Shown piece by piece: positions 1 through 36,076 of a stretch of DNA of 36,076 nucleotides (within the stretch, counting starts at the first letter, position 1; each line of letters begins with the position of its first letter). The notes beneath the pieces were generated by a model, which was given only the letters and a program-made list of their open reading frames with translations, had not been told where the DNA came from and ran no database searches. The position numbers and the translations under genes were made by a program. The DNA is from a virus (lineage: Duplodnaviria > Caudoviricetes): positions 1-36,076 of IMG/VR virus record IMGVR_UViG_3300049191_000029. One strand, written 5' to 3'.

Positions 1-32
1 GGAAGAGATTGACCTGGGCATTGAGGCCTTGA
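1..32. repeat. Terminal direct repeat (left copy); circular assembly overlap
   Basis: ggaagagattgacctgggcattgaggccttga matches 36045-36076 at 31/32 (position 26 G versus 36070 T); joining the ends restores the polymerase reading frame. Confidence 0.93.
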
Positions 33-1150
33 AAGACGGGAGTGCCGATCTGCTGTTCGACAACGTTATGCAGCTCACTTCCAGCGCTATTCGCGGTTGC
101 ATCGTGGCGCCGCCTGGCCGCAAGCTGGTCGTGGCCGACTTGTCCAACATCGAAGGCCGCGACCAGGCGTGGTTGGCGGGAGAGGATTGGAAGCTCCAGG
201 CTTTCCGCGACTTTGATGCGGGCACCGGTCCCGACCTCTACAAAATGTCCTACGGCAAATCGTTCAATGTGGCCCCCGAAGACGTCACCAAGGAGCAACG
301 TCAGGTGGGCAAGGTGCAGGAGCTGGCGCTGGGCTATGAGGGTGGCGTCGGTGCGTTCGTCACCTTCGCGGCGGCGTACAACATTGATCTGGACGAGCTG
401 GCCGCCCGCGCCGTGAAGTTCATCCCGAACGAAACCTGGGGCCAAGCCAATATCATGTTGCAATGGCATCGCGAGCACAAGCGCGACCCTGCCGCCGACA
501 TGAAGATGCCTGACCGCACGTGGCTGGTGTGCGAGTCGTTCAAGCTGGGCTGGCGCCAGGCGCACCCAGCGATTGCCGCCGGCTGGAAGCAGTTGGATGC
601 CCTGGTGCGCGCCGCCATCGACGAGCCGGGCCGTACCTTCCAGTGGCGCTACGTGAAGATTCGCCGCGACGGTGCGTGGTTGCGCATCGTCCTGCCGTCG
701 GGCCGCGCGTTGTGCTACCCATCGCCGAAGGTAGGCCACAAGGAGGACTGCGCCGAGTGCCTGGGCACTGGCAGCACAGACGAGCTGACGGAATGCCCGG
801 CGTGCGAAGGATCAGGTGTCAGCGGCAAGAACAGCAAATCGATCACCTACATGGGGGTGAACCAGTACAGCCGTAAATGGTCCCGGCTGCACACCTACGG
901 CGGCAAACTTTTCGAGAATATCTGTCAGGCCGTGGCCCGCGACGTCATGGCCGAAAACATGCCGGCCATCGAAGCAGCGGGCTACCAGATCGTGCTGACG
1001 GTGCACGATGAAGTCATCTGCGAGGCCCCAGACGAGCCGGAGTACAACGCCGAACACCTGTCGGGCCTGCTGGCTACAAACCCCTCCTGGGCGCCCGATA
1101 TGCCCTTGGCGGCGGCAGGTTTTGAGACTTACCGCTACAAGAAGGACTAA
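2..1150 (+). CDS. polA: Family A DNA polymerase, C-terminal part (continues from 35020 across the junction; ~724 aa in total)
   Basis: Motif A VADLSNIEGR, motif B RQVGKVQELALGY, motif C TVHDE; frame is open from position 2 and in phase with the ORF running off the right end. Confidence 0.95.
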   Translation, partial: EEIDLGIEALKDGSADLLFDNVMQLTSSAIRGCIVAPPGRKLVVADLSNIEGRDQAWLAGEDWKLQAFRDFDAGTGPDLYKMSYGKSFNVAPEDVTKEQRQVGKVQELALGYEGGVGAFVTFAAAYNIDLDELAARAVKFIPNETWGQANIMLQWHREHKRDPAADMKMPDRTWLVCESFKLGWRQAHPAIAAGWKQLDALVRAAIDEPGRTFQWRYVKIRRDGAWLRIVLPSGRALCYPSPKVGHKEDCAECLGTGSTDELTECPACEGSGVSGKNSKSITYMGVNQYSRKWSRLHTYGGKLFENICQAVARDVMAENMPAIEAAGYQIVLTVHDEVICEAPDEPEYNAEHLSGLLATNPSWAPDMPLAAAGFETYRYKKD

Positions 1151-1164
1151 AAAAAAAAAAGCTG

Positions 1165-1192
1165 TTGTACAATTGTTTTGTTGTGATATAGT
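1165..1192 (+). promoter_or_regulatory. Sigma70-like promoter for the vWA gene, overlapping a TTGTACAA palindrome
   Basis: TTGTAC-16 nt-TATAGT with TGn extended -10; 26/30 identical to the element at 2082-2111. Confidence 0.65.
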
Positions 1193-1268
1193 TCGATTCA
1201 ACAAGCAAGTACTTGTTACTGGCAAACGGGGCGCCTAAAGACCCGAATTTCTTTTAAGGAAATATAAA

Positions 1269-1868
1269 ATGAGTAATACCGACAAACTGTCCGAATTTGA
1301 TTTCATCGTTGCAATCGACGCGTCCGGCTCCATGAGCACCGAAGATATGTCGGGCGGCCGCTCCCGCTGGCAAGCAGTGCAAGAAACCGCCGCAGCCTTC
1401 GCCCGTGACCTGGGCAAGTTCGACTCCGACGGCATCGATGTCGTTGTGTTCGGCGGCGCACATATCACCACCCACCAGGGCGTTACCGCTGACAAAGTTG
1501 CCGACGTGTTCGCCTCGCGCCGTCCAATGGGCAGCACTCCACTGGCCGAAGCGCTGGAAGCTTCGCTGAAACTGGCCGGCAAGTCTGACAAGAAAGACTT
1601 CATCATCGTGTTCACCGATGGTGTACCGGACGACAAGACCGCTGCTGCTAACGTGATCCGCGCCCAAGCGAACGCGCAGACCAATGATGATGACTGCACC
1701 ATCCTGTTCGTACAAGTCGGTAAAGATGCCGGCGCAACCGCTTACCTGCGCGAGCTGGACGACGCGCTGACCGGTGCCAAGTTCGACATCGTGGACGCCA
1801 AGACCCAGGACGAAGCCGAGCAGTTCGCCACTACCGCCGAGCTGGTGCTGGCAGCCATCGACGACTAA
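1269..1868 (+). CDS. Stand-alone von Willebrand factor A (vWA) domain protein
   Basis: MIDAS motif IDASGSM, conserved Thr (GSTPL), IIVFTDG; AAGGA RBS upstream. Confidence 0.9.
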   Translation: MSNTDKLSEFDFIVAIDASGSMSTEDMSGGRSRWQAVQETAAAFARDLGKFDSDGIDVVVFGGAHITTHQGVTADKVADVFASRRPMGSTPLAEALEASLKLAGKSDKKDFIIVFTDGVPDDKTAAANVIRAQANAQTNDDDCTILFVQVGKDAGATAYLRELDDALTGAKFDIVDAKTQDEAEQFATTAELVLAAIDD

Positions 1869-1901
1869 AACAGGAGACCCGGCGAAAGCCGGGCTTTCGT
1901 C

Positions 1902-2033
1902 ATGATCGACATCATCCTGTTGTTTTTCATCCTCGCCGTGTTCTACGGCGGCTTCTGGTGCGGCAAGCGTTACGCTTCGCTCGGCGCTATGTTCCAGGCC
2001 TTCGTCGGCTGGTTTGAATCGCTCTGGAAGTAA
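1902..2033 (+). CDS. Small membrane protein, 43 aa (MIDIILLFFILAVFYGGFWCGKRYASLGAMFQAFVGWFESLWK); not in the ORF track
   Basis: Translated by hand; hydrophobic N-terminal helix; fills the gap between the vWA gene and the terminator. Confidence 0.7.
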   Translation: MIDIILLFFILAVFYGGFWCGKRYASLGAMFQAFVGWFESLWK

Positions 2034-2041
2034 CGTGGTCG

Positions 2042-2070
2042 AATCCCCGCCACAAGCGGGGATTTATTTT
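2042..2070 (+). terminator. Rho-independent terminator
   Basis: AATCCCCGC-cacaa-GCGGGGATT 9-bp stem followed by TATTTT. Confidence 0.8.
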
Positions 2071-2081
2071 CAAGAAAACAC

Positions 2082-2109
2082 TTGTACAAGTTGTTTGTTG
2101 TGGTATAGT
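2082..2109 (+). promoter_or_regulatory. Sigma70-like promoter of the DGR operon, overlapping CTTGTACAAG
   Basis: TTGTAC-16 nt-TATAGT with TGn; near copy of 1165-1194; followed by an AAGGAG RBS and ATG 2140. Confidence 0.7.
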
Positions 2110-2139
2110 TCTAATCACCAAACACAAAGGAGAAAACAA

Positions 2140-2502
2140 ATGCAAGCCTTCGATAAAAATCAGCTGAAACCCGGCGAGCGCTACGTGGGAGCGATTATCG
2201 ATCAAGATGGAGCCAACGGCGAGCACATCATCTTGTTGCCCGGTGAAGCGGAATCCGTTAACTGGGAAGACGCAAAAGAATGGGCCGCGACCATCGGCGG
2301 CGAATTACCCAATCGTATTGAATCGACGTTGCTGTTTGCGCGTATGAAAGATGAATTTAAGGCTGATTGGTACTGGACGTGCGAGCAGTACGGGTCCGGC
2401 AGCGCGTGGATGCAGTACTTCGGCAGTGGCTACCAGGGCTACGACGACCGTGGCTACTCCTGCCGGGCGCGCGCCGTCCGCAGGTTCGTTCTTCCCGAAT
2501 AA
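2140..2502 (+). CDS. DGR target protein 1, DUF1566/Lcl-C-like C-type lectin fold, 120 aa
   Basis: Start moved to ATG 2140 (AAGGAG RBS; the track start at 2014 crosses a terminator and promoter); W..A..WA...GGELP.R.E, WYWT and terminal RARAVRR; contains VR1. Confidence 0.88.
   Translation: MQAFDKNQLKPGERYVGAIIDQDGANGEHIILLPGEAESVNWEDAKEWAATIGGELPNRIESTLLFARMKDEFKADWYWTCEQYGSGSAWMQYFGSGYQGYDDRGYSCRARAVRRFVLPE
2385..2482 (+). repeat. DGR variable repeat VR1
   Basis: 98 bp, ungapped against TR; 17 mismatches, all at TR adenines (14 A>G, 3 A>T). Confidence 0.97.
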
Positions 2503-2520
2503 AACAGAAAGCTAATCACC

Positions 2521-2964
2521 ATGACCATTACTCTCGATACCCTCAAGGCCGAACAAGAGCGCTTGGCAGCCTTGATCGCAAAATTCGAAGCGCAGCCAGC
2601 CTATCCGGTTGAAATCGCCTTTCCCGAGCTGAAATCGGGCGAACGTTACGTAGGCGCGATCATCAGCCCTGATGGCGCGAAGCGCGAACACATCATTCTG
2701 CTGCCTGGCGAAGCGGAATCCGTCAACTGGAAAGAGGCGCAAGCTTGGGCTGAATCGGCTGGTGGGGAGTTGCCGGATCGTTGCGAATCGGCGCTCCTGT
2801 TCGCCACGATGAAGGACGAGTTCAAAGAAGCCTGGTATTGGACTGGAGAGCAGTGCGGGTCCAACAACGCGTGGGTGCAGCTCTTCAGCCTTGGCGACCA
2901 GTACTACTACAACCGTAGCGGCTCCTACCGGGCGCGCGCCGTCCGCAGGTTGAAAATTTCGTAA
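2521..2964 (+). CDS. DGR target protein 2, DUF1566/Lcl-C-like, 147 aa, with N-terminal helical extension
   Basis: Paralogue of target 1 (56/75 identical residues over the shared core by hand count); contains VR2. Confidence 0.9.
   Translation: MTITLDTLKAEQERLAALIAKFEAQPAYPVEIAFPELKSGERYVGAIISPDGAKREHIILLPGEAESVNWKEAQAWAESAGGELPDRCESALLFATMKDEFKEAWYWTGEQCGSNNAWVQLFSLGDQYYYNRSGSYRARAVRRLKIS
2850..2947 (+). repeat. DGR variable repeat VR2
   Basis: 98 bp, ungapped against TR; 14 mismatches, all at TR adenines (8 A>G, 4 A>T, 2 A>C). Confidence 0.97.
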
Positions 2965-3029
2965 TATCGCTTTAAATCGGCATGGTTTCGTCCGCACCCG
3001 CGCAGCTGTATCGCGCGGTCTTAACCTGG

Positions 3030-3158
3030 TCGTGCCGCTGGCCTACATGGCCACCGCCATGCGCACAAACGGAAACCCCTGGCTCTAAGCCAACAGGTCC
3101 GGCGCAGTCTCCGCGTTGATCGGCGCACGCCTTCGACGCAGCGACGTAGATAGCACGA
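3030..3158 (+). ncRNA. Candidate structured RNA immediately 5' of TR
   Basis: Nested complementary segments: TCGTGC 3030-35/GCACGA 3153-58; TGGCC 3039-43/GGCCA 3049-53; TGCGC 3060-64/GCGCA 3102-06; CGGA 3070-73/TCCG 3098-101; TGGCT 3080-84/AGCCA 3088-92; GCGTTGA 3113-19/TCGACGC 3133-39. Confidence 0.5.
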
Positions 3159-3164
3159 ATCGGC

Positions 3165-3262
3165 GCAGTACGGGTCCAACAACGCATGGATGCAGAACTT
3201 CAACAATGGCAACCAGAACTACAACAACCGTAACAACTCCTACCGGGCGCGCGCCGTCCGCA
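3165..3262 (+). repeat. DGR template repeat (TR)
   Basis: 31 adenines; 11 AAC/AAT codons in the target frame; ends with a 14-nt G/C run (3243-3256); the target frame is closed upstream by TAG at 3151. Confidence 0.97.
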
Positions 3263-4387
3263 TATCAAGACGCGGGCCGCCATGCCGATTTTTCTTTTAA
3301 TGAGCTGGAACAAGCATATCAATCCTGCCGCAAGCACAAGGGCGCAAAGCCCGCTGCCAAGGCGTTCGCCGAGAACGCACAGCAAAACTTACTGGCCCTC
3401 TACGGTGAGCTGAAAGACGGCTTCTATCGTCCAGGCTCTTCTATATGTTTCATCGTCACGCGGCCAAAGCCCCGTGAGATTTGGGCCGCTGACTTCCGCG
3501 ACCGAATCGTCCAGCACTTGCTCTACAACCACATCGCGCCGCGCTTCTACGCTTCGTTCATTGCCGACAGCTGTGCGTGCATTCCGGGGCGCGGCACGCT
3601 GTACGCCACCAGGCGCCTTGAATCCAAAGTTCGCAGCATCACGCGCAACTGGTCGGCGCCGGCTTGGTATTTGAAATGCGATCTCGCAAACTTCTTTGTC
3701 AGCATCGACAAGACAGTTCTCTGGAAGCTGATCGAAGCGCGAGTTACCGAACCCTGGTGGCGGGAACTGGCGCACACGATTCTGTTCCACGATCCACGAC
3801 AAGACTTCGAACTGCGCGGCTCGGCAGCGTTACGCGAACTGGTGCCGCCCCACAAGCGGCTGCTGGAGCAAGATGTGGGCCTTGGTCTGCCAATCGGCAA
3901 TCTCACATCGCAGTTCTTCGCCAATGTCTATTTGGACGTGCTCGACCAGTTCGTAAAGCACAGCCTCAAGGCGCGACATTACGTGCGCTACGTCGATGAT
4001 TTCGTTATCCTGCACGAATCGCCGCAGTGGTTGAATGCAGCCCTGCGCGAGATTACCAAGTTCCTGCCGCGCGCCCTAAATGCGCGGCTGAACCCTACCA
4101 AGACGATCCTGCAGCCCATAGCGCACGGCGTGGATTTCGTCGGCCATGTGATCAAGCCCTGGAATACCAAAGTGCGCCGCAGGACGTTGCGCCAGGCGGT
4201 GAGCCGTTTGCTGACACTGGATGACGTCGATGTGTTCGCGTCGGCCAACAGCTATTTCGGCCTGGTGCGTCAAGCATCCTGCGGCCACAAAGACCGCACC
4301 CGGCTGGCATGGGCAGTTCTTAAACGTGGCTACGCCGTTAACGGTGCACTGACCAAAGCCTACAAGAGAAAGGAGCAACAGCAATGA
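3206..4387 (+). CDS. DGR reverse transcriptase (start uncertain: ATG 3206 inside TR, or TTG 3116)
   Basis: KPREIWAADFRDRIVQH, LKCDLANFF, GLPIGNLTSQFFAN, YVRYVDDF, GVDFVG. Confidence 0.95.
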   Translation: MATRTTTTVTTPTGRAPSAYQDAGRHADFSFNELEQAYQSCRKHKGAKPAAKAFAENAQQNLLALYGELKDGFYRPGSSICFIVTRPKPREIWAADFRDRIVQHLLYNHIAPRFYASFIADSCACIPGRGTLYATRRLESKVRSITRNWSAPAWYLKCDLANFFVSIDKTVLWKLIEARVTEPWWRELAHTILFHDPRQDFELRGSAALRELVPPHKRLLEQDVGLGLPIGNLTSQFFANVYLDVLDQFVKHSLKARHYVRYVDDFVILHESPQWLNAALREITKFLPRALNARLNPTKTILQPIAHGVDFVGHVIKPWNTKVRRRTLRQAVSRLLTLDDVDVFASANSYFGLVRQASCGHKDRTRLAWAVLKRGYAVNGALTKAYKRKEQQQ

Positions 4388-4575
4388 ATTTCCTTGAAAA
4401 ATTCCGCCGCGAGCTGGCCGCTTTCCGACAGCCTCGGCACAACGAAACGTGGGAGCAGTTCCGCGCCCGCGAACAGCGCGAAGGTTCGGTTCTGGCAATT
4501 ATTTCATGGACCGTTGTCATGATCGGTGCTTGCTTGTTGGTACTGGCCGAACTTCTTGAAAGGGGCGCGCAATGA
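4384..4575 (+). CDS. Hypothetical protein with a C-terminal transmembrane helix
   Basis: ATGA overlap with RT, AAGGAG RBS, hydrophobic stretch VLAIISWTVVMIGACLLVLA. Confidence 0.7.
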   Translation: MNFLEKFRRELAAFRQPRHNETWEQFRAREQREGSVLAIISWTVVMIGACLLVLAELLERGAQ

Positions 4576-4760
4576 AAGCCGGAGACCTGATACGCGCGGC
4601 CCGTTGCCAGCTTCTGCGCTTGCGCATCGCACAGAAGGAATCGGATATTCGACTACTTCACGATCAGCGCCATAACGACGCCCAGGCCTTGATCATCATT
4701 CAAGGCGAACTGGTGCATCTACGACAGAAACTACGCACAGAGGAAACCCATGCCTGCTAA
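4572..4760 (+). CDS. Hypothetical helical protein
   Basis: ATGA coupling with the previous ORF; overlaps the next start. Confidence 0.6.
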   Translation: MKAGDLIRAARCQLLRLRIAQKESDIRLLHDQRHNDAQALIIIQGELVHLRQKLRTEETHAC

Positions 4761-5109
4761 ACCGTACATTCGCGAGAGCGATATCGAAGCATACCTCGTG
4801 AAGCGCGTGAAAGCCCAAAAAGGCGAGGTGCGCAAAGTTGAATGGATTGGCCGACGTGGCGCACCGGACCGCATCGCCATGTTACCAGAACGGCAGTACG
4901 TTCCGACAAGTACCCTTGGCGCCATGGTAGCGGCGACCTATCGCCCCAGTGAGCTCGCGATCCCATCCCGCACGATTTGGATAGAGCTGAAAGCGCCGGG
5001 CAAGAAGGCCGAGCCGCACCAAGCCCGCGAACACGAACGCATGCGCAAGATGGGGCAGCGCGTTGAGGTCGTGGATTCCTTTGAGCGAGTAGACGAGGTA
5101 CTGAAATGA
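4750..5109 (+). CDS. VRR-NUC domain nuclease (probable Holliday junction resolvase)
   Basis: RESDIE, GAPDR, WIELKAPG, HQ..EH: PD-(D/E)xK VRR-NUC pattern; located between pol and SNF2 helicase. Confidence 0.9.
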   Translation: MPAKPYIRESDIEAYLVKRVKAQKGEVRKVEWIGRRGAPDRIAMLPERQYVPTSTLGAMVAATYRPSELAIPSRTIWIELKAPGKKAEPHQAREHERMRKMGQRVEVVDSFERVDEVLK

Positions 5110-5282
5110 AAGCATCATTTATCTTTGGCGTCCTCGCCTTGGCGTGCATCGTCGGTGCTGTGGTCTGTGCCGTGCACGATAACGACTTGTGGGCGATCCT
5201 ATTTGCTTTCGGCGCTGTAGGCATGGCTTCGGACACCGAATCTGCCGCTACGGCCGAAATGCGACAGAAAGACCGTAAATGA
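5106..5282 (+). CDS. Small two-TM membrane protein, 58 aa; not in the ORF track
   Basis: MKASFIFGVLALACIVGAVVCAVHDNDLWAILFAFGAVGMAS...; ATGA overlaps at both ends. Confidence 0.7.
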   Translation: MKASFIFGVLALACIVGAVVCAVHDNDLWAILFAFGAVGMASDTESAATAEMRQKDRK

Positions 5283-6661
5283 GCCAGCTATACGTGCCGC
5301 GCCCGTATCAGGGCCTGATCATCGACTTCATTCAACAGAACGAGCGCTGCGCCATTTGGGCAGGTATGGGCCTGGGCAAGTCGGTATCGACCCTCACCGC
5401 GCTGTCCGAGCTGTTGCTGGTCGAGGACGGACCGGTGCTGGTCGTCGCCCCTTTGCGCGTAGCACGCACCACCTGGCCGGACGAAGTGCGCAAGTGGTCG
5501 CACCTGAACCACTTGCGCATCATGCCGGTGATTGGCGACCTGAACCAGCGACGCGCCGCTCTGCGCTACCGGGCCGATATTTACACCACCAACTTCGAGC
5601 AGCTGCCATGGCTGGTGGACCATTTCGGCGAGAAGTGGCCTTATAAGATCGTCATTATCGACGAAGCGACCAAGTTAAAAGGTCACCGGCTGAAACAAGG
5701 AACGCAGCGCGCCAAGGCCCTCGCCAGGGTGGCATGGTCGAAGGTTTCGCGGCTGGTGGAGCTGACCGGTACGCCAAGCCCGAACGGCTTGCTAGATCTG
5801 TGGGGCCAAGCTTGGTTTCTTGACCGTGGCGAGCGACTGGGCCGCACATTCGACGGTTTCAAACAGCGCTGGTTCCGGCCCTCTTATGATGGCTATGGCA
5901 ACGAGCCAATCGACTGCGCGCAGCGAGAGATACAGGCCAAGCTGAAAGACCTGTGCCTCACCATCGACGCCCGCGACTGGTTCGACTTGAAAGAGCCAAT
6001 CGTCAATAACATCTATGTCGATCTGCCGCCAGCGGCGCGCAAGCTGTACACCGACATGGAGAAGCGGATGTTCATGGAGCTGGAAGAACACCAGGTCGAA
6101 GCTTTCGGCGCGGCGGCGCGCACGATTAAATGCCTCCAACTGGCCAACGGCGCGGCCTACGTTGGTGAAGGCACGGGCGAGTGGAAGCCCGTACACGATG
6201 CGAAGTTGGAAGCGCTCGAAGAAATCGTCGAGGAAGCCACCGGAATGCCGGTGCTGGTGGCGTACCACTTCAAGAGCGACCTGGCGCGGATGTTGAAAGC
6301 TTTCCCGAAAGGGCGCCAGCTCGATGCCAACCCGCAAACCATCAAGGATTGGAACGAGGGCAAAATCCCCGTGTTGTTCGCTCACCCGGCCAGCGCCGGC
6401 CATGGCCTGAACTTGCAGGACGGCGGCAACATTCTGGTGTTCTTCGGGCACTGGTGGAACTTGGAAGAACGGTTGCAAATCATTGAACGTATCGGGCCAA
6501 CGCGGCAGATGCAGGCCGGCCACGATAGGCCAATGTTCATCCACAATATTCTGGCACGCGACACCGTGGACGACATGGTGCTGGAGCGCGTACAGACGAA
6601 ACGCGAGGTGCAGGATATTTTGTTGGACGCCATGCGTGTCCGTAACTTGAAAGCAGCATAG
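5279..6661 (+). CDS. SNF2-family (SF2) helicase
   Basis: MGLGKS, VVAP, IIDE, LTGTP, SAGHGLNLQ, Q..ERI. Confidence 0.93.
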   Translation: MSQLYVPRPYQGLIIDFIQQNERCAIWAGMGLGKSVSTLTALSELLLVEDGPVLVVAPLRVARTTWPDEVRKWSHLNHLRIMPVIGDLNQRRAALRYRADIYTTNFEQLPWLVDHFGEKWPYKIVIIDEATKLKGHRLKQGTQRAKALARVAWSKVSRLVELTGTPSPNGLLDLWGQAWFLDRGERLGRTFDGFKQRWFRPSYDGYGNEPIDCAQREIQAKLKDLCLTIDARDWFDLKEPIVNNIYVDLPPAARKLYTDMEKRMFMELEEHQVEAFGAAARTIKCLQLANGAAYVGEGTGEWKPVHDAKLEALEEIVEEATGMPVLVAYHFKSDLARMLKAFPKGRQLDANPQTIKDWNEGKIPVLFAHPASAGHGLNLQDGGNILVFFGHWWNLEERLQIIERIGPTRQMQAGHDRPMFIHNILARDTVDDMVLERVQTKREVQDILLDAMRVRNLKAA

Positions 6662-6737
6662 CGTCGGCATGCTGTTGTACAATTTCGTAGCACCGAGCCG
6701 GGCGGGTTGACCCGACAAAACCTGAAGGAGTATCGCA

Positions 6738-7169
6738 ATGAAGAAGGTAATTTTCGCAGCTATCGCAATGCTGTTTTCGCTGTCGGCTTTCGCTGCCGAT
6801 CCTGACCTGGTATCGAACGCCACCGGCACCAAGGTGTTCGCACTGGGCAACGCCTACGGCGTGGCGCCCCCATACACCGCTGGCGCCGCACCGCGCATCC
6901 TGTACGCTGGTTACACCGGCTGGCAGAACCTGGAAGACGACGCCATCGGCAGCAAGTACAACTACGTAAAGAGCCGTCTGATCGTCAAGGGCGCCATCGA
7001 AGTCGGCACCGTTACCGGCGTCTATTACGTGCCGAACAAAGATTCGTTCGTCCAGTGCGATAGCCAAGGCTCGTATCTGCAAATCGGCAACACCGCTACC
7101 GTGATGCGCGATTACCTCGGCAACGACGGTTGCGCGTATCGTGACAAAGTGCGTGCCAACGCGAACTAA
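6738..7169 (+). CDS. Exported protein of unknown function
   Basis: Sec signal peptide MKKVIFAAIAMLFSLSAFA-A; AAGGAG RBS; two Cys in the mature part. Confidence 0.8.
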   Translation: MKKVIFAAIAMLFSLSAFAADPDLVSNATGTKVFALGNAYGVAPPYTAGAAPRILYAGYTGWQNLEDDAIGSKYNYVKSRLIVKGAIEVGTVTGVYYVPNKDSFVQCDSQGSYLQIGNTATVMRDYLGNDGCAYRDKVRANAN

Positions 7170-7172
7170 AAC

Positions 7173-7198
7173 AAAAGCCGGGTCTCCCCCGGCTTTTT
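7173..7198. terminator. Bidirectional terminator between the convergent genome arms
   Basis: AAAAGCCGGG-tctcc-CCCGGCTTTT. Confidence 0.85.
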
Positions 7199-7725
7199 CA
7201 TTTCTGCGGCTGAGATTGCGCCAGCAGCTTGGATTTCTCCGCACTTCCCGCTGTGCTACCGTAGTAGTAGCTGATCACCCCGGTGAAGGCTGAACCCAGC
7301 GCGCCCAACATGATCAGCGCGGCCTCTTTCGAGCTGGGCGGCAAGTCCTTGAACATCATCACCAGCAGGATAGCGAAGAAGCCCACGATGACCACGCAAG
7401 CAATGATCCGGGGGGTGTAGCTGTCGCCGGTCTTTATCTCACGCTCCCGTGCGTTCTGGCGGTCCTGAACGGCCAGCGCTTCCAGTTTCCCGATGTGGGA
7501 GAACCCAAGTTCCTGCATCTTAACGGCAAACGCTTGGTCAGCAGTTTTCAACGCCATCATGTGCTCAGGACTCACTCCAGCAATTGCCGCCTTGAGCGCA
7601 CCTTCAGTTTTCTCGGACAGGCCCAGGGCGTTTGCCGCAGCTTCCATCGCCAGGCCGCCTAGCGGACCCCCTACGGCAGTAGCAATCCAAGGCGCCACGG
7701 TGCCAAGAACGGTTTTCCAATCCAT
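7198..7725 (-). CDS. Putative holin (3TM/GTA-holin-like)
   Basis: Start MDWKTVLG at 7725, coupled to the endolysin stop; C-terminal TM helices and YYYGS motif. Confidence 0.65.
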   Translation of the reverse strand: MDWKTVLGTVAPWIATAVGGPLGGLAMEAAANALGLSEKTEGALKAAIAGVSPEHMMALKTADQAFAVKMQELGFSHIGKLEALAVQDRQNAREREIKTGDSYTPRIIACVVIVGFFAILLVMMFKDLPPSSKEAALIMLGALGSAFTGVISYYYGSTAGSAEKSKLLAQSQPQK

Positions 7726-8204
7726 CAGAACACCTCCATGTTGCGCACAATGCGCAAGACCCAGCCGCGTCCGAATTGTGGCCACGTCTTCAACCCAGTA
7801 AGGTACTCCAGACGCGCCTGGTTGAACGCCATCACCACGGCGGCAGGTTCAGCGGCCCGCACCGCCGCGACGGTCTTAGGGCCGATAATGCCGTCTGGCG
7901 TGGCGCCGACGGCGCGCTGCAGCCACTGCACGGCGCTGCCGCCATGGTAGGCCGAGTCGAATACGTGGAAGGCGATAGCGGCCGGCAGCTGGTCGCAGCG
8001 GTTCGGCGTCCAGTAGTATGCTTTGGCGATAGCCTTGGCAGTCTCTACCGGCAAGTCTTTCATCGCGCCCAAGTAGCCCCAGGCCCGCGCCACGCGCAGA
8101 GTGACGCCGTGCATGGTCTCGCCGCCGGGGTCAGCGGGGTTGTTGGAGTAGCCGCCCTCGCTTTGCAGCAGCCGGGTGAAACAGTCGTCAAACGAGGTCA
8201 CCAT
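7725..8204 (-). CDS. Endolysin, glycoside hydrolase family 108 with peptidoglycan-binding domain
   Basis: EGGYSNNPADPGGET, DGIIGPKT, FGRGW; start MVTSFDD at 8204 with AAGGA RBS. Confidence 0.93.
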   Translation of the reverse strand: MVTSFDDCFTRLLQSEGGYSNNPADPGGETMHGVTLRVARAWGYLGAMKDLPVETAKAIAKAYYWTPNRCDQLPAAIAFHVFDSAYHGGSAVQWLQRAVGATPDGIIGPKTVAAVRAAEPAAVVMAFNQARLEYLTGLKTWPQFGRGWVLRIVRNMEVF

Positions 8205-8206
8205 GG

Positions 8207-8452
8207 TCAGTCCTTCGGGGGTTCGTGCCGTGCGCGCCACTCGCGCAGCAGCTTCAGTATCTGGATGGCGAACACCACAGCAGCGGTGCACATGCCCAGG
8301 CCCACACTGGCGCGTGCCATCCAGCCGGTGATGATGTCCATCTGCGCCGCCGCCCCGGTGGACGCCGAACCTACAGCAACCGCAGTTGCAACTTTCGGGC
8401 TGCTAGCCGCTTGGAAGATCGCTTCTTTGGCGCTTTCGATTTGATCGTTCAT
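8207..8452 (-). CDS. Small membrane protein (holin or antiholin candidate)
   Basis: Hydrophobic segments and a basic tail; directly upstream of the endolysin. Confidence 0.55.
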   Translation of the reverse strand: MNDQIESAKEAIFQAASSPKVATAVAVGSASTGAAAQMDIITGWMARASVGLGMCTAAVVFAIQILKLLREWRARHEPPKD

Positions 8453-8475
8453 GGCGTTTTCGTCGGATGATCAGC

Positions 8476-8871
8476 CTAAGCCCGGACGCCAAGAGCGCCA
8501 GGAACCACAGGGTGCTCGTGATAATCAGCATCGTGGCGGCCCACATGTAGGAGTCGTAGGTATTGCACATAGCTCAATCCCGCAATCAGATAGTTGTAGA
8601 TGTCTGGCGGGGAATAGGCCATATATAGGCGGTAGCCTACGAAGTTGATAACCACTGAGGCAATGCACGAGGCCTGTATGTGGTCGCAGAGACGCCCGGT
8701 GATTCGATGTTGGGCTAGGTAGAGCAGGAACAAATCGACGGCGCCCGCACTGCCGTGGTAAACCGCCATCATTTCGGGAGTGTTGGAACACCCCAACATG
8801 ATCCAGTCGTGCACTTTCGCCGCCAGGAAGAAGGCGACAATAAGCAGTAATCGCGAGCGCCAACCGTTCAT
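8476..8871 (-). CDS. Multi-pass membrane protein in the lysis region
   Basis: Several hydrophobic helices; ATGA coupling to the upstream peptide ORF. Confidence 0.65.
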   Translation of the reverse strand: MNGWRSRLLLIVAFFLAAKVHDWIMLGCSNTPEMMAVYHGSAGAVDLFLLYLAQHRITGRLCDHIQASCIASVVINFVGYRLYMAYSPPDIYNYLIAGLSYVQYLRLLHVGRHDADYHEHPVVPGALGVRA

Positions 8872-8966
8872 TTCGACTTTTTCTTAGTCGGGGTAGGAAC
8901 GGCTTTTTTCTGTTCGGTAGGCGGCCGTTGTTGGCCACCGCCACCGGTCGCATGGTTTTTCTTCAT
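8868..8966 (-). CDS. 32-aa basic peptide (MKKNHATGGGGQQRPPTEQKKAVPTPTKKKSK); not in the ORF track
   Basis: AAAGGA RBS; stop overlaps the start of 8871. Confidence 0.55.
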   Translation of the reverse strand: MKKNHATGGGGQQRPPTEQKKAVPTPTKKKSK

Positions 8967-9081
8967 GGCTTTCCTTTCTGGGTTAAAATTGTACAACTGT
9001 ACAAGTTGTTACAACACGATGATACTTGATCCCATCCTCTGCGGCTACATTCTCGCCGCGATATTCAACGCCTGGTACTGG

Positions 9082-11277
9082 TCAGGGCGTAAGTAGCCCA
9101 GCCTCGCGCCGACGCCGTTGCTCTTCTGTTTCCGTCCCAAGCAGCGCCGCTGGAGTGAGAGCCGTCGGCCGCCGTGCCGCTGGCAACCGGGGTACGTTCA
9201 TCAGGAGCGCACCCGGTGCGTTCAGCGCGGCACCGGATTGCTGGCTCACCACGATGTTTTGCAACGGGCCTTCCAGCGCCGGACCAATCAACGGAATCTT
9301 GCCCAACAGCGGAGCGGTGCTAATGCGTTCCAGCAGCCCCATAGCGGCGCCGGCCGTGTTCGAGTTGTTGACCGCACTGCCCACCGGCTGCACTTGCTCG
9401 TAGCTGGCTACCCGGCCCAACGCTTTCAAGCGTGCGACTTCGTCCGGCTGGAAGAACAAGCCAAGCTTGCGCTCGCCAATGGCATTCAACGCCTTGTTGT
9501 AAGCAGACTGGCTGAACCGTGCCACCTCATCCGCCGCACCGCCGGTAGCCTTCTCCTTGAGGTGCGCCGTGATCTGATCCTTGATTGCCACAAGAGCTTC
9601 GTCGTTGCCTTTCAGCACACGGGCCAGCTGCTCTACGTCGCGCACATTGGCCTTGTTGCTGGCACCGACAATGAACTGTTGGACGAATTTATCGGGCGCC
9701 ATGCCATCGCGCACCGCTTGCAACGCAGGGGTCTTCTCTACGGTCTGCATCCAAGCGCGGTTCAGCGCGCGGGCTTGGTTGAAGGCTTCCACCGACTGTT
9801 GTCCAATTTCTTGCCCCTGTTGGAGCGGCGTATCGTCAAGCGCGGAACGCACCAGGCCGAGGGCTTTGCGCTCCGCCATGTCGGTTGTGGCGCGCTGCAG
9901 TTCGCCTAGGCGCGTTTTGAACTGTTCAGCGACGTCCACAGTAAGCGGCATTTCGCCGGTCGCGGCGCGGTTGAGCAGGTTGCGCACGTCGCCCGGCAGT
10001 TTGCCCCCCAGCAGCGCGTCGTCTAGCAGATCGTTGGCGCGCCGGGTGAACGCGGAAGGGTCCAGCATAGCCGCGCGGCCCGAGGTATCACGCGCCGCGT
10101 TATACGCCTGCCCGATTGCTTTCTTGGCGATATCGTTGCGGCTTTCCAGTGCCGACATGATGCGCTCGCCGCCGGCCAAAATGTCATCGGCGCCAGTCGC
10201 CCCCAACTCGTTTAGGTTGCGCACCAGGGCTTGGTTGTTGGTGTTCTGTGTCTGTGCCAGCTGCTGCGCCGCCGGGTCGCGCAAGTTGGCGCCGGCCTTG
10301 GCCAGGTTGGCTTGCCGGGTGACCTCGCCGGGGTCGAGCGACAGCCGCGCGCGAGTCGGCGTCAGACCGGTGAACCGGTAATCCGCCAGGCGGCGCAGGG
10401 CGTCGGGCGACAGCTTCTCGCCCATCTGGAAGGCTTGGGCGACGTCCTGGCGCAGCGACGCGGCAATGTCGGCGGGCAAGTCCGCTAGCTGCATGCCATC
10501 GCCGCGCAATGCGTTGTTGATGGTGATATCGATGCGTTGCGGCGGCACCGTGCGCGGTGTCATCGCTTGGCGAGCGGCGGATGCTGCGCGCTGGCTAGCG
10601 GCCACACCGAACGGCGCGGCGATGCCCGCGCCCAGCGAGGCAATCATCTGCGCACCTGGGCCGCCGCCGGTCTCGCGGGTGTATCCGCCGGCTCCACCGG
10701 CCGCCGCCGCGCTGGCCATCTGCGTGCCGGGGCTGGCCGCTAGCTGCTGCAACACCCCGCGCCCCGCAGTCTGTGCGGCAACTGGTGTACGCGCCAACGC
10801 ACCGGCGGCGCCAGCAAACGGCAGTGCGCCGCCAGCCAGCAGCCGGGTGGCGTCTCCCACTACGCGTTCGCCAGCGGTCTGCGGCTTCGGCAGCCCCAGC
10901 AGATTGGCTAACACCTCCCCGCTACGGCCCTCGATCTGCTGGCGCGGCGCGGCCCCGGTGACCAGGTCGGCTTGGGTCGGCGCTTTGTTCGGTAGAATGG
11001 CGTTCAGACCGGCGCGGATGGGCGAAGTCACAAAATCCAGCACATCGCCGACGCCTTCGGCGCCGTAGCGCGCGGTAAGGCCCACTTGGCGCGGCAGGTC
11101 GCGGATGGCGGTATCGAGTTGCTTACCGAAGCCTGGTGCAGGGGCTTCGATCTTCGGCGCGGGCTGCGCTTTCACCTGGGCTGCGATCATTGCTTGTGCC
11201 TGCTCCGGCGTCGTCCCTTCTGGTACTTCGAAGCGACCAATGCGGCCATCAGGCATCTGGAAACGGGCGATAGGCAT
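9082..11277 (-). CDS. Probable DNA ejection/internal virion protein (large)
   Basis: Ala/Gly/Gln-rich helical protein with a hydrophobic Gly-Ala stretch; last of three large ORFs after the tail genes, as in P22-like phages. Confidence 0.65.
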   Translation of the reverse strand: MPIARFQMPDGRIGRFEVPEGTTPEQAQAMIAAQVKAQPAPKIEAPAPGFGKQLDTAIRDLPRQVGLTARYGAEGVGDVLDFVTSPIRAGLNAILPNKAPTQADLVTGAAPRQQIEGRSGEVLANLLGLPKPQTAGERVVGDATRLLAGGALPFAGAAGALARTPVAAQTAGRGVLQQLAASPGTQMASAAAAGGAGGYTRETGGGPGAQMIASLGAGIAAPFGVAASQRAASAARQAMTPRTVPPQRIDITINNALRGDGMQLADLPADIAASLRQDVAQAFQMGEKLSPDALRRLADYRFTGLTPTRARLSLDPGEVTRQANLAKAGANLRDPAAQQLAQTQNTNNQALVRNLNELGATGADDILAGGERIMSALESRNDIAKKAIGQAYNAARDTSGRAAMLDPSAFTRRANDLLDDALLGGKLPGDVRNLLNRAATGEMPLTVDVAEQFKTRLGELQRATTDMAERKALGLVRSALDDTPLQQGQEIGQQSVEAFNQARALNRAWMQTVEKTPALQAVRDGMAPDKFVQQFIVGASNKANVRDVEQLARVLKGNDEALVAIKDQITAHLKEKATGGAADEVARFSQSAYNKALNAIGERKLGLFFQPDEVARLKALGRVASYEQVQPVGSAVNNSNTAGAAMGLLERISTAPLLGKIPLIGPALEGPLQNIVVSQQSGAALNAPGALLMNVPRLPAARRPTALTPAALLGTETEEQRRRREAGLLTP

Positions 11278-12515
11278 TATTCGAATCCCAAGAATTTAAC
11301 TTCACCGCCAGGTGCAGAGGTGGGGACGATGCTGCGAGCTTGCGGTGCGCCTGGACCAGCGCGCACTTGTAGTGATTGCAGGTAAGACGGAATGGCATCG
11401 AATTTCTGGCGGATAACGGCCTCGCTATCTCCGAACTGCGGTGTCAGTTCGGCAATCTTCTGCGCTGCCTCGTCGCGGTTCACCCCGGCCCCGGTGGCGG
11501 CACGCAGCAGTGCCTCGGACAGCGACGACGCCGACTGCACGAACTTCTGGCGGTCTTCGCTGCGCAGGCTGTTGCCGACGGCCGACAGACCAAATGGCAG
11601 CGACGCCAGTGCGTCGGCGGCGCCTGGCTTGGCCGCGCTGCGGATATTGCCCTTGTCGTCGAAAGCGACCCTCGACAGGTTGTTGTAGGCTTGTTGCGCC
11701 TGCACCAACCAACCGGTGGCTTTGGCTTGGTCTTCAGTCATCTTCGGCGCGGCGCCGCGCTGGTTGGCGTTGAACTCCCGCGCGCGAGCATCCGTCATGT
11801 TCTGGCCTCGGCGCGCGGTCTCCGCCGACAGCATGGCATCAGGGGATGCAGTGCGATTGAATGCCTGCCCTGCCGCCAAACCGAACGGGTTGTACGCCAC
11901 CTCCTTACCGCCCAGGTTGAGCAGCTTCATTTCTTCGCGAGGGGTGTACCCTTCCAGCCGCTTCACCTGCCCCTGCTTGCCAATCAGCACCGGAATGGCT
12001 TCGCCGTTCGGACCGTTGAGGAAGTTGATCTTGGTGTCGAACTCGGCCCCGGCCTTGGCCAGCGCCTTGCTGTATTCGGCGGCGCGCAACGGGTCTAGCG
12101 CGGTGACGCGCGAAAGGAAGCCTTCCGTGTCGAAAGTGTTCTGCTGCGGCCCGTTGGCCAACGCTTGGGCATTAACCATAGTCGGGCCGCCGCCAGCGGC
12201 CAAGGCCGCGCTTTCAGGGCTAACCACCGAGGCGCGGGCGGCGGCGTCGATACTGGCTTGCAGCTCGCGCGAGCGCTTCTTCTCGGCGGCGCTGGCCTGC
12301 GCCTCATCCATCTGCATGCCGCGCAGCTGGCGCTGGTAGGAACGATCCTGCGCCGCCTCAACGCCCTGCTGATAGGCTTGCAGCCCGCCACCAAAGGCCT
12401 GCCCGAATCCCACCGGGCGGGTGGAAGGTCCGCCAGCTTGCAGCAGGGCGGCGGCCATCGACAACAGCCCTTGTGTCTGCTCTGGCGACAAATTGCCGAG
12501 TTGTTCGAATGCCAT
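11277..12515 (-). CDS. Probable DNA ejection protein
   Basis: Ala/Gln-rich; synteny; 1-nt overlap with the next gene. Confidence 0.6.
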   Translation of the reverse strand: MAFEQLGNLSPEQTQGLLSMAAALLQAGGPSTRPVGFGQAFGGGLQAYQQGVEAAQDRSYQRQLRGMQMDEAQASAAEKKRSRELQASIDAAARASVVSPESAALAAGGGPTMVNAQALANGPQQNTFDTEGFLSRVTALDPLRAAEYSKALAKAGAEFDTKINFLNGPNGEAIPVLIGKQGQVKRLEGYTPREEMKLLNLGGKEVAYNPFGLAAGQAFNRTASPDAMLSAETARRGQNMTDARAREFNANQRGAAPKMTEDQAKATGWLVQAQQAYNNLSRVAFDDKGNIRSAAKPGAADALASLPFGLSAVGNSLRSEDRQKFVQSASSLSEALLRAATGAGVNRDEAAQKIAELTPQFGDSEAVIRQKFDAIPSYLQSLQVRAGPGAPQARSIVPTSAPGGEVKFLGFE

Positions 12516-12523
12516 GGTCTACC

Positions 12524-13813
12524 TCAATATCCGTTGGGGAACATGCTTGCGATGCCGGCACCCATGCCGCCTCCGCCAGCGCCTCCGCCACTGCCGCCAA
12601 AAAGCCCTTTGAACTGATTGTACAGTCCGAGACCCGCGCTCGCGCCGCCCAGCACATTCGCCGCCGTGTTCTGGTAAAGCGGCTGCGAGCTGGAGCTGCT
12701 GGAGTTCGCGCCGATGAACGGGGAGAACAGATTAGCTACGCCCTGGGCGCGCTGCAAGTCTGCATTTTGCCCTGCCTGGTTGTAGTTGTACATCTGCTGG
12801 CCCAGGCCTTGCAAGGAACCAATACCTGCTGCCGTCGATGCGTTGTTCTGCGCGTTGGTGGATAGGATATTCCCCGCGTTCAGGCGATTGGTGTCAAGCG
12901 CGGCCTGCTGGTTCGCCAACGCGGCCTGATTGCCCGATGCCTGGTTCGCCATCTGCGTCTGGATGTTGGCCTGCATGTTGGCCAAGTTGGCCGCCTGTTC
13001 CAGGTTGGCATTCTGCGACGCTACGCCATACTGCGAACCGCTCAAACCCTGCAAGGCATTCAGCGCGCGGTTTTGCCCGGATTCGAAGGCATTCGCCTGC
13101 GCACCGGTCGTCGCCGAAATATTGGCCAGACCCAGCTGTTGTGCAGCATTGGTAGCCTGTTTGTTCAAGTCGGACAGCGCAAGCCCTTCGGCAATGCCTT
13201 GGCGGCTGCCGCCATATTGGCCGGACGCGATGGCATTGCCCCGGATGCCCGGCAAGATACTACGCTGCAGATTATCAGTGATATTTCCGAGCTGCGTGCT
13301 GAATGCTTGATTGCTCTGGTTGATTCCGCTCTGCAAAGCATCCGTCAGGTACTTGTTTTCCGCCGGATTGCCGTAAATCGTGTTTTGGAAAGCCTGCGTC
13401 AGGTCGATGTTGTTCTGCCCCGGTGCTTTGACCTGGGCGGCATTCGCCGTCGGCGTGCCGATCATGTTCGGATTGTTGAATGCTGGCGTATTGAAGTTCG
13501 GCGCGTTCTTTGGGTTCAACAGGCCCAGGCTGGCGTTGCGGATCGCGGTTACATCATCCGGCAGCGCGCCGGCCAGGTAGTTGCTGGACAGGTTGCCGGC
13601 TACGCCAGAACCAAGAGTCTGCGGCTGGCCCAGCAAATTGCCGAAGCTGCCCAAGATGCCCTTGTTATCGTTCCCCGTGCCAAAGAGGATATTTTCAATG
13701 CGCGGGTCAAGCTGCTGTTGCTGCGTAGAGGTCTGACCCTTCGCCGCATTCTTGCTGGACATGTAGCTGCCCACCGCGCCGATGGCGGCACCCCCGATTG
13801 CTCCCCAAGTCAT
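12524..13813 (-). CDS. Probable DNA ejection/pilot protein (P22 gp7-like)
   Basis: N-terminal WGAIGGAAIGAVGS, Gln/Asn/Ala-rich body, Gly-rich C-terminus. Confidence 0.65.
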   Translation of the reverse strand: MTWGAIGGAAIGAVGSYMSSKNAAKGQTSTQQQQLDPRIENILFGTGNDNKGILGSFGNLLGQPQTLGSGVAGNLSSNYLAGALPDDVTAIRNASLGLLNPKNAPNFNTPAFNNPNMIGTPTANAAQVKAPGQNNIDLTQAFQNTIYGNPAENKYLTDALQSGINQSNQAFSTQLGNITDNLQRSILPGIRGNAIASGQYGGSRQGIAEGLALSDLNKQATNAAQQLGLANISATTGAQANAFESGQNRALNALQGLSGSQYGVASQNANLEQAANLANMQANIQTQMANQASGNQAALANQQAALDTNRLNAGNILSTNAQNNASTAAGIGSLQGLGQQMYNYNQAGQNADLQRAQGVANLFSPFIGANSSSSSSQPLYQNTAANVLGGASAGLGLYNQFKGLFGGSGGGAGGGGMGAGIASMFPNGY

Positions 13814-14394
13814 AGCAGCTCCTTCGTTTTGTTCATTTCAATTTCTGGTACTTCGCTATAGTCTTTCGCGATCACTTCGTCCTCAATGCGCACCAAGTCC
13901 GTTTCATAGGTCAGATGAACCGTGGCCCATACCGTTTCCTCCAGCGCTAGCACCAAGCGCTTGGCGCCGACACGGGACACAAAGGAAAAAGGCGCTTCCA
14001 TGACCATTAGGCCGTCTTCGGTCAACACCGCCACGCGCCCCCTCATCAAGAAATTAAGATGCGAGTGCTTGTGGATCTTTCCGATAACCCAGTGGTCTTT
14101 TGGCACGGTGATCTGGCGCCCGTAAGCGCCGGGGGCAAACAGATGCTTCAACGGCATACCCTGCTGCACATCGAACTGCGGCGAGCGCCCCGATTCTTGC
14201 TCGGCGCGCATATGTGTCTCAAGACCACAGATCAACGCGCGCACTTGTTCCGCCGGAATTGCGCAAGGAACCTTGTCACCGGTCTGATAACCTGCTGGCA
14301 GGTTGTCGGCAAAATGGCGCAGCCACGTGCACATCTTCTGCGCTTCATCCATCACCGCCAATGCGCCGCTGTATTTGACTTTGATTTCCATCAT
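13810..14394 (-). CDS. Hypothetical protein with a cupin-like C-terminal domain
   Basis: HLFAPGAYGRQITVP...GKIHKHSHLNFLMRG beta-barrel-like His pattern; start placed at the ATGA overlap (14394). Confidence 0.6.
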   Translation of the reverse strand: MMEIKVKYSGALAVMDEAQKMCTWLRHFADNLPAGYQTGDKVPCAIPAEQVRALICGLETHMRAEQESGRSPQFDVQQGMPLKHLFAPGAYGRQITVPKDHWVIGKIHKHSHLNFLMRGRVAVLTEDGLMVMEAPFSFVSRVGAKRLVLALEETVWATVHLTYETDLVRIEDEVIAKDYSEVPEIEMNKTKELL

Positions 14395-14663
14395 CCCATT
14401 TGCACCCAAACGCCGCCGCTGTTGAAAAAATAAATGCCTTCACCGCCGCCCGGATTCCACAGCGTACCGTCTGCATATCGGATATCGCCTTGGCGTGGCT
14501 TGTCCGGCGCAGCATAAGTCGGGTCTATGTGCCCATCTGCTACGAGGCGCAATGCAGCAGCGATCTTGTCCAGTTCCTCGCGCATGAATCGTTGATAATC
14601 AGCCGGATTGGTCGGCACTTGGCTAGGTTGGTACAACATTGAGGAAATAGTCGGATTTCGCAT
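14391..14663 (-). CDS. Hypothetical protein in the tail module
   Basis: Coupled ORF; GDIRYADG..WNPG.GEG.Y motif. Confidence 0.7.
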   Translation of the reverse strand: MRNPTISSMLYQPSQVPTNPADYQRFMREELDKIAAALRLVADGHIDPTYAAPDKPRQGDIRYADGTLWNPGGGEGIYFFNSGGVWVQMG

Positions 14664-16231
14664 CAGTATTCCCCCGCCACCAAGACATCAATATCGTAGG
14701 AGTCGAGACGCACAAAATACGCACTGCCGCTCTCAAACCGGATGGCGATATACCGTCCGCTCACAAAACAGTCGTTGCTGACGGTTTCACCGATGGTGTG
14801 CGTCATCGTGGCTGAATATACCGGGTCTACGTACGGATCGTCCGACGACCCCACTTTCACGGTGAAGGTGTCGCCCACGTTGCCCGTGATCCGAGGTCGG
14901 ATGCCGCGCACGGTCTTGATATTCTCCGGCGCGCCAAAGTCAAGCCCGACACGCTCCAGGTAGCAAGACGGCTGCGCGCCGTCGAACGACGCCGAGGCAT
15001 CGAGCAGAAACAGTTTCTGCGAGCTGGACGCCATCAGCACGCGCGTGGTGTTCGGCGTAAAGCCAGGCCCCTGCCACGCGGTTAAATCGGAGTTCCACGG
15101 ATCGCTGTCCGAGTCCCAGCTGGCGCTGAGCGAGTCGTCCACCGCCCCGTAGTTGGCGTGGTGGATGCTCGGCAGATCGCGGTAGGACACCGTGTTGTCC
15201 ACATAGTTCCATACCAGCGCCTTGTTCGGGATGCTATTGCCGATGCTGGCGTAGCAGATGAAAACCTCGTTCAGGAACGGGTTTTTAAACACAAAAGCGC
15301 GATCCTGCGCACTGGTGTCCATATCTTGGAACAGTGCGCGGCGTGCCTTCTTGTCCAGCACCTCGGTTGCGGTCTGGCCGTCATGCACCACCACGTCCGA
15401 GCCGGTCAGCACGAAGTGCCGCCCGTCGATCTCGACGATGCAATTGCGGTTCAACGCTCCGGAGACACCAAGTACTTTCTGGAAAGCGAACACGAACGGG
15501 CCACCGGTGTAGGTCATGCGCCAGACGCTGTCCTCTTTGTAGATCATGAAGGAATCGCGCAGTTGCAGCCCGTCGATGATCGCCCCGTTGCTTTCAGCAA
15601 GGTCGGTTTCACCCGCGTCCTGCGTGGCGTCAGCGGGGTCCCAGGTGGCTGGCACGGCGCCAGGGTCAGCAGCGCTGGACCATTTCACCATGAAAGGGTA
15701 ATTAGTGCCGCCCTTTGTGACATTCAGCGCCACCAAGAAGTTGCGATAGGTGCGCATCGACTTGCAGAACGTATTGGCCGGCCACGCGGTGAGCGCCGTC
15801 ATGCGATTGGCCGGGTTCAGGTTCCACTGCTGCGGCGGGTCGACCAAGTTGCCCGCATTGAAGATCGGAATGCCGGACAACAGCGTGCTGGTCCATTGAT
15901 TGGGGGTTCCCGTGTAATCCACATCGACGCCAGCAGTCTGACGCGTCAGGTTTGTGTGCACGGCCACGCCGCCAGACACGGTAACGGCGTAAATCTTCGC
16001 TGCGCCGGCGTACATCCAGTAGCGCGCACTGCCCACATTGAGCGCCAGCAGGTGGTAAGGGATGACGGATGGCGTGCCGTACACCGCGCCGTGGCCCAGG
16101 AACTGCTGTGCGTAGCCATCCAGCATGCGGATGTTTTTAGCATCCGTCCATGCGGAAATTGGCAGCTCATGCTTGGAGAGGTCTTTGACAACCCCCACAC
16201 TGCCGCAGTTCGGGACGCGTACGTAGGCCAT
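14663..16231 (-). CDS. Tail hub/nozzle (P22 gp10-like DNA stabilisation protein)
   Basis: 522 aa, beta-rich, propeller-like (VKWS...D...W); synteny. Confidence 0.7.
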   Translation of the reverse strand: MAYVRVPNCGSVGVVKDLSKHELPISAWTDAKNIRMLDGYAQQFLGHGAVYGTPSVIPYHLLALNVGSARYWMYAGAAKIYAVTVSGGVAVHTNLTRQTAGVDVDYTGTPNQWTSTLLSGIPIFNAGNLVDPPQQWNLNPANRMTALTAWPANTFCKSMRTYRNFLVALNVTKGGTNYPFMVKWSSAADPGAVPATWDPADATQDAGETDLAESNGAIIDGLQLRDSFMIYKEDSVWRMTYTGGPFVFAFQKVLGVSGALNRNCIVEIDGRHFVLTGSDVVVHDGQTATEVLDKKARRALFQDMDTSAQDRAFVFKNPFLNEVFICYASIGNSIPNKALVWNYVDNTVSYRDLPSIHHANYGAVDDSLSASWDSDSDPWNSDLTAWQGPGFTPNTTRVLMASSSQKLFLLDASASFDGAQPSCYLERVGLDFGAPENIKTVRGIRPRITGNVGDTFTVKVGSSDDPYVDPVYSATMTHTIGETVSNDCFVSGRYIAIRFESGSAYFVRLDSYDIDVLVAGEY

Positions 16232-16233
16232 CC

Positions 16234-16500
16234 TTACACCTTCACCAGCTGGGCGCGCAGCGTGGCGGCATCGGCTTCCAGCGCCAGCACGCGGCTGTTG
16301 TCGCCGGTCTGGATGGCTTCACGCACGGCGCGCGGGGTCTTAGCATCGATCAATGTCAAAGCGGCCAGGATGGGCGCATTGATCGATTCCGGCGTCGGGC
16401 CGGCGGCGCGGCGCGCATCAATTTCGGCCTGCTCATCCGGTGTGCAATCACGCTCCTTCTGGCAGCCTTCCACTTCGTCCCAATAGCAAACTTTATCCAT
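16234..16500 (-). CDS. Small tail-fibre-associated protein (possible assembly chaperone)
   Basis: Directly downstream of the tail fibre; AAGGAG RBS. Confidence 0.55.
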   Translation of the reverse strand: MDKVCYWDEVEGCQKERDCTPDEQAEIDARRAAGPTPESINAPILAALTLIDAKTPRAVREAIQTGDNSRVLALEADAATLRAQLVKV

Positions 16501-16511
16501 GTCATGGCTCC

Positions 16512-17831
16512 TTATGTATTGGCATAGCCATAAACGTAAATCTTGCCAGTGGCCTGGAAGTTGGCCCCAGTGTTCCAGAAGAGACGGAATCCGGAGACGG
16601 CACCGCCGTTGTAGCCGATAGCTTGGTCAATACCATCCCACGTGGTGGCGGCGACCCTGGTCGAATATGAAGACCAGTAGCCGCCTTTGATGGCACCTGT
16701 TCCCACATTGGTGTTTGCGATTTCGAACGTGCCGGTTGTGCCTGTACCTGCCGAATCGGTATTGTTATTAGCACCAAAAAATACGTCAGTTGGGGCGGCC
16801 GTTACTAGGCCGAGATAATTGCTAGCGGTGTCAACAACTCCTCCATTTGCAAAACGCATCCGAATAGCTGCCGCCGTAGCTGGCAATAGCCCCTCAAATA
16901 CGATTTTGTAGGCGTCGTATGTACTGGTGAAGACGTTGAGCGACTCCACATTAGCCGCCGCTGTCGGGGTCAGGGTAGCCAGCAGGACCAGTGCAGGTGG
17001 AGTGACAGCCAATGCCCGACCATTTGCACGGGTATAGGTGACCACTCGCGCTGCCGCTCCGTCACCGCGCACTTTGCATGAATCGCCCGCAGCGGTGACG
17101 ATGTTTGCGCCAGTCGGCAAGATCAGATTTGCGCCGTTTGTCAGGGTCAGAATTCCGTCAAACACCAATGTGCGCTCGGCACCTGACGGAATCGTGATCG
17201 CGGTAATCGTCGTGGTCCCCGTGATATGCACCAGGTTACCAGTGGCCGCCGTCAGGTTGATCGTAGCTGCCGATGGAATGTCCGCACCCTTGCGCTCATT
17301 CACTGCCACGCCAAAGGTATCCGTCCAGCTGGCATTGGTTCCGTCAGTGGTTAAAAATTTTCCCGCGTTACCTGCCTGGCCCGGCAGCGCCGCGCTGAAC
17401 GCCAGCTGGTCTGCGTAGCGCTTAGTGATCGATACCAGGCGGAAATCCGTCCCGTTGTAGAAGGCCGCATAGCGGGTGCCCGCCACCAGGTCGCCCGCCG
17501 CCAGTGCTGAACCGTCCACAGCCAGCAAAGGCGTAACGGCAATTCCCGAAATATTCAGCGTCGCTGCACCAGTATTGGTGATGGTCGGCGCGAACATGGC
17601 TAACATGCGCGTACCGTAGCTAGGCAAAGGCGTGGTAGGTGTCAGCGTGTAGGCGTTCACCACGCCGCCGTCCGTGCCGGAAACGACAACCGCACCGGGG
17701 AAGCCAAGGAAGCTGTTTTTGACGGTCGTTTTCAGCAGACGCAGGTGGTCATCCCCCTGGCTTTTCGGGTCTGTCCCTGGCGGATTAGCGGTTACCAGGT
17801 CATTGACGTAAGTGCCGGTCTCCAGGCCCAT
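16512..17831 (-). CDS. Tail fibre / receptor-binding protein
   Basis: N-terminal GDDHLRLLK anchor motif, LPGQAGNAGKFLTTDG..ASW fibre motif, Thr/Ala/Gly-rich. Confidence 0.8.
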   Translation of the reverse strand: MGLETGTYVNDLVTANPPGTDPKSQGDDHLRLLKTTVKNSFLGFPGAVVVSGTDGGVVNAYTLTPTTPLPSYGTRMLAMFAPTITNTGAATLNISGIAVTPLLAVDGSALAAGDLVAGTRYAAFYNGTDFRLVSITKRYADQLAFSAALPGQAGNAGKFLTTDGTNASWTDTFGVAVNERKGADIPSAATINLTAATGNLVHITGTTTITAITIPSGAERTLVFDGILTLTNGANLILPTGANIVTAAGDSCKVRGDGAAARVVTYTRANGRALAVTPPALVLLATLTPTAAANVESLNVFTSTYDAYKIVFEGLLPATAAAIRMRFANGGVVDTASNYLGLVTAAPTDVFFGANNNTDSAGTGTTGTFEIANTNVGTGAIKGGYWSSYSTRVAATTWDGIDQAIGYNGGAVSGFRLFWNTGANFQATGKIYVYGYANT

Positions 17832-17833
17832 AT

Positions 17834-18484
17834 TCAGTATCTCCAGCCACGGCGCGTACCGCTCGCAGCGTAAAGGCTTTGCGGAATCTCGGTGCGCAGC
17901 GGCGCAACGGTCTTGGAACGAGAAGCGTCGGTGGCCACCTCGCGCAGCAATCGGTCAAACATCGCCTGCCACATAGGTAGGCGCTGGTCGTCCATGACGT
18001 ACGGGGCCGATTGCGCCAGTGCGCCGTACAGGTACAAGTCGGGTGCGCGTGCGAACACAGCGTTCGTCGGGTTGGCGTTGGACAAATATACCGTTTTCCA
18101 ATACCGGAAACGCAGCGGGTAGGCCGCGTCCGCGTTTTTCTCGAAAGCGATATTGGCACCGTCGATGGCCCAATAGACGGGCAGCCCCTGCTCGTCATCG
18201 TTGATGCGCAGCTGCTCGACCAGTGCCGAAGTAAAGTCGTAGCGCGGTTCGATATGTACCGATTGAAGCGACACGGGCGAGCCGTAGTCTGCCGGCAGCG
18301 CAACGAAGCGCGAGCCGATATCGGCTACCAGGTTGGTTTCGACCTCGACAGGGAAGATATGCAGTCGCCGATTGATGATGTTCTCGGCATTTTGGATAAA
18401 CACAGGCACCTTTGCCGAAAGATCGGACCGGTGCAACCAGTCGATCACTTCGGACTGCAATTCGGCGTAGGTGGCGAGCGTCAT
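17834..18484 (-). CDS. Head-tail adaptor protein
   Basis: TYAELQ..V.DWLHRSDL...FI..AE..INR and PDLYLYGAL motifs; synteny. Confidence 0.75.
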   Translation of the reverse strand: MTLATYAELQSEVIDWLHRSDLSAKVPVFIQNAENIINRRLHIFPVEVETNLVADIGSRFVALPADYGSPVSLQSVHIEPRYDFTSALVEQLRINDDEQGLPVYWAIDGANIAFEKNADAAYPLRFRYWKTVYLSNANPTNAVFARAPDLYLYGALAQSAPYVMDDQRLPMWQAMFDRLLREVATDASRSKTVAPLRTEIPQSLYAASGTRRGWRY

Positions 18485-18667
18485 TTACTTAGCCTTTTTC
18501 TTCGCTGCAGGCGCGGGTTCACCGGTCAGCTCTTGCTCTGTGCGGTCTGCGTCTTCAACGTGATCGAGGTATCCCTCGGCGCGGGCGGTTTCTTCTTCGG
18601 CAGCGTCCATTGCCACGCGACAATTGCCGCGCAGGTACAACGCTTTCGGGTGTTCTTGGAATTCCAT
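18485..18667 (-). CDS. Small hypothetical protein
   Basis: AGGAG RBS; QEHPKALY motif; basic tail. Confidence 0.7.
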   Translation of the reverse strand: MEFQEHPKALYLRGNCRVAMDAAEEETARAEGYLDHVEDADRTEQELTGEPAPAAKKKAK

Positions 18668-18681
18668 CTGGATTGCTCCTG

Positions 18682-18704
18682 AAAAGACCGCCCCGAAGGG
18701 CGAT
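18682..18704 (-). terminator. Terminator after the capsid/decoration genes
   Basis: Minus strand ATCGCCC-TTCG-GGGCGGT-CTTTT. Confidence 0.75.
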
Positions 18705-18710
18705 CATTGG

Positions 18711-19037
18711 TTACGCGCTTGCGAAGCCCGCGAAAGTCGCCTCTGGACGCACCAGGGTGATCAGGTAGGTCTCGCCAGCAGTCGGCGTGATGCCGGCACC
18801 AGTATTGTTCGAGAATGTAATGGCGACGGTATTCGCAGCCGACACCCGGGCGTTGACGATGCCCAGGCCCGCCTGCGCGGTCGGTTTCGACACGCCCGAG
18901 ACGACGTCGCCAGCGATGACGCCCGGGACGGTGAAGGTTTGTTCTGCCGTGGTATTCGCAGCGACCAGTGCCGGGGAAAGCGGCACGGCCGCCACGCCCA
19001 AGGCCCGGACGTTGCCGGTGATGATGCCTGCGGACAT
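18711..19037 (-). CDS. Probable capsid decoration protein
   Basis: 108 aa, beta-rich; directly after the major capsid gene; AAGGAG RBS. Confidence 0.55.
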   Translation of the reverse strand: MSAGIITGNVRALGVAAVPLSPALVAANTTAEQTFTVPGVIAGDVVSGVSKPTAQAGLGIVNARVSAANTVAITFSNNTGAGITPTAGETYLITLVRPEATFAGFASA

Positions 19038-19049
19038 GGCGGTTTCTCC

Positions 19050-20246
19050 TTAGTTGGACAGGATGCGAGCGGCCAGCTGGGCGCGCAAGGTCTTGTAGCC
19101 GTACAGGACGTCGATACGAGCCGGGAACTGGTCGTTGGCGATGGTGTACTGTCGGATCATGCGCATGCTGATACCTTCGAAGGTTTCGCGGGCTTTCCAG
19201 TCCACGCCGTCAGGCATGATCAGGTCGGCAGTGGCGAAAGCGAAGGCGTCCTTGTGGAAGGCCAGGGAAGGCTTGTACACCGCCGACGCGCCGCCCACTT
19301 TGACGATTGCCGCACCGTTCGGCATACCGCCGGCGGTGACGTTCTGGCGACCGGTGGTGGTGTAGATGGCTGGTGCGAAGTTCAGCGTGCCCGCGCCGCC
19401 GGCATAATCCGCCGTGACGACGAACTGTTGCAGTACACCAGTGTCGACTTTGGTTTCCGGGTGCACGCGGTTGCAACCGGCCACGGTGAACACGTCGCCC
19501 TTCTTGAAGGTCGTTGCGCCAGCGGCCACCACAACAGAGGTCGAGCCGTTGGTGGTCACCGCGCCGTTAACGGTGTAGCCGGTTGCCGAAACAGCAGTGC
19601 CCGTGGTCTGCGACGCCAACAGGGTGTTTTCGTAGATATCGCCGAAGCCCGCAGTGCGGCCAACCATACCGGTGCGGTATTGTTTGGCGATCTCACCCGA
19701 ATCCTGGAACAGGCCTTTCAGCGCGTCCACCAGGTCGAGATTGTCCTGGGTGTTCAACAGCAACGTGCGGTCGTCGGTCGGCGACAAAGCATCGGTCAGC
19801 AGCTTACGGCCCTGCAGCGCCGCACGCATGGTCATCGGGTTGCCAAGGTTATTGACGGCTTGGTAGACGTCCAACGCCATCGACAGGGCGTCGGCTTCGA
19901 TGTTCGCAGCCAGCACGCTCACCGCCGGAGCGATAATGCGCTTGCTGAAGTCGTCCAGGCTCAGGGTCAGGTCGACAGCGGTAAAGCTCAAATCGACGCC
20001 CTTCTGAGTCGCGACTTGCAGGGTTACGGACTGCTCGACGGTGTCCTGGGCCGCCATAGTGGCACCGTTACGAACCACGTACTCGTTCGGCAGACGGATG
20101 CGCAGCGAATCGCCGATCTTGGCGCCGGTCTTGGCGAAGGAATCGTCGTACTGGCGGTTGATCGAACCGATGAAGTTCAGTTTTTGGTGCAGGATGCGCA
20201 GCGCTTCGCGCGTGATCATCTGCGGTGTCAGCAAGGTATTTGGCAT
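19050..20246 (-). CDS. Major capsid protein (P22 coat protein family)
   Basis: NTLLT..MITREAL..L, KIGDSLRIRLP, RIDVLYG; follows the scaffold gene. Confidence 0.9.
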   Translation of the reverse strand: MPNTLLTPQMITREALRILHQKLNFIGSINRQYDDSFAKTGAKIGDSLRIRLPNEYVVRNGATMAAQDTVEQSVTLQVATQKGVDLSFTAVDLTLSLDDFSKRIIAPAVSVLAANIEADALSMALDVYQAVNNLGNPMTMRAALQGRKLLTDALSPTDDRTLLLNTQDNLDLVDALKGLFQDSGEIAKQYRTGMVGRTAGFGDIYENTLLASQTTGTAVSATGYTVNGAVTTNGSTSVVVAAGATTFKKGDVFTVAGCNRVHPETKVDTGVLQQFVVTADYAGGAGTLNFAPAIYTTTGRQNVTAGGMPNGAAIVKVGGASAVYKPSLAFHKDAFAFATADLIMPDGVDWKARETFEGISMRMIRQYTIANDQFPARIDVLYGYKTLRAQLAARILSN

Positions 20247-20263
20247 TTCAGACCTCTTTCAGG

Positions 20264-21142
20264 TTAGCGTTTCTTATGAAGTTGTGAATTCCGGTGTGCC
20301 ATCCATTCCGCAGTCGACATCTTGTTAGGGTCGCGCTGCGTGCCGGTGCGGGCTGCAGTAATCTGCGTGGCCGGCTTGATCGGCGCCGCTGCGGCGGCGG
20401 GTTTGGCACTGCGTTTCTTTTCCAGCTGGTCGTAAAGTTCGGCCTTATGCATGAATTTGAGCAGCTGGGGATGTTTCACCGCCAGGGCGCCAATTTCTTG
20501 TGCGTTCATGCCGTTCGATACTGCGTACTGAGCGAGCGCAACATCGCGACCGCCGGACCAACCGGGGATTTCACGCGCTACATAAGCCTGTGCTTCCTGT
20601 ACTCGCTTGGCAGTTTCCTGCTGCTCGTTCAGAGCAAATTGCTGCTGTTTCTGCGTGACTGCTTCTGCTGCTTTGACGCGCAGGCCTTCCAGCTCGCGTC
20701 GTTTTACTTCCAGTTTTTGGGCCAGCGCCGGGTCTTGATCGATCAGGGCGGCCCAGTCCACCTTCCCGTACTCTTCCAGTTGCTGGTCGATAGCGACCAC
20801 CTTGGCGTACTCGTTCAGGTAGGCTTGATGGCCTTCGCGCGTCTTCTGGGTTTCCACCTCGAAGCTTTTGCGCTGTTCGGCCAGGTCTTGCGTTTTGCGG
20901 GTGTAATCCGCCTGCATCATGCGCTCGGCCTTCAACTTCTCGGCTGCGCTTTTTGGGAGGGCGAATTTCTTGCCGTCGACCTCGATTTCGTCCTGTTCTT
21001 CCTCTTCGCCGGTTTGCTCTTCCGAGTCCAGGTCAGCGTCGTTCAGGTTTTCATCTTGGCCTTCTGCGGCTTGGGACAGGTCTTCCGAAGCCGCATTATC
21101 TGCAACGTCGGAATCCTGTGAGGCAGGTTGTTCCACGAACAT
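20264..21142 (-). CDS. Scaffolding protein
   Basis: Acidic N-terminus, QADYTRKTQ motif, coiled coil; upstream of the capsid gene. Confidence 0.85.
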   Translation of the reverse strand: MFVEQPASQDSDVADNAASEDLSQAAEGQDENLNDADLDSEEQTGEEEEQDEIEVDGKKFALPKSAAEKLKAERMMQADYTRKTQDLAEQRKSFEVETQKTREGHQAYLNEYAKVVAIDQQLEEYGKVDWAALIDQDPALAQKLEVKRRELEGLRVKAAEAVTQKQQQFALNEQQETAKRVQEAQAYVAREIPGWSGGRDVALAQYAVSNGMNAQEIGALAVKHPQLLKFMHKAELYDQLEKKRSAKPAAAAAPIKPATQITAARTGTQRDPNKMSTAEWMAHRNSQLHKKR

Positions 21143-21182
21143 AGTTCTAGTTCCTTATGTTATGCCATTGCTGGCGAAAAAG

Positions 21183-22064
21183 CTACGGCTGCGTAGACTG
21201 GTCCACCGCCGTAGTAACCGACAAACCCGAGCCGCCCGTTTGCCGCACGGCGAAATACCAGCCTGCTGGCAGGAAAACGGGAATTGTGCTGGCAATGCCC
21301 TGAGTAAGGGCCAAGCCGATTGTGAGCGTGCCGCTGTTCTGGTTGCGATATGTGGCTATTTGCGTGCCGCCGCCAGAAGCCACGGTATTGGTCGAACCAA
21401 TACGCACCTCCCCCGTGCAGTTCGTGCCGCCAGTCAGGGACAAAGTAGCGTCACAGTTCAGCGTCAGGGTGACGAAGGCCGCTTTCGTATTTGTGGTGGC
21501 CTGGTAGGCCGTGGCCAAGGCAATGCTACGGCCAGTCGGCGAGCCGAAGTCAGAGATACCCGCTGGTCCTTGTGCACCGGTGGCGCCCGTACTGCCTGCC
21601 GCGCCGGTTGCACCGGTCGGTCCTGGGTCGCCTTGCGGCCCCTGTGCACCGGTCGGGCCTTGGATACCCTGCGCACCGGCTGGCCCGGTCGACCCGGTTG
21701 CACCGGTCGGTCCGATATCACCCTGTGGTCCCATTGGTCCTTGTGCGCCGGTCGCGCCGGTAGAACCGGCCACGCCCTGAGGGCCTTGAGGGCCGGTTGG
21801 TCCCTGCGGGCCAGTCGTCACCGGTACGTCCAGCACGCCGCCGGACAGCGTGAAGGCAGAACCCAGCACCAGGCATGTCGGAACTGCGCCCGCACTGGTG
21901 GACGGCATCGACACCAAGCAGTCCACCGAGCTGTTTGGCGCAACGAAGCGCGATACGTAGCCGGTGTTGGCCGAATTGCGCTGGTCAAGGCGCAGGACAT
22001 AGGCCGATTGCGCGCTGGCAGCGCCAGCAGCGAGCATCAAGACCAGGGCGAGCAATTTACGCAT
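21183..22064 (-). CDS. Collagen-like (Gly-X-Y)29 protein with a predicted signal peptide
   Basis: 29 uninterrupted G-X-Y triplets (GPQ/GPT/GAT); N-terminus [19 protein letters not shown]. Confidence 0.85.
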
Positions 22065-22072
22065 AGAGGTTC

Positions 22073-24142
22073 CTATTGGATCGGTAAATCGGGTGCGGCC
22101 TGTGGCGCAGTTTGGGCCGGCGTCAGCACCTGCTGCAACGTCTGGATCACCAGCATCTGGATTTCGGCCGGCCCCATGGCCGGCGCGGTGACCTTGAGAC
22201 GATTAGTCTCGGCGTTGTACTCGTCGATCTGCACCTTGCGCGCGTCAATCTGGTTCTTTTGCACGTCGATAGCGTTGTCCTGCTGCGCCTGTGCCAGCTG
22301 TTGCTGGAGTTGCTGGATAACGCCCTGCATCTGTTGCATTTGTTGCTGCATCGCAGCCGCTTGCGGGTCTTGGCCGCCGTCTTGCAGATTCGGCGGAAGC
22401 GCCTTGCGCATGCGCGCGGCGATTTCGTCGGCGCCTGGCCAGTCAAGGTTCTTGGCCAGCAGATCACCTATCAACGGCGCGCTCGACGGGTTGGCCCGGA
22501 TGAACTCGATCATCTGGTTGGCGGCTTCCTCACGACGGGTGTTGTAGGACGGCCCGGTTTCGCAGGTGACGTCGTATTTGCCTACCGTCAGGTCGTAGAC
22601 TTGCGCCAAACCCTTCATCTGCTCTTGAGCGTGCAGTTGCTCAGGGGTTGGTTGCGGACCTTGGGCGCCGTTCACCGGCACCATGATGTTGCTACCGTCG
22701 TCCTGGATTACGCGCAGGATGCGCGGCACGTTGTACACCTTAGGGATCAGGTCGCACAGGATGCGACCAGCGTGGCGCACGGCACGTGCCAGGTTGTCGG
22801 TGAAGTTGAAGGTGGAGATATCGCCTTCGCGCTGACGGGCCAGAATGGCGCGACCGCTGGTTTCGTTGGAGCGGGCGCCCAGCGATGCGTCGTAAAGCCC
22901 CATGATGGACTTCATATCATCAGCGGCGTTCATTGCCTCTTGCAGTGCGCCGGCTGGTGGCCCCGCGAATGGCTGGCGCTGGGGCGGCGGCGCGAGTGTG
23001 CCGTTCACGTCCACCGCGTCGTACTCGATAAAGGCGTGGGAAGTCGTGTTTGCGGTCTGCCATTTGTTCGTGTCCGTGGCAAATTGGCCGACTGCGCCGA
23101 TGAATGGGGTTTTCGGCGCCAGAGCTACCAGCTCGGTGCTGGCCGTACGCCAGAAGTTGAACATCTGCTGCGGGTCTTTGGCGAAGCGCACCATGGACAA
23201 CAGGTGGCGCTTGCCGTCAACGATGACCTCTTCACCGTACACCGGGATGATCGGGATGTACTCGCCTGGCCAGTCATTCGTTTCCAGAATCTCGGCGCCG
23301 GACATGACGTACTGCGTAACCTTCTTGCTGCGGGTTTCGCGTTCGCCCGTGATGGTGATTTGCTCGACTTCGAACAGGTCTTTCGCCAGCTCGTATTCCT
23401 CCGGCGAAATGATCATGCCGTTGGAGAGCTGCAGCAGCTTGGTCATTTCGTCGCGGCGGCGCCACCATTCGGCAACGCGCACCTCGTCATCGGTGAACCA
23501 CTCGTTCATGTCGTGCGAATCGGCCTGGAAGTCGACCATTTCGGCCTTCGGCCAGCGCCGCTTGAATTCGTCCTTCGGCAGCAGCTCGGTGACGAAGCAT
23601 TCATTCCAGTCCGACGAATCGGAGCAGGTCGAAACTGGATCGCCGTAGACGGTCAGGGGGTTCTTGATCGCGTCGATACGTATATCGAGGTCGAAGCTGT
23701 CGTTGGTGGCGTAGTCGATGCTAACGCGGAAGTAGCCAAAGCCGCCAGTTACCGCATTCTCCAGCGCGTTATCGTAGGCAACGTCCGCATCGCTGGTGTA
23801 TTCGATGTTGCGCGCTAGGCCGTCGAGAATCTTGGCCGTTGCCTCGTCGGCGCCATCGCCGACAGGATGGAATTTGATCGCAGGGGTGTTCTGGCGCGCG
23901 TCGTTGGTGACTTGGCGAATGAAGGCAGGCAGCCGGTTCAGGGTCAGGCAGGGGCGTCCTTCGCGCTCGCGCTGCTGGCGGATTTCCTCTGGCCATTGTT
24001 CGCCCAGGCGTGCGAAGCGGACGTCATCGACCCAGTTATTGCGGTTGTCGCTCTCGCGCTCTTGGCAGCGAGCGAAGCACTTGCGCCCCTCGATCAGAAG
24101 GTCATCGCTTTTTTCTTCGCCGGTTTCCGAATCGTAGGGCAT
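22073..24142 (-). CDS. Portal protein (P22 gp1-like)
   Basis: [24 protein letters not shown], Gln-rich C-terminal helix; start MPYDSE at 24142 with AAGGA RBS. Confidence 0.9.
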
Positions 24143-24225
24143 TTCGTCCTTGCCGCCTGTTGTGGCTGTACAAGTGCGAATCCTACGGTACAAGCAAGAA
24201 GATTACAAACAAGCAACAAGTTGTA

Positions 24226-25599
24226 TTAGCCGAGCCATCCGCCAGAAGTCGCCGCGCGTGCTGGCGCTGGTTTGCGCGCAGGTGCTGGCGGCTTGGTCAT
24301 GGCCGGGAACAATTCGGCCAAGGCCCAGATCAGCGCGTCGGCGCGGTTCGGTGATTTCGGCCCGGTGAAGCCGCTGGTGCTGAACGCACACAGCTCGTCC
24401 TCCAGCTTGGCGTGCACGCCGACATGGCGCACCTTGCCCTGCTCGTAGAGCGCGGAAAACGGCTCGGCGCGCTGCACCTTGCCCCGGCTGGCGGTGACCA
24501 TCTTGAAATTGACCTTCGTCGCGGCCTTGGACGCGGCGGCCTGCACCACGGCCTTGACCATGCCGCCGCCGAAGTTGGTCTCACCCACCAACACATCGGC
24601 CTGGTGGCGCTGGTATGCATTCACCGACAGATTGCCCCAAGTGGCGGGGCCGGCCTGCAACGTCAAGTCCTCCAGCACGTAGGCGAGGCCGTCCGTGCCG
24701 AGGGCAGCGACCACAAGGCCGACTTCGTCGTTGTCCGGGTTCGGATTGTCGTCATCCGCGCCGGATGGATCGACCGCCACCACAACGCGCACGAAGTCGG
24801 GCAGCCTGTCGCTGCCGTCCACGCGCCACTTGTCGATGATCGCTTCATCGAACAGCGCGTTCGGTGTGGCGTCGGAGAACTCGCCGTCACGGAAGCGTCG
24901 CTTCATGCGCTCGGACAGGCCTTCCAGTGTGTTCAGGTACTCCGGCGACAAGTTCTCAACGTTGTCCTTCGGGTTCATCTGGAAAGACACGTAGTTGTCG
25001 CCGTTTTGCAACGCGTCACCAGTCTCCGGGTCGCACTTCTGCTTGAACACCTTGAATGTCCAGTGCGCTTTGGTCGGGGGGTTGCAGTCGAAGTAGAAGC
25101 GCAGTTTCAGCGGCTCGGGCGCACGGCCTGGGATGATTTGCATGACCAGTTGCGCCAGGCGGGTCAGCAACATTTGCACGCCATTCCAGCCTACTTGCGA
25201 TGCCTCGTTCAAGTAGATCGTGACGAACTCCATGCCAAGAATCTTCTCCATGCGCGGGCCGTCGTCCAGACCACCAAACCAGATTTGCGAGTTTCCAGGC
25301 AGCGTGGCGTAACCGTCGGCCAGGTTCATGCGCCAGTGCGTATCCTTCACCAGCTGCGGGAAACACTTCTCCATGACCTTCGGGAAAGTGTCGAGGATGA
25401 TGGAGGATTTGACGTGGTTGTAGCGGAAGCGCACCACCAGGTGGCGAGAGCCGGGTGCTTTTAGTGCGCGGGTGACGATGTTGCGGATCACCAGGAAGGT
25501 TTTGCCGCTGCGGCCGCCGCCGAACAGCATGCACCAGATTGCGGCGCCGGCCAGGATGACTTGGGCGGCCTTTTGTTTTGCGGTGAGAGTAAAGGCCAT
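24226..25599 (-). CDS. terL: Terminase large subunit
   Basis: GGGRSGKT Walker A, IYLNEA Walker B, DCNP, VAVDP nuclease motif, SPNRADA. Confidence 0.95.
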   Translation of the reverse strand: MAFTLTAKQKAAQVILAGAAIWCMLFGGGRSGKTFLVIRNIVTRALKAPGSRHLVVRFRYNHVKSSIILDTFPKVMEKCFPQLVKDTHWRMNLADGYATLPGNSQIWFGGLDDGPRMEKILGMEFVTIYLNEASQVGWNGVQMLLTRLAQLVMQIIPGRAPEPLKLRFYFDCNPPTKAHWTFKVFKQKCDPETGDALQNGDNYVSFQMNPKDNVENLSPEYLNTLEGLSERMKRRFRDGEFSDATPNALFDEAIIDKWRVDGSDRLPDFVRVVVAVDPSGADDDNPNPDNDEVGLVVAALGTDGLAYVLEDLTLQAGPATWGNLSVNAYQRHQADVLVGETNFGGGMVKAVVQAAASKAATKVNFKMVTASRGKVQRAEPFSALYEQGKVRHVGVHAKLEDELCAFSTSGFTGPKSPNRADALIWALAELFPAMTKPPAPARKPAPARAATSGGWLG

Positions 25600-25796
25600 C
25601 AGCGGATACGGTGCAGCGAGGTCGCGTAGCGCTCCCCGTTGCGTATTTCGAACTGCTTGCCGGTCTGTGCGCTGTGCGTCATCGCGGCTTCGTAGACGGC
25701 TTTGCCTTCATGGTTCAGGTCCCAACGAATGGCGGGTAGCTCCATGCTGTCGCCGACGTCCAGGGCGGCCAGTTTGATCAAGTTTTCGCGTTGCAT
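25599..25796 (-). CDS. Hypothetical protein
   Basis: GGAGG RBS before ATG 25796; coupled to terL. Confidence 0.6.
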   Translation of the reverse strand: MQRENLIKLAALDVGDSMELPAIRWDLNHEGKAVYEAAMTHSAQTGKQFEIRNGERYATSLHRIR

Positions 25797-25804
25797 ATTG
25801 CCTC

Positions 25805-26011
25805 CTACCCCAAGGCCCATTGCTTCGCCTTCTCCAGCAGGAAAACGGCTTGCTCTCGGGTCATGCGGGATGATCGAACGATGAAAGCGCCATCAACGTC
25901 CCAACCTACAACGACCAAATCGCTCGCTTCGGGGAAATCGCGAGCTGTGGCATGCAATGCCTGTTCTGGTGTGTAGGTCGTGGTGGCCGGCAGATCGCGG
26001 ATGATGCCCAT
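25805..26011 (-). CDS. Hypothetical protein
   Basis: 68-aa ORF in the operon direction. Confidence 0.65.
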   Translation of the reverse strand: MGIIRDLPATTTYTPEQALHATARDFPEASDLVVVGWDVDGAFIVRSSRMTREQAVFLLEKAKQWALG

Positions 26012-26171
26012 GTTGGTCTTTCAGGACGTTGCCCCCGGCGCCTCGCATAAGGCTGCGTACTCGTTGGTTGGAGTGGCTAGGGTCGTGATACATGGTTTGC
26101 AGCGGGGCCAAGCCGCTGCGACGCCGAGGCAACGAGGCCCCACTATGCCACAATTACGGCGATTGTACAAC

Positions 26172-26978
26172 TCAGTCATTGCGCCGGAAGAGCAGGCCCT
26201 CCCACGAACCCGACAAAATGATGCCGGCGGCGCTGGTGTAGCTTGCGCGCATCTGAAAGTCAAACTTTTCTGCGACAGGGATAGGCGTCTTCGGGTCCAG
26301 GTTCTTGCTCGAACCGTTGTCGGTGCAGGTGAGGGCGCGCGGCATCCGCACCGGGCCGTTGTTCGGCGCACCGAAGTACAGCAACGCATCGGCGCCCTTC
26401 ACCGTGCCACCTCCGCCGCCAGCGGACGAGTTTATTTGCAAATCGAGATCGACAATCAGCAACGTGTGGCCCGCCGGAACCGTGTATTGCGATTGCTTCG
26501 ACATGGCGGGTGTCTGGTCGCTGATGGCACCTACTGGCAGCAGGGCGCGAACCGTTCCGCCGCCAGCGTCACGGACGGTGATCTGGCCCTCATTGCGGCG
26601 CGATGTGCCGTTCGAGGTAACGGTGATCAGGTTGATGCGCAGGAACTGACGGCTAACGGCGACTGGCGTCACGCCGTTGAGCGTTACCAGCACCGAAATT
26701 TCGTTGTAATCGGTGTCCAGGCCGGTAATCGTGATCGTCCGGGCGCCGGAGCCGGCCGCAGTATCGTTTGCGCTGGCAGAGAGGACTTCCAAGCTCGTCG
26801 CGGCAGCCAGCCAGGGGTAAATGCCGGCGCCCGTCCAAATGTCGTTTGTAGCCACGCCAGAGCCCGCGATGGTGACTTGGCCAAGGCCGGTGATGCGACG
26901 AATGAATTGCCCGTACGTGCCGAGCGACGCATCGGTGGCGATGCCTGCAGGGCTTCCAATGCGTGAGTATCCAGCCAT
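26172..26978 (-). CDS. Uncharacterised beta-rich phage protein, 268 aa
   Basis: GGAGG RBS before MAGYSRIG (26978); SASANDTAAGSGARTITITGLD segment. Confidence 0.75.
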   Translation of the reverse strand: MAGYSRIGSPAGIATDASLGTYGQFIRRITGLGQVTIAGSGVATNDIWTGAGIYPWLAAATSLEVLSASANDTAAGSGARTITITGLDTDYNEISVLVTLNGVTPVAVSRQFLRINLITVTSNGTSRRNEGQITVRDAGGGTVRALLPVGAISDQTPAMSKQSQYTVPAGHTLLIVDLDLQINSSAGGGGGTVKGADALLYFGAPNNGPVRMPRALTCTDNGSSKNLDPKTPIPVAEKFDFQMRASYTSAAGIILSGSWEGLLFRRND

Positions 26979-27042
26979 GATGACCTCCGTTCGATACCGG
27001 GAGCCTATGCTGATGTTGTTGAGTTGACAAACAAGGGAATTG

Positions 27043-27789
27043 TTACAAGTTCTCGTCGCCGTTTGACATGACGATTTGCACCGGGCCGCCATCCTTGCCG
27101 CCCAGCTCGACCTTATCGCGCAGCATGCCTTGCTGGCGCATCAGGAGCTGCAGGAAGCCCTCCTTGGAGTGCATGAGCAGCTGCGTGCCGTCTTTGGTGA
27201 TCTTCACCCCGGCGTAGAGCGCGCGGGCTGCCGGCGAGGCCTTGGCGGTGTCCTTGAACAGTGCGGAGCCTACGCCTTCACCTCGGCATTCCGTGCAGTC
27301 GGGGTCTGGGGGCTTGGTGTGGTCGTAATCGTCACCGCCCATTTCGTCGAACGCTTTCGGTTCGTGGGGTTTGCCCTTGGTAGCCTGTTGCTGGGCCGCC
27401 AGCTCGGACCGTTCGTGTGCCTGGCGGCCAGCCTTCATTTCCTCGGGAGTGCGCTTGTAGCCGCACCCGAACGACCAGCAAAAGCGGCAGCAAGTGCGTC
27501 GGTATTCGACCAGCTCGTTAGGGTCGGCGTGGACCACGCGGAGCAATTCCGCGACGATGCGATCTTGATCGACGCCAGTTCGCGCAGCGACTTTTGCGCG
27601 CAAATCTTGCAGATAGGCCAATACGTGGGGCAAGTTCAGGATGCGGCAGGCTTCCACCTCAGCTGCCCGCTTGTTGCGAGTCGAATAGCCGGCGCGCTCG
27701 TACACCTGCAACTGCGTGAGCTGTGGTTCGCTCACCAGCAGTTCGCAGAACTTGCGTTGCATCGCCGTCAGACCTTCGCTTCGTGCCAC
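27043..27789 (-). CDS. terS: Terminase small subunit with Cys-rich insertion
   Basis: LTAMQRKFC..., AGYS HTH, CCRFC...CTECRGEG, ELGGKDGGPV tail. Confidence 0.85.
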   Translation of the reverse strand: MARSEGLTAMQRKFCELLVSEPQLTQLQVYERAGYSTRNKRAAEVEACRILNLPHVLAYLQDLRAKVAARTGVDQDRIVAELLRVVHADPNELVEYRRTCCRFCWSFGCGYKRTPEEMKAGRQAHERSELAAQQQATKGKPHEPKAFDEMGGDDYDHTKPPDPDCTECRGEGVGSALFKDTAKASPAARALYAGVKITKDGTQLLMHSKEGFLQLLMRQQGMLRDKVELGGKDGGPVQIVMSNGDENL

Positions 27790-27844
27790 CGTTCACCCTC
27801 CCTTTCGCTTCGCAGTCTACCGGCACAAGTTGTACAAATCAAGC

Positions 27845-28060
27845 CCCAATTTGTTTGTAAAAATTTGCACGTTCACCTAAACGTCTTACTTGTAAATTTT
27901 TACAGGTTTCTTTTTCGCAACCGCTGCTCCATTGCTCCATTGCTCCACCCCCTAAAGGGGGATGGAGCTGGATGGAGCACTGAATCAGGACTGCACGTTG
28001 CTCCATTTGCTCCAATGGAGCACGAATGGAGCAAATGGAGCGTAAAATTTTGCAAGTAAA
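27845..28060. repeat. Putative replication origin: 10 GCTCCA/TGGAGC repeats with AT-rich flanks
   Basis: Forward copies at 27926, 27934, 27942, 28000, 28009; reverse copies at 27963, 27973, 28016, 28027, 28036; directly downstream of the primase-helicase gene. Confidence 0.7.
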
Positions 28061-28064
28061 TGTG

Positions 28065-30059
28065 TCATGGCCGCGCGAGAATTTCACCAATTTCCACTAG
28101 CAATCCTTTGTCGATCAACGCCCGAATTGCTCTTTTCGCATCGCGAGCAGCGTTTTTCGGTGTTTTCCCGTCAAGCCCAGGTGCCACCTGCGCAACAACA
28201 TTTGCCACAAGTTTCTCGATTTCGATTTCTCCCCCCAGGTCTTCCATGGTCTCAAAAGCGCTCATGACGGCGTGCTGGTGAGGGCCGGTCGCCGCTACCA
28301 AAGGGGTGCTGGCACGCCGTTCGGTGGCCGACACAACGCAGCTGGTGATCGCCTCGCCGTCCTCGTCCTGGCCCAGGGCGACGGTATGTAGTGAGAAGCC
28401 GTACTTATCCCCTTCTCCCTCCCCGTCCTTCATCTTGGTAACGCGCACTTCCCGATAATCAGCTGCGCCACGTTCGACCATAATTTCGACGTCCATGGCC
28501 CCCTTCATGCCAGACCATCCTCGAGCACCCCGACTGCTGTCCTTACCGGTGTGGTGCACGATCAGTACCATGGCCCCGGTTACTTTGTTGAGCAGCTTGC
28601 AGTGTCCCAGCACGCGGCCGCTATCGGTGGCGCCGTTCTCGTCGCCGCCGGGCATGACCTGGGCATAGGTGTCCACGATGATCAGGTCCCACTCGCCAGC
28701 GGCCTTGGCGGCTTTCACCAGGTCCTTGATATCGTCCTTCTCCAAGAAGTTCGGCGCATCGGGAATCACCGCCATGTCGAACTCTTCAGGGGTCAAGCCA
28801 TTGTAGTCGAGGTACGCCGCGATGCGATTGCGAAAGCCTGAGGCGCCCTCGGCACAGATGTAGAGCACGCGCCCCTGTTCAACCTTGTGCCCTCGCCAGT
28901 CGGCGCCCCGGGTGACCGCGCCGGCCAGATCGAGAGCCAGGAACGATTTGCCAGCTCCTGACTCGCCCACCAACATACCTACCTGGGCGCGCGGCAAAAG
29001 CCGCTTGATCATCCAGCGCATCGGCTTGCGCTTCAGGAACTCAACCGGGGCGAGAGGGCGGAAACGCATTTCCTTAATCGGCGCCGTGTCGCGGCTCATG
29101 ATAGCCGGATCAGGTCCCAGGTCTTCGAAATCGTCCAGAGTGAGCGGTTTCGACGCGTCGATACGGGATTTACCCTTGCAGCAGTGTTCGCGCCAGAGGT
29201 ACAGTAACGCGCGGTCGTGATCCTGCCGCCGGTGATCGAGCGCGATTTCCATGGCAAAATCATTGGTAGCCAGGATCGAGAACACTTCATCGTCCGACAG
29301 GCCGGCACCGTAGAGGGCCACGGACGCAGCGAACACGGCGCGAGAGCGGTCGCCCGAGTGCCGTCCTTCGAGCAGGAATTCCTTGACCGTCGCACGCAGC
29401 GGCATTGACGCCAGGTCGGGCAGCAGCAGGTCGTCCAGCAGCTCGGGCATGTTCAGGTCGATCACGTCGGCCTTGCGCTTCTCTTTGGCGTAGCGTGCTG
29501 AAAGCGCCGCCATGGTGTCGGTCGACGGCGCGCGCAGTGACGGAAGACTGCCCGGCACTTGATCACCAGTAACGGTCAGGAAGCGGGCCTCGTTGCCGCC
29601 GTAGACCTCAATCCCCACTTCGTGGTTGTTCCAATCCTGCGGCACGTCCCCCAGCGCCAGCACGCGCAGGCCGTGACCGGACGGCGAGAACTCGGTGTAG
29701 CTGTCCACCTTGGCGATCACCTCGGCGGCCCAGGGCGCAATCTCGCCATCCTCAATGCAGTGGTCGAGGTCAATGCCGATCACCCCATGGGCACCGGTCA
29801 TGACGTAGCCGACGCCGGCAAAGATCGAGTTGGATTCAAAAGCAGCCAGTGCTACCTCATAGCTGAACCACTGTTCGGGCTTGGTCGTGCTGATGCCGTA
29901 TTCGGGCCGATCAGCACGATGCGGCACCTTGTCGTATTTCCGTTTCTTCTCGTTCCAGACGGCGCGCCAGGGCGCCCACCTGCGCTGCGCACGTAGGTGT
30001 TCAGGGATGGCGCTGCCGACGAACGGGCGCAGCGGCGCCGGTGTCTCGCGGGCGGCCAT
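28065..30059 (-). CDS. Primase-polymerase (NrS-1-like AEP) fused to an AAA_25/RepA-type helicase
   Basis: GIDLDHC, YTEFSPSGHG, IEVY...RFLTVTG; GESGAGKS, LIIVDT, VHHTGKD..RGARGWS. Confidence 0.88.
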   Translation of the reverse strand: MAARETPAPLRPFVGSAIPEHLRAQRRWAPWRAVWNEKKRKYDKVPHRADRPEYGISTTKPEQWFSYEVALAAFESNSIFAGVGYVMTGAHGVIGIDLDHCIEDGEIAPWAAEVIAKVDSYTEFSPSGHGLRVLALGDVPQDWNNHEVGIEVYGGNEARFLTVTGDQVPGSLPSLRAPSTDTMAALSARYAKEKRKADVIDLNMPELLDDLLLPDLASMPLRATVKEFLLEGRHSGDRSRAVFAASVALYGAGLSDDEVFSILATNDFAMEIALDHRRQDHDRALLYLWREHCCKGKSRIDASKPLTLDDFEDLGPDPAIMSRDTAPIKEMRFRPLAPVEFLKRKPMRWMIKRLLPRAQVGMLVGESGAGKSFLALDLAGAVTRGADWRGHKVEQGRVLYICAEGASGFRNRIAAYLDYNGLTPEEFDMAVIPDAPNFLEKDDIKDLVKAAKAAGEWDLIIVDTYAQVMPGGDENGATDSGRVLGHCKLLNKVTGAMVLIVHHTGKDSSRGARGWSGMKGAMDVEIMVERGAADYREVRVTKMKDGEGEGDKYGFSLHTVALGQDEDGEAITSCVVSATERRASTPLVAATGPHQHAVMSAFETMEDLGGEIEIEKLVANVVAQVAPGLDGKTPKNAARDAKRAIRALIDKGLLVEIGEILARP

Positions 30060-30062
30060 GGC

Positions 30063-30296
30063 TTACAAGCCGCCGGATTGATCGAGCAGTTCCGCCGTGC
30101 GCGGGTCCACCAGCTGCGCACGAGGCACACCGGTATGGTGTTCAATTTCGATCACGCGGTCCTGCGGAGGGTAGCCGCGCACGACCCACTGCGATACGGC
30201 TTGCTGGGTGACGCCCAGCAGTTCCGCCAGTTTCACCTGGCCGCCGACGGCAGCCGCAGCGCGAACGATACCCGGTTGTTCTTTGTTCTGTTCCAT
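30063..30296 (-). CDS. Cro/YdaS-like HTH regulator
   Basis: GGQVKLAELLGVTQQAVSQW; start MEQNKE at 30296 with AAGGA RBS. Confidence 0.85.
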   Translation of the reverse strand: MEQNKEQPGIVRAAAAVGGQVKLAELLGVTQQAVSQWVVRGYPPQDRVIEIEHHTGVPRAQLVDPRTAELLDQSGGL

Positions 30297-30315
30297 TTGA
30301 ATATTTCCTTTGATG

Positions 30316-30417
30316 TTGTACAAGCGCCCCTATTATGCGCCTTGATCTTGTACAAGGCAACGTGGCTTTCCAAAATGAACGTTTTGACATTTCAATCGCG
30401 CGCACCTACGCTACAAT
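30316..30417. promoter_or_regulatory. Divergent promoter/operator region
   Basis: Minus strand: TTGCCT (30360-55)-17-CATAAT (30337-32), with TTGTACAA at 30316 and 30348. Plus strand: TTGACA (30384)-17-TACGCT. Confidence 0.7.
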
Positions 30418-30461
30418 CTCTTTACAAGCACTTGCTTGTATTAACCCTCAGGAGAGTAAGA

Positions 30462-30785
30462 ATGGATATCGGGAAAGCAATCGAGGCAGACCGCAAGCAC
30501 GTGGGCATGTCGCAAGACCAGCTGGCCGACGCCGTCGGCGTTTCACAACAAGCCGTGTCGTATTGGGAAGAAGGCCGCTCGCGCCCGCAGAAGGACCGGG
30601 TGCACGTACTGGCCGATCTGTTCGGCACCGGCAGCCACTGCGCGGAATATTTGCGCGCCCGGCACCCGGGCGCCAGTGACCCGACGAACAGCATAGCCCT
30701 GCGCAGTCTGACCCAAGCGCGCGGTGCCCTGGTGCAGGCCCTGCGCGAAGTGGATTTCGCGCTTGCCACAATCAACAAGCGATAA
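30462..30785 (+). CDS. XRE-family HTH repressor-like protein, 107 aa, no peptidase domain
   Basis: MSQDQLADAVGVSQQAVSYWEEGRSRP; AGGAG RBS before ATG 30462. Confidence 0.88.
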   Translation: MDIGKAIEADRKHVGMSQDQLADAVGVSQQAVSYWEEGRSRPQKDRVHVLADLFGTGSHCAEYLRARHPGASDPTNSIALRSLTQARGALVQALREVDFALATINKR

Positions 30786-30851
30786 GTTGTTGACACAAGT
30801 CACGACTTGTATAAAAATGAAGGCTCCAAACACAAACAGGGAGTCTTCAGC

Positions 30852-31415
30852 ATGGAAATCAAAGTACACATCAGCCGTCAGCTGGTAGGCGGCTATGTCA
30901 ATTACGAGGCGTCTTGCGCCGGCTCGAAAGAGGCGCTGCAGCTCACCAGCGACTTGCTGGGCGGCCTGACCGGCCAAGCGGCAGTACCTACCGGCGTAAT
31001 CCTGGGCGCCGGCGCGCAGCTGGCCAGCGCTGCTCCTACCGAAACGCCGCCAGAACCACAGGTCGAGAAGCAGAAACCGACCACCGCAAAAGACGCGATC
31101 AACCAGGCTCTGGAAGCGGCGCGGAAGGACAAGGACGCAAAAAAAGTCGAAAAGGAAGCCGCCGAGGCCAAGGAAAAAGAAACTACCAGCGCCAGCGAGC
31201 AAGTTGGAGCCGGTTCCTCTGAAGCTGATGTCGAAGAAGGCGACGCCGTCGACTATGAAGCCGTTAAAAAAGCCGTTCTGACCTTGAACAAGCAAAAGGG
31301 CCGCGAGGTGGCGCTGCAGCTGCTGGGCGAGTTCGGCGTGACCACCGCCCCGGCGCTCAAGTCCGAGCAGTACGCTTCTGTCGTGTCCAAAGCCAACGCC
31401 ATTCTGGCGGCTTGA
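30852..31415 (+). CDS. Hypothetical protein typical of DUF2800/DUF2815 modules
   Basis: Low-complexity linker plus a small C-terminal helical domain (LLGEFGV..APAL..EQY). Confidence 0.75.
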
Positions 31416-31417
31416 TC

Positions 31418-32830
31418 ATGGCGGAGCACGCTACCCTCTCTCCTTCCGGCGCGCACCGCTGGATGGCCTGCGCCGGCTCGCTTGCCCTTGAGGCCGGCGT
31501 GCCAGACAAGAGCAGTGAGTTCGCCGAAGAAGGCACGCTCGCGCACGCCCTGGCCGCCGAGTGCTTGCAACAGGAATTCGACGCCCTCTACTTCGTCGAC
31601 CGTGAGTTCTTCTATGCGGACCACGGCGCAGCGAAGTCGGCCACCATCAGCAAGGACATGGCCGAGTACGTTCAGCAGTACGTCGAGAAGATTCGCCAGT
31701 ATGCCGCCGCCGGCGAACTGCTGGTCGAACAGCGGTTGGAATTCTCGCAGTTCATCGGCGTGCCTGAGCAATTCGGCACCAGCGACGCGGTGATCCTACT
31801 GGACGACGAGCTGCAGGTGCACGACTTGAAATATGGTCGCGGCGTGAAGGTCGATGCCGACAACAACGAGCAGCTGATGTTGTATGCGCTGGGCGCTTAC
31901 GCCGAATATTCCGCCATGGGCGACTTCAAGCGCATCCGCATGGTGATCCACCAGCCGCGCCTGTCGCATCTGTCTGAATGGGATTGCACGGTCGATGAGC
32001 TGATGGCGTTCGCTGAACGTGCCAAGGTCGCGGCGCAAAAGGCAATCGCCATCCTGCGCTCGGATCGCGCTGAGGTTGATCTGGCCGCCGCGCTCACCCC
32101 CGGCGACGCGCAGTGCAAGTTCTGCAAAGCGAAAGGCCCGCGCTGCCCGGCGTTGACCGAGAAGGTACTGGCGACCGTGGCCAGCGACTTCGAGAAAATC
32201 GAGGACCAGCCGATCATTGAAGGCCTGAAGAAAGGCGAAGTTGCGGTCAGCATCGCTGACGCCGAAAAGGTCGTCGCGGCTGCCTATGGCGTGACAGCTA
32301 AAGCCGTAGATTTTGTCGACAATACGCATGAGGGCGGTGAGCAAACCTACTTCTGTGTGAAAAAACCTACTCTACGCCCTGCACTGGACGGCGCCGAGCA
32401 GCGCGTAGCTAGCGCCAGCGATGAGAACTTGGCCCTCTGCATGGAAGCGGTTGATCTGGTCGAAGGCTGGTGTAAGGCTGTTCGGGCCGAAGTTGAGCGC
32501 CGCTTGTTGGCCGGGGGTACCGTACCCGGTTTCAAGCTGGTGCAAGGACGTGCTGGCGCGCGTGCCTGGATCGACGAGGCCCAGGCCGAAGCGCTGCTCA
32601 AGGGCTTCCGGTTGAAGCGCGAAGAAATGTACGACCTGAAACTGATTAGCCCGACCAGTGCCGAGAAGGTGCTGGCCGATTCGCCAAAGCGCTGGACCAA
32701 GGCGAAAGAGCTGATCACCAGCAGCGAAGGCCGCCCATCCGTGGCACCGGCAGCCGACAAACGCCCTGCACTGGAAATGAAACCGGTCGCGGACGAGTTC
32801 AACGACGAGACCGGCGAAGACTTGGTCTAA
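31418..32830 (+). CDS. DUF2800 Cas4-like PD-(D/E)xK nuclease
   Basis: [40 protein letters not shown].....C. Confidence 0.9.
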
Positions 32831-32854
32831 ACACAACCCATTGAAAGAGTAATC

Positions 32855-33406
32855 ATGAAAATCAAATTGCAAAACGTGCGTCTGGCATTTCCTCAGCTGT
32901 TCAAAGCGACCACTGTCAACGGCGAAGGCGAACCGGCTTTCTCGGCGTCGTTTCTGATCGAACCGGACGACGCCCAGGTGAAGAGCATCGAAGCTGCTAT
33001 CGAGCAGGTAGCCAAGGACAAATGGGGCGCGAAAGCTGCCGACGTCCTGAAAGGCATGCGCAAGAGCGACAAAACCTGCCTGCACGACGGCGACACCAAG
33101 AGCCAGTACGCTGGTTTCGAGAACATGCTGTTCATTTCGTCCCGCAACAAGACCCGCCCCCTGGTGATCGACCGCGACAAGACGCCGCTGGCCGAAGCAG
33201 ATGGCAAGCCTTACGCTGGTTGCTACGTCCACGTGTCGCTTGATCTGTGGGCGCAGGACAACAACTACGGCAAGCGCATCAACGCGAGCCTGGGCGGTGT
33301 CCAGTTCTACCGCGATGGCGACGCCTTCACCGGCGGCGGCGCGGCGAGCGAAGACGAATTTGACGACCTGGGCGCCGGCACGGACGCCGAGGCCGACTTG
33401 GTCTAA
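32855..33406 (+). CDS. ssb: DUF2815 single-stranded DNA-binding protein
   Basis: VRLAFP, LHDGD, YAGCY, LGGVQF.RDG, acidic tail. Confidence 0.88.
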   Translation: MKIKLQNVRLAFPQLFKATTVNGEGEPAFSASFLIEPDDAQVKSIEAAIEQVAKDKWGAKAADVLKGMRKSDKTCLHDGDTKSQYAGFENMLFISSRNKTRPLVIDRDKTPLAEADGKPYAGCYVHVSLDLWAQDNNYGKRINASLGGVQFYRDGDAFTGGGAASEDEFDDLGAGTDAEADLV

Positions 33407-33410
33407 GATT

Positions 33411-33575
33411 TCCCAGCGGGGGCTGTTGCCTAAGCTGGGGTTCGCCTCCCGGTACACAGCCCTGCCTTGCTAATTGCGCGGTCCCGCACCGCTTGTATCG
33501 CCGCGCAAGGTGCAGTGATGGGTAGCCCCATCCAAACCGCTAACAGCCTTAATCACATCAGCGGAAAGGCAGGGA
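33411..33575 (+). ncRNA. Candidate structured RNA with pseudoknots
   Basis: Seven perfect 5-9 bp complementary pairs within a 176-nt intergenic region (listed in findings). Confidence 0.5.
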
Positions 33576-33582
33576 ATCGGCT

Positions 33583-33894
33583 ATGACGACTTACAGCGTG
33601 CGCTGCCGCAATTCGGCGTGCAGGCATAGGCGGGTGACGACCAAACACCCAGATGATTACAAGATAGTTCCGAAATGCCCGAAGTGCGGCCACCGAAAGG
33701 GGTGGCGCATAGAGGGCCGAGCCTACAACCAGCGCCAGCTGTGCCACTGCAGCGGGCCGGAATTGACGAAGGGCGAACATTTCCCCCACCGGGTGACGCA
33801 TCCGTATTGCGACAACCACCCGCTGGGCTTTTACAACCAGGCGCGCGCCCGAGGCGTTGCGCATGAGGATATCCCAGAAGAGTACAGGCCATGA
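33583..33894 (+). CDS. Cys/His-rich Zn-finger protein
   Basis: CRNSAC, CPKC, CHC, H...H..C. Confidence 0.75.
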   Translation: MTTYSVRCRNSACRHRRVTTKHPDDYKIVPKCPKCGHRKGWRIEGRAYNQRQLCHCSGPELTKGEHFPHRVTHPYCDNHPLGFYNQARARGVAHEDIPEEYRP

Positions 33895-34142
33895 GCTACT
33901 TTGATGACAACGAAGACGAAATCATCTATGGACGCAATCTTCGGCGCCGGGTGGCGGCATCAAAAGCCCGCGACGAAAAAGAGTGCCCGAAGTGCGGTGC
34001 TTGCCCGTTGAAGCTGCGTTTGAACGACAACGGTAATTGGCAGTTGTTTGAGCAAGAACGCGGCGAGCATAACCGGAACACTCCGCACAACTGCAACCCG
34101 TGTACGGAAGACGATTTCGAGGACGTATCCGCAGACGCGTAA
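33891..34142 (+). CDS. Small Zn-ribbon protein
   Basis: CPKCG...PHNC; ATGA coupling. Confidence 0.7.
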   Translation: MSYFDDNEDEIIYGRNLRRRVAASKARDEKECPKCGACPLKLRLNDNGNWQLFEQERGEHNRNTPHNCNPCTEDDFEDVSADA

Positions 34143-34185
34143 GAAGACGCCCGCCGGTTCCTTCGGCGCCAGGCCGTGCTGGTCG

Positions 34186-34521
34186 ATGCGGCGCCGGCTG
34201 TTCGCCTACGGACGCGACGCGCTGCCGCCGTCCTTCGCCTCGTCCAACTGGATCGTGGCCCGCATCCGCGCCATCGTGCCGTGGGCCGACTTCAAGGCGA
34301 TCCGCGCGGTATACGCCGAGGCCGACCGCATGACTATCGTAACGGGCGTCAAGCACCACGTGGATCACGTTATCCCACTGAACCACCCACGGGTGTGCGG
34401 ACTGCACGTGGCGGCGAACATGCGCGTTATCCCGGCCGGCCCGAACATGAGCAAGGGCAACGACTGGAATCCCGATCAACTGGAGCTGTTCACACAGCCC
34501 GAACAACTAAGGTTGATATGA
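34186..34521 (+). CDS. HNH endonuclease (start uncertain)
   Basis: HVDHVIPL...CGLHV..N.......N..KGN. Confidence 0.8.
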   Translation: MRRRLFAYGRDALPPSFASSNWIVARIRAIVPWADFKAIRAVYAEADRMTIVTGVKHHVDHVIPLNHPRVCGLHVAANMRVIPAGPNMSKGNDWNPDQLELFTQPEQLRLI

Positions 34522-35023
34522 CGAAAGTTTTAGACCCCTGTTGCGGCAGCCGCATGATGTGGTTCGATAAGCGCGACTCGCGCGCGCGGTGTTCGGCGAT
34601 AGGCGCAGCGAAACGATCACGGTCACCGACCGGACCCACCGCCAGGACGGCACCCGCACGTTGCGGATTGAGCCGGATACTGTCATGGACTTTCGCGCTC
34701 TGCCTTTCGCGGATTCGACCTTTAAATTGGTCGCGTTTGACCCACCGCACCTCGAACGCGCCGGGCCTAAAAGCTGGCTTGCTGCGAAGTACGGGAAGCT
34801 TTCTGAGGATTGGCGGGCCGACCTACGCGCCGGGTTTGCTGAATGCTTTCGCGTGCTGGAGGATGGCGGCGTGCTGGTCTTCAAATGGAATGAAACCCAG
34901 GTGAAATTGCCCCAGGTGCTGGCGTTGACGCCGCATGCCCCGCTATTCGGGCAAGTGTCAGGGCGCGCAGGCATGACGCACTGGCTTGTGTTTATGAAAG
35001 ACGATTTTTCGGACCTCGTATGA
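34518..35023 (+). pseudogene. SAM-dependent (amino-type DNA) methyltransferase interrupted by a 2-nt frameshift
   Basis: MTKVLDPCCGSRMMWFDK in one frame and VFGDRR...FDPPH...GGVLVFKW in another; the break lies in (CG)5 at 34579-34588. Confidence 0.8.
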
Positions 35024-36076
35024 TCGACCGACTCTACCTAGATGACGAAACCTATAGCGAAGTGCCAATCACGCACGGCACCCACCGCTACGCTGAAGGC
35101 GTCGAAGTTATGCTGCGCGCCTGGGCCCTGAACGACGCTGTACCCTCGGTGCAGGACGTGGCCAACGGCGAACCGGCACCCAAGCTGCTGCAAGAAGCCG
35201 TCAGGGCGGCGCGCAACGGCGAGATTGAGGTGTGGGCGCACAACTCCCATTTCGACCGCACCATGGAGCGTTGGGCCGGTTTCGAGATACCCCTGTCGGC
35301 CTGGCGTGACTCCATGGTGCAGGCGCTGTGCCACGGCCTGCCGGGCGCTCTGGGCGATCTATGCGACATTCTCGGCGTGCCGCAAGAGAAGGCCAAGGAC
35401 AAAGACGGCCGTGCGCTGATCATGCTGTTCTGCAAGCCGCGCCCGGCCACCAGCAAGCTGCGCCGCGCCACGCGCGACACCCACCCAGCTGAATGGGAGC
35501 GGTTCAAGTCTTACGCCGGTCTGGACATCGTCGCCATGCGCGAGGTGCTGCGCCGCCTGCCGGCATGGAACTACCCCGGCCGCGAGCTGGCGCTGTGGCA
35601 GCTCGACCAGCAAATTAATGATCGCGGCGTGTGTATTGATATCGACTTGGCCGAGGCGGCACTGGCGGCCGTCGAGGTAGCGCAGAAAGGCCTGGCCAAG
35701 CGCACGCAGCGAATGACAGGCGGCGAGGTGCAGTCGGCCACCCAGCGCGATGCCCTGCTGCTCCACGTCCTGACCGAATACGGCGTCGATTTGCCCGACA
35801 TGCAGATGGCGACTCTCGAGCGACGCATTGCCGATCCTGATTTGCCTGAAGGGCTTCGTGAGCTGCTACGCATCCGGCTCCAGGCATCGACCACCAGCAC
35901 CAGCAAGTACAAGACTTTGCTGCGCGGCGTGTCGTCGGACGGCCGGCTGCGCGGGCTGCTGCAGTTCTGCGGTGCCAACCGCACCGGGCGCTGGGCCGGG
36001 CGTCTGTGGCAGCCGCAGAACCTGCCCCGCCCGACGCTGCCGCAGGAAGAGATTGACCTGGGCATTGAGTCCTTGA
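35020..36076 (+). CDS. polA: Family A DNA polymerase, N-terminal part (3'-5' exonuclease and thumb); missing from the ORF track because it runs off the end
   Basis: Translated by hand: LYLDDETYS (ExoI), WAHNSHFDR (ExoII), YAGLD (ExoIII), RTGRWAGRLWQPQNLPR. Confidence 0.93.
   Translation, partial: MIDRLYLDDETYSEVPITHGTHRYAEGVEVMLRAWALNDAVPSVQDVANGEPAPKLLQEAVRAARNGEIEVWAHNSHFDRTMERWAGFEIPLSAWRDSMVQALCHGLPGALGDLCDILGVPQEKAKDKDGRALIMLFCKPRPATSKLRRATRDTHPAEWERFKSYAGLDIVAMREVLRRLPAWNYPGRELALWQLDQQINDRGVCIDIDLAEAALAAVEVAQKGLAKRTQRMTGGEVQSATQRDALLLHVLTEYGVDLPDMQMATLERRIADPDLPEGLRELLRIRLQASTTSTSKYKTLLRGVSSDGRLRGLLQFCGANRTGRWAGRLWQPQNLPRPTLPQEEIDLGIESL
36045..36076. repeat. Terminal direct repeat (right copy)
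   Basis: 31/32 identical to 1-32. Confidence 0.93.

Follow-up and report, generated by a model that had tools for sequence, protein, structure and literature searches.

In the DGR of phage BPP-1, Avd is required both for catalysis and for activity in E. coli. Avd-independent homing has been proposed from genomes in Wu 2018 (PMC5758913), and the sections of that paper considered here describe an avd-less architecture A in Lineage 3. In the same sections, about half of the category 'd' targets (CLec2, DUF1566) are short DUF1566-only proteins. Several targets are found in 15% of DGRs, according to the parts used here of the two available surveys (Wu 2018 PMC5758913 / Roux 2021 PMC8144416). The corresponding part of Roux 2021 classifies clade 3 PC_00009 as non-structural or unknown, links it to proteobacterial prophages and mentions that such targets could be unrecognised structural proteins. 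Burkholderia phage Magia, which carries a related cassette, is described as a myophage (PMC7883833). As for the RNA, the main text of Weinberg et al. 2017 (PMC5737381) assigns only RT-10 to DGRs and speculates on others.

The window analysed here is the whole stretch of 36,076 nt and comes from a soil phage. Two contigs (36,074 and 36,047 nt) in which position 20000 is joined to position 1 with 16,044 letters in between show that the genome is a complete circle, and the DNA polymerase gene spans the window ends. Our main reading, to which we give a probability of about 0.55, is that this phage has a recently active DGR which has lost avd and for which retrohoming likely no longer needs Avd; the two small lectin-fold proteins it diversifies are likely expressed early and active within the infected cell. 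Since the cassette is without the Avd helper that its relatives carry, it likely works without a part thought to be essential. The loss of Avd with continued activity is what is unusual; the target arrangement itself is common.

The cassette is a genuine DGR. Its template repeat (TR; 3165..3262, plus strand) has 98 nt, including 31 adenines and 11 AAY codons. It aligns without gaps to VR1 (2385..2482, plus strand) and VR2 (2850..2947, plus strand), with 17 and 14 mismatches respectively, all facing TR adenines. Given 31 adenines in 98 nt, such adenine-only mismatches have chance probabilities of 6e-11 (VR1) and 8e-9 (VR2). Both VRs continue 3' with CAGGTT and the TR with CATATC, an IMH versus IMH* difference of putative function. 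A search of both strands of the window found no further TR-like site, the runner-up matching 38 of the 67 non-A positions; the tail genes are therefore without VR. The 11 AAY codons encode 15^11 = 8.6e12 combinations, the whole TR permits 1.1e17 protein variants, and substitutions at adenines yield no stop. The reverse transcriptase (RT) gene (3206..4387, plus strand) matches PHROG 1423 (5e-116) and Pfam RVT_1 (5e-16), has intact GNLTSQ and YVDD motifs, and finds its best PDB match in the BPP-1 bRT (8UB7, E 2e-41). Its frame is open from 3089, with candidate starts at TTG 3116, ATG 3206 (inside the TR) and CTG 3305. The original prediction had described one 98-bp TR with two ungapped VRs, a tail fibre free of TR matches, about 9e12 stop-free variants and the two RT motifs, and all of this is borne out.

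The DGR has been recently active. Variation restricted to TR-adenine positions, by which the original prediction proposed to recognise an active element, is seen in a second VR1 allele. Over 20,000 nt, a near-clonal genome departs from the window at 16 positions, of which 15 are in VR1 and face TR adenines; the TR is unchanged in the main contigs of all four runs X1, X2, X3 and X4. These 15 changes give 10 amino-acid changes, 1 silent change and no stop, and both alleles occur in public runs. Recombination of VR1 with TR or VR2 was considered as the origin of the second allele and rejected: six of the new letters match neither sequence, and plain recombination therefore does not explain it. 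Outside VR1, the two genomes differ at one base in 20,000. They share the avd-less spacer exactly, and the mutagenic event in VR1 therefore came after avd loss. Contigs covering VR2 show no VR2 variants, and only two VR1 alleles were seen, in contigs that drop rare variants and in runs that may stem from one campaign; run X7 has zero depth at the VR1 positions. A decaying element, in which both alleles would be older than the loss of avd, is very improbable. Decayed cassettes that retain their targets do exist (L002), and the core of the window RT has 14 deviations from the consensus versus a mean of 7.7 and a maximum of 24 in avd-bearing loci. However, the identical spacer of two genomes with different VR1 alleles largely refutes this explanation, and no protein or DNA trace of an avd remnant is detectable in the window.

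In relatives, avd (about 350 nt) occupies the site that corresponds to 2965..2997 (plus strand); it is absent here. The original prediction mentioned neither this absence nor the RT-15 RNA. The TR-to-last-VR offset is 315 nt, versus 637-707 nt in 77 of 80 loci scored, and the ORF lying between the last VR and the TR in relatives matches Pfam bAvd in 7 of 7 tested. No Avd was found in the complete genome using Pfam bAvd, 23S_rRNA_IVP or a profile of 72 clade Avds. An assembly artefact was rejected, as contigs of X1, X2, X3 and X4 span the spacer unchanged. Among evaluable loci with an RT at least 55% identical, 119 of 121 have avd; it is also present in 17 of 18 loci (one truncated), in 3 of 3 cultured phages and in 19 of 19 further loci, sets that overlap in part. 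L007 is the only other avd-less locus found in the clade; comparison of its RT with that of the window gives dN 0.21 and dS 1.56. A DNA pattern search for short gaps returned 2 viral and 78 metagenome matches, with L007 as the sole DGR. An N-terminal peptide pattern returned 30 viral matches, where L007 was again alone in being avd-less, and a region-limited protein search for avd-less loci gave no match. Two other candidates, L052 and L312, were rejected: avd is present there behind insertions. The P0001 scan gave two weak 38-residue matches.

Upstream of the TR, Rfam RT-15 (RF03018) matches 2998..3165 (plus strand) with 136.3 bits versus a gathering threshold of 82 (E 2e-33) and is a predicted DGR spacer. 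It is the only Rfam match over threshold in 1800-4500; no downstream spacer was found there, and the RT frame traverses the TR. An inserted gene of 1.1 kb lies about 35 nt 3' of the TR in L312, which fits the absence of a downstream spacer. The predicted primer strand of RT-15 with the next G (3017..3026, plus strand) is complementary to the 3' ends of the TR and of both VRs and would act as primer. The primer helix has 9 pairs, with 85% of cells paired and 5 pairs changed on both sides, and 0 of 500 shuffles were as high for cells paired and covariation score. Pairing of primer strand and TR end across 67 distinct pairs is 169 versus 114 +/- 6. The helix is not formed in a single MFE fold of 2990-3290. 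In both avd-less loci the duplex with the TR end is weaker (7 of 10 pairs), with a mismatch where 64 of 67 pair. The apical hairpin of the first RT-15 stem is missing here, 33 model positions being replaced by 9 nt, and it is missing in L007 as well; it is full in avd-bearing loci, and its loop word occurs in 91 of 93 avd-bearing sequences. As the 5' arm of this hairpin sits within the last codons of avd in relatives, the deletion could simply have taken the hairpin with it. After the VRs no GC-rich hairpin was found (-1.4 and -1.6 kcal/mol, no better than shuffles), and the same holds for L007.

Both avd-less RTs carry the N-terminal changes R46G and E55A, at positions where R46 is found in 110 of 110 others and E55 in 99%, while deviations in their cores are of normal extent. 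Among the close ones of 150 library representatives, none combines G46 with A55 (R46 in 121, E55 in 132). R46 aligns with R30 of bRT, which adjoins K29 on the Avd-braced loop; at the position of E55, bRT has Lys, not Glu. As expected for a single origin of the loss, the two avd-less RTs group in the RT tree (support 97), but only if the N-terminal extension is included. Without it, the window and L007 RTs are ungrouped, and one clade is not rejected (p-AU 0.43). The window RT nests among avd-bearing loci; with the loss nested among such close relatives, a matched pair is therefore available.

The shared R46G and E55A could also mark a new partner surface, if a different phage or host protein had taken the role of Avd. 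Candidates for this role would be several small window ORFs that match no family. A comparison of 39 window ORFs with genome G001, covering 40,000 of its 40,844 nt, gave matches for 12: replication genes, the targets, the RT, part of ORF 30807-31415 and a weak tail-fibre match. The comparison yielded no small DGR-adjacent ORF common to both, which speaks against a replacement, and we regard this alternative as quite doubtful. Somewhat more credible, if still unlikely, is a non-autonomous element that takes Avd or the whole RT-Avd complex from a resident RT-15 DGR prophage and retrohomes in such lysogens only. It would agree with the essential role of Avd in BPP-1, with the few alleles seen, and with avd, TR and brt working in trans, as stated in the part of Wu 2018 (PMC5758913) considered. 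Helpers would be available: among host candidates, Avd-bearing prophages are found in 16 of 401 family genomes and in 8 of 119 and 10 of 84 genomes of two genera, so that 4 to 12% of sampled family or genus genomes carry the RT clade, with avd wherever checkable. Yet an element that borrows Avd would be expected to preserve its RT surface and the hairpin that binds Avd, and these are altered in both avd-less loci; the intact, conserved RT of the phage would be needless if a helper complex did the work.

Homing without Avd, as in our main reading, could proceed as follows. A single transcript would carry RT-15 first and then the TR. RT-15 would have the same succession of parts as the BPP-1 spacer (tetraloop hairpin, primer strand, G, stop strand), placed ahead of the TR, and its stop strand is predicted to pair just upstream of the TR. 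Once the primer strand has paired with the 3' end of the TR, error-prone cDNA synthesis would start on it, probably at a 2'-OH. Being complementary to both VR 3' ends, the same strand may help the RNA-cDNA to find either target. The first RT-15 hairpin, gone here, corresponds in position to the stem-loop that binds Avd. The N-terminal extension of the RT, the part of bRT in contact with Avd, is altered here at two residues that are nearly invariant. By varying, the two targets most likely explore binders of a host protein early in infection. A bolder version, which we hold only tentatively, is that of a minimal two-part DGR made of the RT and an RNA of about 270 nt, its spacer circularly permuted upstream of the template. 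The Avd pentamer, the Avd-binding hairpin and the Avd contacts of the RT would have been shed together, possibly twice by convergence, and the element would still hypermutate two co-expressed lectin domains, maybe forming a two-chain intracellular binder directed against host proteins.

Target 1 (2140..2502, plus strand) is a stand-alone DUF1566/Lcl_C C-type-lectin domain of 120 aa. Target 2 (2521..2964, plus strand; 147 aa) has an N-terminal helix (residues 5-23) before its C-type-lectin domain. They are 67% identical. Target 1 matches Pfam Lcl_C at 6e-4, under the curated cut-off; the overlap of DUF1566 (Lcl_C) with the VR is supported by weak sub-cut-off Pfam matches, by DUF1566-named homologues and by a structural match to Lcl_C. 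The AlphaFold model of target 2, which has 404 homologues, has a mean pLDDT of 95, and its best PDB match is the Lcl C-terminal domain (8Q4E, E 5e-6), followed by C-type lectins. TR-adenine codons fall at residues 111-136 and 143 of target 2, a C-terminal VR within the lectin fold. Maximal 19-residue hydropathy is 0.54 for target 1, in which no hydrophobic segment was found, and 0.82 for target 2. Clade targets (n=135) have a median length of 194 aa and a maximum of 277, with no lipobox among them. The predicted complex of the two targets scores 0.35 versus 0.02 for the best control. Of 157 solved complexes, 116 attain the mark, as do 2 of 215 mismatched pairs; among these, only 18 solved complexes and both mismatched pairs lie at scores of 0.60 or below. 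The runs for the two targets agree on at least 44% of contacts, with partner pLDDT of at least 81. This modelling weakly suggests a complex; because the chains are paralogues, we do not claim that they bind each other. PADLOC matched 0 of 10 proteins.

The DGR lies in the early arm. A GC-rich hairpin followed by a T-rich run (2042..2064, plus strand; -10.9 kcal/mol, z -5.05; 0 of 200 shuffles equally stable) is a likely terminator, which likely separates the DGR unit from the upstream vWA gene. It is followed by a promoter-like element (2082..2109, plus strand; TTGTAC-16 nt-TATAGT with a TG extended -10), of which a second copy is present at 1155-1207. The sigma70-like promoter of the original prediction is partly borne out: the motif has 8 of 12 consensus letters, and a sigma70 scan gave 0 sites at threshold 9. 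The palindrome TTGTACAA (plus strand) overlaps this element and is a candidate operator; it occurs in 8 copies versus 0.24 expected. The genome has a P22-like portal and coat, no tyrosine integrase was found in it, and the nearest matches of its exonuclease are in BPP-1-group phages. Among 106 flanking ORFs of 25 clade loci, none had a head or tail family as best match. As a rule, members of this RT clade have tandem, small DUF1566/C-lectin targets that lie in the early arm; such targets are already in print (Wu 2018, Roux 2021, phage Magia).

The targets are likely intracellular binders, judging from gene position and the absence of export signals. That they instead modify adsorption as minor components or decorations of the virion, in spite of their early-arm position, is improbable. 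Among solved structures, the folds closest to theirs belong to surface proteins that bind ligands (Lcl C-terminal domain, Bdellovibrio Bd2740, intimin), the Magia authors suggested host range (PMC7883833), and Roux et al. 2021 (PMC8144416), in the part considered, leave a virion role open. On the other hand, the targets are on the strand opposite to all structural genes and have no fibre or anchor domain, and the same cassette is found amid genes for recombination and integrase in phages of the myo-, sipho- and podo-types. As predicted, then, the targets are small lectin-fold proteins free of signal peptide, TM helix and fibre domain, placed in the early replication arm away from the tail. Of the early intracellular binder, the placement is supported and the intracellular role stays an inference, and nothing in the analysis points to the defence proteins or rival phages given as examples of ligands.

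In the literature considered in part here, the absence of the gene has been the sole ground for proposing Avd-independent homing. In this phage, the avd-less copy demonstrably mutated its target after avd loss. Two RTs that are 70% identical, one accompanied by Avd and the other not, form a natural pair that pinpoints an RNA hairpin and residues. With the mapping of RT-15, an orphan Rfam motif acquires a testable role in a large set of DGRs from betaproteobacterial and Pseudomonas phages. Targeted-mutagenesis tools would become simpler with a DGR for which an RT and one RNA are enough.

Compared with known systems, the locus shares with the BPP-1 DGR (mtd-avd-TR-Sp-brt; Handa et al., bioRxiv 10.1101/2023.10.23.563531) adenine-only TR/VR mismatches, a C-terminal lectin-fold VR, a homologous RT and a predicted cis-priming RNA with the same order of elements. 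In BPP-1, however, avd is present, the RNA lies downstream of the TR (RT-10) and not upstream (RT-15), the target is at the tail tip instead of two small stand-alone proteins in the replication arm, and a GC-rich hairpin follows the VR, whereas neither VR here has a stable one. The Rfam RT-15 model has an unpaired linker and an apical hairpin; here the linker pairs with the TR end and the hairpin is missing. Burkholderia phages Magia (PMC7883833) and vB_E192a and Shewanella phage vB_Sb_QDWS also have tandem small lectin-fold targets (45-46% identical to target 2) in an early recombination region, with an RT 61% identical. Unlike this phage, they have avd and a canonical RT N-terminus, and Magia and QDWS have an integrase nearby. 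In target type, the locus resembles category 'd' of Wu 2018 and, by description, PC_00009 of Roux 2021; the sections of these papers considered here mention neither a primer RNA upstream of the TR nor a loss of avd within this clade. Those of Wu 2018 also contain a similar architecture, A of Lineage 3, with target, TR and RT and no accessory gene. What distinguishes the present locus from those avd-less DGRs is that its loss is nested among avd-bearing relatives (RT 70% identical) and that a mutagenic event after the loss is seen.

The DGR centers on a template repeat (TR, 3165-3262) that differs from variable repeats VR1 (2385-2482) and VR2 (2850-2947) at 17 and 14 positions, respectively, exactly as originally predicted. 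All these mismatches face TR adenines. No further TR-like site was found on either strand of the window. The two targets (120 and 147 residues) are devoid of hydrophobic segments by hydropathy. The anticipated lectin fold is recovered in the model of target 2 (pLDDT 95), an N-terminal helix followed by a C-type-lectin domain. Its top match among solved structures is the C-terminal (DUF1566) domain of Lcl. The proposed sigma70-like promoter has 8 of 12 consensus letters and an extended -10, but a promoter scan returned zero matches. The RT frame is open across TR and part of the upstream RNA RT-15 (3089-3305), as in many relatives, whose RT open frames span 401-540 residues among full-length matches.

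Variation was followed in seven public soil metagenome runs (X1-X7), all from 2025 and possibly from one campaign. Over 2,601 nt, an X1 contig shows no difference from the window. One other VR1 allele is present in X2, X3, X4, X5 and X6; X7 does not cover VR1. X1-X3 may be the source of the window, and rare alleles are hidden in contigs. The X2 contig shows 16 differences from the window in 20,000 bases, one at 10818 and 15 in VR1, all at TR adenines, the restriction that the original prediction had proposed to look for. Nine of the 15 lead to the TR letter and six to letters absent from both TR and VR2; together they alter 10 amino acids, include one silent change and introduce no stop. Both alleles also share six non-A letters (2398, 2431, 2437, 2443, 2446 and 2455), two of which are T in codons for aromatic residues, a pattern that might reflect selection or partial replacement. 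That the DGR is genuine and recently active is almost certain. Because the spacer, which lacks the helper gene avd, is identical between the two alleles, as are TR, VR2 and the RT, at least one mutagenic event occurred after avd loss.

In relatives, the stretch from the last target to TR is filled by a bAvd gene. Among loci with RT identity of at least 55% over 300 residues (123 loci, 114 distinct, out of 165 fetched loci plus the window), 119 carry avd, two are truncated and two are without it, the window and the relative's locus L007. Additional, partly overlapping sets gave avd in 17 of 18 (one truncated), 3 of 3 and 19 of 19 loci. Family searches found no Avd elsewhere in either avd-less genome, and a clade-specific Avd profile had no match in the window. 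The genomes of the window and L007 have a common syntenic replication module (44-64% identity) and almost no structural genes in common. At another locus, L312 (G519:C1:1843666-1847751), an inserted gene of ~1.1 kb separates TR from the RT. There the RT begins at an ATG of its own, and neither avd nor the RT-15 hairpin has been lost.

Avd loss is accompanied by changes in RNA and protein. The apical hairpin of RT-15 is replaced by 9 nt in the window and shortened in L007. Of 93 avd-bearing sequences, 91 contain its loop word and 76 fold it as a tetraloop (7 loci left out). As the hairpin overlaps the end of avd, its loss may be passive. Of 22 conserved columns in the N-terminal extension of the RT, 7 differ in the window and 5 in L007 (avd-bearing mean 0.7, maximum 8); of 183 core columns, 14 and 7 differ (mean 7.7). 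Both RTs carry R46G and E55A, neither of which occurs among 110 avd-bearing RTs, and K45, corresponding to K29 of the BPP-1 reverse transcriptase (bRT), is retained. bRT has a lysine at the E55 position, which argues against E55A as a co-loss. Once the N-terminal extension is left out of the tree, the two RTs no longer group as sisters. Their grouping is neither shown nor rejected, so that a single loss and two convergent losses are both possible.

These observations lead us to favor Avd-independent retrohoming, with a probability of about 0.55. Excerpted reports describe loss of activity without avd in the reconstituted BPP-1 DGR and Avd in five of five tested Bacteroides DGRs. A borrowed Avd is a less likely alternative. 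It is more doubtful still that a substitute protein has taken Avd's place.

Position and domain content argue that the targets very probably act outside the virion. A host protein as ligand is a tentative guess. A PADLOC scan of 10 proteins for defence systems gave no match, and search results listed no functional study of such targets. Prediction weakly suggests that targets 1 and 2 pair. In this RT clade, targets are typically small and early. Most loci, among 80 of ~640 estimated matching stretches in a viral RT scan, have at least two VRs. The 135 distinct targets have a median of 194 residues (maximum 277); all are devoid of a lipobox, and 15 contain a mildly hydrophobic stretch (>1.6). 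A head or tail family was the top match for none of the flanking ORFs scanned (106 of 142, 25 loci), which mostly correspond to recombination, nuclease, methylase and integrase genes, with two weak holin matches and one late activator. The same cassette is present in cultured phages, and short DGR targets are mentioned in the Magia announcement (PMC7883833). L002 (5600-7080), a relative's locus with two intact targets, an HNH-like gene and an RT reduced to its last codons, is a decayed cassette with its targets retained. A target 2 homologue (P0001, 72% identity, contig of 2,412 nt) may signal a third close relative.

The window is the entire record, rated 72% complete. Public contigs of 36,074 and 36,047 nt, and a joint that leads from 20000 back to 1 across 16,044 letters, nevertheless show that the genome is circular and complete at 36,044 bp. 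The DGR is encoded on the plus strand, flanked by a DNA polymerase on one side and an endonuclease and helicase on the other; the minus strand carries the structural genes. A search of the window for a tyrosine integrase was negative. The closest named RTs belong to Burkholderiales genomes. The palindrome TTGTACAA occurs 8 times (0.24 expected), at 1165, 2082, 6675, 8989, 26163, 27830, 30316 and 30348; it is a likely operator, since two copies flank the HTH gene start near 30335. Another copy of the promoter-like element precedes a 43-residue membrane ORF and a gene with a von Willebrand A domain directly upstream of the DGR (1269-2033); no counterpart of the latter gene was found in the relative's genome G001. 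A DNA methyltransferase match (34176-35023) is divided between two reading frames, and the polymerase (2-1150) bears a short CxxC-CxxC insert at about residues 250-281. The coat protein (19050-20246) is closest to Pseudomonas phage PAE2 and spring podoviruses, and the exonuclease (31412-32830) to BPP-1 and APSE.

The Rfam RT-15 match (RF03018) spans 2998-3165, and RT-15 was detected in six of six relatives tested. Its unpaired linker is complementary to the 3' end of TR. In 67 distinct pairs (11 loci left out for a missing motif), position 7 is TA in 29, GC in 15, CG in 9 and AT in 4, and positions 6-9 form 169 Watson-Crick pairs versus 114 +/- 6 in 5,000 shuffles. Pair types outweigh counts, because kinship among sequences inflates shuffle tests. 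In a 30-row alignment, 85% of primer-helix cells are paired (26-43% in slid controls), and both sides change in 5 of 9 pairs. For the strand 3' of the G, pairing directly upstream of TR is complete (100% of cells). Both avd-less loci have the linker AACCTG and VRs ending in CAGGTT, in place of AATCTG and CAGATT elsewhere, a compensatory change. RT-15 is very probably an upstream primer RNA, and cDNA would be primed from its linker strand. We found nothing in the published literature on upstream RT-15 priming in DGRs; in the excerpted text of Weinberg 2017 (PMC5737381), RT-10 is the only one of these motifs given a DGR assignment.

The DGR with small lectin-fold early targets, the headline of the original prediction, is a new member of an already known kind. 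In the available parts of Wu 2018 (PMC5758913), roughly half of the DUF1566-class targets have nothing beyond that domain, and several targets occur in 15% of DGRs; those of Roux 2021 (PMC8144416) label two viral target clusters non-structural/unknown and link PC_00009 to proteobacterial prophages. The novelty lies in the avd-less yet still-active state, in the corresponding changes of RNA and protein, and in the permuted spacer, which merit bench work. As excerpted, Handa et al. (10.1101/2023.10.23.563531) surveyed the 100 nt downstream of TR. They described the BPP-1 spacer as made up of a stem-loop that binds Avd, a strand that serves as primer, a G that is required, a stop strand that pairs upstream of TR, and additional stems. 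RT-15 has the same element order, but is located upstream of TR, whereas the BPP-1 spacer is downstream.
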